The position numbers and the translations under genes are program-made. Below are positions 1 through 64,000 of a stretch of DNA of 64,000 bases, piece by piece. Location of the stretch: assembly GCA_963750165.1 (NCBI GenBank), contig CAVVPN010000012.1, forward strand, positions 416,001 to 480,000, given 5' to 3'. Positions within the stretch are counted from its first letter, which is position 1. The number at the start of each line of letters is the position of its first letter. Under the pieces are notes generated by a model that saw nothing but the letters and a program-made list of their open reading frames with translations, did not search any database and had not been told where the DNA came from. The DNA comes from an uncultured Gemmataceae bacterium (GTDB taxonomy: Bacteria > Planctomycetota > Planctomycetia > Gemmatales > Gemmataceae).

Positions 1-78
1 TGCAGATTGCAGATTGCAGATTGAAAGACTGGAACCCTCTGTCTTTCAATTTGCAATCTGCAATCTGCAATCTGCAAT
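1..78. repeat. Inverted repeat built from TGCAGAT/ATCTGCA heptamers, truncated by window edge
   Basis: TGCAGATTGCAGATTGCAGATTGAAAGAC (1-29), 11-nt loop, GTCTTTCAATTTGCAATCTGCAATCTGCAATCTGCAAT (41-78). Confidence 0.9.
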
Positions 79-91
79 CGATTTTAGCCCG

Positions 92-1345
92 TCATTCTTG
101 CGTCAGCTCCTTTTCGATCATGGCGGGGACGCGGAAGGCGATGACGGAGAACCAGATCAGCTGCCCCACGAAAAAGCACGTGGCCAGGACGTACAGGACG
201 CGGCAGAGGATGACCAGCACGTCCGACGTGCCGGTGTTGGCGATCAGGAAGTAGCAGATCTGCATGAACCCCTGAGCCGCCGCCAGCTGCAGCATGCTTT
301 TGGCCCGTTGGTCCAGGTCGTCGTTCTTCATCGACAGGCCGATGGCCCGCAAGAAGGCGGCGAAGAGCAGCGGCTGGACAAAACCCAGCAGCAGGAAGAT
401 CAGGGAGAAGAAGCACTCCCAGAAGGGGCCGTCGCTCCAGAACTCCTGCAGCGGCATCATGCGCTCCATGTTGACCGGCGCCATGGCCACCTCGGGGGTC
501 ACGTACATCCAGAGCATGGCGTTCATGACGCCGGTGAGCGGCAGCAGTTTGAACACCAGGCGAATGATCAGGTCAGCCGCCCCCACCGAAATGAGGGCGA
601 TGGCTATTCCCTTGGTGCCGAAGCGCGGCGGCACCGGCAGGGCAATGACCGCGCCGACCATCAGCGTGATGACGGTGATGAGCATGAAGATTTCGGCGAT
701 GCGCCACAGCCACAGCGCCGCCTCCATCATGCCGCTGCCGAACATCAGGTTGACCGCGAAGGCGGCGGTGCCCAGGTAACTGTCGCCCAGGTCGGCCTCG
801 GTCTTGTTGTTGCGGGCGTCCAGCGTGTTGACGTAGCGCTGCGCCGGGGTGGCGTAATCCGGCGGCGTCCGATCCTCGGGAGCGGTACACAGGTACTGGA
901 TATCGACGATCCAGAATGGAATCAGGTGCAGCAGAATGGCCAGCAGCCAGATCAGGTAGCCGATGCCGATGATTTGTAGACCGAGTTTGACCGACTGCCA
1001 CTTCTCCGGTTCCAGCAGCGTTTTCTGCTGCACAGCCTTTTCGCGTTTGCGCAACTTGATCCTGCCCGGCTTGTCGTCGTCATCATCGTCCTCGTCCTTG
1101 GCGCCGGGGCGGATCGGTGCGGTGAGGTCCACCTTGGGAGCGACGTGAACGGGTTCGTCCGCGAGGCCGTACCCCGAGGCGTCGTCCTCGTCATCCTCCG
1201 CCTGCTTGACGGGCTCCTCCTCGGCGCCGGGCACGGTCAGGCCCTCGCCGCACTTCGGGCACTTGGCTTTGCGGCCTGCTTTTTCCGTACCGATTTTCAG
1301 GACGTGCTGACACCTGGCACAACGAAAGGTGATTAACTCGGCCAT
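92..1345 (-). CDS. Zinc-ribbon domain membrane protein
   Basis: ATG at 1345 gives MAELITFRCARC..CPKC (two CxxC), an acidic linker, then several hydrophobic helices. Confidence 0.8.
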   Translation of the reverse strand: MAELITFRCARCQHVLKIGTEKAGRKAKCPKCGEGLTVPGAEEEPVKQAEDDEDDASGYGLADEPVHVAPKVDLTAPIRPGAKDEDDDDDDKPGRIKLRKREKAVQQKTLLEPEKWQSVKLGLQIIGIGYLIWLLAILLHLIPFWIVDIQYLCTAPEDRTPPDYATPAQRYVNTLDARNNKTEADLGDSYLGTAAFAVNLMFGSGMMEAALWLWRIAEIFMLITVITLMVGAVIALPVPPRFGTKGIAIALISVGAADLIIRLVFKLLPLTGVMNAMLWMYVTPEVAMAPVNMERMMPLQEFWSDGPFWECFFSLIFLLLGFVQPLLFAAFLRAIGLSMKNDDLDQRAKSMLQLAAAQGFMQICYFLIANTGTSDVLVILCRVLYVLATCFFVGQLIWFSVIAFRVPAMIEKELTQE

Positions 1346-1434
1346 CACGTCACCCCAGCTACGCGCGCACCCCGGATTGGATTGTAAAGGAAACTCTAGC
1401 CAGGCCGCCAGGGGAAAGCAACCGCATCTTGCCG

Positions 1435-1493
1435 TCGGAGCCCGAGCGCCAGCGCAGGGCAGTGTGGCCGCCTCGCTGGCGCTCGGGCTCCGA
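1435..1493. repeat. REP-like palindrome, GGAGCCCGAGCGCCAGCG family
   Basis: Arms GGAGCCCGAGCGCCAGCG / CGCTGGCGCTCGGGCTCC; second copy at 29651-29704. Confidence 0.85.
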
Positions 1494-1529
1494 GCGCTCG
1501 CCAAAACGCGACGGCGCCGCGCATTTCGC

Positions 1530-1583
1530 TTGACGAAACCACCGCTGTTAGCCTAGACTTATCACGGACATAGCCTGACCTAA
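1530..1583 (+). promoter_or_regulatory. Sigma70-like promoter overlapped by two DtxR/MntR-type operator boxes
   Basis: TTGACG (1530-1535)-N18-TAGACT (1554-1559); imperfect TTAG-N6-CTAA palindromes TTAGCCTAGACTTA (1548-1561) and ATAGCCTGACCTAA (1570-1583), 22 bp apart. Confidence 0.7.
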
Positions 1584-1623
1584 ATAAGCTGTTAGCTCCT
1601 GTGTGCGGCGAAGGATGACATTT

Positions 1624-2595
1624 ATGATCGGGAAACGCGGTCTCTGCTGGGGGTTCCTGGGTCTGCTAATCGTCGCGGCCCTGGGCTGCGGCGACGGCAA
1701 CGGTACTGGCCACGGCAAGAACTGGGGCCGCGGCCCGGTGGTTGTGGAGCGCAAGCACCAGGGCAGCTATCCGATTCAGGTGACGTGTACGACCGGCATG
1801 GTCGCGGACCTGGTGCGGCACATCGGCGGCGACCGCGTGGCGGTGACGGCGCTGATGGGCGCCGACGTCGATCCGCACACCTACCGCGCCGCCGCCGGCG
1901 ATGTGTCGAAGCTCAACAGCGCTGACCTGATCTTCTATTCCGGCCTGCACCTCGAAGGCAAGATGAGCGACATCTTCGAGCGCCTGGCCCGCAACAAGCC
2001 GACATTCCCGGTCGCGGAGTACCTGGACGAGAGCGATTTGCGCATCCGAGATGATGCGGCCGACCCGCACGTCTGGTTCGACGTATCGCTGTGGAGCCGC
2101 TGCGCCGGCGTGGTGCGTGACGTGCTGGAGCAGTACGACCCCGAGCACGCCAGCGAGTACCGCGCCCGGGCGGAGGCATATCAAAAGGAACTGGCCCAGC
2201 TGCACGCCCATGCGAAGGCGCAGCTCGCGACCATACCGAAGGAGCGGCGCGTGCTCATCACGTCGCATGACGCCTTCCATTACTTCGGCCGTGCCTACGA
2301 TTTGGAGGTGCGCGGCATCCAGGGCATTTCGACCGATGCGGAGGCCAGCGTCAAGGACGTGAATGACCTGGTGGACTTCATTTCGCGTCGGAACGTGAAG
2401 GCGGTGTTCGTCGAGAGCAGCGTCAACAAGCGCAACATGGAGGCGCTGCGCGAGGGTTGCCGGGCACGCGGCCATCAGGTGGTGATCGGCGGCGAACTGT
2501 TCTCCGATGCGATGGGGCCGGAGGGGACGCCGACCGGCAACTACATCGGCATGGTGCGGCACAATGTCGAGACGATCGTGGGGGCGCTGAAATGA
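1624..2595 (+). CDS. Mn/Zn/Fe ABC transporter substrate-binding lipoprotein (TroA/MntA-like)
   Basis: Lipobox ALGC; DPHTY, GLHLE, DPHVW, HDAFHYF, ELFSD motifs; start could be 1615. Confidence 0.95.
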
Positions 2596-3362
2596 TCGGC
2601 GACCCGATCCTGGATGTGCATGACGTGACTGTGGCCTATCAACGGCAGCCGGTACTGTGGAACGTCGATCTGACGCTGCGCGAACCGAAGCTGGTGGGCG
2701 TCATCGGTCCCAACGGGGCCGGCAAGAGTACGCTGCTCAAGGCGATCCTCGGCCTGGTGCCGCTGGCAGGCGGCGCGGTGCGGTTGTTCGGTGAGCCGGT
2801 GGCGCAGGCGCGACGGCGGATCGGCTACGTGCCGCAGCGCGAGAGCGTTGATTGGGACTTTCCGGTCAACGTACTGGACGTGGTGCTGATGGGCACCTAT
2901 GGCGAACTGGGCTGGTTCCGCCGGCCGGGCGCGGCACAACGGGCGTGGGCGCGGCAGTGCCTGGAGCGCGTTGGCCTGCGCGACCTGGAGCGACAGCAGA
3001 TCGGCCAGCTATCCGGCGGCCAGCAACAGCGCACGTTCCTGGCGCGGGCGCTGGCGCAGAAGGCGGACGTGTACTTCATGGATGAGCCAATGGCCGGCGT
3101 CGATGCGGCGACGGAGCGGACCATTTTCGAGTTGCTCAAGGAGCTGCGCGCCCAGGGCAAGACGGTGCTGGTGGTTCACCATGACCTGCGGAGCGTGCCG
3201 GACTACTTCGATCATGTGGTGCTGCTGAACGTGCGGCTGGTGGCGAGCGGGCCGACGGCGGCGGTGTTCACCGAGGAGAATCTGCGGCGGACCTACGGCG
3301 GCCGGCTGGCGGTGCTGGAGCGGGCCGCGGTGGCGGTGCGCGCCGGGGAGCCGGCGCCATGA
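2592..3362 (+). CDS. Metal ABC transporter ATP-binding protein (TroB-like)
   Basis: [30 protein letters not shown] overlap with upstream stop. Confidence 0.95.
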
Positions 3363-4276
3363 GCGACTGGCTGCCGTACAACACGCTGCTGGTGCTGGTG
3401 GGCGTCAGCCTGCTGGGAGCCGGGGCGGGCGTGGTCGGCGTCTTCGGCGTGCTGCGGCGGCGAGCGCTGACCGGCGACGCGCTGGCGCACGCGTCGCTGC
3501 CGGGCGTGTGCCTGGCGTTCCTGCTGCTGGGCGACCGCAATTTGGCGGCGATGCTGCTGGGGGCACTGGGCACGGGCGTGCTCGGCGTCGTCATCATCAC
3601 GCTGTTGCGGCGGCGGACGCGCGTCAAGGAGGACGCGGCCATCGGTACGGTGCTGAGCGTGTTTTTCGGCCTCGGCCTGGTGCTGATGAAGGCGGTCGAA
3701 CGGCGGCCGAGCAGCGGCAAGGCGGGCCTACATGCGTACATCCTCGGCAAGACCGCCGGCATGACGCTGGAGGATGTGTATCTGATCGGCGGCCTGTCGC
3801 TGGCGGCGCTGCTGACGGTGGTGCTGCTCTACAAGGAATTCCAGCTGGTGGCGTTCGACCCGGCGTTCGCGCAGGTGCAGGGCTGGCCGGTGACGCGGCT
3901 GGATCTGCTGCTGATGCTGCTGATTGCCGTGGCGGTGGTGGTTGGGCTGCCAGCGGTCGGCGTGCTGATGATCGCGGCGTTGTTAATCATCCCGGCCGCG
4001 GCGGCGCGCTTCTGGACGGAGCGGCTCGGCCGACTGCTGGTGCTGGCGGCGCTGTTCGGCGTGGCCTCGGGCGTGGTCGGCGCGCTGGTCAGCGCCCGCG
4101 TGGAACGGCTGCCGGCGGGGCCGACGATCATCCTGACGGCGAGCGGTTTGTTTCTGGCATCGCTGCTGCTGGGGCCGCGCCGCGGCGTGCTGGGGCGCTG
4201 GCTGGCGCAGCGGCGCTTCCGACGGCGGCTGGCGCACGGCGACGTGACCGTCCGCACCACGGTAGATTTCCCATGA
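3359..4276 (+). CDS. Metal ABC transporter permease (TroC-like, ABC-3)
   Basis: [32 protein letters not shown] overlap. Confidence 0.95.
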
Positions 4277-5527
4277 CCCATGCCGCCCTGCAACAGGCCC
4301 TCTGGACGATCGCGGTTGGCGTCGTCTGTAACGTCGCCTGCGCAATCATCGGCTGTTACCTGGTGCTGCGCCGCCTCAGCCTGCTGGGCGACGCGATCAG
4401 TCACGGTGTCCTGCCGGGCATCGTTCTGGCGGTGCTGGTCAGTGGCCAGCTGACGGGCTGGCCGATCCTGGTCGGAGCGATGCTCTGCGGACTGCTCACT
4501 GCAGCGCTGACGCAGGCGCTGCAAAGTTTCGGCAAGGTGTCCGAGGACGCGAGCATGGGCGTCGTCTTCACGACGCTGTTCGCGCTGGGCGTGCTGCTGA
4601 TCTCGCGCCAGGCCACCGGCCGCGACCTCGACCTCGATTGCGTCTTCAACGGCGTGCTGGAGCTGGTCGCGGTGGACACCTTCAGCTGGCACGGCTGGCA
4701 AATCCCGCGGGCATTCCCGACGATGGCACTGGGGTTGGCCGGCACGCTGGGCCTGGTCCTGCTGTTCTGGAAGGAACTGAAAATCGTCTCGTTCGACCCG
4801 GCCCTGGCGACCGCGATGGGCTATCCCGCGGCGGCGGTGCATTACCTGCTGATGGCGCTGGTGGCGGCGGTGACGGTGACGGCGTTCGAGGCGGTCGGCT
4901 CGATTCTGGTGGTGGCGATGCTGGTGGTGCCCGCGGCGACCGCCCACCTGCTGACGGATCGGCTCTGGTTGATGATGCTACTGGCGGCGCTGCTGGCGGC
5001 GACCGCGGCGGTGCTGGGCTACGTGCTGGCGTCGGAATACGTGTTCAACTCCATCGTCTCGGCCATGATGGCGGTGGCGGCGGGAGCGCCAGTTTTTGCT
5101 GGCGGTGCTGTTCGCGCCGCGGCACGGGCTGGTGGCGCGCTGGCTGCGGAACGCCCGGCTGGCGCTGCGCATCGCCGGCGAGGACGTGCTGGCGGCGCTA
5201 TACCGGGCGGCGGAGGCGGGCTCGCCGACGGTTGGCCCACGGCCGCGGCTGGCAGCATGGTGGCTGGCGCGCCAGGGGCTGGTGCAGCGCGGTGTCGGTG
5301 GGCTGGAGCTGACCGACCAGGGCCGGCAGCGGGCGCGGTCGCTGGTGCGCTCGCACCGTTTGTGGGAAGCGTACCTCGGCGAGAACTTCGATCTGCCGCC
5401 GGACCACCTGCACGACCCCGCGACGCAAATGGAGCACTTCATCGGCCCCGATCTGCAGGGCCAGCTGGCGGCGGAACTACACAATCCCGCCCGCGACCCG
5501 CACGGCCGGCCCATCCCGCCCGGTTAG
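4273..5527 (+). CDS. Metal ABC permease (TroD-like) fused to a C-terminal DtxR/MntR-type domain; frameshift near 5090
   Basis: GDAISHGVLPG permease in frame 3508, continuing in frame 5096 with LTDQGRQRARSLVRSHRLWEAYL..HDPATQMEHF..DPHGRPIP. Confidence 0.88.
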
Positions 5528-5751
5528 TCGTCGAAGGTCAGGAACGCGAACGGCACGGCGCGGATGGCAGTACCGTCCTCGAAGAACAGGTCAGCCACCT
5601 CGACTGGCCCACGCGCCGTCTCGACCACGTAGGGCCGAAGCTGCGCCGGCACCCGGGTGCCCTTGTGAACCTCCACCCGCTCCAGGTGATGCCGCGCCGA
5701 GGTCTCCAGGTCGAGCACGAGGTTGTCCACGAACTTGATGGTGTGATACAC
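5524..5751 (-). CDS. Small hypothetical protein (75 aa)
   Basis: GTG start after a GGAGG RBS, coding-like composition (YVVETARGPVEVADLFFEDG). Confidence 0.75.
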   Translation of the reverse strand: MYHTIKFVDNLVLDLETSARHHLERVEVHKGTRVPAQLRPYVVETARGPVEVADLFFEDGTAIRAVPFAFLTFDD

Positions 5752-5843
5752 GGCCCTGCCTCCCCTTGATCGCTGTCCTTCCTGGGCGCTCGGTTCCCCC
5801 CGATTCCGGCCTGGGGGTCAAAATCATACATCTTGGAATGATG

Positions 5844-5859
5844 AGCAAACCGGATGCCG
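5844..5859 (-). promoter_or_regulatory. Putative sigma54 (-24/-12) promoter of the 75-aa gene
   Basis: Minus strand CGGCATCCGGTTTGCT, GG-N10-GC, about 90 nt upstream of the start. Confidence 0.6.
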
Positions 5860-5922
5860 AAGGGCGCCGAAGAGTGCGCCTCTTGTTTCTGTGCTTGTGC
5901 TGAAGGCGACAGGGTAGGTAGA

Positions 5923-6000
5923 GTGTGCCACTGCTTGGCCGCCCTTCTCGACCGGAAGGGATCACCCAGGGCATCACGAGGCGGCCAAGCAGTGGCACAC
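5923..6000. repeat. REP-like inverted repeat with 21-bp arms
   Basis: GTGTGCCACTGCTTGGCCGCC / GGCGGCCAAGCAGTGGCACAC. Confidence 0.85.
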
Positions 6001-6097
6001 CGAGTCTCCCTCCCCGTCCCATCCCGCAGGATTGCAGGACACCCCGCCAGCAACACGCCTTGTCGAAAACGCCGACCGCCGGTATCCTCCGCGTCGC

Positions 6098-8012
6098 ATG
6101 GACGCTCTCCCCGCAGTTCCGCTGAACCGACCCCGAACCTGGCCCTGGTGGCTGGCACTGCTGGTGCTGACCGGCTGGCAGGCGTGGATGACATTGAGCC
6201 TGTTCGGCACCGAGGCGCCGTGGCGGCGGCTGCTCGACGATGAGCCAATCGTCTCCGGCCGCCATCCGTTGCACCTGTATCACGGCCACCTCGGCGCGCA
6301 GGCGCTGCACTACACCGGCCGCTTCTGCTGCTACGACCCCGCTTTCCAGGCCGGCTACCCCAAGACGCACGTCTTCGACAACGGCAGCCGGCCCGCGGAA
6401 TTATTCCTGACGCTCGGCGGTGGCGCCTATCGACCGTCGGCCTACAAGCTCGGTCTGGCGCTGACGTGCGCGCTGGTGCCGCTGCTGCTGATGCTGGCCT
6501 GCCGCGGCGCCGGCCTGGGCGTGCCGGCGACCTGCTGGGCGACCACCGCGGGGCTGCTCGTGTGGTGGGGCGTACCCGGCCGGCGAGCGCTGGAAGCCGG
6601 CGACCTGGAACTGCTGGTGGCAGCGCTGGCGGTGCTGGCGCACGGCGGTCTGCTGCTGCGCTACGACCGTCTGCCCGGCCCGGCGGTGTGGTTCGGCCTG
6701 CTGCTGACCGGCGTCGTCGGCTGGTTCGCGCAACCGCTGGTCTTCCCGCTGCTGCTGCCGTTGCTGCTCGTCTACTACCTGACCGTCGGCGTCAAGCACG
6801 CGAGCCTGCTCTGGCACGCGGCCCTGCTGGCCGCCCAGGTCGGGGCGCTGGCGCTCAACGCCTTCTGGCTGATCGACTGGGTGCGGCACTGGTGGATTCG
6901 GCAACCGCTGCCGGGCCATCACGCCCTGCTGCCGCACCGCACATTCGGGGCGGTGTGGGCGTCGCCACTGTGGGGCGACGGGCCGGACCGTGACCTGGCA
7001 CTGCTGCTGCTGGTCGGCGCTCTGGCCGGCGTGGTGCTGCTCAACCAGACGCGGCGGCGGGCGGCGGCCCGGCTGCTCGGCCTGGGGGCGCTGATGCTGC
7101 TGGCGCTGGCGGTGCTGGGCGTCGCCTGGGAGCCGCTGGGCGAGCTGGGCACGTCGGGGTTGCTGGTGCCGGCGCTGTGGTTCGCGGCGCTGCCGGCGGG
7201 GCACGCGCTGGCGGTGCTGGGTGGCGCGGCGCAGCGGTTGCCGGGGCGCTGGCGGCACGTGACCTGGGCGGTCGTCGCGGCGCTGGCGACGGCGGTGGCA
7301 CTGCACCCGTCCGCGCAGGCGCTGGCGCGGCGCTGCGGCGCCGCCGAGCCGCTGGTGGTCGGGTTGGGGCCGGAGCGCGAGGCGCTGGTGCGGACGCTGG
7401 TGGAGAACACAGCGCCGGACGCGCAGCGTGTTGTGGGAGGACCGGCCGGTGACGCACGGGGCGTCGCGCTGGACGGCCCTGCTGCCGTTGCTGACGGATC
7501 GGCCATTCGTGGGCGGCCTGGATCCCGACGCGGAAATCGAGCACACCGCCATCGGCCTGAAGGACGGCCAGCTGTCCGGCAAGCCGATCCGCCAGTGGGG
7601 CGACGCGGCGCTGGAGGAATACTGCAAACGCTACAATATCGGTTGGGTGGTAGCGTGGTCGCCGGAGGTGGTGGAGCGGCTGCGGGCCTGGCGGCACGGC
7701 GCCCATGAGGTGGCGGACGTGCGGGACGGCGGCGCCGGTGTGCTGTTCGAGGTCCGCCGGGCGCCGCACAGTTTCGCGCTGAAGGGCAAGGCCCACGTAC
7801 TGTCGGCGGACAGCCATCACATCACGCTGCAGGACGTGGTGCCGGACAACGGCTGTGTGGTGCTGAGCCTGCACTACCAGCCCGGCCTGCGGGCGTCGCC
7901 GGGCCGCATCAAGATCGAGCGCGAACAGAACCCCAACGACCCGGTGGCGCTGGTGCGGCTGCGCGTCGAGGGCAACGTGCCGCGCGTGACGCTGACGTGG
8001 CGCGACCGCTGA
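6098..8012 (+). CDS. Polytopic membrane protein, possibly GT-C fold glycosyltransferase-like; frameshift near 7425
   Basis: YDPAFQAGYPK loop after the first TM, many TM helices, soluble C-terminus in frame 7428. Confidence 0.65.
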
Positions 8013-8036
8013 CGGCGCCGGGTGGCCCCGTTTCTC

Positions 8037-8160
8037 GCGCGGTTCGCGTTTGGGTAGCGCACAAGTTGTGGGACGGCTCTCCAGAGCCGTCAGCGTTCTC
8101 CCGACGGCTCTGGAGAGCCGTCCCACGACTTGTAGTCCACGCGACTGGGAACCGCTCTAG
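8037..8160. repeat. REP doublet (GACGGCTCTCCAGAGCCGTC family) flanked by GCGGTT..AACCGCTCTAG ends
   Basis: Inverted pair at about 8064-8131; right end matches the ends of the 291-bp element at 38958 and 46365. Confidence 0.8.
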
Positions 8161-8205
8161 TTTCGCGCAGGCAGAGTCCGCGCGAAACGTAAACGGAGTG
8201 AGTTC

Positions 8206-9258
8206 ATGACCGCATCCGCCATCGTCGGCGCCGTTTTGGGCACGGCCGTCGGCGACGCCCTGGGACTGCCCTACGAGAACCTGTCGCGGCGCCGCGCCCT
8301 GCGGCTGCTGGGCGAACCGGAGTGCTACCGCTTCCTGTTCGGCCGCGGCATGGTGTCCGACGACACCGAACACACCTGCATGGTCGCGCAAGCGCTGACC
8401 GCCAGCGGCGGCGATGCGGACGCCTTCGCCCGCAGCCTGGCCTGGCGGCTGCGCGGCTGGCTGCTGACGCTACCAGTGGGAGTCGGCCGGGCGACACTGC
8501 AAGCCTGCGTCAAACTCTGTCTCGGTTTCCCGCCGCGCCATAGCGGCGTCTTCTCCGCCGGCAACGGTCCCGCCATGCGCAGCGCCGTCCTCGGCGCCGC
8601 CATCGACGATCTTGGCCAGCTGCGCCGGTTGGTCGAGGTCAACACGCGCATCACCCACCGCGATCCGAAGGCCGAACATGGCGCCTTCGCTGTCGCCCTC
8701 GCCGCCCGCCTGGCCCGGCAGCAACCGCTGGTCAGCGGCACCGAATTCCTGGAGCGGCTGCGCGGGCAGTTGCAGGAGGAAGCCGCGGTGCCGTTCCTGG
8801 AGCTGGTCACCCAGGCCGTCGCCAGCGCCGCGACCGGCGCGACCACGCCGGAGTTCACGACGGCACTGGGTTGGAAGTCCGTCAGCGGTTACGTCTACCG
8901 GACGGTGCCGGCGGCGCTGCACGCCTGGCTGCGCTGGCCGCGCGACTTCCGCGCCGCGGTGACAGACGTGATCCGCTGCGGCGGCGACACCGACTCGACC
9001 GCGGCCATCGTCGGCGGCATCGTCGGTGCCGGCGTCGGCAAGGAGGGCATCCCCGCGGAGTGGCTGGCGGGGCTGTGGGAATGGCCGCGCACGGTCGTCT
9101 GGATGGAGGGGCTGGCGCGGCAACTGCACGCGGCGTTGACGGCTGGCACACCACTGCGGCCGCCGCGGCTGTTCATTCCTGGACTGCTGCTGCGGAACCT
9201 GCTATTCTTGAGCGTTGTTGTCGCACATGTGTTCCGTCGATGCCTGCCACCTTATTGA
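8206..9258 (+). CDS. ADP-ribosylglycohydrolase (DraG/ARH family)
   Basis: GDALG, SDDT, GNGPAMR, TH, GGDTDS motifs. Confidence 0.93.
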   Translation: MTASAIVGAVLGTAVGDALGLPYENLSRRRALRLLGEPECYRFLFGRGMVSDDTEHTCMVAQALTASGGDADAFARSLAWRLRGWLLTLPVGVGRATLQACVKLCLGFPPRHSGVFSAGNGPAMRSAVLGAAIDDLGQLRRLVEVNTRITHRDPKAEHGAFAVALAARLARQQPLVSGTEFLERLRGQLQEEAAVPFLELVTQAVASAATGATTPEFTTALGWKSVSGYVYRTVPAALHAWLRWPRDFRAAVTDVIRCGGDTDSTAAIVGGIVGAGVGKEGIPAEWLAGLWEWPRTVVWMEGLARQLHAALTAGTPLRPPRLFIPGLLLRNLLFLSVVVAHVFRRCLPPY

Positions 9259-10038
9259 ATGAGAGCCACCATGTTCGCGCACCGTCGTCGCTGGCACGCT
9301 GTCGGCGCTGGCCTGGTCCTTGGCGTCGCCGTCGGCGCCGTCACCCTCGCCTGCAATTCGCCGCCCAGCCAGGAGCAGGAGGCCAAACCCGTGCAGGGCC
9401 AGAAGAAACCGCCGCCCGCCGGCGACTACAAGCCGGTCGTCTTCGTCGATCTCGGCATCGTCCTGCAGACACCCAAGGAAGACAAAAAAACCGGCTTCGT
9501 CGTGGCCGGCCGCAACCCGACGTACCTGATCCGTGGCCTCAAGAAGATCAACGGCCAGTCCATCGCCACCCTGGAAAAGGACATGCGGCCGGATGCGCTG
9601 TCGAAGGCCGGTTTCCTCGGGAAGGACGAGGCGTTGCTGGACGTGCTGGCCCGCGACAACGATTACGTGGTCGAGCAACTGGGCATGTCGCACCAGGAGC
9701 TGGCCCGCCACCTGTACGCGCTGGAGGCGATCTGGCACAAGCTCGGCGGCAAGGCGACCGACAAGGAGCCGATCCGCTGCATCTACTGCAACCGTCGGTT
9801 CGAGATCACGCTGGATTTGACGCGCGGCCTTCAGAAGTCGCCGTTCCGGGACGACACCAGGACCAACGCCTACCTCAAGGCGGTAAACGTGGACAACGGT
9901 CAGAAACTGGAGTATTCGTGCCTGGTGCCGGCAATGGTCGAGCGCTACGGCTTCTACGAGGGCACGGGCACGTCCTTCCGCGTCGAGCCGAAACAGATCC
10001 TGGAAGTGTGCGATTTCCTGAAACCCGCGCCGAAGTAA
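9259..10038 (+). CDS. Hypothetical lipoprotein
   Basis: Signal peptide ending TLAC; start 9259 or 9271; K-rich codon-biased ORF. Confidence 0.75.
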   Translation: MRATMFAHRRRWHAVGAGLVLGVAVGAVTLACNSPPSQEQEAKPVQGQKKPPPAGDYKPVVFVDLGIVLQTPKEDKKTGFVVAGRNPTYLIRGLKKINGQSIATLEKDMRPDALSKAGFLGKDEALLDVLARDNDYVVEQLGMSHQELARHLYALEAIWHKLGGKATDKEPIRCIYCNRRFEITLDLTRGLQKSPFRDDTRTNAYLKAVNVDNGQKLEYSCLVPAMVERYGFYEGTGTSFRVEPKQILEVCDFLKPAPK

Positions 10039-10039
10039 T

Positions 10040-10095
10040 AAAATGTCACCACGGAGAACGCGGAGAGCTCTCCGCGTTCTCCGTGGTGACATTTT
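10040..10095. repeat. Perfect hairpin (CACCACGGAGAACGCGGAGA family), probable terminator
   Basis: AAAATGTCACCACGGAGAACGCGGAGAGCTCTCCGCGTTCTCCGTGGTGACATTTT; related to the outer arms at 40601-40778. Confidence 0.85.
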
Positions 10096-10102
10096 TACTT
10101 CA

Positions 10103-10201
10103 GGAGGCGCCGAACAACAACTTCGTAGGACGGCTCTCCAGAGCCGTCGGGACGGCTCTGGAGAGCCGTCCTACTCTTGGAAGTTGTTGTTCGGCGCCTC
10201 C
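10103..10201. mobile_element. MITE-like element, 22-bp TIR, TCA target duplication, REP doublet cargo
   Basis: TCA-GGAGGCGCCGAACAACAACTTC...GAAGTTGTTGTTCGGCGCCTCC-TCA. Confidence 0.8.
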
Positions 10202-10945
10202 TCAGGTCAGGCGTGCCCGCGGCTTCGGTTTCTTGAAGTCGTCGCGGTTGCCGCTGTAGATCATGATGTAGAAATACGGGTTGTCCATGTCGTGGACGCT
10301 GATACTGAAGCGTCCGCTGCGCAAATTGCCCGCGAACTCCAGCGCGCTTTTCTTGTTGAACTGATTGACGGACAGCACATAGACGTGCGCCACCTGCGCC
10401 GATTCATTGGGCCGGTTGAAGGCGAACACCAGATACGGGACGGGTTGCCCCTGAAACAGGGCCAGGTGATACCCTTCCAGCAGCCGATAGTTCAGATCCT
10501 CGGGCGCCTTCATCTGGACCTTGAACTCCTCCTTGAAAGCTTCCTCCACCTGCTTGTCCGTTGTCGGGGCGCGGTTCGCCGCCTGGGCGACGGCCGGCAA
10601 ATCCACGTCCGGCACCCGCGGAGCCCACAGTACATAACCGAGCCCGAGCCCGATGGTCAGCAGCAATACGGCGGCGGCGGCGACCTTCCCCCAGCCGCGC
10701 CGCCAGGCCTCGCGCTCCGCGTCCAGGCGCACCAGCAGTCGCTCGCGCAGGCCGCTCGGCACCTTCACAGCCTGCATGGCACGGCTGAAGCGGTCGTCGG
10801 CGCGGCGCTCGTCGTGCGCCAGGGCGGCGCAGGCGGCGCAACCGTCGAGGTGCTGTTGCAACGCTTCCGCTTCGGCCGCGTCGGTCTCCGTGGGATTGCT
10901 GGGGCGGACAAAAGCCAGGAGCAGACGGGCGGTGTTACAATCCAT
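10202..10945 (-). CDS. Zinc-binding anti-sigma factor (zf-HC2)
   Basis: HLDGCAAC motif, single TM, extracytoplasmic C-terminus; overlaps the sigma gene end. Confidence 0.85.
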   Translation of the reverse strand: MDCNTARLLLAFVRPSNPTETDAAEAEALQQHLDGCAACAALAHDERRADDRFSRAMQAVKVPSGLRERLLVRLDAEREAWRRGWGKVAAAAVLLLTIGLGLGYVLWAPRVPDVDLPAVAQAANRAPTTDKQVEEAFKEEFKVQMKAPEDLNYRLLEGYHLALFQGQPVPYLVFAFNRPNESAQVAHVYVLSVNQFNKKSALEFAGNLRSGRFSISVHDMDNPYFYIMIYSGNRDDFKKPKPRARLT

Positions 10946-11480
10946 CGTTCGCCCTCCCGGTGCCCTCGGTGACCGCCGCGGAGGCCGCCGGCAGCAGGCG
11001 AGCCCGCAGGTGGACCTTGGCACGTGCGAGCCGCGACATCACCGTACCGATCGGCAAATCCATCTGCTCGGCGATGTCGCGGTATGAGAACTCCTCAAAA
11101 TAATACAATATGATCGGGGTCCGATACACCTCAGGTAACTCGTTCAGTGCCTGCTGCAGCTGGTCGGGATCGACCTCGGGCAGCGGTTCGGGTAAACGCT
11201 CGGGTATGTCGCCGACCAGGTCCAGCGACACCGCCGGCCGTTGCTTCTCGGCGCGCGTGCGGTGGAGGTAGCCATTGCGCAGGATGCTGAACAGCCAGGC
11301 CTTGGCCCGGGCGGGGTCGCGGAGCTGGCCCAGTTTGAGCTGGGCCTGGCAAAAAGCCTCCTGGGTCAGGTCCTCGGCATCCGCGGCCGAGCCCGACAGA
11401 CGGTAGGCGTAGCGGTACAGAGCCGCGTAGTGTTCCTCGACCAGCTTCTGCACAGAACGTCTGTTGCTGGGCACGTTCAT
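10935..11480 (-). CDS. ECF RNA polymerase sigma factor
   Basis: DAEDLTQEAF, AWLFSI, SYRDIAEQMDLPIGTVMSRLARA. Confidence 0.95.
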   Translation of the reverse strand: MNVPSNRRSVQKLVEEHYAALYRYAYRLSGSAADAEDLTQEAFCQAQLKLGQLRDPARAKAWLFSILRNGYLHRTRAEKQRPAVSLDLVGDIPERLPEPLPEVDPDQLQQALNELPEVYRTPIILYYFEEFSYRDIAEQMDLPIGTVMSRLARAKVHLRARLLPAASAAVTEGTGRANDGL

Positions 11481-11757
11481 GGGCCACCTTCTCCACCAAC
11501 GCACGAGCCCGCGCCGGGACGATTTATTCCCGAACGGGGAGAAATTTCAAAAAAAACCGCCGAGCCCCCTACCACTGCCGTGCGGCCTTCTTATAACGCA
11601 TGGGTAGACTACGCGAAGCCACGGTCCCTGGGCAACTCAATTCATCCCTCCGGGGCGGATTGCGCTGCCCGAACCTGGGAATCCACCACTGACACGCCGT
11701 GGCCACCCCCACCCGGGGGACGAACGGAAGCCCCAGGGCCGCGGGAATTTTTTTTCG

Positions 11758-11784
11758 GGAATAAAACACGCAGGTTGGTGTCAT
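11758..11784 (+). promoter_or_regulatory. Putative ECF-type promoter
   Basis: GGAAT-N17-GTCAT; similar GGGAT-N17-GTTTG at 12432-12458; TTCGGGAATAAA also on the minus strand at 11523-11534. Confidence 0.5.
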
Positions 11785-11866
11785 AGCCTACGAACTCGGC
11801 AGTCGGGGATACTGACCGAGGATGTTTCTCCCCATTTCGCACCTGTGTGGAAAGGACGGACAAACC

Positions 11867-12364
11867 GTGCAGAAGCTCCTGGGAATTCTGGTGATGGGCC
11901 TGGCCTTCACCCTGATGGCCGGCACCGTCGGCTGCCAAAAGGAGAAGGACAAGGAAAAGGACAAGAAGGAGACCGCCGCCGGCAAGGACAAGGACAAGGA
12001 CAAGGACAAGGAAAAGGACAAGGAAAAGGAAAAGGACAAGGAAAAGGACAAGGACAAGGGGAAGACCACCACGTACGAATTTGACACCATCAAGGAACAG
12101 AAGGTGGACAAGGCGACCGGCAAGAAGGGCACCCTGAAAGTGGCCGTGGAGTTGAAGGAAAAGGCCGCCCACAAACTGACCATCACCGCCACGAGCAAGG
12201 ACAAGGGCATCACCGGCACCGGTGAGATCACCAAGGGCGACAAGAAGGGCGATGTCATGCTTACCTTCGTGGATGTCGCTCAGGGCGATCACACCGTGGA
12301 TCTCGCTATCGGTGGCACGGACAGCACCGGCAAGGGCTCGTTCACTCTGAAGGTCGAAAAGTAA
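11867..12364 (+). CDS. Lipoprotein with KD/KE dipeptide repeat tract and C-terminal beta-rich domain (165 aa)
   Basis: GTG start after AAGGA; signal ending TVGC; KEKDKEKDKK..KDKDKDKDKEKDKEKEKDKEKDKDK. Confidence 0.85.
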   Translation: MQKLLGILVMGLAFTLMAGTVGCQKEKDKEKDKKETAAGKDKDKDKDKEKDKEKEKDKEKDKDKGKTTTYEFDTIKEQKVDKATGKKGTLKVAVELKEKAAHKLTITATSKDKGITGTGEITKGDKKGDVMLTFVDVAQGDHTVDLAIGGTDSTGKGSFTLKVEK

Positions 12365-12483
12365 CGCCTCCTCAACGTCAAGATTTGGTGACTCGACACG
12401 CACTTTTCTGTGAATGACGCCTGAATATGATGGGATATTCAGGATCAGCTAGTGTTTGAACCTCGCGAAAGGATGGTTTTCCT

Positions 12484-12633
12484 GTGAAGAAATTGCTCAC
12501 GCTTCTGGCCGCTGTGGCGTTGGTCTTCTCCTTGACCATCGCCAACGTCGGCTGCAACAAGGAAAAGGAAAAGGAAAAGGACAAGGCCGGCGAGAAGGAC
12601 AAGGACAAGGACAAGGACAAGGACAAGAAGTAA
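12484..12633 (+). CDS. 49-aa lipopeptide precursor, mature part almost pure KE/KD repeat (not in ORF track)
   Basis: MKKLLTLLAAVALVFSLTIANVG-CNKEKEKEKDKAGEKDKDKDKDKDKK; AAGGA RBS upstream, hairpin downstream. Confidence 0.8.
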   Translation: MKKLLTLLAAVALVFSLTIANVGCNKEKEKEKDKAGEKDKDKDKDKDKK

Positions 12634-12655
12634 TCCACGTCTGACGATCCAACAG

Positions 12656-12684
12656 GAGCCGGCCACCCCCGTGGCCGGCTCTTT
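12656..12684 (+). terminator. Intrinsic terminator-like hairpin
   Basis: GAGCCGGCCAC-CCCC-GTGGCCGGCTC-TTT. Confidence 0.65.
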
Positions 12685-12716
12685 GCACTTCGGTTGCCCA
12701 GGGCGAGGGAACGAAC

Positions 12717-12848
12717 GTGAAACACTTCCTGGCTTTTCTGCTACTGCTGGCGGTGACGGTGCCGCTGCTGCTCGGCTGCGGCGGCGACAAGGAAAACAAG
12801 AATAGTAACCGCGACCGCGACAAGCCGAAGCCCGCGAGCGGCTTCTGA
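12717..12848 (+). CDS. 43-aa lipopeptide precursor (not in ORF track)
   Basis: MKHFLAFLLLLAVTVPLLLG-CGGDKENKNSNRDRDKPKPASGF; GAGGGA RBS. Confidence 0.7.
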   Translation: MKHFLAFLLLLAVTVPLLLGCGGDKENKNSNRDRDKPKPASGF

Positions 12849-12869
12849 GCGACGGTGCCCGACGCTTCT

Positions 12870-12937
12870 GGCGAGCGGCGCGGCGTCAGGCCGCCGGTAC
12901 GGTGAAGCACCGGCGGGTTGACGCCGCGCCGCTCGCC
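12870..12937. repeat. REP-like palindrome
   Basis: GGCGAGCGGCGCGGCGTCA...TGACGCCGCGCCGCTCGCC. Confidence 0.8.
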
Positions 12938-13004
12938 CACCGCTGGCCTTGCCTCCCGCCCCGGCGGCTGCGATGATGACCAGGAAAAAAGGAGCCACCC
13001 CGCC

Positions 13005-14144
13005 ATGTCGCAGCCGCCGCTGGGCCGCAGCACACCGCTGGTGCCGCCGCTGTATCTGTCCTCCGTCTACACCCTGCCGGACCTCGACGCGCTCGACCGC
13101 ATCATCAACGCGGAGGAGCCCGGCTACGTCTACGCCCGCGACGCCCACCCCAACGCCCGCCACCTGGCGGCCGAGCTGGCAGCGCTGGAGGCCGCCGACT
13201 GGGCCGTCATCTGCGGTTCCGGCATGGCCGCCATCAGCGCGTTCCTGCTCGCCATTCTGCAACAGGGCGACCGCCTTGTCGCCGGCAACCGTCTGTACGG
13301 CCGCACTGCCCAGCTGTTCGACCCGGAGCTGACGCGCTTCGGCATCCGCACCACCTTCGTCGATGCCAACGACCTCGACGCCGTCAAGCGGGCCCTGGCG
13401 GAGCCGGCGAAGGTGCTGTTCGTTGAGACGCTGTCCAATCCGCTGCTACGCCTGGTGGACGTGCCGGCGCTGGCGCAGCTGGCGCGCGAGCGGCACTGCC
13501 TGCTCATGGTGGACAACACCTTCGCGACGCCGGTGCTGACCCGGCCGCTGACGCTGGGTGCCGACATCGTGATGGAGAGCCTGACGAAGATGATCGGCGG
13601 CCACTCCGACGTGACGCTGGGCGTGGTGGCCGGCAAGGGCGAGCTGCTGCCACAGGTCAGCGCGACGGTGAGTATCTGGGGGCTGGCGAGCAACCCGTTC
13701 GACTGCTGGCTGGCGCAGCGCGGCCTGGCGACGCTGCCGTTGCGGATGCGGGCGGCGTCGGCGAACGCGACGCGGTTGGCGGACTGGCTGGCGGACCAGG
13801 GCGGTGTGCAGCGCGTCGTCTACCCGGGCCGGCAGGACCACCCCGACCATGCGCTGGCGAAGACGCTGTTGCAGGGCGGCTGCGGCAACATGCTGAGCTT
13901 CGAGGTGCGCGGCGGTCGCGAGGGAGTGAATCGGTTCATGCGATTGGCGCCGGGGGTGCCGTTCAGCCCGTCGCTGGGCAACACGACAACGACGCTGAGC
14001 CATCCGGCGTCCACGTCGCACCGTTACGTCAGCCCAGCAGAGCGGCGGCGGCAGGGCATCACCGATGAGCTGATTCGGCTGTCCGTCGGTGTTGAGGAAT
14101 TCGAGCACATCCAGCGCGAGATGGCGAAGGGGCTGGCGGGGTAG
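13005..14144 (+). CDS. PLP-dependent trans-sulfuration enzyme (cystathionine gamma-synthase / methionine gamma-lyase family)
   Basis: YARDAHPN, SGMAAI, VDNTFATP, ESLTKMIGGHSD, LIRLSVGVE; AAGGAG RBS. Confidence 0.93.
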   Translation: MSQPPLGRSTPLVPPLYLSSVYTLPDLDALDRIINAEEPGYVYARDAHPNARHLAAELAALEAADWAVICGSGMAAISAFLLAILQQGDRLVAGNRLYGRTAQLFDPELTRFGIRTTFVDANDLDAVKRALAEPAKVLFVETLSNPLLRLVDVPALAQLARERHCLLMVDNTFATPVLTRPLTLGADIVMESLTKMIGGHSDVTLGVVAGKGELLPQVSATVSIWGLASNPFDCWLAQRGLATLPLRMRAASANATRLADWLADQGGVQRVVYPGRQDHPDHALAKTLLQGGCGNMLSFEVRGGREGVNRFMRLAPGVPFSPSLGNTTTTLSHPASTSHRYVSPAERRRQGITDELIRLSVGVEEFEHIQREMAKGLAG

Positions 14145-14159
14145 GGTGTGGCTGTCTTC

Positions 14160-14220
14160 GTTCGTAGTACCGCCTTCAGGCGGGTGGGAGCGAAGACCGC
14201 CTGAAGGCGGTACCATGAAC
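14160..14220. repeat. GTAG-type REP doublet
   Basis: GTAGTACCGCCTTCAGGCGG...CCGCCTGAAGGCGGTACCAT. Confidence 0.85.
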
Positions 14221-14248
14221 GAAGCAGCCCGCCACGGAGGGTCAGCGA

Positions 14249-15061
14249 ATGCCCAGCGCATTCTGGCTGCGGCTGCGGCGGTGGTGGTTGCTGCCGCTGG
14301 AACTGGGCGACTGCCTGCGTGGCCGGCGCGACCCGCTGCTGCCGCCGCGCTGGCTGCGTCTGGCGGCCGGCGGCGACTTCACGGCCGTCGGCGACCGCGT
14401 GTTGACGCACTGCCGCGAGCTGGCGGACCTGCGGCCCACGGACCGCGTGCTGGAGGTCGGCTGCGGTGTCGGCCGCATCGCCCGGGCGCTGGCAACGTAC
14501 CTGGAACCGCCCGGTTCCTATGACGGCTTTGACGTGGTGGCTTCGGCCGTGCGCTGGTGTCAACGGCACCTGACGCCACGCTATCCGCACTTCCGCTTCC
14601 AACACGTGGACCTGCGCAACGGCGGCTACAACCCGCGCGGCCGGCTCCGCGCCGAGGACTTCGCCTTCCCACACGCGGACGCCAGCTTCGACCTGGTGCT
14701 GCTGGCGTCGGTGTGTACGCACCTGCTGCCGGCGGAAGTGACGCACTACCTGGCGGAGGTGGCGCGGGTGCTGCGGCCCGGCGGCCGGTTGCTGGCGACG
14801 TTCTTCCTGCTCAACGCGGAGTCGCTGGCGCGGATGGCCGGCCCGGACAGTCGCTTCAACTTCGCACACACCGGCCCGGGCTACCGCACGACGCGGCCGG
14901 ATCGCCCCGAGGTCGCGGTGGCCTACGCCGAGGACGACCTGCGCCGCCTGCTCGACCAGGCCGGTTTGGCACCGCGGGGGTCGATCGCGTATGGCAGCTG
15001 GTGCGGCCGTGCCGGTGCGCGCGAGGGCCAGGACGTGCTCGTGGCGCAGAAGAATTGCTAA
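14249..15061 (+). CDS. Class I SAM-dependent methyltransferase
   Basis: VLEVGCGVGR, SFDLV, RVLRPGG. Confidence 0.9.
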   Translation: MPSAFWLRLRRWWLLPLELGDCLRGRRDPLLPPRWLRLAAGGDFTAVGDRVLTHCRELADLRPTDRVLEVGCGVGRIARALATYLEPPGSYDGFDVVASAVRWCQRHLTPRYPHFRFQHVDLRNGGYNPRGRLRAEDFAFPHADASFDLVLLASVCTHLLPAEVTHYLAEVARVLRPGGRLLATFFLLNAESLARMAGPDSRFNFAHTGPGYRTTRPDRPEVAVAYAEDDLRRLLDQAGLAPRGSIAYGSWCGRAGAREGQDVLVAQKNC

Positions 15062-15143
15062 GAGCGGTTTGCCCTGGGGTGTAGCGGAAGTCGCCAGACT
15101 TCCGTCCGGCGCTGCACGGAAGTCTGGCGACTTCCACTACACC
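15062..15143. repeat. GTAG-type REP doublet (GTAGCGGAAGTCGCCAGACTTCCG) preceded by a GAGCGGTTTGC end
   Basis: Arms 15078-15105 and 15116-15143; homologue at 22995-23045 in opposite orientation. Confidence 0.85.
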
Positions 15144-15209
15144 TATCGAAAAAACAACGGGGGCGGGCGGACCTGACCCACCCGCCTCCGTTCGTATGCC
15201 GTCACGATG

Positions 15210-17156
15210 TCACTTGGCGCCCCACAACCGTACGGTGTTGTCCTGGCTGCCGGACACCAGGAACCGGCCGTCCGGCGAAAAGTCCAGCGCCCGCACGTAG
15301 TTCGTGTGGCCCGTCAGCTGCCGCAGTTCCTTGCCGCTGTGGAGGTCGAAGACGCGGATGACGTTATTGTTGTTGTTGAACTGCACGGTGCCGTCGTTCA
15401 GTACCATGCCGCCGCCGCAGGCCGTGTACACCCGCCGGCCGTCCGGCGAGATCGCCACGTACCACACCATGCCCGGATGCGTCAACTGCCGCAGTTCCTT
15501 GCCCGCGTCCACGTCCCAGACCTTGACGGTGTTGTCGAAGCTGCTCGTCACCGCGCGCTTGCCGTCCGGCGACAGCGCCACGTGCTGCACCGATTTGTTG
15601 TGCTTGAACTGCCGCACTTCCTGGCCCGTCTCCAGGTTCCACACCCGCACCGTGAAGTCCACGCTGCAGCTGATCGCCCGCTTGCCGTCCTTGCTGATGC
15701 CCAGGCCGTTGATGTAGTTCGTGTGACCGGTCATCGTTCGCAGGGCGTTGTTGCCGTTGTTCAGGTCGAAGATGCGGATCGAGCGGTCGTCGCAGGCGCT
15801 GATGACCTTGTTGCCCGGCAGGAAGCGGACGGCTCGCACCCAGTCGTTGTGGCCGAAGTAGCGGCGGACTTCCTGGCCGGTTTCCAGGTTCCACAGTCGC
15901 ATGCTGTTGTCCGTGCTGCCCGACAGGCCGTACTTCCTGTCCGGCGAGATGGCCACGCTCTGGATGGAGCCGTTGTGGCCGAAGAAGTCGCGTTTCTTTT
16001 GACCGTTGGTCGCGTCCCAGAGCCGCACAGCGTTGTCACCGCTGCCGCCCGAGAGAATCAACTTGCCGTCGCTGCTGATGGTCACCGACTGCACGCCGCC
16101 GACGTGTGCTTCGATCTTGCGCAACTCGGTGGTGATCTCCGCCCCCGAGAAGGACACCACGCCCGAACCGGCCGGGAACAGCCGGGCCAGCTCCTCGACC
16201 TGTTTTTCGATGCGCACCTTGGTCAGGCCGTTCAGCATCGGCAGCGCGATCTGATACCAGTGATAGGCCCGGCGGAAGGTCTGACGCTGGGCCAGGCCCT
16301 TGTCCTTTTCGCCCAGTTCGTACCACAGATCGGCCAGAGCCACCTGCTCGCGCGGCACCTTGGGGTGGCCCAGGTCGCGCTCGGCGAGGGCTTTGAGAAC
16401 GGCGTCGGTGCCCTTGGCCAGCAGCGGCAGGCCCTTGTCGTAGTTGCCCTTGGCGAAGCAGTAGTATTTGCCGACCGCCAGGGCCGCTTCCTTGTCGGTG
16501 CCGGCCTTCGCCAGCAGCGGCTTGATGTTGTCGAAGGCCTTCCGGGCGTCCTTGACCTCGTCGAGCCGCTTCTGGACGCGGGCGGCCAGGGCCAGCTTCT
16601 CGCTCTTGACGGCGGCCTTGTCGGCGGTGGCGACCAGCTTGTCCGCGGCGGCGAAGTTATCGACGTTCAGCGCTTCCTCGACCAGGTTCAGCAGCGCCTC
16701 GGTCAGGGCGATGGCGTCCTCCCGGGAGGTGGTGTTCTTCTCCACCTGGGCGTAAATCGACGCCTTCATCTCCACGGTATCGACCTTGAAGAGCTTGCTC
16801 AGCTCGCCGATGGCCTCCAGAGCGCCGGTGTTGTCGCCGGCGCGGGCGAACAATTCGCTGGCCAGCTTCAGGGCCATGAATTGCAGATGATCGTCGTCCT
16901 TTTCCATCTTGCCCTGACTGAGCAGTTCGCCGCCCAGAGACTGGGCGGCGGCCTTGTCCGTCAGGGCCTCCTTGAACCGGGCGGCGAACAGTTTGGAGAT
17001 GGTGGCCTCGGCCTTGCCCTGATCTTCCGCGCTGGGCACGTTTTTCTTCAGACCGGGCTCCTGGGCGTCCATCGGCACGACGGCCAGCAGCAGCGATACC
17101 GCCGCGACCGCCGCGAACAGGGCGGCGATGCGACGCAGGGATGGTGAACACAACAT
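15210..17156 (-). CDS. Secreted protein, N-terminal helical domain + WD40 beta-propeller (648 aa)
   Basis: Signal peptide; about seven GH..WD repeats. Confidence 0.92.
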   Translation of the reverse strand: MLCSPSLRRIAALFAAVAAVSLLLAVVPMDAQEPGLKKNVPSAEDQGKAEATISKLFAARFKEALTDKAAAQSLGGELLSQGKMEKDDDHLQFMALKLASELFARAGDNTGALEAIGELSKLFKVDTVEMKASIYAQVEKNTTSREDAIALTEALLNLVEEALNVDNFAAADKLVATADKAAVKSEKLALAARVQKRLDEVKDARKAFDNIKPLLAKAGTDKEAALAVGKYYCFAKGNYDKGLPLLAKGTDAVLKALAERDLGHPKVPREQVALADLWYELGEKDKGLAQRQTFRRAYHWYQIALPMLNGLTKVRIEKQVEELARLFPAGSGVVSFSGAEITTELRKIEAHVGGVQSVTISSDGKLILSGGSGDNAVRLWDATNGQKKRDFFGHNGSIQSVAISPDRKYGLSGSTDNSMRLWNLETGQEVRRYFGHNDWVRAVRFLPGNKVISACDDRSIRIFDLNNGNNALRTMTGHTNYINGLGISKDGKRAISCSVDFTVRVWNLETGQEVRQFKHNKSVQHVALSPDGKRAVTSSFDNTVKVWDVDAGKELRQLTHPGMVWYVAISPDGRRVYTACGGGMVLNDGTVQFNNNNNVIRVFDLHSGKELRQLTGHTNYVRALDFSPDGRFLVSGSQDNTVRLWGAK

Positions 17157-17309
17157 GGGGACCTCTACTTGGAAGTGTGACTGGGTACGACCTGGGGAAA
17201 CTCCGTCCTTTTCACACTACAGTGGCGGGACGGTCGCAGGTTGTCAACCAAAATTATCGCGCTCCAACCCAACATGACGACGCAGCGGCCACCGCGCTAA
17301 CCGTTTGGG

Positions 17310-19256
17310 TCATTTCGCGCCCCACAGCCGCACCGTACCGTCCTGGGCACCGGTCACCAGCACCCGGCCGTCCGCCGACAGGGTCAGCGTCATCACCCAC
17401 TGCGTATGGCCGCTCAGCGTCCGCAGTTCCTTGCCGGTTTGCAGGTCGAAGACACGCACCAGGTTGTTCGTGTTGCTGGGCTGCACCCCGCCGTTCACCA
17501 CCACACCGCCGCCGCTGGCGGTGTAAACGCGGCGGCTGTCCGGCGAGATCGCCACCTGCCACACCATGCCCGGGTGGGCCAGGGTGTGCAGCACCTTGTT
17601 GTTATCCACGTCCCAGACCTTGACGGTGTTGTCGTAACTGGTCGTCACCGCCCGCTTGCCGTCCGCTGACAGCGCCACGTGCTGCACCAGCAGCGTGAAC
17701 TGCAGCCGGCGCACTTCCTGCCCCGTCTCCAGGTTCCAGATGCGCGCGGTGTTGTCGCTGCTGCTGGTGGCGGCGCGTTTGCCGTCCTTGCTGACGGCCA
17801 CGCTGGTCATGTACGCCGTGTGGCCGGCCATCCTCCGGACCAGGTTGCCGTTGTTCAGGTCGAAGACGCGCACCTGGCCGTCGTCGCAGCCGGAGATCAC
17901 GTATTTGCCGCCCGGTACGAACTGGACCGCACGGATCGCGCCGCCGTGGCCGTTGAAGCGGCGCACCTCCTGACCGGTTTGCAGATTCCACAACCGCAGC
18001 GTGTTGTCGTTGCTGCCCGTCAGGCCCAGCTTGCCGTCCGCCGACACGGCCACGCCCATGGCGGCACCGTTGTTGATGCGAAAGTCTTGTTTTTTCTGGC
18101 CGGTGGCCGCGTCCCAGGCGCGGGCGATCACCTCGTTGTAGCTGCCCGTCATGACCACTTTGCCGTCCGCGCTGACCGCCACCGAGTTCACCTGCCCCTG
18201 GTGGGCCTGGCCGATGACGCGCTGCTCCTTCGCGATCTCCACCGTCAACGTCGCGCCGGTCACCGGGAACAGTTTGGTCAGTTCCTCGGCACGCATCTGC
18301 ACGCGGTCCTGCGTCAGGCCCTCGACCTCTGGCAGCGCCAGCTGATACCAGTGCAGCGCCCGGCGGAACAGCTGTCGCTGAGCCAGGCCCTTTTCCGACT
18401 TCGCCAGCTTGTACCAGTCGTGAGCCAGGTCCGCCTTGAGCTTGCCCTTGGCGGGCGCGGCCAGATCGCGCAGCGCCAGCTTTTTCAGCTCGGCGTGGTC
18501 GCCGCGGGCCAGCAGTGGCAGCCCCTTGTCGAACCGGCCCTTGAGGAAGCATAAGTAACGGCCGACCTCGCGGTGCGCCTCGGCGTCATCGGGGTTCTTG
18601 GCGACGCGTGCCACGAACGGCTTGACGGCTTCCGCAGCGGCTTTCGCCTCCTTGATCTCCTTGCCGCGGCCCTCCACCCGCGAGGCCAGCTGCAACTTGC
18701 CGGTCTTGACCACCGCCTTGTCGGCGACGGCCAGGAGCTTGTCGGCGGTGGCGAAGTGGTCGGCGGCCAGCGCGTCGTCGAGCAGGCCGAGCACCATCTC
18801 GGTCAGGGCGATGGCGTCCTCCTTGTTGGTGGTCTCCTTCTCCACCCGGGCGTAAATGGCGGCCTTCAGGTCGAGGGTGTCAACGGTGAACGACCGGGCC
18901 AACTCCTCGACGGCCTCCAGGGCGGCGGCATTGTCGCCGCCCTGTGCCGCCAGTTCGCTGGCCCGCTTCAGGCCCGCGAAGCGCAGGGCGTCGTCGTCGT
19001 GGGTGATCCGGGCTCGGGTCAGCAGGTAGTCGGCCAACTCGCGCGCCACGGCCTTGTCCTTCAACGCCTCCTTCAGCTTCGTAGCGAACAATTCCGCCAG
19101 CACGGCCTCAGCCTGGCCCAGGGCGGCGGCGTCCGGGGCGGGCCGTTTCTTGACCGGCTGCTGGCCGCCCGTCGGCGCCACCAGAGCCAGCACCAGGGCC
19201 GCCACAACCGCCGCCAACAGAGCGACGCCGGGCGAAAGCGGTGTTCGAGATGTCAT
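17310..19256 (-). CDS. Secreted WD40 repeat protein, tandem paralogue (648 aa)
   Basis: ATG 19256 with GGAGG RBS; colinear with 15210-17156, both end VRLWGAK. Confidence 0.92.
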   Translation of the reverse strand: MTSRTPLSPGVALLAAVVAALVLALVAPTGGQQPVKKRPAPDAAALGQAEAVLAELFATKLKEALKDKAVARELADYLLTRARITHDDDALRFAGLKRASELAAQGGDNAAALEAVEELARSFTVDTLDLKAAIYARVEKETTNKEDAIALTEMVLGLLDDALAADHFATADKLLAVADKAVVKTGKLQLASRVEGRGKEIKEAKAAAEAVKPFVARVAKNPDDAEAHREVGRYLCFLKGRFDKGLPLLARGDHAELKKLALRDLAAPAKGKLKADLAHDWYKLAKSEKGLAQRQLFRRALHWYQLALPEVEGLTQDRVQMRAEELTKLFPVTGATLTVEIAKEQRVIGQAHQGQVNSVAVSADGKVVMTGSYNEVIARAWDAATGQKKQDFRINNGAAMGVAVSADGKLGLTGSNDNTLRLWNLQTGQEVRRFNGHGGAIRAVQFVPGGKYVISGCDDGQVRVFDLNNGNLVRRMAGHTAYMTSVAVSKDGKRAATSSSDNTARIWNLETGQEVRRLQFTLLVQHVALSADGKRAVTTSYDNTVKVWDVDNNKVLHTLAHPGMVWQVAISPDSRRVYTASGGGVVVNGGVQPSNTNNLVRVFDLQTGKELRTLSGHTQWVMTLTLSADGRVLVTGAQDGTVRLWGAK

Positions 19257-19423
19257 GCTACCTCCGTGGATGGGGTGGGGAGTCCTCCGCTGGTAGCGTA
19301 GCGGAAGAGCGGAACGCCGCCAGTGGAGGAAAGAGGCGCTATGCCCCAAATATCGACGAATCAGCCGGCCGTGCGGATTCAGCACAGGCGAAGTGCAGGG
19401 CGGCTGACGCCGGCGGATCGGGT

Positions 19424-19460
19424 TAAAAGACGAACGGCCGGGCCCATCGGCCCGGCCGTT
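19424..19460 (-). terminator. Intrinsic terminator
   Basis: AACGGCCGGGCC/GGCCCGGCCGTT hairpin followed by CGTCTTTT on the minus strand. Confidence 0.65.
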
Positions 19461-19480
19461 CCGTGGAGTTACCCCGGACC

Positions 19481-19960
19481 TCACTTGAGGGTGACGGGGA
19501 AGTCGTTCGGGCCCTCCTGGATGGTGACGGTCAGCCCGGACCGGTCCACGTCGGCGTACTTCTCCGGAAGCGGGAACCATTTGTCCGCCACGTCCTTCTT
19601 TTTCTTCTCGGCTTCGACCGGCGTGCCTTCTGGTCTGAGGGGTTTTTTCTTCCCCTTGACTTCCTGGGGCGGCGGGAGGTCTGGGTTGGGGTCGGGGCTG
19701 ATGACGGCAATTTTGGCTTCCCCAACGGGGACCGCGAGGACGGTGTACGTCCCGTCGGGTTTGATTTCTCCAGTGCGGGGTTTGTTGTCGCTGCCGACGA
19801 TGACCACCGAGCCGGAAACGACTGGCTTTTTCTGATAGACGACCTTGCCGGAAACGTCCCCGGTGGGCTTGCCGCCGCAACCCAGCAGCACCAGGGCGAG
19901 CACCGGCACGAACGCCCAGCCCAGACGAAGCCACCTGGCCCAACCGAACGAATTGCCCAT
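19481..19960 (-). CDS. Lipoprotein partner of DUF1559 (carboxypeptidase-regulatory-like beta domain)
   Basis: LLGC lipobox, VSGKV, DGTY, VPVG, PEKY..SGL. Confidence 0.85.
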   Translation of the reverse strand: MGNSFGWARWLRLGWAFVPVLALVLLGCGGKPTGDVSGKVVYQKKPVVSGSVVIVGSDNKPRTGEIKPDGTYTVLAVPVGEAKIAVISPDPNPDLPPPQEVKGKKKPLRPEGTPVEAEKKKKDVADKWFPLPEKYADVDRSGLTVTIQEGPNDFPVTLK

Positions 19961-20116
19961 GATGCCCTCGACGGATAAAGACGTGGGGCGACGGGATTAC
20001 CCTGGCGTGGTCCCGGAAGTTCCGACGTTGTGGCGGTGAAAAAACGGCAGCGGGTGGTCGCGGGCGTTCGTCGATGAAGCCCTGCGACCGCCCGCTTACC
20101 GGGTGTGTCAGTGCCG

Positions 20117-20980
20117 TTAATACTGGCTGAGGTCCACGACCTCTCCGCCCTGAATGGTGGCAAGTTTGGGCATAATCAGGGAGGCCGAGTAACTGATGCT
20201 GCGCACCGAGGCGTCGCCGAACGCGAAGTTGCCGCCGCCAGTGTGCGGCGACCACATGGCGTTGAAGCTGCACGGGTTGGTCACGTCCCGCGGGCCAGTC
20301 CCGTAGTACCAGGGCGTCGCCGGGCACGCGCCCCCGGTGGCCGTCGAGTATCCCAGTGAGGTGATGTTGGCCGCGCCAGAGGCCGTGTCGCAGCACGAGG
20401 GGTAATCCCACCAGCCCCAGTACAGGTCGGCGGCCGGATACCGCTCGCCCACCATCAGGGTGTTGCTGGTGCCATCCCGGATCATGATCATGTTCACGAC
20501 CATGACGTTGTTAATCATGCCGACGGTGTTCAGCGTCGAGGAGTAGTAGTCCAGGCCGGCGACCGCCACGTAATCGGTGAGTCCGAAGCCGGCCCCACCC
20601 CAGCCCGTGTACTCCTGCCCGGCGCGCGTCTCATCGGGGCAGAGGAAAATCGGGATTTGCGCCCCGTTATTGTTATTGTTCGAGGAGTTGATCTGGTTGT
20701 AGACATTGTCGCCCTCAACGTACGGCAGCATCATGCCCATCCAGCTCATGGTGTTGTTGCCGAACACCTGCGGGAAGCGTTTGTTCACGCCGTAGTAGTT
20801 GTGCAAGCCGACGCCGATCTGGTGCAGGTTGTTCTGGCACTTGGCGACGTTGGCCGCCTCGCGCACCTTCTGCACAGCGGGCAGGAGCAGGCCGATCAGG
20901 ATGGCGATGATCGCAATCACCACCAGCAACTCGATCAGCGTGAAGCCAATCCGTCGGGGGAGCGCACTCCGGGTAACCAT
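20117..20980 (-). CDS. DUF1559 prepilin-type N-terminal cleavage/methylation protein, copy 1
   Basis: [54 protein letters not shown]. Confidence 0.95.
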
Positions 20981-21218
20981 GTGAGCCTCCGATGACGAAC
21001 AATGAAAAGATAAATCACCCGCAGCCGTCGCGGCTGCCGGCTTCATTTGTTGGGGAGAGGTTGGGCGACGGCTGACTCACTCCGTTCAGGCCCGTGCGAA
21101 CTTCCGTCGAACGAAATGGCTCCTTGCCGGGTTGGGAAGTCCGTTCCAGACGGACGCGAACAAGGAGTCGCCAAAACCACTTCCGCCGCCAGAAAGCGCC
21201 GGGAAGTGGCTGGAAGAT

Positions 21219-21248
21219 AGAGTAAATGCTGGAAGACTCTTCCGTCAA
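21219..21248 (-). promoter_or_regulatory. Sigma70-like promoter of DUF1559 cassette 1
   Basis: TTGACG-N18-TACTCT with upstream T tracts; same layout at 24635-24664. Confidence 0.7.
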
Positions 21249-21392
21249 GTTAAAAAAGGCAAACATGAAAAAAAGATGGGATTCTGAGGGTGACAACAAC
21301 GCCAGGGCCTGAAACCGCGCCGTCCGGAGACGTGTACTGGTGTTCCGCCGGCGCGCGGCGCGGCGCCGCGCGCCCGGCGCGACCCAGAGGTG

Positions 21393-21867
21393 CTACTTCA
21401 GATCGATGTGGTAGACGTTCGGCCCGGGCTCGACCTTGAACGCCAGTTTCGACCGAGTAATGTCCTCGTACGCGGCGGAATGAGGTAAAACTTCGCGAGC
21501 GGGTCCGCGCCGGGAGGACCGGTATCTTGGTGCTTTTCGTATTCCCTCGGGACTTCTGCTGGTCGGCCAGTTGCCGGGTGTAGGTTTCGAGCTTCGGGTC
21601 CACGCACGCCACGGTGAATTTGGCGTCCCCGACCGGGACGCTGGCGAACGTGTAGGCGCCGTCGGTCTCGATTTTGGCGTCGAAAAACTGGCCGTTGCCG
21701 GCCTGTAACTTGACCCAACCGAACGGCAGCGCCTTGTTCTTGTAGGTGACCCTGCCGCTCAGGCTGCCCGTGGACGGGCCGCAGCCGACCAGGCCAGCCA
21801 CCACCGTGGCGAATAGCAACCAGCGCAGGGCCGGGCCCCCCGCGTGTGAGGATCGAGTGGAAAGCAC
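21393..21867 (-). CDS. Lipoprotein partner of DUF1559 copy 2; two frameshifts near 21515 and 21475
   Basis: GTG start after GGAG; LVGC, LSGRV, DGAY, VPVG; ends GPNVYHIDLK-TAG. Confidence 0.8.
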
Positions 21868-21901
21868 GTTAAGTTCTCCAAAAAGCCTGTCGAGGGTTCG
21901 C

Positions 21902-22765
21902 TCACTCATACGAATTGGGGTCCACGACTTCCTTGCCGTTGCGCGTGGCCAGCGGCACGAGGGCCGCCGCGCCGCTGTAGGGGATGAAGCGCACCGAGGC
22001 GTCGCCGAAGGCCCAGTTGGCACCGCCGCTGTGCATGCTCCAGAAGTGCAGGCTGTCACAGGTATTACCCAGGCTGCCCCTGGCGAACAGGTTCGGCGAC
22101 GGACAGCCCCCATACGCGGGGTAGTTCGTCTGCGTGGCGAGCAGGTTGTCGTAGTCGCTGTAGGCCCACCAGCCCCACTGCAAGTCGGCGCTCGGCGGCC
22201 GCTCCCCCAGCATGACCGTGTTGCTGGTGCCGTCGCGGATGTCCGTCAGACGAATGCCCGTCTGGCTGGTGTCGAAAATGCCGTCGGTCGGCCCGGTGCC
22301 AATGTTGTAGGTGGTGCCGATCACGCCCAGATAGTCGATCAGGCCGAAGCTGCCGGTCGCGCCGCCCACGGTGCCGCTGAAGGAGCCGTTACTGAGCGGG
22401 TCCGCGGGGCACAGCAGCATGGGTACCTGCTGGCCGGACGCCTGGTTGAAGTTGTTGATGGTGAGGTTTTTCAGGTTGTCTTGCTCGACGTAAGGCAGGG
22501 TGGAGTAGACCCAACTTTTGGGGCAGGTGAAGCAACTCAGGGTATCACGGGGCGGCGGCAGTCGTTTGAACTGGTCGTGGTAATTGTGCAGGCCCGTGGC
22601 CAGCTGCTTGAGGTTGTTCTTACACTGGGTGTTGGCGGCGGCGTCGCGGACCTTCTGCACCGCGGGCAGCAGCAGGCCAATCAGGATGGCAATAATCGCA
22701 ATGACGACGAGCAGTTCGATGAGCGTGAACGCGGAACGCCGGGGGTCGAAACGCGATGGGGCCAT
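21902..22765 (-). CDS. DUF1559 prepilin-type protein, copy 2
   Basis: [30 protein letters not shown]. Confidence 0.95.
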
Positions 22766-22994
22766 GAAACCTCCAGAGAGAAACGAGATACGGTAGGACC
22801 TCCGCCCGCCGGTCTGGCGGCGGCGGGCTTCAGCGGCGGCGGGTTCCGGTACGGTGTGGGCGGCGCGGCCACATCTTACCGGAATTACATATAAACATAG
22901 GTCACGAGAACCGGCGAGGACGGGCCAGCCGCGAAATCAGTTTCCGATCAATCGAAACCGGGAACTGCTTTCCCAGCCGCCAGCGCGCATCGCG

Positions 22995-23045
22995 ACTGGG
23001 TAGCGGAAGTCTGGCGACTTCCGCTACACCCAGTTGCAAACTGCT
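22995..23045. repeat. Collapsed GTAG REP palindrome with GCAAACTGCT end
   Basis: GTAGCGGAAGTCTGGCGACTTCCGCTAC; abuts the stop codon at 23046-23048. Confidence 0.8.
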
Positions 23046-23484
23046 TTAATCAGCGGTGAGGTCGATATTGAAGGTGGTTTCCGGGCCGTCAACCGTGACG
23101 CGCAAGGAAGAGGAATTGGGGTCGTTATAGCGGGACGGAAAGGCGTTCATGGGGGGAGGGCTCTTGAATTCCTTGGGCGCGCCGGCTTTGCGCCGTGTTG
23201 ACCTGCTCCAGGTAGGCGCGGTATTCCGGCGATTCCCTGTACACCGTCACCAGGTGCTCGCCGTACGGCACGTCTTTGACGGTATAGGTGCCGTCGCTCT
23301 GGATGTTGACGAACAGCGGACGACCGTCCTTGCTGTGCAGGGTGACCTGGCCGGCCGTGACGGGCTGCTCCTTAAAAGTGACCTTCCCGGAGACGGTCCC
23401 GGTAGGCGACCCCCCCCCACAGCCGGCCAGGCCAAGACTGAGCACACAGGCGAGGAACACCGAACACCGACGGACAACGTGCAT
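23046..23484 (-). CDS. Lipoprotein partner of DUF1559 copy 3; frameshift(s) at about 23130-23200
   Basis: LAGC, VSGKV, DGTY, VPYG; ends DPNSSSLRVTVDGPETTFNIDLTAD-TAA. Confidence 0.8.
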
Positions 23485-23532
23485 GAAAAATCCCCTTACT
23501 CGATCCGAAAAACCAGGCCCCGTGGCGTGGAC

Positions 23533-24391
23533 TTATTCGGGGTCGTTGAACGCTTCCCTGCCCGCGCGTGTCGCCATCATTTCAATGAGCGTGGGCGGCG
23601 TCCCCTGAGCGATGGCGTAGGTGTAAAACCGCACTGAACCGTCGCCCATCAGGAAGTTGGCGCCGCCGCTGTGCAGGCTATAGGGGGCGTTGAACGCACA
23701 GTTGTCCAGGACATTCCCCGGTTTGAAAATCGCGGGGACCGGGCAAGAGCCGTTCAGGCCCGTGCTGTAGGTCAAGGACATGGTGCTGCGCGCCGGCGTC
23801 CGGTTGTCCGCCCAGTATTCGGAATCCCACCAGCCCCACAGGCCGTCCGACGCGGGCGGCCGTTCCACCACCATGATGGTGTTGCTGGTGCCATCAACCA
23901 CCGAACTGAGTCGCACCGGGATGCCGGCCACCAACATGCCCCCGGAGTCCGGCGGTGGGGATCCCGCGAAGGGCTGGTTAAAATTGGCGCTGGACATGGC
24001 GGCGTACCAGGTGACGCCGTTGCCGGGGTAATAGAAATCACCGCGGCTGTCCATCGGACACCAGACGAAGTCTTGCGCTGGCCCGGAGGGCGTTTTGCTG
24101 TTCCAGGTAGGGGGCGATGTCCCGCAGCCAGGCCGTCCAGTAGGGGGCGGACGACCCGGCCGATTGTTGGCTGTTCCCGTATGGGAGATACTTGGTGGTG
24201 GTGTGGAAGTTGTGAATGGCGACGCCGATCTGTTTCATCTTGTTCTGGCATTGCGCGCGCAGGGCGGCCTCGCGCACCTTCTGCACGGCGGGCAGGAGCA
24301 GGCCGATGAGGATGGCGATGATGGCGATCACCACCAACAGTTCAATCAGCGTGAAACCGCTCGCACGGGGGACGGGGGGGCGGAATTTCAT
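23533..24391 (-). CDS. DUF1559 prepilin-type protein, copy 3; frameshift at about 24060-24090
   Basis: [10 protein letters not shown] in frame 24535; DGTSNT and [14 protein letters not shown] in frame 24054. Confidence 0.9.
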
Positions 24392-24634
24392 GCAGACCTC
24401 CGGGTACAACAAAAATAATACCTCGAACCCGCAGCCAGGATAGCCGCGCGTTTCATCGCGATGCGGCGGGTTGGGTCTCGTCAGGTGCAGAGTTGGTTGG
24501 TCCCGTGAGCGCCTCCCGCCAATAAGCACGAGCACACCAACCCCGTTCCAGGGATGACGGACGACCAGTCAGGAGAGTAGATTTTGGAACCCTTCGACCG
24601 AGCCCAGAGTGGCGCTCGAACGAGTGGTGGAGAT

Positions 24635-24664
24635 AGAGTAGGAAGAAAATGCCACGTCCGTCAA
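24635..24664 (-). promoter_or_regulatory. Sigma70-like promoter of DUF1559 cassette 3
   Basis: TTGACG-N18-TACTCT with upstream T tracts. Confidence 0.7.
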
Positions 24665-24765
24665 GGAAAAAATGAAAAGAATGAGAAATGCAAATGAGCT
24701 GTCAGCGAGTAATCTTCGCGAGAAAACCCGCGGGCAGGTGTTCCCGGCGTGGCGGTGGCGTGGGG

Positions 24766-25170
24766 TCAATGGAGGGGGTCGAAGCGGTGGGACAGGCGAC
24801 GGCTGTTGATGTCGAGGGATTCGAGGATTTCGAGGACGGCGGCCATCGGAATGCCCCAGTCGAGGGCCCACTGCAGGATGTCGAGGTTTTCCTGGCCGGA
24901 CTTGAGGCGATCGAGAATGCGGTCGAGCAGAAGGGCATTGTCCTGGAAGCGCTGCCGCAACAGGCCGAAGTCGCCGCGGTCGAGTTCGACCCAGAAGCGC
25001 TTGCCCTGCAGGTGCTCCAGCCAGCGGGCTCGCAGGTAGCCCCACCAGTGACACTGCACCCAGCGACGGATCGCGGCCTCGCCCAGGTCCCGACCCGCCT
25101 TCTCGCTCTCGATCCATTTGAACTGTGCCGCTTCCTGCTCGCAGTCCTGGTAGACGCTGACTTTGTCCAT
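24766..25170 (-). CDS. Hypothetical protein (DUF4032-like KW..SEKAGRDLG motif)
   Basis: KWIESEKAGRDLGEAAIRRW; 134 aa. Confidence 0.7.
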   Translation of the reverse strand: MDKVSVYQDCEQEAAQFKWIESEKAGRDLGEAAIRRWVQCHWWGYLRARWLEHLQGKRFWVELDRGDFGLLRQRFQDNALLLDRILDRLKSGQENLDILQWALDWGIPMAAVLEILESLDINSRRLSHRFDPLH

Positions 25171-25376
25171 TGTCCCTACCCTCGGGCGAGCTATCAAGTA
25201 CCGTGAAGATTATAGCACAGGCCGCCCCGCAGCGTCCAATGCCATTTGCCCGGGTACGCCGACGCGGATTTCTTACTTGCTGCCCGCGCGGCGGTGCGGT
25301 ACTGTGCAATCAGTCACGCGAGCGTTGCCCACGGAGCCGGTTGCGCGGGACGGAGACGGATCAGTAGGGGGACGTT

Positions 25377-26321
25377 GTGACCATTCGCACCTTTCAACCG
25401 GGGGACGAGGCTGCCCAGGTCGCGCTGTACAACGCGGCGGCGGCCGAGTTACCCCGGTTCAAGCCAGCCACCCTCGTCGAGGTCAAGCGCCGCACCAGCG
25501 CGAGCGACTTCGACCCCGGTCAGCGCTTCTTCGCGACCGACGCCCAGGGCGAGGTGGTCGGCTACGTCGTCGCCAACGCCAACGGGCGGGTCAGTTACCC
25601 GTGGTGCCGGGCCGGTCACGAAGACCAGGCCGAGCCGCTGTTCACCGCGGCCCTGGAGGCTCTGCGTCAAGCTGGCCACCGTCGCGCCTTCGCCGCCTAC
25701 CGCGCCGACTGGGGCCGTGTCCTGGACTTCTTCAAGACCAACGGCTTCGCCGTCGCCCGGGAGATGGTCAATTTCTACCTCGACGTGGTGGACATGCCGA
25801 CGGTCTCGCACCGCCCCAGCAGCCCGATCACGCCAGTGACGCCGGCCGACCTGCCGACGCTGCGCGAGTTGGGCCGCGGCGTGCTGCGCTTCGACGAGCC
25901 GGCCCGGCTGGTGGAGTACCTGTTCCGCAACCCATACTTCCCGCCGGACTCCATCGTGGCGCTGCGGCAGCGCGGCATCGGGGCGCCGCTGGCCTTTGGC
26001 CTGCTGGTGCGCGACGCGACCTACGCCGACGCGCGGCAGCTGGACGCCCAGATGCCGTGCTTCCGCCTGGGAGCGTTCGGCACCGAGGGGATGCAAACCA
26101 AGCGCGTCCGCGGCCTGTTCAGCGTGCTGGGCCGGGCCGACAACCAGTTCAACGCCCTGGCGCTGGACCTGCTCGGCCACGCGGCGCAACGGCTGCAGCA
26201 CGAGGATGATTTCGACTGCCTGGCCGCTCAGGTGCCCTCGGACGCGCCGCACCTGCTGCGCTTCTTCCAGCACACGTTCCGCCGCCAGGGCAGCTTCCCG
26301 GTGCTGGAACGCGACCTGTGA
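25377..26321 (+). CDS. GNAT-fold-like hypothetical protein
   Basis: IRTFQPGDE N-terminus, EVVGYV, FFKTNGF. Confidence 0.65.
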   Translation: MTIRTFQPGDEAAQVALYNAAAAELPRFKPATLVEVKRRTSASDFDPGQRFFATDAQGEVVGYVVANANGRVSYPWCRAGHEDQAEPLFTAALEALRQAGHRRAFAAYRADWGRVLDFFKTNGFAVAREMVNFYLDVVDMPTVSHRPSSPITPVTPADLPTLRELGRGVLRFDEPARLVEYLFRNPYFPPDSIVALRQRGIGAPLAFGLLVRDATYADARQLDAQMPCFRLGAFGTEGMQTKRVRGLFSVLGRADNQFNALALDLLGHAAQRLQHEDDFDCLAAQVPSDAPHLLRFFQHTFRRQGSFPVLERDL

Positions 26322-26389
26322 CCTTGCTTCATTGATGGTTTCGCGCTCATGAGCGCGAAACCACACATGAGGAACGATGGGGAACCGCC

Positions 26390-27556
26390 ATGTCCTTCGC
26401 CGCCGCGCTGTCCACCGAGGCCGCCACGAGTCAGGCGCTGGACGACGTTTGCACCCGGGCCGACGTGGACGGGCCGCCGGACCTGGCCCTGCTGTTTTAC
26501 TCGCCGCACCACGCCGCCAGCATCGACGCGACCGTGGCGGCGCTGCACCGGCGGCTGGCGCCGCGCTGTTTGCTGGGCTGTCCCGGCGAGGCCATCGTCG
26601 GCAACGACCGCGAGATCGAGGACGCGCCGGCGCTGAGCCTGTGGCTGGGCCGCTGGCCGCGGTCGGTGCAGCTGACGCCGTTCCACCTGACGCTGACGCA
26701 CACCTCCGAGGGCCCCAGTCTGCTGGGCTGGCCGGACGAGCTGGAAACCGCGGACGCCGGCGCGTCCGTGATGCTGTTGCTGGGCGACCCCTTCTCGTTC
26801 CCGGCAGACGGCTTCCTGCACCAGATCAACGAGGACCGCCCGGGGCTGCGCGTGGTCGGCGGCATGGGCAGCGGCGTCCGCGGGCCGGGCCAGTGCGGTC
26901 TGATCCACGGCGGCCAGGTGGTGCGTGAGGGGGCGGTCGGCGTGCTGTTGCAGGGGCCGGTACGGGTGCGCAGCGTCGTGTCGCAGGGCTGCCGGCCGGT
27001 CGGCCGCCACCTGGTCATCACCCGCGCCCGGGACAACGTCATCCTGGAGCTGGGCGGCAAGCCGGCGCTGGCGCAACTGCAACAGTTGTGGCAGGAGCTG
27101 TCGCCGGAGGAGCGCGAACTGCTCCAGGAGGGGCTGCACGTCGGCGTGGTCATCAACGAGTATCAGGGCGAGTTCCAGCGCGGCGATTTTTTGGTGCGCA
27201 ACGTCATCGGCATGGACCGCGGCTCCGGAGCGCTGGCAATCACGGATCGGGTGCGTGTCGGCCAGACGGTGCAGTTCCACGTGCGCGACGCGGCCACGGC
27301 GGACGAGGATTTGCACGCGCTGCTGCAGATCGACCTGAGCGCCCACGAGCAGCGGCCGGCGGCGGCGCTGCTGTTCAGCTGTAACGGCCGGGGCACGCGG
27401 CTGTTCCCGCAACCGGACCATGACGCGACGGTAATTCGGGCGGAGGCGGGACCGGTGCCGCTGGCGGGATTTTTTGCGCAGGGCGAACTGGGGCCGGTCG
27501 GCGGGCAGAATTTCCTGCATGGTTTCACCGCGAGCGTGGTGCTGTTCGAGGAGTGA
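26390..27556 (+). CDS. FIST N/C domain protein
   Basis: VSQGCRPVG, FLVRNVIG, QFHVRDA, FSCNGRG, GFFAQGELGP. Confidence 0.93.
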   Translation: MSFAAALSTEAATSQALDDVCTRADVDGPPDLALLFYSPHHAASIDATVAALHRRLAPRCLLGCPGEAIVGNDREIEDAPALSLWLGRWPRSVQLTPFHLTLTHTSEGPSLLGWPDELETADAGASVMLLLGDPFSFPADGFLHQINEDRPGLRVVGGMGSGVRGPGQCGLIHGGQVVREGAVGVLLQGPVRVRSVVSQGCRPVGRHLVITRARDNVILELGGKPALAQLQQLWQELSPEERELLQEGLHVGVVINEYQGEFQRGDFLVRNVIGMDRGSGALAITDRVRVGQTVQFHVRDAATADEDLHALLQIDLSAHEQRPAAALLFSCNGRGTRLFPQPDHDATVIRAEAGPVPLAGFFAQGELGPVGGQNFLHGFTASVVLFEE

Positions 27557-27561
27557 TGGAG

Positions 27562-27929
27562 ATGCCGTTTACCATTGAAGTCGAGCAGGGAGCGGACCAT
27601 CACGATAACGTTGGCGAGGCGGTACATCATGTTTACAGTAAGCCTCGGTGAAGTCGATGATTATTTCTCGGCGCGGGGCAACGATTACTGGGGTATGACC
27701 TGAAGCGGCCTGCTCGGCTTTGGGAGGACAACACCGATTGCGGGTTCTGGTTCTGGGACCGCTGGGGCGAGGTGGTGTTGATGGGTGCCGAAACGGAGGT
27801 TGCTGCCTGGCACGCGGCGTGGAGTTCACGGACCCAATCACCGACCAGGGCTTCGGGCTCGTGACGTTTTTCAAGATGCCGGGCGACTTCAAGGTGATGC
27901 TCTACCAGCCGCGCTACGGCAAGAAGTAG
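27562..27929 (+). pseudogene. Patchwork of gene remnants: HicB-like N-terminus and VOC/glyoxalase C-terminus
   Basis: MPFTIEVEQ at 27562; RGVEFTDPITDQGFGLVTFFKMPGDFKVMLYQPRYGKK at about 27813-27929 with no matching N-terminus. Confidence 0.5.
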
Positions 27930-28163
27930 GGAATCTACGCTCCCCCTGGGCCGGAGGGGGTGTCTGAGAGATGAGATGAGATGAGACGAAAGCCCTCCCT
28001 GGCACCTATCTTCATTATACCGCCCAGCCCGCTTCCGGGGAATCGCTCGCGCCGGAGTCACTGGCGTTCGCAGCCGGCCTTGCTCGCGGCGCCTCTCCCG
28101 CCGTATGATCTTCTCCATTCCGCGAGCACCGCGCTCGCCGTTTCCCCGATCAGGAGTCCTCGC

Positions 28164-29648
28164 ATGACGCGCCGCTGTCTGCTGTTGTCCGCCGTCCTGT
28201 TCGTCCTGCTCGGCTTTCAGGCCGCGCCGCTGTCGTCGCAGGAAAAGCCGACGCGGCTTGAACTGACCGACAAGGACATTGATGCGTCGCTCGGTGTCGA
28301 GTGGTACGGCCTGTACTTCCAGGACAAGAAGATTGGCTGGCTCAAGACCGACCGCAGCAAGCAGGGCACCGGTAAGGACGCCACTTTTCGCGACGCCGCC
28401 GAGCTGGAAATGAAGTTGGTGACGATGGGTCAGAAGATCGAGTTGAAAAGTGTGCAGGTGTTGGAGTACGAGGCTGCCCCGCCCTACCGCCTGCACCGCG
28501 GCGAATTCTCACAATCGGACGGCAAGGTCAAACAGCATATCCTGCTCACGGCCAACAAGGGCGGTTACGACGTGACCATCCGCACCGGCAACGCGAAACA
28601 ACGGAAGCAACTGCCGGCCATCGAGCACACGCTGGAGGATGCCCTGACCGCGGAGGTCTGGCTGCGCCGCCAGCCGAAGGCCGGCGCCATCATCGTCCGC
28701 GATTTCGACCTGGAAAGCCTCAAGGTCGAACTGAGCACTTACAAACTGCTGGCGACCAAGGAGAGCCTGGTGAACGGCGTCAAGGTGGTCTTCCACGAGC
28801 TGTCGAACTTTAGCCACAAGGCGAAGATCACGACGCTGCAGCGGCACGACGACAGGGGCCGCATGATCTCCGGCAAGATCGTGGATGTGTTCGAGATGCG
28901 CCGCGAGAGCGAGGCGCAGGCCAGGAACACCACCTACAGCGCCGACATCTTCGTGATGGGCATGGCCAGGGTGGATCGGCCGCTCGGCCGCACGCAGCAG
29001 GTCACGGCCCTGGTGCTCCGGGCGGAGGGCAAGAACCTCGACCAGGTCATCAAGCCGGGACCGCGGCAGCAGGTAACGGTCAACAAGGACAACAGCCTGA
29101 CGATCAAGCTCGGCGCGAAATACGCGGCGCCCGTCAAGGCGACGGCGGCCGAGATCAAGGAAGCGCTGGAGGACACGGTGGCGTACCCGATCACGGACGC
29201 CCGGGTCAAGGCGCTGGCGGCCCGTGCGGTCGGCGACGCCAAAACGCCGCGCGCGAAGGTCGAGAAGCTGGCCCGCTTCACGCACGACTACATCCGGCCG
29301 TCGCTGTCCACGACGCTGCCGAAATTGCTGGACCTGCTGGACCGCAAGACGGGCGACTGCAAGTCGTATGCGTTGCTGTTCAACACGCTGGCGCGGACGG
29401 TGGGGGTGCCGGCGCGCGAGGTGGCGGGACTGGTGTACATGGGCGACGGCGTCAAGGCGTTCGGCGGCCACGCCTGGAACGAGGTGGTGCTGGACGGCGT
29501 CTGGGTGCCGGTGGACGCCTCGCTGCCCGAAACCGATCTGGACGCGGCGCACCTGCGGCTGGGCATCGAACAGGAGGCCATCGCCAACACCGCCACCACG
29601 ATGGGCCGCCTGTTGCTGCGCGTCATCGACGTGGAGACGCGGAAGTGA
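28164..29648 (+). CDS. Secreted transglutaminase-like domain protein
   Basis: Signal peptide; GDCKSYA, HAWNEV, WVPVD triad; AGGAG RBS. Confidence 0.9.
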   Translation: MTRRCLLLSAVLFVLLGFQAAPLSSQEKPTRLELTDKDIDASLGVEWYGLYFQDKKIGWLKTDRSKQGTGKDATFRDAAELEMKLVTMGQKIELKSVQVLEYEAAPPYRLHRGEFSQSDGKVKQHILLTANKGGYDVTIRTGNAKQRKQLPAIEHTLEDALTAEVWLRRQPKAGAIIVRDFDLESLKVELSTYKLLATKESLVNGVKVVFHELSNFSHKAKITTLQRHDDRGRMISGKIVDVFEMRRESEAQARNTTYSADIFVMGMARVDRPLGRTQQVTALVLRAEGKNLDQVIKPGPRQQVTVNKDNSLTIKLGAKYAAPVKATAAEIKEALEDTVAYPITDARVKALAARAVGDAKTPRAKVEKLARFTHDYIRPSLSTTLPKLLDLLDRKTGDCKSYALLFNTLARTVGVPAREVAGLVYMGDGVKAFGGHAWNEVVLDGVWVPVDASLPETDLDAAHLRLGIEQEAIANTATTMGRLLLRVIDVETRK

Positions 29649-29650
29649 TC

Positions 29651-29704
29651 GGAGCCCGAGCGCCAGCGCGGGGCAAAGTCTGCCCCGCGCTGGCGCTCGG
29701 GCTC
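29651..29704. repeat. REP-like palindrome between convergent genes
   Basis: GGAGCCCGAGCGCCAGCGCGGGGCA..TGCCCCGCGCTGGCGCTCGGGCTC. Confidence 0.85.
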
Positions 29705-29742
29705 GGACGGGGCTCGGGCTCGGATTGAGACGCGCTGCGGTG

Positions 29743-32106
29743 TTAACGGAACAGGCCCACGTAGAAGCTGAAGACCTGCGTGCGGTCGTTGGGGCCGCGG
29801 ACAATCGGGAAGCCGAAGTCCAGCGCGATCGGCACCGGGCCGAGCATCGGCACGATGACGCGCGCGCCGAAGCCGGCCGAGACGCGGTAGTCGTTGATCG
29901 ACAGCCGATTCTCCACCGTGCCCGAGTCCACGAACGCCACCATGTACAACTGATCGTTCGCCTTGATCGGCACCTGATATTCCAGGCTGTTCAGCCACAT
30001 GAAGTCGCCGCCGATCATGAAGCCATCGACGTTCGGGCTGACACCGCGGAACTGGAAGCCGCGGATGCTGTTGAAACCGCCCGCGAAGAAGCGCTCGAAC
30101 ACCGGTGCGTCGGCCCCCGCCAGCGAGAACTGCGACCGTGCCGCCAGCACATGTTTGCCGCTGCCGTCGGGCCGCTGATACGTCGTGAAGTAGCGCGTCG
30201 CCTCCATGTTGACGATCGGGAAGGTGTAGGTGCCCAGCACCTGCTCCACCGACCCCTCCAGGATACCGCCCTCCGTCGGTCGCAGGATCGAGTTGCGGTC
30301 GTCGCGCGTCACCGTGACGCGCGGCCCGACCAGAATGCTGTTGCCCTGGTAGTTGGTGATCTGCGGCGGCGCGTACGCCGGGATGGCGAAGATGTCCACC
30401 TGCTCAACGCGCAACGAGCCGGTGATGCTCCAGAAGCGGTTGATCTGGTGGCCCAGCGCCAGCCGGGTGCCGATTCGTCGCTCCTCGTATTCGTTGTAAA
30501 TGCGGTCGAAGTAATAGACGCTGGCCATGAAGCTGATCGGCTTGTCGAGCAGCATGGGCTCGCGGAAGCTGACGCTGTAGCGCTGCAACTGGGTGCCCGG
30601 CACCGCCTCGGCCCGGAACTCCTGGCCGCCGCCGCGCCACGCCTTGCCGCTGAACAGGTCCGCCAGGCTCGTCGGCGGCCGGCCGATGTCGAAATTCTTC
30701 TCGTTGAGCACGATGCTGCCGACCAGGCCGGCGTTCGAGTTGACGCCGACGCCGAACATCAAACTGCCCGTCGGCTGCTCCTTGACGAGCACGGTGATCG
30801 GCTTGAAATCGTTGTCGCTCTCGCCCACCTCAATGGTCGGCTTGACGCCCGTCTCCGCGTTCGACTCGAACAGGCCGAGCCGCTTCAACTGGTTCTCGCC
30901 GTCGCGCACCAGCGGGTAGCTCAGTGTCTGACCGGGATAGAGCTGCAGCACGCGCAGAATCACGCGCGCCTTGGTCACCTCGTTGCCCTTGATCTCGATG
31001 GGGCCCACCTTGGCCTGCCCCTGCTCCACCACGTCATAGTGGACGTTGATTAGGCCCGGGTCCAGGTTCGCCGGCTTGAACACCTTCTTTTCGACCGTCA
31101 CCTTGTAGCCGCGCCAGCCGTACAGGTCGGCGATGTTGTGCACGTCGGCCTCGGCGATGAAGTCGTTGTACAGATCGCCCTTCTTCAGCTTCAGAATGCT
31201 GGTGACCTGCTCGCGGGGCAGGAGCTTGGTGCCCTCGACGGTCACGTCCTGCACGCGGTAGCGCACGCCCTCGTGGATGTGGAAGACCACGTCCACGTTC
31301 TTGAGGTCGTCGGTGAACAGCAGCTCGCGCGACACCCGGGCGTCGCGGTAGCCATTGTTCCAGTAATACTCCTGCAGCTTGGCCACGTCACTGTCCAGGA
31401 TGATCGGGTTGAACGGGCCGACGAGCAGCTGGATGCCCAGTAAGGCGCCGCTGGAATCGATCTGCGTGCCCAGGCGGTTGCCCGTGGCCAGGTCGCGGTT
31501 GCCCTCGAAGCTGATGTTGCGCACCTTGACCACGTGGCTCTCGGTGACGTTGAAGACGACACGGCGGTCGCCGGGCTTGCCGCCCTCCTCCAGCTTGACG
31601 GTGGAAAAAATGCGGCCGAGCTTCTTGTAGTGCTCCTGGATGTCGAAGCACGCTTTCTGGTTCAGGGCGGGGTTGAGCGGCAGGCCCTTTTTGATGCTGG
31701 TGATGCCCTCCAGGTCTTCCTGCGACAGGTGGTGGGCGTTCTTGTAAACGACCTCCTGCACCAGGTTGGGGTACTCCTCGACGATGATGTGGAGGACCAG
31801 CCGGCCGTCCTGGGTGGGCTGTTCCATGACGCGGATGGGCCGGACCAGTTTGGAGTTGGCCAGGCGGTTGAAGTCTTCCTGGAGCACGGCGCGGTTGAAC
31901 TCGCGGCCGGCCTGGGTGCGGAGGTGGGCCTTGATCTGGTCGGCCGGCACCGAACGATTGCCGTCGATGAACACCTCGGCCACGATGGGCGAGGTGGGTT
32001 GGGCCTGGCCGAACAGGCCCGTCGGCGCCAGGGCGGCGCACAACAGCAGGGTCAGCAGGCCGCGGCCCCAGGCCGTGGTCGCCGGTGCGCGAGTGGTCTC
32101 CGTCAT
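29743..32106 (-). CDS. bamA: Outer membrane protein assembly factor, BamA/Omp85 family
   Basis: POTRA repeats, ERFFAGGFNSIRGF, GPVPIALDFGFP, C-terminal FSFYVGLFR. Confidence 0.92.
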   Translation of the reverse strand: MTETTRAPATTAWGRGLLTLLLCAALAPTGLFGQAQPTSPIVAEVFIDGNRSVPADQIKAHLRTQAGREFNRAVLQEDFNRLANSKLVRPIRVMEQPTQDGRLVLHIIVEEYPNLVQEVVYKNAHHLSQEDLEGITSIKKGLPLNPALNQKACFDIQEHYKKLGRIFSTVKLEEGGKPGDRRVVFNVTESHVVKVRNISFEGNRDLATGNRLGTQIDSSGALLGIQLLVGPFNPIILDSDVAKLQEYYWNNGYRDARVSRELLFTDDLKNVDVVFHIHEGVRYRVQDVTVEGTKLLPREQVTSILKLKKGDLYNDFIAEADVHNIADLYGWRGYKVTVEKKVFKPANLDPGLINVHYDVVEQGQAKVGPIEIKGNEVTKARVILRVLQLYPGQTLSYPLVRDGENQLKRLGLFESNAETGVKPTIEVGESDNDFKPITVLVKEQPTGSLMFGVGVNSNAGLVGSIVLNEKNFDIGRPPTSLADLFSGKAWRGGGQEFRAEAVPGTQLQRYSVSFREPMLLDKPISFMASVYYFDRIYNEYEERRIGTRLALGHQINRFWSITGSLRVEQVDIFAIPAYAPPQITNYQGNSILVGPRVTVTRDDRNSILRPTEGGILEGSVEQVLGTYTFPIVNMEATRYFTTYQRPDGSGKHVLAARSQFSLAGADAPVFERFFAGGFNSIRGFQFRGVSPNVDGFMIGGDFMWLNSLEYQVPIKANDQLYMVAFVDSGTVENRLSINDYRVSAGFGARVIVPMLGPVPIALDFGFPIVRGPNDRTQVFSFYVGLFR

Positions 32107-32155
32107 TGGTCGGCCCTCGAAGTGCGGGAAGGTCGAGCGCGAATTTGGGAGGCGC

Positions 32156-32184
32156 GGTATAGGCTCCCCTTCCCACCCTGTCAA
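32156..32184 (-). promoter_or_regulatory. Sigma70-like promoter of bamA
   Basis: TTGACA-N17-TATACC. Confidence 0.65.
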
Positions 32185-32276
32185 GAGCAGGTCCACGGCG
32201 AAACTTGAGGAAATCTTTGGGAAAAATCAACACGCGCGGATTGGCTTCGTAGAACCCCCTGGCGAGCGGGACCGCG

Positions 32277-33175
32277 TCAGCGCCCGGCCCGCAGCGGTTG
32301 CACCGGGTCCACCAGGAATTCCACTTCCGGGTCCGTGCGGCGGTACCAGCGCACCTGGCCGTTGTCAGGGTCGAAGAACGCCTCGGCGGCCGGCCGCTGC
32401 GCCTGCTCGTCCTGGCGCTGCCAGTCCGCGATCTGCGCGAACAGGGTCGCCATGTCGTAGACGCCCGGTTCCTTGCCCGAAATCACCCGGTCGCCGCGCT
32501 TGACCAGCTCCCACTCGCCGTCGCGCACGGCTACCAGGTAGCGCTCGGCGTGCCGCGCGTCCGCCTGGCGCAACTGGTACTCCAGCTGGTAGTCGTGCAG
32601 GCTGGCCTTGCGGTTGTCCCAGCGCCGCTGTGCCGCGACCAGTTCCGCGCGCGTCAGCGGGGTGGGTGTCACCGGCTTGACCTCCGTGACGGTGATCTCG
32701 ACGCGGCTGCTGGTACCGGACACGCGGCGGACGAAGTGCAGCAGATGGCCGTCCTGCGGATCGAACAACGCCACCATGAAGGCGCGCCGGCGCCGGGTTT
32801 TTTGTCCTGCGTCAGGTAATCGTCGAGGAAATCGAAGAACGCCGGGACGCCCTGCGTGGCGTACAGGCGCGTCGGCAGCGGTGTCTGCTTGAAGCGCGGT
32901 GCCGTGCTCAGGGTGCCGTAGACGACCCGGCCGTGCCGCACCTTGATGACGTACTCGTCCTCACTTTCGCCGCCCTGGCCCTGGCGCTGGACCTTGTAAA
33001 AGAGGTCGTAGTCCGCCGGGCCGTGCTGCTCCCAAAGCTTGCGGGCGGCGGCGAGCTGCTCCGGCTTGAGTTGCTGGCCCAGGTTGTAGGCGATCAACGT
33101 GACCACCGCGCCCAGCGTCAGTACGCCCACGATGACGAAGAACCAGACCCAGTAACGGTTGCGGCGCACGGCCAT
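32277..33175 (-). CDS. Membrane-anchored protein with a tandemly duplicated domain (DUF6174-like); frameshift near 32790
   Basis: ARKLW..DY..Y..VRHG..LFDPQDG repeated as AQRRW..DY..Y..VRDG..FFDPDNG. Confidence 0.65.
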
Positions 33176-33205
33176 GTTGATATTTCTATCTGTGTTATCT
33201 GGGGA

Positions 33206-34459
33206 TTAAATGGCTATCGCCCGCTGCGTGAACGTCTCGGGCAGCTCTGCCTTGGCGATGACCACGACGCCCTGCTCGGTCACCTGGAAGCCGCGCTGCC
33301 TGTCGTGTTCCAGGTTGTAGCCGATGATCGTGCCCGGCGGCAGTTTCACGTCCTTGTCGATGATCGTCTTGCGAATGCGGCAGTGCCGGCCCACGTCCAC
33401 GCCGTCGAACAGGATCGAGTTCTCCACCACCGCGAAACTGTTGACGCGCACGTTCGGCGACAAAATGCTGCGGCGCACATGGCCGCCGCTGATGATGCAA
33501 CCCTGGCACACCATGCTGTTGTGCGCTTCACCGCGCCGCGCCTCCGGGCCGGGGCCGTCGTCGAAGACGAACTTCGGCGGCGGCAACTGCGGCTGGTGCG
33601 TGCGGATCGGCCACTCGCGGTCGTACAGGTTCAGCACCGGGTCGATGTCGATCAGGTCCATGTTCGCCTGATAGTAGGCGTCGAGCGTGCCCACGTCGCG
33701 CCAGTAGGGCACCGTCTTGCGGTTCTTGTCGCGGAAGCGGAACGCCTGCACCTTCTGCGACGGAATCATCACCGGGATGATGTTCCGGCCGAAGTCGTGG
33801 GCGCTGTCGGCGCGCGTCGCGTCCTGGCAGAGCAATTCGTACATCAGCCGGGCCGTGAACACATAAATCCCCATCGATGCCAAAAAATGCTCCGGGTCGC
33901 CGGGAATCGGCGGCGGTTCCTTGACCTTCTCCTGGAAGTCGGTGACGCGATCCTCGCCATCGACCTGCACCGCGCCGAAGTGGATGCCGTCGCGCAGCGG
34001 CATGGGGATGCAGCCGATGGTCAGGTCGGCCTTGCGCTCGATGTGGTGGCGGATCATGTCGCCGTAGTCCATCTTGTAGATGTGGTCGCCGGCGAGGATC
34101 ACCACGAGGCGGGGGTCGGCCTTTTCGATGGTGTAGATGTTCTGATAAATGGCGTCCGCGGTGCCCTTGTACCAGTGCTCGTCAATGCGCTGCTGCGGCG
34201 GCAGCACTTCCACGTACTCATCCAGCTCGCGCGTCAGGAAGCTCCAGCCGGTGCCGATGTGGCGGTCAAGGCTGCGCGCCTTGTACTGCGTCAGCACGAG
34301 AATCTTGCGCAGGTTGCTGTTCAGGCAGTTCGAGAGCGTGAAATCGATGATGCGGTAGAGGCCGCCGAAGGGCACTGCCGGCTTGGCGCGGTCGCGCGTC
34401 AGTGGCTCCAGGCGCGTGCCCTTGCCGCCGGCTAATATCAAGGTCAAGACATCGTTCAC
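33206..34459 (-). CDS. glgC: Glucose-1-phosphate adenylyltransferase
   Basis: LAGGKGTRLEPLT, RAKPAVPFGG, GTADAIYQN, GDHIYKMDY, ASMGIY, YWRDVGT; GTG start with GGAGGAGG. Confidence 0.97.
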   Translation of the reverse strand: MNDVLTLILAGGKGTRLEPLTRDRAKPAVPFGGLYRIIDFTLSNCLNSNLRKILVLTQYKARSLDRHIGTGWSFLTRELDEYVEVLPPQQRIDEHWYKGTADAIYQNIYTIEKADPRLVVILAGDHIYKMDYGDMIRHHIERKADLTIGCIPMPLRDGIHFGAVQVDGEDRVTDFQEKVKEPPPIPGDPEHFLASMGIYVFTARLMYELLCQDATRADSAHDFGRNIIPVMIPSQKVQAFRFRDKNRKTVPYWRDVGTLDAYYQANMDLIDIDPVLNLYDREWPIRTHQPQLPPPKFVFDDGPGPEARRGEAHNSMVCQGCIISGGHVRRSILSPNVRVNSFAVVENSILFDGVDVGRHCRIRKTIIDKDVKLPPGTIIGYNLEHDRQRGFQVTEQGVVVIAKAELPETFTQRAIAI

Positions 34460-34516
34460 AGGTGCGTTCCTCCTCCCGTCATTGTGTTGACGGGGGCGGC
34501 GCACGCAACCCAATTT

Positions 34517-35608
34517 TCAAGCAACTCGCGCGTACACATCGGCGACGTGGCGGGCCAGTTCCGCCACAGGAAAGTCCCGCAACACCCGCGCCCGACCCGC
34601 CGCGCCCAGCTGCCGCCGAGCGGCCTCGTCGCGCAACAGCCGCTGTGTCTGCCGGGCCAGGCCCACCTTGTCGCCGGGCTCCACCAGACAGCCTGTTTCG
34701 CCGTCCGCGACGACCTCGGCCAACTCCGGCAGCCGCGACGCGACCACCGGCCGCCCCAGGGCCTGCGCTTCCAGCGCCACATGAACGCCCGCCGGCGCCA
34801 GGCTCGGCACCCAGACAACCTCCGCGGCGGCCAGCGGTTCGGCCATGTCCGGCACGGCGCCGGCGAAGTCCACCACGGGCCGCATGTCGATCCGGTCGGT
34901 GAAGTGCTCCAGCGCCGGCCGCTCCGGGCCGTCGCCGACCAGGTGCAGCCGCAGGTCCGGCGCGACGTAATGCAAGATGTCGAACGCCCAGATGGCGTCA
35001 CGGAAGCCCTTGTGCCGCACCATGCGACCAGCGCACACCAGTTGCGGCGGCCTGCTTTTCGCTCCCTCCCCCCTGGTGGGGGAGGGTTGGGGTGGGGGGG
35101 ACGCCAGCGCCTCGACCGCCGGACACACCACCTCGATGGCCTCCGCCGACAGCCCAAAGCGGCGGCAGCGGTCGGCCTCGGCGGCGCCGCCGGTCAGCAA
35201 GCGCCAGGCGTGCCGCAGCAGCCAGCGGTCCAGCAGGCCGGGACGCCAGGCCCCGCGCGGCAGCGGGTCGCTCACGATCAGCCGCGCCGCCGGCCGGCCG
35301 ACCGCCAGGCCCAGCGCTCGTAATGCCGCGGGCCGCCAGACGTGGATCACCGCCGGGGCCAGAGCGCGCACCAGCGCTCGCAGCCGCCACAGCGCCACAG
35401 GGTCGAAGCGGCGGCCCCGGCCCAGCGTGTGGACCGTCACGCCGGCGCGGCGCAATTCCGCCGCCAACGGCGTCGCGCCGCCGAGCGCGGCCACGGTCAC
35501 GTCGAAGGCCGAACGCGGTAGCGCTCGCGCCAGCTGACACGCCTGTCTGGCGGCGCCGCCGTAAGCGAGGTCCGGCACCAATAAAAAGATGTGCATGGCT
35601 TTCCTCAT
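34517..35608 (-). CDS. Glycosyltransferase family 4 (GT-B)
   Basis: GGAARQ, GRMVRHKG, VGDGPER, LEAQALGRPVV; start may be 35596. Confidence 0.9.
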   Translation of the reverse strand: MRKAMHIFLLVPDLAYGGAARQACQLARALPRSAFDVTVAALGGATPLAAELRRAGVTVHTLGRGRRFDPVALWRLRALVRALAPAVIHVWRPAALRALGLAVGRPAARLIVSDPLPRGAWRPGLLDRWLLRHAWRLLTGGAAEADRCRRFGLSAEAIEVVCPAVEALASPPPQPSPTRGEGAKSRPPQLVCAGRMVRHKGFRDAIWAFDILHYVAPDLRLHLVGDGPERPALEHFTDRIDMRPVVDFAGAVPDMAEPLAAAEVVWVPSLAPAGVHVALEAQALGRPVVASRLPELAEVVADGETGCLVEPGDKVGLARQTQRLLRDEAARRQLGAAGRARVLRDFPVAELARHVADVYARVA

Positions 35609-36126
35609 CCGTGAGGCGGCGAATCCAGCACCGCCACGTAGGGCAGGTGCCGGTACTCGTCGTTGTAGTCCAGGCCGTAGCCGACCACGAAGGCGTCGGG
35701 GATCTCGAAACCGCAGTAGTCCGGCTCCAGCGGCACCCGCTGCCGGCCGAGCTTGCGCAGCAGCACCGCCACGCGCACCGACAGCGCCCCCTGATCGCGG
35801 ACGTGCTGCACCACCTGGCCCAGCGTCTGGCCGGTGTCGAGGATGTCGTCGAGCAGCAGCACATGCCGGCCGCGCACGTCCAGCAGCAGGCTCGGCGTGA
35901 TACGCAACTCGCCCGGCGTCGTGGTCTCGCCGCGGTAGCTCGACGCCTGCAACAGACCGATGCGCAGCGGCAGGTCCAGGTGCCGCACCAGGTCTGCCAG
36001 GAACATCAGGCAGCCGGTCAGGACGCCGATAATGGTGACCGGCCGGTCATGGTAGTCGTGGGCCACGGCGGCCGCCACCTCCGCGACGCGCTGCTGCAAT
36101 CGCTCGGCGCTAATCAGGATTTGCAT
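35605..36126 (-). CDS. hpt: Hypoxanthine phosphoribosyltransferase
   Basis: VLLLDDILDTGQTL, FVVGYGLDYNDEYRHLPY. Confidence 0.96.
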   Translation of the reverse strand: MQILISAERLQQRVAEVAAAVAHDYHDRPVTIIGVLTGCLMFLADLVRHLDLPLRIGLLQASSYRGETTTPGELRITPSLLLDVRGRHVLLLDDILDTGQTLGQVVQHVRDQGALSVRVAVLLRKLGRQRVPLEPDYCGFEIPDAFVVGYGLDYNDEYRHLPYVAVLDSPPHG

Positions 36127-36452
36127 CGCTTCATGGTCCTTTCGGCCGCGGAGACGCCGCGGTGGTCGTATTGAACACGAAACCGCGCCGCCGGGAAAGG
36201 CCGACCCGCGCTCCTTGCCGCACCGGCGTCAAGCTGGACAAGCTGGCGCCGGCGCCGCGGTTGGCGAAGTCCGCAAACTCGGACTGATGCGCACGCCCGG
36301 CACGGCCGATAAACAGAGACAGACACATCGCGCCGTCCCGCCAACCGGCGCCTCCATCCAACCAAACTTTCCGGGCCTCGCCGGCGCCGCCGCGTTTGGT
36401 GGGCGTCCGCTGTCGGTCAATACGCGACGTGTGGCAAAAGGAGACCTGTCTC

Positions 36453-38929
36453 ATGGTCTGGTCAAAATGGCAAGCAGCCCTGGCCGTGACGGTGGCCTGG
36501 GCGGGGCTGGCGCACGGCCAGCAGTCCTCGACAGCGCCGGTCGCGCCGCCCATGCCGGCACGGTCCATGACCATCCAGGAAGGTTACGGGCCGCTGCAGG
36601 TCCGCATCCTGCGAACCTGGACAATGCGGGACGGCTCCGAGGTTCATCAGGTGGTGGCGCCCGGCGGCGAGTTCATCACCGTCGTGCTGAGCCCCACCAG
36701 CCCCTCCGGCGGCAAGGGCGGGCCGACGTACATGCAGAAAATTTACCACTGGGGGGCAGGCAAGACCTCCCCCACCGGAGCGCCGCTGCCCCCGGATGGC
36801 AGCCCCGCCGCCCCGGCCACCGCCAGGGCACCGGCCGCCCCCGTCTCCCCCCCGCCGCCAGGGCACCGGCCGCCCCTGCCAACGGCAGCGTGCGCCAGGT
36901 CGTGGGCGCCGGTAACACATTTTACCCGAACGTCGGCGCCCCCAGCGCCCCGCCACCGGCCGCCAGCGCCCCGGCCGCCGCCGGCGCCACGCCCTACGCC
37001 GCTGTCGGCCGGCCCAGCGCCCCGACCGCCGCGGTGCCGGTCACGACCGCGCCCATCTCGAACTCGTACCCGACGATGAACACCCCGGCCGCGCCGGTCA
37101 CGACCGCCCAGGCCGCCTCGCCCGCGCCGCCATCCCAGGCAGCCGTGTTCCGCGCGGGCGACATCCGCACCATCCAGGAAGCGGGCAAGTCGCCGATCAA
37201 GTGTCACATCCTTCGCGTCTGGCGAACGCCCGAAGGGTTGCAGGCGTGTGAGATGCAGTCGCTGGAAACCGGCGAGAAAATGACCATCGTTGAGAGCGGC
37301 CCGGTCACCACGATGCAGGGCACCGGCAACACCCGCAAGCTGGCGATGGCCACGCGCATCTTCCACTGGGACCGCTCCGGCACCCCGCCCACCGACGCGC
37401 CCAGGCCGCCGGCGGTCGTCAACAGCACTCCCGCCGTGGCCGCCAACTGCCCGCAGTGTAACGGCCCGGTCGTCATGGAAGTGGCGCCGCGGCCCACCCT
37501 GGGCCAGCGCATCCAGAACCTGTTCGCCAAGGCGCCGGCGCCCCAGGTGGTGCCACCACCAGTCAACGCCGAGCCGCTGGTGGTCACCCAGGCGCCGCCC
37601 TTTGAAATCCGCGGCACCCCGCTGCCCGATCTGGCCTGCAAGCCGAAAGCGGAGCCGGTCGTTGTCGTCCCACCGCCGGTGCCCCTGGTGGTGCCGCCAG
37701 TCAAGGTTGCGGTGCCGCAGGCCGAACTGCCCGGCAAGCCGAAGGCGGAGCCGGTCGTCGTCGTCACGCCACCGCCGCCCGTGTCGATGGTGAAGACGAA
37801 GCAGGACGACCCGTTGACCCGTCCCGAGTTCTTCATGCCCCGTTCGGTGGAACAGAAGTTGATCCAGCCGAAGCCGCCCATCCCGCCCGTCCCGCCGACA
37901 ACGACCGGCCTGGTCGCGGGCATGGGCGTGCAGGGGTCGCAGCCAACGGAGCCGTCCAGTCTGCCGCTGGGCTCCAAATCGGTCATTGAGGCGTACAACG
38001 GCATGACCAACAAGATCAAGTACCTGCCGGTGCCCGTGGTCACGGTGCCGGAGCCGCACCGTCCGCCGCTGCCGCCCGTGCCGCAGATTCCGCAGGCGCC
38101 GCAGCAGAACGCCTACGTCAATGCCTGGACGCCGCCGCAGGCGTACAACATCGACGGCAGCGTCAAGCAGGCGCCGATGCCGGCCCAACCGCCGATGATG
38201 ACGCCGCCGGGAATGCCCTCCGGTCTGCCGCCGGCGACGGGCCAGATGTACCCGCCCGGCTACGGCCCCAATCCGTACATGATGCCGCCAGGCTACAACC
38301 CGCAGCTGGCCCAGGGCCCGTGGCCGCGCACCTACCAGGGCCCGCTGCCGCCCAACGTGCAGCCGCTGATGCCGATGCCCATGATGCCGGCCGGCTACCC
38401 AGCGCCCGGCATGATGCCGGCCAACCCTGCCATGGACCGGCGGCCGGTCGTGCAAATGTCGGCCCAGCAGTCCGCCACGCAGGACAGCCTGGAGCAGATG
38501 GTGTATGTGCTTAGAACGTCGGTGTACCCATCGCAGCGCGAGTGGGCCGCCAATAACCTGACGCTGTTCGACTGGCGGACGCAGCCGCAGGTGGTGCTGG
38601 CGCTGCTGGAGGCGGCGAAGCAGGACCCGGCCCCGACCGTCCGCGCCAGCTGCGCCTACAACCTGGCGCGGATGCAGGTGAAGGCCGAGCCGGTGGTCCT
38701 GGTGCTGCAACAGCTGAAGTCCGACAGCGACCCGCGCGTGCGCCGCGAGGCGGAGCTGGCGCTGGCGAAGCTGGTCCCCGCCGGCGCCCCGACGCCCGCC
38801 CAGCTGGCGACGCAGTCCGTTGCGCCGGCGCCGGTGCAGCCGGCCCAGGCGGTGCAGCCCGCGCCGACGCCGGCCTACCTGCCGCCGGTGCCAGGCTCGG
38901 CGCTGCCGTCGGTGCCGACCTGGCGGTGA
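36453..38929 (+). CDS. Secreted Pro-rich protein with duplicated N-terminal domain and C-terminal HEAT repeats; frameshift near 36870
   Basis: AAGGAG RBS, signal MVWSKWQAALAVTVAWAGLAHG; DPAPTVRASCAYNL, DSDPRVRREAELAL. Confidence 0.8.
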
Positions 38930-38957
38930 GGCAATCGCCGCTCGTTCAAGTGAACTG

Positions 38958-39248
38958 GAGCGGTTGCCAGTGGCGTGGACCACGAACGGCAGCCTGGCGC
39001 TGGCAGGGCGCCGATTCTCGACGTATGAAAAAGTTGGCGTTCTTGGCGTCCTTGGCGTTCTTGCTGTGGCAACCGTCGCCGTTGGTTGTCGCGCCGTGCC
39101 ACTCCCACGCGGCCAGGGCGCCAACTCTCGACGTGTGAAAAAGTTGGCCCCCTTGGCTCCCTTGGCCCCCTTGCTGTGGCAGAGCAGGCCGCTGGTGGTC
39201 AGCCCGTGCCAGCCACCCCATGCGTGGCAAACCGTGTGTGAACCGCTC
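38958..39248. mobile_element. 291-bp MITE-like element with GAGCGGTT/AACCGCTC termini and two internal sub-repeats
   Basis: Diverged inverted copy at 46365-46656; TG on both flanks. Confidence 0.75.
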
Positions 39249-39388
39249 TGGAAGGCGAGCCGGGAGTTCCCGGCTCGCCTTCCTGTCCGCTTGAACGGGC
39301 GGCTTCGCCCATTTCGACAGTAGTTCCGCGCACCGAACGGGGATATGATGTCGGCGACCTGACCAGGACCGCTGCCCCCGGAGGAGCG

Positions 39389-40596
39389 ATGGCCATCACC
39401 GTCACATGCCCCGCTTGCAACACCAGTCTGCAATGTGGCCCCCAGCACCTGGGCAAACAGGTGGCTTGCCCGTCCTGTAAAACCCGGTTCGCACTACCGC
39501 CGCCCCTACCCGACGCCGGGTCCGCTCCCCAGCGGCTGCCGTCGGCGGTCAGCGCTGGCCGCCTGCCCGCGATCCCAACGGCCGCCGAAGCGGAGTCGCC
39601 GGGCCGGCACTTCGCCCGCCGTATGGGGCTGAACCTGGACGAATGGTACGACCCCGTTGTCGGCAGCGCGGCGGACGCGGACTGGGTGGAGAAACAATGG
39701 CGCGAGGAGTTGCCCGCGGTGCCGTCGGCCTACCAGCCGAGCGGCGCCCTGCCGGCGAGCGCCCTGCTGACGCTGGTCCTCGGGACGGCGGCCGGCGTGC
39801 TGGTCGGGACGCTGGCCGGCCTCGTTGTCGCGGCCGGTGTGGGGGTTGTGGTCGGCCTGCTCGGGCTTCTGGTCGGGTTGATGTTTTTCTGCGGCTACGT
39901 CTTGATAATGGGGATTATCCTGTTCGTTCTCGGCGCCGTCGTCGGGCTCGGCCTGACTTTCGCCGCGGCGGGCTGGGGGGCGGCCATGAGCACCACCCAG
40001 GCCGGCCGCTGGGGCAAGAACCGCAACCAGTCCGCGGCGGTCGTGCTGTCGCAGGGGTCTGCCGGCCTGGCTGTGACCTTGCTCTGGCTGCTGTACCAGG
40101 TGGCCGGCCAGCCCTTTCTCGAAACCCGTGGCTGGGCACCGCCGCAGCTGTTTGGGCTCGACCTGATCCCCGTGGGCGTGGCCCTGCTGGGGGTCGTGGT
40201 CGCTGTGATCGTGGCCGCCAAGGTCGCCGGGAAGCGAGTGCTCGCCGCCAAATTCTGCGAGGACTGCGACCAGTTCATGGACGTGCGCGAGTTGAACACG
40301 CTGAGCCGGGCAGTCCTGCGGGCTGCGGTGCTGGCGCTGGCGCAGGGCGACCTGGAGGCCGCCGCCAGCCTCCTCGACGAACCGCAGGCCAAGGAAGGGA
40401 AGGCGGCCCTGTTCGCCTGCCCGTCCTGCCGCGGGGTTACCTCGAACTCACGGCCCATTTCCGGGCCAAGTGGCGGGACGACAACGGCAATGGCACCCAG
40501 GAGCACGAGGAATCGTGGCTGGTGGCCTCGCTGGAACTGGCCCCGCCGGATGTGGATCGGTTCCGCTCCGGGGCTGGTGGCACGGAACGCGACTGA
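39389..40596 (+). CDS. Zinc-ribbon membrane protein; frameshift near 40435
   Basis: GGAGG RBS, CPAC..CPSC, TM block, second CEDC..CPSC pair. Confidence 0.75.
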
Positions 40597-40600
40597 GCCT

Positions 40601-40778
40601 GAATGATTCACCACAGAGAACGCAGAGCGCGCAGAGAAAAGACAACAGCGGATCCACAGAGGACACAGATGGTACACAGATAAAGACCTTTGAAATGGTC
40701 TTTAATCTGTGTTCCATCTGTGTTCTCTGTGGATCGACTCCTCGGTCTTCTCTCCGCGGTCTCCGTGGTGAATCATCC
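40601..40778. repeat. Nested long inverted repeat between convergent genes
   Basis: Outer ATTCACCACAGAGA/TCTCCGTGGTGAAT, inner CCACAGAGGACACAGATGG/CCATCTGTGTTCTCTGTGG, core AAAGACC/GGTCTTT. Confidence 0.85.
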
Positions 40779-40781
40779 GGG

Positions 40782-42440
<1,659 letters not shown>

Positions 42441-42506
42441 TCAACACCCCTGTTATCGTCCGCCGCCCGGCCGCACTTGAGCACGGGCTTTTGGAAAACC
42501 AGGGAA

Positions 42507-43577
42507 TCATGAAGGCGCGTCATCGAACAGCGTGCCCTGCACCAGCCCCGGCCGCCGAAACGCCGCCGTGGACAGCACCCAGCCGCCGCGCCGCAGCCCC
42601 GCCCGCTGCCGGGCCAGGTGGAACAGCTGGTTGATGGCGTCCGCCAGCACGCCCGTGCCGCGCATACGGGTGCCGAAGGTGCTGTCGTTGAGTTTGCCGC
42701 CGCGCAGCTCACGGATGCGGCCCAGGACGCGGTCCTTTTTTTCGGGGAAGTGTTGCGTCAGCCACTGCTCGAACAGGTCGGCGACACCGTATGGCAGCCG
42801 TAGCATGGTGTAGCAGGCGAACGACGCCCCGGCGGCCGCGGCGGCGTCGAGCAGGGCGGGGAGTTCGTGGTCGTTCAATCCCGGGATGACGGGCGCGGTC
42901 ATGACGCCGACGGGGACGCCGGCCTGGCGCAGCGCGGCGACGGCGGCGAGACGGCCCTGCGGCTGCGAGGCGCACGGCTCCATCACGGCGTGCAGGTCGC
43001 GGTCGAGGGTGGTCAGCGACACGAACACCGCCGCCGCGTCGTGCCGGGCCAGGCGCGCGAGCACGTCGGCGTCGCGGGCCACAAGATGGTTTTTGGTGAC
43101 GATGAAGACAGGGTTGCGGAAGTCGGCGAGCACCTCCAGGCAGCGGCGCGTGAGCTGGAGCTTGCGCTCGATAGGCTGATAGGCGTCGGTGACGCCGCTG
43201 AGGCCGAGCGGTTTGGGCTGCCATTTCTTCGACGCCAGTTCGCGGCGCAGTAATTCGGGGGCGTCCTCCTTGACAAAGATGCGCGTCTCGAAATCCAAGC
43301 CCGCTGACAAACCCAAATACTCATGATAGGGGCGCGCGTAGCAGTACACACAACCATGGGAACATCCGCGATAAGGATTAATGCTCGCTTCAAAACCAAC
43401 ATCCGGACTTTCGTTAGTCGCGATAATTGTGCGCGTGGCGTCGCGATAATACTGCGTCGTCGGCGCGGGACGGTCGTCGGGCGGCAGGTCCGGGTCGGGT
43501 TCGTAGTGGATGCGCTCGAAGCGGTTGGCCGGGTTGGCGGAGGTGCCACGGCCGTGCAGGGGCAGTTCGATGGACAT
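42507..43577 (-). CDS. Radical SAM protein, PA0069/Rv2578c (SplB-related) family
   Basis: INPYRGCSHGCVYCYARPYHEY, TDAYQPIER, LRLP; AAGGAG RBS. Confidence 0.93.
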   Translation of the reverse strand: MSIELPLHGRGTSANPANRFERIHYEPDPDLPPDDRPAPTTQYYRDATRTIIATNESPDVGFEASINPYRGCSHGCVYCYARPYHEYLGLSAGLDFETRIFVKEDAPELLRRELASKKWQPKPLGLSGVTDAYQPIERKLQLTRRCLEVLADFRNPVFIVTKNHLVARDADVLARLARHDAAAVFVSLTTLDRDLHAVMEPCASQPQGRLAAVAALRQAGVPVGVMTAPVIPGLNDHELPALLDAAAAAGASFACYTMLRLPYGVADLFEQWLTQHFPEKKDRVLGRIRELRGGKLNDSTFGTRMRGTGVLADAINQLFHLARQRAGLRRGGWVLSTAAFRRPGLVQGTLFDDAPS

Positions 43578-43682
43578 CAGCGCTCCTTTTCCGGGCGACA
43601 CTACTAGTCAAGTGTACACTGAGCAATTGCATTTGTCCTCCATTTTTGTAGACCGCTGTGGGAAACGCCGTTGCCCGAACGA

Positions 43683-43810
43683 CAGGATCGGCGCGTTGAG
43701 GAACTGCGCGCTCAGGCTGGAGATTCACCCTTGCGGAAGCGCTTGCAGGCGCTGGGTAAGTTGCCATGAGCCTGAAGTTTTACATGGACGTTCATGTGCA
43801 TCGCTCGTGA
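43683..43810 (+). pseudogene. Remnant of a DUF433-like antitoxin / DUF5615-like PIN toxin junction
   Basis: QDRRVEELRAQAGDSPLRKRLQALGKLP stop, overlapping by ATGA with MSLKFYMDVHVHRS stop. Confidence 0.6.
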
Positions 43811-44048
43811 GCGACACGAACCACCTACCGGACCCCAAAAATACCGTCTCGATCTTACCTTTCCGGATGATGTGAATTTGCTGATTGATCTGGTCGGTGA
43901 CACGACGGTGCGACCGTGCCCGCCGCACCTGCTGGCACAACTCGAAGCCGAGCGCGAGAAAATCGTCCGCTGGCAGCAATGGCGAAAGCAGCAGGCCGCT
44001 CAGGAAAAGCCGCCGGAGGACACCGATCCCAAAAACGGGGCGTCATAA
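43794..44048 (+). CDS. Hypothetical 84-aa ORF, possibly a gene fragment
   Basis: Protein-like composition but no clear RBS. Confidence 0.35.
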   Translation: MCIARERHEPPTGPQKYRLDLTFPDDVNLLIDLVGDTTVRPCPPHLLAQLEAEREKIVRWQQWRKQQAAQEKPPEDTDPKNGAS

Positions 44049-44068
44049 CCGACACCCGACCGGTCGGC

Positions 44069-45004
44069 TCACCCGGCAACTTCCGCCGCTTGACGCGCCC
44101 GCTCCACGTCCTGCCGCAACTGCTCCCGCAACTCCGCCACGCCCGCGAACGGCCGCGTGTCGCGCAGCCGCTCCACGAACTCCACCGCCAGCTCGCGGCC
44201 ATACAGGTCGCCCTGAAAGCCGATGATGTGGACCTCGATCTTGCGGGCGTCCTCACCGAAGGTCGGGTTGGGGCCAACGTTCGCCGCCGCCGGCCACGCC
44301 GCCCCGTCCAGCCACGCCCGCACCGCGTAGACGCCGTTGCCCGGCACCACCGTCGCCACCGCCTCCAGGTTCGCCGTCGGGAAGCCCAGCAACTTGCCCC
44401 GCTGCTGTCCCCGCGCCACAATGCCACACAGTCGGTACGGCCGCCCCAGCAGCGCGGCCGCCGTCCGCACGTCGCCGCGCAGCAGGTCGGCGCGGATGCG
44501 GCTGCTCGACACCGGCTGGCCCTCGATCTCCAGCGGCGGCACCAGCGCGAAGGCGATGTCCGCCGCCCGACACTCCGCTGCCAGCGTCTCGACCGAGCCG
44601 GCGCGGCCGCGGCCGTAGTGGAAGTTGAAGCCCGGCACCATCACGCGCGGCCGCAGTTTTTCCTGCAAAATCTCGGCGAAAAAATTATCGGCGGTGCGCT
44701 GCAGCAGCTCCGGCGTCGTCCGCAACACCACTACCTCGTCCGCCCCGTGGCGCTGCATGAGGTCGGCGCGGTCGGGCACGGTTGTCAGCAGCGGCGGGAA
44801 TTGCTGCGGTCGCAGGATCTGCAGCGGGTGGGGATCGAACGTCAGCGCCACCGCCGGGCCGCCCAGGGCGCGAGCGTGCGCCGCCAGTGCGCTGAGCAGG
44901 TGCTGATGGCCGCGGTGAACGCCGTCGAAGTTGCCGACGGTCACCGCGCCGCCGCGACAGCTCTCGGGCAGCGTCGTCTCGGGGCTCAGGGAGTGAATCG
45001 CCAT
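44069..45004 (-). CDS. ribF: Bifunctional riboflavin kinase / FAD synthetase
   Basis: GNFDGVHRGH, TFDPHP, SSSRIR, GFPTAN, NVGPNPTF. Confidence 0.97.
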   Translation of the reverse strand: MAIHSLSPETTLPESCRGGAVTVGNFDGVHRGHQHLLSALAAHARALGGPAVALTFDPHPLQILRPQQFPPLLTTVPDRADLMQRHGADEVVVLRTTPELLQRTADNFFAEILQEKLRPRVMVPGFNFHYGRGRAGSVETLAAECRAADIAFALVPPLEIEGQPVSSSRIRADLLRGDVRTAAALLGRPYRLCGIVARGQQRGKLLGFPTANLEAVATVVPGNGVYAVRAWLDGAAWPAAANVGPNPTFGEDARKIEVHIIGFQGDLYGRELAVEFVERLRDTRPFAGVAELREQLRQDVERARQAAEVAG

Positions 45005-45142
45005 GATGGTCCTGGGTTCCGGGTTCCGTTGTTATGATGCCAACCGCGGCGCCTGCTGTCCACCGACCCGCCTCACGGCCGACGCTGGATTTTCATAGGA
45101 TGCCTCCCAATGCCCCTGGCCCGGTCGCGGAGATGCACCGTC

Positions 45143-46277
45143 ATGCTGGCGATTGTCGTTACCGTGCTCAGCCTGCTCCTGATCGTTTCGGTGCTGCTCG
45201 ACGCCTTCGAGGTGATGGTGCTGCCGCGGCGAGTGACGCGCACCTTGCGGCCGGCGCGGCTGTACTACCGTTACGCCTGGGTGCTGTGGCGGTTCGCGGC
45301 GGTGCGGCTGCTGGTCGGCCACTATCGGCAGGCGTTCCTCGGCTACTTTGGTCCGTTGTCGCTGCTGGTGTTGTTTGCGCTGTGGGTGCTGGGCCTCATC
45401 ACCGGCTTCGGGCTGCTGCACTGGTCGCTGGCCACCGTGCCGGCGAAGGACGCTGACTTCCTGACCTACTGGTATTTCAGCGGCACCACGTTCCTGACGC
45501 TCGGTTACGGCGACATGGTGCCGGTGGAACCGCTGGGCCGCGTGCTGGCGGTGGCGGAGGCGGGCCTGGGCTTCGGCTTCATGGCGGTGATCATCGGCTA
45601 CCTGCCGGCGCTCTACCAGGCGTTCTCGCAGCGGGAGCTGACCATCTCGCTGCTGGACGCCCGCGCCGGCTCGCCGCCGACCGCCACCCAGGGCCTGCTG
45701 CGCCGCCCAGTTCGGCCCCATGGAGGGCCTCGCCACCCTGCTGGTCGAGTGGGAGCGCTGGGCGGCCCAGCTGCTGGAGAGCCACCTGTCGTACCCCGTG
45801 CTCGCCTACTACCGTTCGCAGCACGACAACCAGTCCTGGCTGGCGGCGCTGACGGCCATCCTCGACACCTGTGCCCTGCTGATCGCCGGCGTCAAGGGCG
45901 TCCACGTGTACGAGTCGCAGCTAACGTTCGCGATGGCCCGGCACGCGGCGGTGGACCTGGCGCTGGTGTTCCGCACACCGCCGCGGTCGCCGGAGCCGGA
46001 TCGCCTGACATCGGGCCAGCTGGCGGAGTTGCGCGAGCAATTGCGGCACGCCGGCCTGGAACTGCGGGAGGGGGCGGCGTTCGAGAAGAAGCTGGCGGAG
46101 TTGCGCGGCATGTACGAACCGTTCATCCACGGACTGGGGCGGTATTTTCTGCTGGCGCTGCCGCCGGTGGTGCCGGAGCGGACGGTGGTCGATAACTGGC
46201 AGACCAGCGCCTGGACGCGGCGCACCGCCGGCATCGGGGCGCTGCCGGCGGTGGAAGGGGATGAGCATTTCGATTAG
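45143..46277 (+). CDS. Potassium channel family protein; frameshift near 45710
   Basis: YFSGTTFLTLGYGD filter; ESHLSYPVLAYYRSQH in frame 45720; start 45110 or 45143. Confidence 0.85.
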
Positions 46278-46364
46278 AGTCGTCATGAACTGGGGTTCAC
46301 CCAGAGATCATGAAAATCGCGCCGCCTCTGAACAGCCCACCTGATGGGCAGCTTATTTTCAGGG

Positions 46365-46656
46365 CAGCGGTTCGCACGCGGATCGCGCACGGGGTGGGAC
46401 GGCGGGCACAGCTTGACCAGCAGGGGCCTGCGCTGTCGCAGCAAGGGGGCCAAGGGGGCCAAGGGGGCCAACTTTTTCACACGTCGAGATTTGGCGCCCT
46501 GGCCCCGTGCGGTTGGCACGGCGCGACCACCAGCGGCGGCGGTTGCCACAGCAAGGACGCCAAGGACGCCAAGAACGCCAACTTTTTCATACGTCGAGAT
46601 GCGGCGCCTGGCAGCGCCGGCCTGCCGTTTGTGGGCCACGCGACTGCGAACCGCGC
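46365..46656. mobile_element. Second (inverted) copy of the 291-bp MITE-like element
   Basis: Reverse complement matches 38958-39248; termini degenerate (CAGCGGTT / AACCGCGC). Confidence 0.75.
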
Positions 46657-46946
46657 CAGGCGGACAGCGGGTAGGGAGTGCCGGCGGCGGAGGTCTTTCA
46701 CCACTCGCAGGGGCTGCAGAAAAGCGGTAATGGCTGATGGCGACCTATTTTGGTTGACACAGCGGATGGGTCTGCTATTCAGGCGCAAGTATTGTGCGTC
46801 ATACATTGCGGCGAACCCAGCGTAACGGAGCCCGCCGGAGACTCCAGGTACATGCTTTCGCGGTCCGCCTGCATCAGCAGGGTGACTGGCAGCCGCAGAG
46901 CACCTCTGGCGTCGAGGGTTGCGTGCGCCGCGAAAGGACTGACCAC

Positions 46947-46997
46947 AGGACATTTCTATTTCAACCAAACAGAGGACATTTCTATTGCGTTCCGACA
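46947..46997 (-). mobile_element. Solo IS end (IS1202/ISNCY-like)
   Basis: Minus strand TGTCGGAACGC-AATAGAAATGTCCT-N12-AATAGAAATGTCCT. Confidence 0.6.
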
Positions 46998-47136
46998 AAC
47001 GGGGCTTTTCCTTGTTGTCAGCGCGGTTGTGGTCAGGTAAAAAAGAGTGAACCCGCCTGGCCGCGACTTGCCCGCCCTCTTCCCACCCCGGCGAGTCGGC
47101 CGCGAAAGGTTTTGCTGGCCCCCTGGAGCGTCCGAC

Positions 47137-49982
47137 ATGCTTCCGCGCCTGGCCGTGGTTCTGCTGCCCCTGCTCACCGTCTTCCCGCTGCGCGGACAGG
47201 CACCGGCGGGCCCCGGCATCACTTTCTTCGAGAAAAAAATCCGGCCGGTGCTGGTCGAGCACTGTTACGGCTGCCATTCCGTCCAGGCGGGCAAGCAGCG
47301 CGGCGAACTGCTGGTCGATAGCCGCGATGGTCTGCTCAAGGGTGGCGAGTCCGGCCCGGCGGTCGTGCCGGGCAAGCCGAACGCCAGCCTGCTGCTCAAG
47401 GCCCTCCGTTATGGCGAACCGGGCCTGCGCATGCCGCCGAAGGGCAAGCTGCCGGCGGCGGTGGTTGCCGACTTCGAGAAGTGGATCGCGATGGGCGCGC
47501 CGACCTGCGCACCGCGGTGGTCGCAAAGACGAAGTACGGTCCCAGCGTTGAGGAGGGCCGCAAGTTCTGGGCGTACCGTCCGGTGCGCAAGCCCGAGCGG
47601 CCCGCGGTCAAGGACCAGGCGTGGCCGCGCGGCGACATCGACCGTCTCGTGCTTGCGGGGCTGGAAGCGAAAGGGCTGAAGCCGGCGCCGGATGCGGATC
47701 GGGCGGTGCTGTTGCGCCGCGCCACCTTTGGGCTGGTCGGCCTGCCGCCGACGCCCGCGGAGATGGACGCTTTCCTCCCGGACAACTCGCCGCAGGCGTT
47801 CGCGAAGGTGGTGGACCGGCTGCTGGCGTCGCCGCAGTTTGGTGAGCGCTGGGGCCGCTTCTGGCTGGACGTGGCCCGCTACGCCGAATCGACCGGCGGG
47901 GGCCGGTCGCTGCTGCTGCGGGACGCCTGGCGCTACCGCGATTACGTCATCCGCGCCTTCAACAGCGACACGCCGTACAACCGGTTTCTGCTCGAACAGA
48001 TCGCCGGCGACCTGCTCCCGGCGAAGGATTCGGCCGAGCGCTACTGGCAGCTGGTGGCGACGGCGTATCTGCTGCTGGGGCCGCACAACTACGAGCGCCA
48101 GGACAAGCCGATTTTGGAGATGGACATCATCGACGAAATCCTGGACACGCTGGGCAAGTCGGTCCTCGGCCAGACGCTCGGCTGCGCCCGCTGCCACGAT
48201 CACAAGTTCGACCCGATCCCGACGAAGGACTATTACGCTCTGGCCGGCATCTTCAAAAGCACGAAATTCATCGTTCACGGCAACGTCTCGAAGTGGGCCG
48301 AACAACCGCTGCCGATGGCGCCCGCGCTGGCCAGGGCCGTGCAGCAGCACGACGCCGCGGTGGCCGCGCTGAAGGCGAAAATCCAGCTGGCGAAGGCGGC
48401 CGAGAAGAAAGCCGGCAAAGTGGTGGAGTCGGCGCTGGCCAGGGGCAAGCTGGACCCGAAGGCGCTAGCGGGCATCGTCATCGACGACGCGCAGGCCAAG
48501 GTGGTCGGCTCGTGGAAGCACTCGGTCTATTCGGGCAACTTCATCGGCACGGGCTACCTGTACGACGACCGCGGTTTCAAGGACAGCAAGACGCTGACGT
48601 TCATTCCTGAGATTCCGAAGAGCGGCGTTTACGAGGTGCGCTTCGCCTATGTGCCGCACGAGAACCGGGCGACCAAAGTGGGGATTCGCATCTTCCACAC
48701 CGACGGCGAGAACACCGTCTACGTCAACCAGCGTGAGGCGCCGCCCATTGACGGCCGCTTCGTGTCGCTGGGCAAGTACCGCTTCGAGCAGGGCAATCAG
48801 TGGTTCGTGATGGTGCTGACCGAAAAGGCCAACGGCCACGTCGTCGCCGACGCTGTGCAGTTCCTGCCGGAAGAGCTGGCGGAGGCGAAAAAGCCCGCCG
48901 CGCCAAAACCGGCGGCGAAGGAGGCGCTGCCGGACTCGCGGGCGCTGGAGGCGGAGTTGAAGGCGCTGCTCGCCAAAGCGCCGGCGCGACCGGTGGCCAT
49001 CGCGGTCGGCGACGATGCTAAACCGGTGAACCTGCACGTGTGCATCCGCGGCAACTACCACAACAAGGGCGAAACGGTGCCGCGCGGTGTGTTGCAGGTG
49101 CTGACGCCGCGCGGCGAATCGACCGTGGTGAAGTCGGCGGGCAGTGGTCGCAAGGAGCTGGCGGAGTGGCTGGTGCGATCCGACAATCCGCTGACGGCGC
49201 GGGTGATGGTCAACCGTATCTGGCACCATCTGTTCGGCGCCGGCCTGGTCCGCACGATGGACAACTTCGGAGCCACCGGGGAGCCGCCGTCGCACCCGGA
49301 GTTGCTCGACCACCTGGCGACGCGCTTCGTGGAGCAGGGCTGGTCGGTCAAGAAGCTGATCCGCGAAATCATGCTGTCACGGGCCTACCAGATGAGCGGC
49401 ACGCCCGCCGCGGCGACGGCGAAGGTGGCCGCGCGGGTCGATCCGGAGAACCGGCTGTTGTGGAAGGCGAACCGCCGCCGGCTGGACGCCGAGGCTCTCC
49501 GCGACACCATGCTGGCGGTGAGCGGCCAGCTGGACCTGACGCCGGGCGGCCCGACGATCAAGAAGGGCACGGCCGTCGAACGCGACTATGTGTTCGATGA
49601 CGTGCGCCGCAGCGTCTACACGCCCGTGTTCCGCAACAAGGTGCTGGAGCTGTTCGAGGTCTTCGATTTCGCGGACCCGAACGTGTGCCTGGGGAAGCGC
49701 AACATTAGCACGGTGGCGCCGCAGGCGCTGTACCTGATGAATAGTCCGTTCGTGCTCGGCCAGGCGAAGGCTGCGGCGAAACGGCTGCTGGCGGAGCCGG
49801 GCCTGGACGATGTCGGCCGCGTGGCACGCATGTACCGGCGGGCGCTGGGCCGGCTGCCGACGGCGACGGAGCGACGGTTGGCGCTGGACTTCCTGGCGGG
49901 CGAACCGGGACCGCGGGCGGCGGCGTGGGAGCGCTTGCAGCAGGTGCTGTTTGCGTGCATCGATTTCCGGTATGTGTATTAA
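47137..49982 (+). CDS. PSD1 / planctomycete cytochrome c domain protein (DUF1549/DUF1553); frameshift near 47500
   Basis: FFEKKIRPVL..CYGCH, GERWGRFWLDVARY, CARCHDHKFDPI, NPLTARVMVNRIW, PSHPELLD. Confidence 0.93.
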
Positions 49983-50010
49983 CCCGACGTGCAAGCGAGG
50001 GACGCAGCGC

Positions 50011-50080
50011 GCTAAGCCGCAAGCGGCGGAACCACTGGGATGAAGCACCATCCCTTCTTGTCTGCCGCTTGCGGCTTAGC
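50011..50080. repeat. REP-like doublet GCTAAGCCGCAAGCGGC
   Basis: Arms 50011-50027 and 50064-50080; relatives at 54371-54411 and 62283-62312. Confidence 0.85.
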
Positions 50081-50087
50081 TCTCTAA

Positions 50088-50164
50088 GGAGGCGCCGAAC
50101 AACAACTTCCAAGAGTAGGACGGCTCTGGAGAGCCGTCCTACGAAGTTGTTGTTCGGCGCCTCC
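50088..50164. mobile_element. Second copy of the 22-bp-TIR MITE, TAA target duplication
   Basis: TAA-GGAGGCGCCGAACAACAACTTC-CAAGA-GTAGGACGGCTCTGGAGAGCCGTCCTAC-GAAGTTGTTGTTCGGCGCCTCC-TAA. Confidence 0.8.
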
Positions 50165-50187
50165 TAAATCCCTCTTGAACCAGGAAG

Positions 50188-51588
50188 ATGTCCATGACCC
50201 CTCAGTTCTCTCGGCGGCAGGCCCTGAAATCGCTGGCGTGCGGCTTCGGCTACCTGGCCCTCGCGGACCTGGCGAGCGCGACGGCGCCGCGGCCGCCGCA
50301 CCACCCGGCGCGGGCGAAACGAGCGATCTTCCTGTTCATGCAGGGCGGCCCCAGTCACGTCGATACCTTTGACCACAAGCCGCGCCTGGAACGCGACGAC
50401 GGCCGCCTGCTCAACTTCGCCGACGCCCGCACCCTTGCGCGCAGCATGGACGGCGGCCAGCACCGTGTTCTGCGGTCGCCGTGGCGCTTCCGCCGCTACG
50501 GCCAGAGCGGCCGGCTGGTGTCGGACCTGTTCCCGCACATCGGCGGGCGGGCGGATGACCTGTGTTTTTTGCAGAGCATGCACACCGAGGGCATCGCGCA
50601 CGGCCCGGCGACGCTGTTCCTGCACACCGGCTCGATCAATCTGGTGCGGCCGTCGGTCGGCAGCTGGGTGACCTACGGCCTGGGCAGCGAGAACCAGAAC
50701 CTGCCCGGCTTCGTTACCATCTGCCCGTCGATGGGCAACGGCGGTCCGCGCAACTGGGGCAACGCCTTCCTGCCAACGGCGTACCAGGGCACGGCCCTGG
50801 GCCGGGCCGGTCTGCCCGCGACCGAGGCCCGCATCCGCAACGCCAGCAACGCCGCCCTGACGCCCGCGCAGCAGCGCCGCCAGCTCGACCTGCTGCAGTC
50901 ACTGAACGCCGAGCAACTGGCCCGCACGCCCGGCGACCTGGAGCTGGAAGCGGTGATCGGCTCGTTCGACCTGGCGCAGCGCATGCAGCTGCACGCCCCC
51001 GGCATCCTCGACCTGTCGGGTGAGACGCGCGAGACGCAGCGGCTGTACGGCATTGGCGAGACGGCGACGGACAATTTCGGCCGTCAGTGCCTGATGGCCC
51101 GGCGGTTGGCGGAGGCGGGCGTGCGCTACATTCAGGTGACCTATGGCGACAACACGGACAACCCGGCGTGGGACCAGCACTCGAACCTGCCGATGCACGC
51201 GACGCACGCGCGGGCGGTGGACAGGCCGGTCGCGGGGCTGCTGACGGACCTGAAGCGGCGCGGGCTGCTGGAGGACACGGTGGTGTGGTTCGGCGGCGAG
51301 TTCGGGCGGACGCCCTACGCGGAGCGCAACGGCACCGGCCGCGATCACAACCCGGGCGGCTTCACCGTGTGGCTGGCTGGCGGCGGCGTCAGGCCGGGCT
51401 TCGCTCACGGCGCGACGGATGAGTTTGGGCACCAGGCCGTCAGCGGCAAGGTGCATATGCACGATTTGCACGCGACGCTGCTGCACCTGCTGGGGCTGGA
51501 TCACACGCGGCTGACGTTCAACTACGCGGGCCGCAACTTCCGGTTGACCGACGTGGCGGGGCGGGTGGTGGAGGAGGTTTTGGCGTAG
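50188..51588 (+). CDS. DUF1501 family protein with Tat-like signal
   Basis: [33 protein letters not shown]. Confidence 0.93.
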
Positions 51589-51632
51589 GGGAATCGGAGG
51601 TCTGTTGAGGCCGGAGTTCGGGAACGAGGACA

Positions 51633-51935
51633 ATGACAGAGGCTGCCGGCATGGATGAGGTCAAACAGGAGATACCGCTGGCCGGGTTCGACCCGGAGGG
51701 CGAGCCGCTCATCCGGGTCATGGCGGATGGCAGCCTGTACGTCGTATTCAACTTCATGCCGCCGTCCTGGGCCGAGGACACCCCCAACCGGTTCGATGAT
51801 TTCGACCGACAACTCACCGGTTCAGTCGGGGTGCGGGTAGATCGGGAGGATCGGGAGTTCTTCCTCATTCGGCAGCCTGGCCTGGACACGATCGAGCGTG
51901 TCCGGCGGTTCATCGAGGGCTACCGACGCGGGTAG
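51633..51935 (+). CDS. Hypothetical protein (100 aa)
   Basis: GAGGA RBS, globular acidic composition. Confidence 0.7.
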   Translation: MTEAAGMDEVKQEIPLAGFDPEGEPLIRVMADGSLYVVFNFMPPSWAEDTPNRFDDFDRQLTGSVGVRVDREDREFFLIRQPGLDTIERVRRFIEGYRRG

Positions 51936-52000
51936 CCGGACATCGAGCGGTGGCTGAAGTTCGATCCGGTATGGGCTCCGAGGGCTAACACTTGTTATGG

Positions 52001-52855
52001 TCAGTCCTCCAGGAGCCGCTTGAACACTTGCCGCTGCGCCGCGGTCAATTTCTTCACAAAGTGTTCAGCCCCCACCTCGTCAACGACCCGTGGCAGGCCG
52101 AATTCCTCAACGACCCGTTTCAGCCCCAGTTGTTCGACGACTCTGCGCATACCCATCAACTCGACGATCGGGTTCAAATCGACCGTCAACTCACCCCGAC
52201 GTTGCCTGGCCATGCTCCGAACCTCCTCGTAAATAGTGGGGTGCAAAAACGCCAGCCAGCCCCCGTAGCGCTCCCATAACCCGGCATTCTCTGTCACCAG
52301 TCTCGCCACCGCCTCTTCGGTTTCTTCAGACTCTCGTGTGACCAGATGCAGCGGCAGGCTCGCCTCCTCCACCGGCAGGTCGGCCCCGCTGACCAGGAAC
52401 AGCGTCCGCCCAAGCACCTGACCGCGCCAGACACCGGGGCCGTGCGGCTGCAAGTCCCCCAGACGTCCACCCCAGCCGCGCAAGAGTCGCCGGCCCAGCC
52501 GGTTCGCCAGAAACCACAACGACAGCCCATCCGGCCCCTGCGTCGGCAACTGCTGCCGGGCCTGGTCGTCGTTCAGCCGGCGGTGGATGCCCAGGCCCAA
52601 TTCGACCAGCAATTCCGGGTCCTCGTCCCGCGGCGAAACGCTCGGCCCCTTGAACTCCAGGACGTTCCAGGGCGTCAGGTCACGCCACAGCCCGGCGGCT
52701 GGGAGTTGGCCGGCGCGGGTGCGGCGCAGCAGGACGAAATCGGCCTCGCGCGGCACGTCGCCGACCGGCACGTTCGTCTCTACCCGGTAGTGGCTCTCCA
52801 CCGTGAGCCGCAGCAGTTCGGCGAATACCGGGTGCCATTGCTTCTTCGCGGCCAA
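52001..52855 (-). CDS. Rpn-like PD-(D/E)xK nuclease-fold protein with C-terminal 9-aa repeats
   Basis: TTG start after AAGGAGGT; WHPVF, EADFVLL..NVLEFKGP; LGLKRVVEE-type repeats. Confidence 0.7.
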   Translation of the reverse strand: MAAKKQWHPVFAELLRLTVESHYRVETNVPVGDVPREADFVLLRRTRAGQLPAAGLWRDLTPWNVLEFKGPSVSPRDEDPELLVELGLGIHRRLNDDQARQQLPTQGPDGLSLWFLANRLGRRLLRGWGGRLGDLQPHGPGVWRGQVLGRTLFLVSGADLPVEEASLPLHLVTRESEETEEAVARLVTENAGLWERYGGWLAFLHPTIYEEVRSMARQRRGELTVDLNPIVELMGMRRVVEQLGLKRVVEEFGLPRVVDEVGAEHFVKKLTAAQRQVFKRLLED

Positions 52856-52966
52856 CGCCCACCTCCTTGCGGGAACCGCCGTCAAAATCGATACTACACC
52901 TGGGGCCGCCCCGATGCCACCCGAGTCCCCGCGTTAGCTGCCGGGGTAATAAACGGGCCCGTGTCG

Positions 52967-54313
52967 TCACGCCTTGCAAACCCGCGCCCCCGCGGCCGTG
53001 CAGTCGGCCGTGGCGTTGCGCGTGTCCACCACCAGGCGCGCGTGGCGCACGATGAAGTTGAAGTCATAGGCCGAGTGGTCCGTGATGACGACGACGCAAT
53101 CCTGCCGCTGCAGGAATGCGGGCGTCAACTCCTGGCTATCCAGGCTCAAGGCGTGATGCCGCATGGCCGGCAGCGACGGCACGTGCGGGTCGTTGTACGA
53201 CACCTCGGCGCCGCGCTTCTGCAGCAGGTCCAGCACCACGAACGCCGGCGACTCACGGGGATCGTCCACATCCTTCTTGTAGGCGACGCCGAGCACGCAC
53301 ACGCGGCTGCCCTTGAGCGGCTTGCCGTCCTCGTTGAGCGCCTCGGCCACGCGGCCGACGACGTACTGCGGCATGGCGGTGTTGATCTCGCCGGCCAGCT
53401 CGATGAAGCGCGTATGGACGCCGTACTTGCGGGCCGCCCAGGTCAGGTAGAACGGGTCGATGGGAATGCAGTGGCCGCCCAGGCCCGGCCCCGGGTAGAA
53501 CGCCTGGAAGCCGAATGGCTTCGTCCGCGCTGCGGCGATCACCTCCCACACGTCAATGCCCATCGCCTCGAAGACGCCCTTCAACTCGTTGACCAGGGCG
53601 ATGTTGACGGCGCGGTAGGTGTTCTCCAAAATCTTGCACGCCTCGGCGACGCCGGTGCCCGACACCTCGACCACGCCCTCAACAACGGGCGCGTACAGCG
53701 CCGCCGCCAGTTCGCGGCTGGCGCAGTTGACACCGCCGACGACTTTCGGGATCGTCCGCGTCGAGTAATCGCGATTGCCGGGATCCTCGCGCTCGGGGCT
53801 GTAGGCCAGGAAGAAGTCCTTGCCGGCACGCAGTCCGGACTCCTCCAGGATGGGCCGTAGCAGATCCTCGGTGGTGCCGGGGTAGGTGGTGCTCTCCAAA
53901 ACGACGAGCTGGCCGGGCCGCAAGTGTGGCATCAGCGTCCGGCCGGTGGCGACGATGCACGACAGGTCGGGCTCGCGCGCCTCGGTCAGCGGCGTCGGCA
54001 CGCAGATGATGACGGCGTCGGCGGTACGGAAGCGCTCGGGGTCGGTGGTGGCCTCGAAGCGGCCGGACTGCACCAGCTCGGCGACGCGGTCGGAGCAGAT
54101 GTGGCCGATGTAGCTTTGGCCGCGGTTGAGCTTTTCGACCTTGGCGGTGTCGATGTCGAAGCCGAGCACGGGGTAGCCGCCCCAGGCGAAGGTTTCCGCC
54201 AGGGGCAGGCCGACGTAGCCCATGCCGACCACGGCGACGCGGGCCGTGCGGTCGTCGATGCGCTGGCGCAGCTGCTCCGCTGGGGTGCTTTTTTTGAGGA
54301 CTGCCGGGGTCAT
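52967..54313 (-). CDS. Nucleotide sugar dehydrogenase (UDP-GlcNAc/ManNAc 6-dehydrogenase family)
   Basis: GMGYVG, CVPTPL, ESTTYPGTT, SPEREDPGN, GGHCIPIDP, YKKDVDDPRESP. Confidence 0.95.
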   Translation of the reverse strand: MTPAVLKKSTPAEQLRQRIDDRTARVAVVGMGYVGLPLAETFAWGGYPVLGFDIDTAKVEKLNRGQSYIGHICSDRVAELVQSGRFEATTDPERFRTADAVIICVPTPLTEAREPDLSCIVATGRTLMPHLRPGQLVVLESTTYPGTTEDLLRPILEESGLRAGKDFFLAYSPEREDPGNRDYSTRTIPKVVGGVNCASRELAAALYAPVVEGVVEVSGTGVAEACKILENTYRAVNIALVNELKGVFEAMGIDVWEVIAAARTKPFGFQAFYPGPGLGGHCIPIDPFYLTWAARKYGVHTRFIELAGEINTAMPQYVVGRVAEALNEDGKPLKGSRVCVLGVAYKKDVDDPRESPAFVVLDLLQKRGAEVSYNDPHVPSLPAMRHHALSLDSQELTPAFLQRQDCVVVITDHSAYDFNFIVRHARLVVDTRNATADCTAAGARVCKA

Positions 54314-54370
54314 GCGGTTCTCCAGGGGCGATGCACAGGCGACCTCGTCCGTGAGTGCGATTGCTCTTCC

Positions 54371-54411
54371 GCCGCTGGCGGCTTAGCGCGCCCCGCCAAG
54401 CCGCCAGCGGC
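54371..54411. repeat. REP-like palindrome
   Basis: GCCGCTGGCGGCTTAGC..GCCAAGCCGCCAGCGGC. Confidence 0.75.
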
Positions 54412-54437
54412 AGAAAGATGGGTTTCGGCGACGGGCG

Positions 54438-57400
54438 TTATTGCAGATCCTTTTCCAGCCGCTGCAACAGCGTCAGCTCGGCGGGACTGAGGCGACCCGG
54501 ACCCGGGTTCAGGCTGCGAGCGCGGTTCAACGCCGCCCGCGCCGCGGTGCGGTTGCTGGCCTGGCGGTGCGCGTCGGTCAGGTGCAGGTATTTCGTGAAG
54601 GACGGCGCGTCCTCGATGGCGCGCGTCAGATCAGCGACGGCGGCCTCGTGACGGCCCAGGTTCAGCAGCACCACGGCGCGCGTGTCCAGGAACTCCGGCC
54701 GCGGCCCGTAGTATTCGATGACGCGGTCGATCAGTGACAGAGCCTCGTCACTCTTGACGTTCTGCTCGGCCAGCAGCCAGGCGAGGTTGTTTAGCGCCAC
54801 CACCTGCCGCGGCTCCTGCTGCAGCACCGCCCGATACAGTTTCTCCGCCTCCTGCGGCCGGTCGAGCATCTTGTGCAGGTCCGCAAATTGCAGCCGCAGC
54901 GCGACGCTCTGCGGCTGTTGCTTCAGGGCGCCCTGGAACCATGCCGCCATCCGACTCGCGGCGGCCTTCCAGGCGTCCGCCGAGACGTTCGCCACCCGCG
55001 CTTCGCGCAGCAGCGCCACGGCGGCGCCGCCGACCGCCTCGGGCGGACACTTTTGCGCCGCCTGCTCACACAGGTCGATGGCCTCCTTGACCTCGCCGAG
55101 CCGGCCGCTGATGCCGGCGACCAGCAGCAGCCGTTCCGCCGGCGCGTTCGGCGCCGCGGCGTAGGCCCGCAGCAGATCCTGCGCCTCGCGACGCTTGCCG
55201 AGCGCCTCCAGCGCTCGCGCCTTCAGCTCGGTCGCGGGGCTGGCGTCGGCCACCACCTGCCGCGCCTGCTCGACCTTTTCCAGCCGGGCGATGTCGTTCA
55301 GTGCCTCGCGGGCGTCGCCGTGCTTGATGCGCGCCTCCGCCACCAGGGCCTGGTACGCCGCGTTATGCGGGTAGTTGCGGACAAGGCTGCTCATCAGTTC
55401 CCGGGCCTTGCCCAGGGCCAGATCGTCCGGCGCCTGGGCCAGGTACAGATGGGCCAGCACCAGTTGCTCGTCGGGCGGCAGGGCCTGGCGGCGGTTGACC
55501 TCCTCCAGCAGGGCGATGGCCCGGACGCGGAACGTACGGCGGTTCTGCGTCGCCAGCACGCGCGCTCGCGCCAGCTGGTCCTCCAGGCTTTCGCCGTCGT
55601 CGGCCTTGCCCGCTTTCAGGCTGCCGCGGTCGTCGAGCCCCAGACCGACCAGCGCCAGCGCCTCGGCCAGGCGCTTTGGGTCGCCGCTGCTGGCCAGCGT
55701 CAGCGCCAGGCCGCGCCGCGCCCACCCCAGGTCCGCGTCGGCCACCTTGACCTTGCGGTCGATCACGGCCCGCAGCAGCGCCTCCGCCTCGCGCGAGCTG
55801 CCGCTGCGCAGGTAGAAGCCGACGACACCGCGGTAAACCTGGATTTCGCCGGGCCGGTCCTGCAGCGCCGCCTCGTAATACTGCCGCGCCGCCTTCGCGT
55901 CGCCCACCAGTTCACAGCACTGGCCCAGCGCCAGCGCCTCGCGCGGCGCCGGCAGCTTGGCCTTCGCCCGCTCCAGTTCCTTGCGCCAGCGGCGCCTGGT
56001 TGATTCTGACGAGGTACTGAATCAGCGCGACCCAGGTCTCCGGCACCGCGTCCGCCAGGGCGATGGCGCGGCGGAACGCCTTTTCCGCCTCCGCCGAGGG
56101 CCGGCCGTTGGCCGACAGCACCTTGCCGATCCACAGCTGGTCGTGGTAGTCCTTCGAGTCGGCGGGCGTGCTCTTGCTCAGGATGTCCTCAGCGGCCCGA
56201 AAGTCGTCGTTGCGCAGCGACACGTCGATGAACAACTTCTGGTCGTCCGGTGACAGCTGGGCCTGCTGTTGCAGCTGGCGCATAACCTGGTCGGCCTCGT
56301 CATAGCGCTGCTGCTTCGTCAGCAGTTGCACGAGCTGCCGCAGCACACGCGGGCCGCGCTCGCCCTGCTCCAGCGCCCGCCGATAGTTGGCGATGGCCTG
56401 CTCGGTGTTGCCCTGCATCTCCTCAACCTCGGCCCGCGCCAGCAGCACCGCCGGCCACGCCGGCCGCAACTGCACCACGCGGTCGAGCAGCCGCCGCGCC
56501 TCCTTCAACAGGCCCGTCTGCCCCTGCCGCGCCAGGTAAATCCGCCGTGCCGCCTCGCCGTACAGGTAGAACGGCGACTCGCCCTCCTCCAGCGTCTTGA
56601 CCTCGGCCAGGGCCTGCCGCATTTGCTCGTCGTCGCCCAGCCGCAGCCCCAGGTCGAACAGCACCAGCCGCACGCGCACATCCTTCGCGAATCGCGGCTG
56701 CTCGGCCACCAGCCGCCACAGCCGCGTGGCGTCGCGCAGCTGGTCCGTCCGCAGGTACGCCTCGGCCAGGCCGCTCAACAGGGCCGGCCGCTCCTCGGCC
56801 GGCAACTGCTGCCAGCCGGCCTCCAGTTTCGCCAGCGCCGCCCGCGCGGCGTCGCCCTTGTCCACGGCAGCGACCAGCCGCGCCCGCGCCAGCCGCACCG
56901 CCACACAGTCGCCCAGCTGCGCCTCGGCCCGGTCGAGCACGCGGCGGGCCTCGGCGGCCCGGCCCTGCCGCTCCTCCAGCACCGCCAGGCCGTTCCACAA
57001 AGCGACGCTCCTGGGCTGCTTCTGCAGTGCCGCCTCCAGCAGGGCACGCACCTGGTCCGGCTGCTTGCGGGCCAGCAACATCTCGGCCCGCAGCAGCACC
57101 ACGTCCACGGCGCCGGGCTGCTCCTGCTCCGCGGCGGCCAGCGCCTGCTCGACAGCGGTCCAGTCCGCTTTCGCGGCGCCGAGGTTGCGCGTCAGCAGGG
57201 CGCGGGCCAGGTCCAGCTGACCGCTGTTGACCTGCTGCGTTTGCTGGCCGAGTTCGGCCAGTTTGCGGTACTCCTCGATGGCCAGGTCCGTGCGGCCCAT
57301 CGCCATTAGCGCGGCCGCGGCACTGCGGCGGCCGGCCACGGAGGTCTTGTCGAAATACAGCACGCGCTGGCAGGCCGCCAGCTGCTGGGCGGGCTCCTTG

Positions 57401-58572
57401 AGCCGCTCGTAACAACTGGCCAGGAACAGATCGACCTGGGCCACCAGCCCCGGCGCCCCCTTGAGGCCGTCGCGGACGCGCACGAACTGAGTCGAAGCGT
57501 CGTACCAGCGGCCCTGAGCCATGAGCACACGGGCCTTCAAGAAGTCGTGCGACGCCGCTGGCACGCCGGCAACCCTGGTCTGCGGGATCAGCCGAACTGC
57601 CTCGTCGATGTCACCGCCGTCCAGCAGCAGGTTCGTCAGCGTCCAGGTCAGCTCAAAGCGGTCCTGCTGCGGCACCACCTTGAGACCGGCGCGCAGCGCA
57701 GCGATGGCCCGGTCGCGCTGACCGCGGCGGACCTCCAGCTGGGCCAGCGCCTGGTGGACGCGGCCCTCGCGACTCTGGAGCTTCAACGCCCGGTCCAGGT
57801 AGGCGGCGGCCGTGTCCCAGCAGTGCTCCTGCGTCACCCGGCAGACCATCCCGGTCAGGATGCCGCTGAGCCGTTCCCGCCCGTACTCCGTCAGGGCGCG
57901 GTCCTGCGCAAGTTCCGAGGCAGCGATCAGCACGGCCACGTCGTTCGGGGCGCGGCGCAGCGCCTCGGCGGCGTACTGGGACGCCTCGGCGGCGTACTTG
58001 TCGAACTCGCGCATCAGGCGGATGAGGCGGACGTAGCCGTCGATGAACTCCGGGGATTTTTTGACAGCCTGTTTCAGGTAAAGCAGCGCGTGCCCCTTGT
58101 AGCCGCGGTGCTCCTCGTACTGGGCCGACAGCACGGATACCTCGCCGTCCTGCGGGGCCTGTTGTTCGAGGATTTTCAGCTGTTCGTGGGCCACGTCGAG
58201 GTTGTTCTCGTCGAGGGCCAGGCGAACCAGGCACTTGCGCAACTCGGTATTGCCGGGCTCCTTGATGAGCACCTGATCGATGACGAAGCGGGCCCGTTCG
58301 CGGGCCTTGTGGCTGACCGCCAGCTTCTGGTGGCAGAGGAGTTTGCCCAGGCGGGCGCGCGTCTCCAGGTCGTCCGGGGCGAATTCGAGGTAGCGGGCCA
58401 GGAAGCGGCTGCTCTGTTTCAGGCGGCCCTCCTGCTCGGCCTGGTTGGCCTGCCAGAGCAGGGCGCTGGCGATGTTGCCCGCCTGCAGGCTGTGGACGAG
58501 GGCCAGCGTCCCGGCCAGGGCGACCACGGCGACGACCAGGCTGAACAGGAACTTGACGTTGAGTTTGCGCAT
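54438..58572 (-). CDS. Large TPR-repeat protein with N-terminal anchor; frameshift near 55985
   Basis: Continuous TPR-like helices across ORFs 55912-58572 and 54438-55907; ALNNLAWLLA, LDTRA. Confidence 0.88.
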
Positions 58573-58738
58573 CCGTGCGAATTCCCCGAGGACTGGCGGC
58601 GCCTCCGGCGCTGCCGTGGAGGGTGGTCAAGACGGCGAGGATTTCCGGCGCCCGCCCCGCGGGGCGCGGCCGTGTCGATTGGCCCAAGACGATGGTGTTG
58701 CTGCATCGCGGTGGTGAAGGGTGGCCAAACAGAAGGGC

Positions 58739-58767
58739 ATGGTAAATCGCGGCGCTGTTGCTGTCAA
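58739..58767 (-). promoter_or_regulatory. Sigma70-like promoter of the TPR / sugar dehydrogenase operon
   Basis: TTGACA-N17-TACCAT. Confidence 0.65.
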
Positions 58768-58931
58768 GCGAAGGAAGTCCGCGCATCTGGACCAGTTGGC
58801 GGTGGGGTGTAGTGGTCTGGGTGGGAGTCACATGGCCACCTGGCCACATGGCGCCTCTCCCAGATCCCGGCCTGGCAACCCCTGGCGCTGCTACTCCCCT
58901 CCGCCATCTGCTCGAATTTCATTGATGGGTG

Positions 58932-60542
58932 TCAGCGTTGTGTCACCGGCGGCTGCCCCTTGATCGTCGCCTGACGGGCCCACTGCAGCAGCCAGTCGGC
59001 CCCCGGCGGCACGCTCAGGCCAACCGTCAGCGCCGCACAGATCCACAGCGTCGCCAAACCGCTCCAGCCAGCGCGGCGCGGCAGCGGTTTGATCGGGCTG
59101 CGCAGGTACATCACCGACAGAACCCGCAGATAATACCAGGCGCCAATGGCGGCGTTGACCATACCCAGCACCGACAGCAGACGGAACAGCCAGGCGTAGG
59201 CGCCGAACGGCCCGTCCTCGGGAATCGCCATCGCCCCGAAGAAGACGATGTACTTGCCGGTGAAGCCCGCCGTCAGCGGGATGCCGATCAGGCTGAACAG
59301 GAACACCAGCATCAGCAGCGCCACGCCGGGGTGGCTGCGGCCCAGGCCAGCCAGGTCGTCCACCGACTCGACCGGCTGTTCCGGCGTGTGCAGGTACGCG
59401 ATCACCGCGAAGGCCCCGACCGTCATGGCCCCGTAAGCCACCAGGTAAAACAGCAGCGCGTCCAGCCCGTTGACGGCCTGGTCGCGCAGGTATGGCGCCG
59501 CTGCCAGCGCCACCAGCATGTAGCCGGCGTGCGCCACGCTGGAGTACGCCAGCAACCGCTTGAGGTTGTCCTGCTGTAGCGCGAACAGGTTGCCGAGGAA
59601 CATCGACACCGCCGCCAGGAACCAGAACAGGATCGGCACCTCCGGGCTGAGCAGCGTGCCCAGCGGCAGGCTCGCGTCGGTCGGCACCTCCGCCGGCAGC
59701 ACGAAGCCGAGCAACCGCAGCAGCGCCGCGAAGCCCGCCACCTTGGGAATCAGGGCCAGGAACGCCGCCATCACCGTCGCGGTGCCCTGGTACACATCCG
59801 GGGCGTAGAAGTGGAACGGCACCGCGGTGATGCGGAAGCCGAGCCCGGCCACCACCATCAACACCGCCACCTGGGCGATCACCGGCAGCGGCTCGCGGCC
59901 AGCCACGGCGCCCTCGACCGCGGGCCGGCTCAGGGAGTCGAAGAGCGCCGGCAGGTTTGTGGTGCCGGCCAGGCCGTAAAGATAACTGAAGCCGAACAGC
60001 ACCAGCGCCGAGGAGAACACGCTCAGCAAGAAGTATTTGAGCGCCGCCTCCTGCGCCGGCTGGTCGTACCGTGGCAGGTACAGCAGCACATAGGTTGGGA
60101 TGCTGACGAGTTCCAGGGCCACGAACAGCGTCACCAGGTCGTTCGCGGAGCCGGTCAGGCTGACACCGGCGACCACCAGCAGCAGGCAGGCGTAATAGTC
60201 GCCGGCCTGGCGGTCCTTGACCTGGTTCCAGCTGAGCAGCACCAGCACGGCCCCGCTCGCCAGGGCGATGCCCTTGATGACGTAGGCGAAGGTGTCGTTG
60301 GCGATCGGCCCGGCGAAAACCGCGGCGGTGGCGGCGTCACTGCTGCTGTAATGGAAATACCAGCCGGCCGGCAGCAGCGCCGCGGCGCCGGCCAGCGCCA
60401 GCAGCGCCAGGGCCGCCCACAGCTGGCGGTTGGCCCGGAAGGCGCCGCCGAGGAAGATCACGCAGGCGACCGCGATCAGCAGCATTTCCGGGTAGAGCAG
60501 CCGGTAACAACTGGTCAGCGCTTCAACAATGGGATCACTCAC
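58932..60542 (-). CDS. nuoN: NADH-quinone oxidoreductase subunit N
   Basis: EAALKYF, VPFHFYAPDVYQG, KRLLAYSSVAHAGY, GIPLTAGFTGK. Confidence 0.96.
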   Translation of the reverse strand: MSDPIVEALTSCYRLLYPEMLLIAVACVIFLGGAFRANRQLWAALALLALAGAAALLPAGWYFHYSSSDAATAAVFAGPIANDTFAYVIKGIALASGAVLVLLSWNQVKDRQAGDYYACLLLVVAGVSLTGSANDLVTLFVALELVSIPTYVLLYLPRYDQPAQEAALKYFLLSVFSSALVLFGFSYLYGLAGTTNLPALFDSLSRPAVEGAVAGREPLPVIAQVAVLMVVAGLGFRITAVPFHFYAPDVYQGTATVMAAFLALIPKVAGFAALLRLLGFVLPAEVPTDASLPLGTLLSPEVPILFWFLAAVSMFLGNLFALQQDNLKRLLAYSSVAHAGYMLVALAAAPYLRDQAVNGLDALLFYLVAYGAMTVGAFAVIAYLHTPEQPVESVDDLAGLGRSHPGVALLMLVFLFSLIGIPLTAGFTGKYIVFFGAMAIPEDGPFGAYAWLFRLLSVLGMVNAAIGAWYYLRVLSVMYLRSPIKPLPRRAGWSGLATLWICAALTVGLSVPPGADWLLQWARQATIKGQPPVTQR

Positions 60543-62265
60543 GATTCGGCCTCTCGCTGGCGTCCGCGGCGACGGCGGCTTCGGGGTGGGTGGGGGCGCT
60601 GGCGGTGGCGGTCGGGCGGTTGCTGAGGATGCCGGTGAGGACGCGCACGTCTGGCCGGGCGGCGTCGATGACCGGCTGCGGCCAGACGCCGAGCACGACG
60701 CAGAACACCATGATCGGCCCCAGAGCGGCCCATTCGCGGCCGTTCATGTCCGTGACCGCGTGGCCGTCGTGGTGCGGCTCCTTGACCTCGCCGAAGAACA
60801 CGAGCCGCAGCAGCGTGAACAGATACCAGGCCCCCAGCACGATGCCGGACGTGCCCAGAATGGCGAGGTCGGGCCGCACCTGGAACATGCCCAGGAACAC
60901 CAGCGCCTCGCCGACGAAGCCGTTCAAGCCCGGCAGCCCGACGCTCGTCAGGCAGATGAACACCATGCACGCGCCGAGGAGGCCGAGCCGGGCGCTCATG
61001 CCGCCATAGTCCGCCAGCTTGCGCGTGTGGTAGCGCTCGTAGAGCATGCCGACCAGCAGGAACAGCCCGCCCGTGGACAGGCCGTGGTTAATCATTTGCA
61101 GCAGACTGCCGGTCAGCCCTGCCTCGTTCAGCGCGAACATGCCGAGCATGCAGAAACCCAGGTGGCTGACGCTGGAATAGGCCACGAGCTTTTTCATGTC
61201 GTCCTGGGCCAGCGAGCAGAACGCCCCGTAGATGATGCCGATCACCGACAGGGTGCCGATGAGCGGCACGCCAACGCTGATGCAGGCGTCGGGCACCAGC
61301 GGCAGGCACAGCCGCAGAAAACCGTAGGCGCCAACCTTGAGCAGCACACCGGCCAGCAGGACGCTGCCCGCCGTCGGGGCCTCGACGTGCGCCAGCGGCA
61401 GCCAGGTGTGCAGCGGCACCAGCGGCACCTTGATGGCGAAGCCGGCGATCAACGCCAGGAACACCCAGAACTGGAACGCATCCCAGAACGCTCGCTGGTC
61501 CGGCCGGGCGTGGCGCTGCAACAGCTGCACCTGCTCGACCAGCTCCGGGATGGAGAACGTCAGCCGGCGGTTGGCGTCGTAGCAGACGACCACGACCGCG
61601 ATCACGCCCAGCAGTGTCAGCAGACTGCCGGCCAGCGTGTAGATGAAGAATTTGCGGGCCGCGTGCCGTCGTTCCGGGCCGCCCCAGATGCCGATCAGGA
61701 AGAACAGCGGCACCAGCGTTAGCTCGAAAAAGACGTAGAAGAGGATGATATCGAACGACAGGAAGACACCGAACATGGCCGTGCCGAGCAACAGCAGCCA
61801 GGCGTAATACTCGTTGACGCGGTCGTCGATGGCGGTCCACGACGCCAGCACGGCGGACACCATCAGCAGGGCGGTCAGCGCCACCAGCCAGACATTGAGG
61901 CCATCCAGGCCGAAGTAGAACTGCACAGCGCCGGTGTCACCGAAGCGGAGCAGGGTCCAGGTGGTGGCGTGGCGGTTCTCGTGCTTGCCGTCCTTGCCGA
62001 CCTCGGCGGCGGTGGTGGCCGGGGCGCCGGGCACGAACTCGGGGTGGAAGGTGCCGGCGCCGGGGTGACTGCGCTCGTAGCTGACGAGGGTGAGCGCCAG
62101 GATCGCGGCGGCCACGAGGCCGAAGAGCGTGGCGCCCAGGCTGACGTAGCGCACCGCCGTGGCGCGGCCGCTGCCGAGCAGGGCGACGACGACGGCGGCC
62201 GCCGCCGGCACCGCCGGCAGGCTGACGATCAGGAAGCGCAGCGACTCCAGTTGTGCGTTTGTCAT
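60535..62265 (-). CDS. nuoM: NADH-quinone oxidoreductase subunit M
   Basis: KVPLVPLHTWLPLAHVEAPTAGS, KKLVAYSSVSHLG, GLPGLNGFVGE. Confidence 0.96.
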   Translation of the reverse strand: MTNAQLESLRFLIVSLPAVPAAAAVVVALLGSGRATAVRYVSLGATLFGLVAAAILALTLVSYERSHPGAGTFHPEFVPGAPATTAAEVGKDGKHENRHATTWTLLRFGDTGAVQFYFGLDGLNVWLVALTALLMVSAVLASWTAIDDRVNEYYAWLLLLGTAMFGVFLSFDIILFYVFFELTLVPLFFLIGIWGGPERRHAARKFFIYTLAGSLLTLLGVIAVVVVCYDANRRLTFSIPELVEQVQLLQRHARPDQRAFWDAFQFWVFLALIAGFAIKVPLVPLHTWLPLAHVEAPTAGSVLLAGVLLKVGAYGFLRLCLPLVPDACISVGVPLIGTLSVIGIIYGAFCSLAQDDMKKLVAYSSVSHLGFCMLGMFALNEAGLTGSLLQMINHGLSTGGLFLLVGMLYERYHTRKLADYGGMSARLGLLGACMVFICLTSVGLPGLNGFVGEALVFLGMFQVRPDLAILGTSGIVLGAWYLFTLLRLVFFGEVKEPHHDGHAVTDMNGREWAALGPIMVFCVVLGVWPQPVIDAARPDVRVLTGILSNRPTATASAPTHPEAAVAADASERPNRE

Positions 62266-62321
62266 GGGTTCCCGTTTACCGGTCTTTTCTGCCGCTTGCG
62301 GCAGAAAAAAGACACACTCCG

Positions 62322-64000
62322 TTATCGAAACAGCACCGCCAGCAAAAACCCCGCCAGGCCGAGCACCATCAGCAGCGCGTAGAACTGCACCAGCCCGTTC
62401 TGCAGCGGCCGGATCAGCATCCCCAAAAAGCTCGGCACCTGGCCGAACAGATCGACCAGCCCGTCCACGACGTACTGGTCGAATACCCGGCAGAAGACCG
62501 CCAGCCCCACCAGCGGCTTGACCACGAAGATGATGTACAGTTCGTCCAGGTAAAAGCGGTTGAGCGACAGGTGGTACGCCGCCGGTGCGGCCTCCGCCAC
62601 CTGCGCCGCGGCGCTGGGCTGGCGGACGTACATCCACCAGGCGGCCGCGACACCGGCCAGCGCGACCACACTGCTGCCGAGCATCATCGGCAGGTTCATC
62701 GTGTGCTCATGTTCGCGGTACAGCGAGCCGAAGGCGTGACTGATCCAGCGGTGTTCGAGCACATGGCTGAACCAGTGCGTGAACGGCTCAACGATGATGC
62801 CGACGAACACGGCCCCGGCCGCCAGAATCATCAGCGGTATCGTCATCACGGGCGGCGACTCGTGGGCGTGGTGGCCGGCCTCCTCCGGGATGCGCTCTGC
62901 GCCCCAGAACGTCAGGAAGTAGGCGCGAAAAGTGTAGAAGGCGGTCAGGGCCGCCACGAACAGGCCGATGGCGAAGAACACCAGGTAAATCGAGCCGAGC
63001 ATTGGGTCCTTGCCCGAGGCGCTGAGCGCCACGTCCAGGATTTCGTCCTTGCTCCAGAAGCCGGACAGCAGCGGCACGCCCGCCAGCGCCCCGGCACCGC
63101 ACAGGAACGTCCAGTGGGTGGTCGGCAGCACCCTGTACAGGCCGCCGAAGCGGCGCATGTCGATGATGTTGCCCATCGCGTGCATAACGCTGCCGGCGGC
63201 CAGGAACAGCAGCGCCTTGAAGAAGGCGTGCGTGAACAGGTGGAACATGGCCGCGGTCACCGCGAAGGCGGCCAGATGGCCCGTGCGCAGACCGCAACCC
63301 AGCGCCAGGAACATGTAACCGAGCTGGCTGATCGTCGAGTACGCCAGCACGCGCTTGAGGTCGGTTTGCGTGAGCGCCATCACCGCAGCGATCAGGGCGG
63401 TGACGGCGCCGATGCCGGCGACCACGACCAGCGCCGCATCAGAGTGGCCGAACAGCGGCATGCAACGCGCCACCAGGTAAACGCCGGCGGTCACCATCGT
63501 CGCCGCGTGGATCAGGGCGCTGACCGGCGACGGGCCTTCCATCGCGTCCGGCAACCACACGTGCAGCGGGAACTGCGCCGACTTGCCGACCGCCCCACAG
63601 AACAGCAGCAGACACGCCGCCAGCAGCAGCCCCGGGTCCTGGTCGATGGCGTGGTTGAAGACCGTCTCGAAGTTCAGCGAGTGCAGCGGCACCCCGGCCG
63701 CGTTCTTGAACAGCGCGAAGATGACGAGGATGCCGATGAACAGGCCCACGTCGCCGAGGCGCGTCACCAGGAATGCCTTGCGGGCGGCGCTGGCCGCGGC
63801 CGGCTTCGTGAACCAGAAGCCGATCAGCAAATAGCTGCACAGGCCGACGCCTTCCCAGAAGGCGTAGAGCACGATGAAATTGTCCGCCAGCACCAGGCCG
63901 GTCATGGAGAACAGGAACAGGCTGACCTCCGCGAAGAAGCGCGGATAACCCGGGTCATGGTGCATGTAGCCGATGGAGTAGATCGCCACCAGGCTGCCGA
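62322..64000 (-). CDS. nuoL: NADH-quinone oxidoreductase subunit L (5' end outside window)
   Basis: GKSAQFPLHVWLPDAMEGPSPVSALIHAATMV, HAFFKALLFL. Confidence 0.97.
   Translation of the reverse strand, partial: GSLVAIYSIGYMHHDPGYPRFFAEVSLFLFSMTGLVLADNFIVLYAFWEGVGLCSYLLIGFWFTKPAAASAARKAFLVTRLGDVGLFIGILVIFALFKNAAGVPLHSLNFETVFNHAIDQDPGLLLAACLLLFCGAVGKSAQFPLHVWLPDAMEGPSPVSALIHAATMVTAGVYLVARCMPLFGHSDAALVVVAGIGAVTALIAAVMALTQTDLKRVLAYSTISQLGYMFLALGCGLRTGHLAAFAVTAAMFHLFTHAFFKALLFLAAGSVMHAMGNIIDMRRFGGLYRVLPTTHWTFLCGAGALAGVPLLSGFWSKDEILDVALSASGKDPMLGSIYLVFFAIGLFVAALTAFYTFRAYFLTFWGAERIPEEAGHHAHESPPVMTIPLMILAAGAVFVGIIVEPFTHWFSHVLEHRWISHAFGSLYREHEHTMNLPMMLGSSVVALAGVAAAWWMYVRQPSAAAQVAEAAPAAYHLSLNRFYLDELYIIFVVKPLVGLAVFCRVFDQYVVDGLVDLFGQVPSFLGMLIRPLQNGLVQFYALLMVLGLAGFLLAVLFR

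Follow-up and report, generated by a model that had tools for sequence, protein, structure and literature searches.

A conserved cluster of small lipoprotein genes beside an ECF sigma factor gene in Gemmataceae and its predicted control

Beside an ECF sigma/anti-sigma gene pair in an uncultured Gemmataceae bacterium lie three short genes on the opposite strand, two of which encode runs of alternating lysine and acidic residues, and the question raised by the locus is what these genes encode, what controls them and what their products could do at the cell envelope. A sequence-only reading of the window (the whole stretch of DNA analysed, 64,000 nucleotides) had proposed a lipid-anchored zwitterionic brush or an envelope-stress peptide system. 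The three co-oriented, GTG-start ORFs with a lipobox Cys that it described are present (Table 1), and a purine-rich element, GAAAGGA for genes 1 and 2 or GAGGGA for gene 3, lies 8-16 nt upstream of each GTG, in agreement with the ribosome-binding sites it had claimed.

Table 1. Features of the lipoprotein locus (positions refer to the window)
Feature	Position	Strand	Remarks
Anti-sigma factor gene	10202..10945	-	likely ATG 10945, 247 aa
ECF sigma factor gene	10935..11480	-	likely ATG 11480
Predicted ECF-type promoter of sigma gene	11505..11531	-	GGGAATAA, 17 nt, TC
Predicted ECF-type promoter of lipoprotein operon	11757..11782	+	GGGAATAA, 16 nt, TC
Gene 1, lipoprotein, 165 aa, GTG	11867..12364	+	signal peptide/Cys23, KE/KD polyampholyte linker, Ig-like beta-sandwich
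Gene 2, lipoprotein, 49 aa, GTG	12484..12633	+	mature part is Cys plus 25-residue KE/KD tail
GC-rich hairpin, spacer of genes 2 and 3	12654..12683	+	12-bp stem, short U tail
Gene 3, micro-lipoprotein, 43 aa, GTG	12717..12848	+	mature 23-residue lipopeptide with family motif
Long perfect hairpin (~28 bp) 3' of gene 3	12870..12937	.	likely end of the transcription unit

All three products carry Lys or Arg within the first seven residues, have the lipobox Cys at positions 23, 24 and 21 (genes 1, 2 and 3, respectively) and are free of Asp, Glu, Arg and Lys in the 10 residues before it, following the criteria of the lipoprotein finder. The lipoboxes of gene 1 (TVGC) and gene 3 (LLGC) fit a PROSITE PS51257-style pattern, and that of gene 2 (NVGC) falls outside it at position -3, where the atypical Asn compares with Ser, Thr, Ala or Leu in the gene 2 orthologues. 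The host genome encodes both Lgt (PF01790, 182.5 bits) and LspA (PF01252, 90.1 bits), each above its cut-off, and Lnt and LolCDE have been found in the proteome of the cultured relative T. immobilis (PMC8567305). The signal peptide makes up about half of the length of genes 2 and 3. Reading frame and lipobox, whose loss in relatives the sequence-only reading had regarded as fatal to its proposal, are kept across many genera, as is the signal peptide, and we regard genes 1-3 as real, conserved lipoprotein genes. A Lpp-type (Braun) peptidoglycan tether was considered and rejected, the mature parts being predicted to be disordered, with no coiled coil, no conserved C-terminal Lys and no family match.

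The description of gene 1 as a KE/KD tract joined to a beta-rich domain was borne out by its AF2 model, in which pLDDT is below 50 at residues 1-63 and about 90 over seven strands at residues 78-164, and an Ig-like beta-sandwich occupies residues ~70-165 (~95 residues of beta structure); the tract (nt 11936-12062) is modelled as a disordered linker to this domain. The best Foldseek matches are generic Ig-like, PapD-like and CARDB domains, at E ~1e-4. A word-indexed homology search with the C-terminal domain returned 19 candidates, none of them at E ≤ 0.001, against the 30 representatives sharing the gene 1 architecture that an exhaustive search of 1.84 billion proteins gave at E ≤ 1e-3; the nearest relative is only 53% identical. 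Gene 2 aligns with residues 2-53 of gene 1 (E 8.9e-9, 59% identity) and on this alignment is its headless paralogue, and headless tail lipoproteins sit at the gene 2 position in related loci of many genera. Among 14 members of the gene 1 family, mean pairwise identity is 61% in the signal peptide, 35% in the Ig-like domain and 29% in the linker. Save for one 24-position signal-peptide model for gene 2, no Pfam or NCBIfam family matched genes 1-3 above its cut-off, so that the three lipoproteins stand outside any family named in these collections; low-complexity matches (FAM176, EbpS and others) were dismissed as compositional.

The KD/KE tracts of genes 1 and 2 are encoded, as the first description held, by period-6 arrays of AAGGAC/AAGGAA hexamers, which Tandem Repeats Finder places at 11983-12059 (12.8 copies, 91% matches) and 12557-12627 (11.8 copies, 81% matches), and the mature product of gene 2 is the 26-residue peptide quoted there. 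These tracts exceed chance. At least four alternating K[DE] pairs occur in only five stop-to-stop frames of the whole 9.6-Mb genome, each time directly after an N-terminal hydrophobic segment, and genes 1 and 2 are the longest two. Among the 1069 lipoprotein-like ORFs of the genome whose mature part has 15 residues or more, the fraction of Lys, Asp and Glu in the first 25 mature residues has a median of 0.08 and a 99th percentile of 0.40, and gene 2 (0.88) and gene 1 (0.80) rank first and second. The net charge of the two natural tails is small and positive (+5 for gene 1 and +2 for gene 2), and GAA makes up 8 of the 11 Glu codons in the tracts, compared with 23 of 69 in three ordinary ORFs. 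Short KD stretches after signal peptides are also seen in three other proteins of the same genome.

The importance that the sequence-only reading attached to alternating KD/KE zwitterionic chemistry did not survive a survey of 41 tails from 27 loci (1681 residues). Only 14 of the 41 are at least 50% charged, 21 are rich in Ser, Thr and Pro, and in one orthologue the linker is rich in Ala and resembles EAAAK. Net charge is zero or positive in every tail, the absolute net charge per residue is at most 0.15 in 40 of them, aromatic residues number five among the 1681 and Lys accounts for 24% overall; the conserved trait is thus a hydrophilic composition, poor in aromatics and slightly positive in net charge. 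Any two of the relatives seen differ in repeat unit and in length. Because tail chemistry ranges from polyampholyte to S/T/P-rich, what is selected cannot be a specific zwitterionic property, and a brush is only one among the functions compatible with hydrophilic, disordered tails.

Gene 3, previously taken for a short KD tail, proved instead to belong to a sequence-specific micro-lipoprotein family. Its mature part is CGGDKENKNSNRDRDKPKPASGF, and the family motif is C-G-x-[KR]-[DE]-[KR]-G-x-N-x3-D-[RK]-P, in a mature length of ~20-23 residues, and the 23-residue lipopeptide of this locus carries it in the form K-x-x-N-x3-D-[RK]-P; G20, C21, N31 and P37 are invariant in the alignment, the signal peptides, unlike the mature motif, are poorly conserved, and the C-termini vary (F, E, P, R, K or S). 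There are 175 homologous database proteins at E ≤ 0.01, and Pfam matched none of the 120 listed. The gene 3 profile matches 126 of 151 Gemmataceae genomes, and 77 of the 88 of high quality, essentially in single copy; outside the family it matches none of 120 genomes, which represent 16 families of the same class. Over 91 pairs, differences at codon positions 1, 2 and 3 number 349, 357 and 603, a third-position excess. Gene 3 is promoter-distal in all 18 loci where both kinds of lipoprotein were resolved, and adjoins the sigma/anti-sigma genes in 17 of 20 gene-3-anchored loci. The lipopeptide would probably have a conserved protein as its docking partner.

The divergent sigma factor has sigma2 and sigma4 domains only (Sigma70_r2, 4.4e-15; Sigma70_r4_2, 4.2e-19; both above cut-offs) and matches TIGR02937 sigma70-ECF with 88.3 bits (cut-off 42.9). 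Its start is likely ATG 11480 rather than the listed GTG 11504; the latter would overlap the promoter motif described below. Orthologues with 47-76% identity were found at 38 planctomycete-labelled loci. The anti-sigma factor is matched below threshold by Pfam zf-HC2 (20.5 bits, cut-off 22.2) and DUF3379 (32.1 bits, cut-off 33.2), and below cut-off by the NCBIfam 'anti-sigma factor' model (E 3.5e-10). It has the layout of a class I anti-sigma factor: a cytoplasmic HxxxCxxC domain, in which H32, C36 and C39 are invariant among 18 orthologues, one transmembrane helix (residues ~88-107) and, in the periplasm, an alpha/beta domain (residues 108-247). Its AF2 model, with a long transmembrane helix, has a pLDDT of 84.8, rising above 90 over residues 140-200, and a Foldseek search of the PDB with the periplasmic domain gave no match at E ≤ 1e-3. 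The weak best matches of this domain were peptide-binding chaperone-like folds (SycH, E 0.027). Of the 35 related, sigma-anchored loci that could be evaluated, 25 have the lipoprotein cluster next to this ECF sigma/anti-sigma pair and 10 do not have it beside the sigma gene; loci labelled Schlesneria are without it.

The claim of ECF/anti-sigma control gains from a conserved, shared promoter motif that ties the cluster to the divergent pair, as a comparative prediction. The motif, GGGAATAA-N16/17-TC, stands upstream of the sigma gene as well as of the lipoprotein cluster, in both orientations, in all 27 intergenic regions compared, where shuffled sequences would give 0.2 regions with the cluster-ward motif and 0.005 with both orientations. 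The sigma-ward copy lies a median of 50 nt upstream of the sigma match in the 27 regions, and here the operon copy begins 110 nt upstream of the gene 1 start codon. In gene-3-anchored loci the cluster-ward motif was found in 19 of 20, including two with an unlinked sigma gene, those of genomes G053 and G061, in which the sigma gene is 374 kb and 3.56 Mb distant. The 5'-RACE-mapped promoters of Sinorhizobium meliloti RpoE1 and RpoE4 have the same architecture (PMC6180224, Table 1). From these comparisons the sigma gene is predicted to be autoregulated and the lipoprotein operon to be transcribed by the divergent ECF sigma factor. A simple scan for sigma-70 promoters over 11300-13100 returned no site.

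The extent of the transcription unit was approached by folding. The hairpin at 12654..12683 (-36.6 kcal/mol, z -2.5, 2 of 200 shuffles as stable) was missed by a simple terminator scan, which gave only two minus-strand sites, inside coding sequence and within shuffle expectation; it could act as an attenuator or terminate transcription in part and, since it lies between genes 2 and 3, co-transcription of gene 3 is a prediction only. The much more stable hairpin at 12870..12937 (-81.2 kcal/mol, z -5.9, 0 of 200 shuffles as stable) likely marks the end of the unit. Rfam gave only sub-threshold, hairpin-type matches at the locus.

The explanation that we favour, tentatively and with slightly less than even confidence, is that of a conserved operon of three lipoprotein genes. 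The divergent ECF sigma factor, which would also control its own gene, is predicted to transcribe it, and the operon is likely the main envelope-stress output of that factor. Release of the sigma factor by the anti-sigma factor would lead to more sigma being made and to a membrane face flooded with lipid-anchored hydrophilic chains, which, being non-sticky and slightly cationic, could act as a hydrated spacer or brush; the gene 1 chain would also be a long tether for the Ig-like head. It is likely that the disordered tails coat a membrane face, and strong hydration has been described for alternating EK peptides (PMC9491220, PMC11040334). The hexamer arrays would offer a mutational route for drift of tail length and composition, with selection acting on composition and not on sequence. 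The brush model leaves unexplained why the signal peptide of the gene 1 family is better conserved than the Ig-like domain.

A quite different role would make the lipoproteins, mainly the gene 3 lipopeptide, part of the signalling device and not its output: they would bind the periplasmic domain of the anti-sigma factor and set its activity in a feedback loop, as may be compared with Streptomyces CseA, the loss of which raises sigE promoter activity (PMC6767563). The sequence-specific gene 3 motif suits a protein-protein contact, the gene is near-universal in the family, with essentially one copy per genome, and is usually found beside the regulators, and the periplasmic domain of the anti-sigma factor is conserved and modelled with high confidence, without a solved relative, its weak matches being to peptide-binding chaperone-like folds. 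However, the ORF finder did not find the gene 3 motif at Gemmatales-labelled loci L038, L041 and L044, which have a similar anti-sigma domain, the operon can lie megabases from the sigma pair, and genes 1 and 2, being variable and of low complexity, are ill suited to the part of a ligand; we consider this role unlikely. A slightly lower probability attaches to the prosaic reading of genes 1-3 as ordinary lipoproteins, with generic disordered tethers inflated by replication slippage and an ECF neighbourhood that reflects mere regulon membership. About half of the outer-membrane lipoproteins of E. coli are reported to have disordered N-terminal linkers (bioRxiv 10.1101/2021.01.05.425367), the tails conserve composition and not sequence, KD stretches recur in three other proteins of the genome and gene 1 carries an Ig-like domain of a generic type; but gene 2-type proteins are a tether alone and nevertheless persist at one position of the cluster across many genera, genes 1 and 2 lie at the extreme of their own genome, and promoter, gene order and gene 3 motif are conserved family-wide. 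More elaborate, and improbable, would be a closed envelope-surveillance loop made almost wholly of lipopeptides, with headless polyampholyte or mucin-like chains that remodel the membrane surface as an anti-fouling hydration brush, gene 3 as the dedicated ligand of the anti-sigma sensor and signal peptides that feed the same proteolytic cascade.

The hexamer arrays themselves might be contingency loci, in which in-frame slippage tunes tail length and surface shielding in the manner of the Mycoplasma Vsa proteins, whose shield depends on repeat number (PMC6080569). The period-6 structure with 81-91% matches, the differences in unit and length between relatives and the GAA bias of the tract Glu codons, which fits recent descent from an AAGGAC unit, would be expected on this basis, but the arrays are short and interrupted, so that slippage rates may be low, differences between genera amount to drift rather than switching, and the closest gene 1 relative is no more than 53% identical; we hold it to be quite improbable. 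The signal peptides could also be the functional parts, the leader released by SPase II serving as a substrate or competitor of the site-2 protease that would also degrade the anti-sigma factor, or as the source of a released peptide, and the tails as a cheap exportable carrier. In enterococci, the RseP homologue Eep releases pheromones from the signal peptides of lipoproteins, and E. coli RseP cleaves remnant signal peptides; here, the signal peptide is the best-conserved segment of the 14-member gene 1 family and about half of genes 2 and 3. On the other hand, the locus contains no protease gene, gene 3 conserves its mature motif and not its signal peptide, and some of the high identity may be due to the small choice of hydrophobic residues and to how closely the 14 sequences are related, which leaves this reading very improbable. 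Finally, genes 2 and 3 have only 49 and 43 codons and start with GTG, as untranslated chance ORFs in a transcribed spacer might; conservation of frame, signal peptide and lipobox across genera, the third-position excess of gene 3, its 175 database homologues and its matches in most family genomes make that scarcely credible.

Several described systems resemble parts of the favoured operon. S. meliloti RpoE1 and RpoE4, which are autoregulated (GGAATAA-N16-GTC; PMC6180224), are likewise group-4 sigma factors with a co-transcribed membrane anti-sigma factor and the same -35/-10 elements before the sigma operon and a few neighbouring targets, and the mapped RpoE1 promoter also drives a 'hypothetical signal peptide protein' (PMC6180224); the present locus differs in its phylum, in the DUF3379-like periplasmic domain of the anti-sigma factor and in its tiny lipoprotein targets, and its promoter use is predicted, not mapped. 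In Streptomyces, CseA (sigE-cseABC; PMC6767563) is similarly an ECF-sigma-linked lipoprotein at the outer face of the membrane, with an actual or possible influence on signalling, but it is encoded within the sigE operon, works through a two-component system without an anti-sigma factor, and is not a micro-lipoprotein; no homology to CseA was detected. The terms 'lipoprotein', 'GGAAT' and 'DUF3379' do not occur in the main text of an ECF classification paper (PMC7826278).

The tails, for their part, recall the Mycoplasma Vsa/Vlp proteins (PMC6080569), which also present a lipid-anchored, hydrophilic tandem-repeat chain with a supposed steric action, although here the host is a diderm planctomycete, the control is predicted to be by a stress sigma factor and not stochastic, and no DNA-inversion or phase-variation machinery was seen; as to homology, NCBIfam gave only N-terminal signal-peptide matches to Mollicutes models, far below cut-off except for LP_plasma (24.3 versus 24). 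Gene 1 has in common with Gram-negative outer-membrane lipoproteins a disordered linker immediately behind the lipidated Cys (bioRxiv 10.1101/2021.01.05.425367), but the present proteins have an extreme composition, a mature gene 2 product that is linker only and a regulated operon (predicted). Synthetic EK/DK zwitterionic peptides (PMC9491220, PMC11040334) share with genes 1 and 2 the strict alternation of Lys and acidic residues and with it an expected strong hydration and lack of adhesion, whereas the natural tails are interrupted and slightly positive, and most orthologues have other hydrophilic compositions.

We found no earlier description of such a lipoprotein system in the literature, and the available part of the T. 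immobilis proteome paper (PMC8567305) makes no mention of one. In current annotation the micro-lipoprotein, near-universal in the family, and the tail-only lipoproteins are hypothetical or missed, and the predicted promoter ties them to one specific ECF sigma factor. The envelopes of planctomycetes are unusual and little understood, and hardly any of the numerous ECF sigma factors of these bacteria have an assigned regulon; the prediction supplies a concrete, testable output for one of them. If the favoured reading is right, the operon would be an undescribed envelope-stress output. Should its tails work as a hydrated spacer or brush, nature would have its own version of the engineered EK anti-fouling peptides, and an example of disordered, lipid-anchored chains in which selection acts on composition instead of sequence.

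Genome-wide, the promoter motif occurs at only 23 sites, five of them within a repeated element, and most of the sites are unconvincing as further regulon members. One plausible extra site, at C12:338723, lies upstream of another lipoprotein with a KD linker.

The three small lipoprotein genes of the window appear to make up an envelope operon under ECF control, with products from unnamed families, one of which (gene 3) is a family-wide micro-lipoprotein. Literature searches found no prior description of these lipoproteins, and the paper that reclassified ECF sigma factors (PMC7826278) makes no mention of lipoproteins in its main text. The source genome (9.6 Mb, 66% G+C) carries the genes as the co-oriented, GTG-started ORFs with lipoboxes that a sequence-only reading had claimed, the one exception being gene 2, atypical at position −3, and the 26-residue mature peptide claimed for gene 2 was recovered exactly. 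All three N-termini consist of an n-region with Lys or Arg, then an uncharged hydrophobic segment, then the Cys. Against a PROSITE-type lipobox pattern, genes 1 and 3 matched and gene 2 strictly failed, having Asn at −3. By such criteria the products would be substrates of signal peptidase II, gene 2 atypically so; Lgt and LspA are both encoded in the genome.

Features of the lipoprotein locus and its divergent regulatory pair (window coordinates)
Feature	Position	Strand	Remarks
Gene 1	11867-12364	+	GTG start; Cys at position 23
Gene 2	12484-12633	+	GTG start; Cys at position 24
Gene 3	12717-12848	+	GTG start; Cys at position 21
ECF sigma gene	10935-11480	-	Sigma70_r2 and Sigma70_r4_2 exceed cut-offs; divergent from gene 1
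Anti-sigma gene (membrane)	10202-10945	-	overlaps sigma gene; divergent from gene 1
Period-6 array, gene 1	11983-12059		12.8 copies (Tandem Repeats Finder)
Period-6 array, gene 2	12557-12627		11.8 copies (Tandem Repeats Finder)
GC hairpin, 12 bp	between genes 2 and 3		z -2.5
Hairpin, about 28 bp	3' of gene 3		z -5.9
Motif toward lipoprotein cluster	11757-11782	+	predicted promoter
Motif toward sigma	11531-11505	-	predicted promoter

A gene 1 search of 41 relatives pointed to L003 and L002, two loci from different genera that share the layout of the window, with sigma/anti-sigma and, divergently, lipoprotein ORFs resembling genes 1, 2 and 3. Anchoring on the sigma protein in a species-level genome collection gave 43 loci, 38 of them planctomycete-labelled. 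Three of the 38 were left out, a contig end cutting the upstream region, and one to four small lipoprotein ORFs lie divergent from sigma at 25 of the 35 loci with sufficient upstream sequence; the lipoprotein-ORF finder detected none at the other 10 (L017, L018, L023, L029, L034 and L045-L049). Among the gene 3 orthologues, G20, C21, N31 and P37 are invariant and D35 nearly so. Over the conserved 11-codon core, 91 pairs differ 349, 357 and 603 times at codon positions 1, 2 and 3, respectively, a third-position excess of the kind that marks a translated frame. The gene 3 profile found 175 proteins at E<=0.01 in a collection of 5.8 billion; the 120 listed of these are 32-76 aa long, those that are named are almost all 'hypothetical', and none of the 120 carries a Pfam domain. 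The profile was positive in 126 of 151 family genomes (77/88 of high quality) and 82 of 90 genera; at E<=1e-5 it detected 26 of 30 family genomes but none of 120 drawn from 16 further families in the class. These counts make gene 3 a micro-lipoprotein that is specific to the family and nearly universal within it. On these comparisons the small ORFs are genuine genes, as had been claimed: frame and cluster are kept in relatives, and gene 3 has the third-position excess.

The AlphaFold model of gene 1 has pLDDT <50 up to residue 63, followed by a seven-strand beta-sandwich (pLDDT about 90); in the PDB this is matched best by generic domains of the Ig-like, PapD-like or CARDB type, at E about 1e-4. 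Exhaustive HMMER searching of 1.84 billion representatives gave 30 proteins at E<=1e-3, five of them at <=1e-10, and the members examined share a conserved leader x-N/Q-K-L-L-G-L-L…G-T-V-G-C, an Ig-like domain and, between them, a K/D/E-rich linker (with A or T) of 30-80 residues. Gene 2 aligns to gene 1 residues up to 53 (E 8.9e-9) and on this alignment is a headless paralogue of gene 1; tail-only lipoproteins occupy the equivalent position at other loci too. Across 14 sequences of the gene 1 family, mean pairwise identity reaches 61% in the signal peptide, compared with 35% in the Ig-like domain and 29% in the linker. The signal peptide (window 11867-11935; proteins P0121-P0141) is thus the most conserved segment, which is unusual for a leader peptide. 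Pfam and NCBIfam gave no homology of genes 1-3 to Mycoplasma Vsa/Vlp, Lpp or CseA.

The alternation of Lys with acidic residues is not conserved. A set of 41 tail-type ORFs was compared across 27 loci, the one at L035 being probably a false call; only 14 have a charged fraction of at least 0.5, and 21 have S+T+P of at least 0.4; the L003 orthologue has an Ala-rich, EAAAK-like linker. Net charge is zero or positive in all 41, its absolute value per residue is at most 0.15 in 40, Lys makes up 24% overall and aromatics number five in 1681 residues. What is conserved, judging by composition, is a hydrophilic, aromatic-free, slightly cationic and presumably disordered chain.

Within the source genome, the hexamer array claimed for the tracts was found as period-6 arrays by Tandem Repeats Finder. 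GAA accounts for 8 of the 11 tract Glu codons, compared with 23 of 69 in three ordinary window ORFs, an excess that would be expected on descent from an AAGGAC unit via C-to-A change. Among all stop-to-stop frames, only five have at least four alternating K[DE] pairs; all five follow an N-terminal hydrophobic segment, and the longest belong to genes 1 and 2. Ranked by K+D+E in the first 25 mature residues among 1069 lipoprotein-like ORFs (median 0.08, 99th percentile 0.40), gene 2 is first (0.88) and gene 1 second (0.80). Such tracts are thus no general trait of the genome. Beyond the window, a small lipoprotein at C12:728924-729172 has 58 mature residues made of GDKMEKK/GDKMxGK repeats, a low-complexity tail rich in Met, Lys and Asp.

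The neighbouring module is of the ECF sigma/anti-sigma kind; the anti-sigma has one TM helix and an HxxxCxxC motif that does not vary among 18 orthologues. Converging on the anti-sigma gene is a predicted lipoprotein of 255-259 aa (9259-10038, + strand), without a Pfam or NCBIfam family, and between the two lies a hairpin (10112-10192) with sub-threshold Rfam hairpin-type matches.

Two copies of GGGAATA[AT]-N15-18-TC were found in 27 of 27 intergenic regions (25 loci, the window and L003, selected for having a lipoprotein ORF), whereas shuffles would be expected to yield 0.2 regions for either orientation alone and 0.005 for the two together. The lipoprotein-side copy lies a median 117 nt upstream of the gene start, and its spacing is 16 nt in all but four regions (23), where it is 17 nt; the sigma-side copy lies a median 50 nt upstream of the sigma match, and is also present at eight of nine re-examined loci without a lipoprotein ORF, L034 lacking it. 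Because the window's sigma-side motif overlaps GTG 11504, sigma probably starts at ATG 11480. The predicted sites have the architecture of S. meliloti promoters that depend on RpoE1 and RpoE4 and were mapped by 5'-RACE, GGGAATAA-N16-GTC (PMC6180224, Table 1). At 20 gene 3-anchored loci, picked for long contigs and inspected over 7 kb, sigma/anti-sigma lies inside the stretch in 16 and just outside in one more (genome G128); it is unlinked in three, G053 (374 kb), G061 (3.56 Mb) and G117 (another contig). The motif toward the cluster is kept in 19 of the 20, G053 and G061 included. Gene 3 is promoter-distal at the 18 loci where the finder resolved both gene kinds; at L073 only gene 3 is present, and at L074 the finder made no gene 3 call. 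From these comparative data we infer that sigma regulates its own gene, with the lipoprotein operon as a direct and probably principal target; the ECF/anti-sigma control suggested earlier thus gains comparative support from the motif pair.

From what was observed, namely real genes with lipoprotein features, their architecture, a conserved operon and a shared motif, we propose that release of sigma from the anti-sigma would induce the operon, and that the lipidated products would present hydrated, non-adhesive chains on a membrane face as a spacer or brush. The gene 1 chain may double as a long tether for the Ig-like head, and the gene 3 motif may contact a conserved partner. Alternating EK peptides are described as strongly hydrated (PMC9491220, PMC11040334), and disordered linkers as common in outer-membrane lipoproteins (bioRxiv 10.1101/2021.01.05.425367). 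The main rival, by analogy with the CseA feedback described in PMC6767563, is that the gene 3 product might bind the periplasmic domain of the anti-sigma as its ligand. That domain (residues 108-247, window 10202-10621) is DUF3379-like, with a score below cut-off, and gives a confident alpha/beta model (pLDDT >90 at ~140-200) folded as helix-helix, five-strand sheet, helix; nothing in the PDB matches it at E<=1e-3, and the best of the weak hits are SycH- and YbjN-like chaperone folds. The signal-peptide conservation of the gene 1 family fits neither the brush or spacer model nor the gene 3-ligand model.

Genome-wide there are 23 motif sites, five of them in a repeated element. The most plausible beyond this locus is a third good GGGAATAA-N16-TC, 79 nt upstream of a 170-aa lipoprotein (C12:338723-339314) that has a folded domain and a short KD linker (QQGDKDKKDKEQ...); this gene, too, may belong to the sigma regulon. 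Five identical copies of a sequence containing GGGAATAA (C3:1415978, C3:1402675, C4:1152716, C11:695064 and C12:651558) belong to a multi-copy element or gene family, lying upstream of a ~610-aa ORF with an ECF sigma-like start and a long C-terminal extension. A weaker motif at C12:734149, 213 nt before an ORF judged by eye from its translation to be a Skp/OmpH-like periplasmic chaperone, may be due to chance. At the Schlesneria-labelled loci L045-L049, the sigma-side GGAATAAA is kept and a second motif, GGAATAT/GAAATAT, reads away from sigma; the region that follows it yielded no recognisable lipoprotein ORF, and it may serve a different gene.
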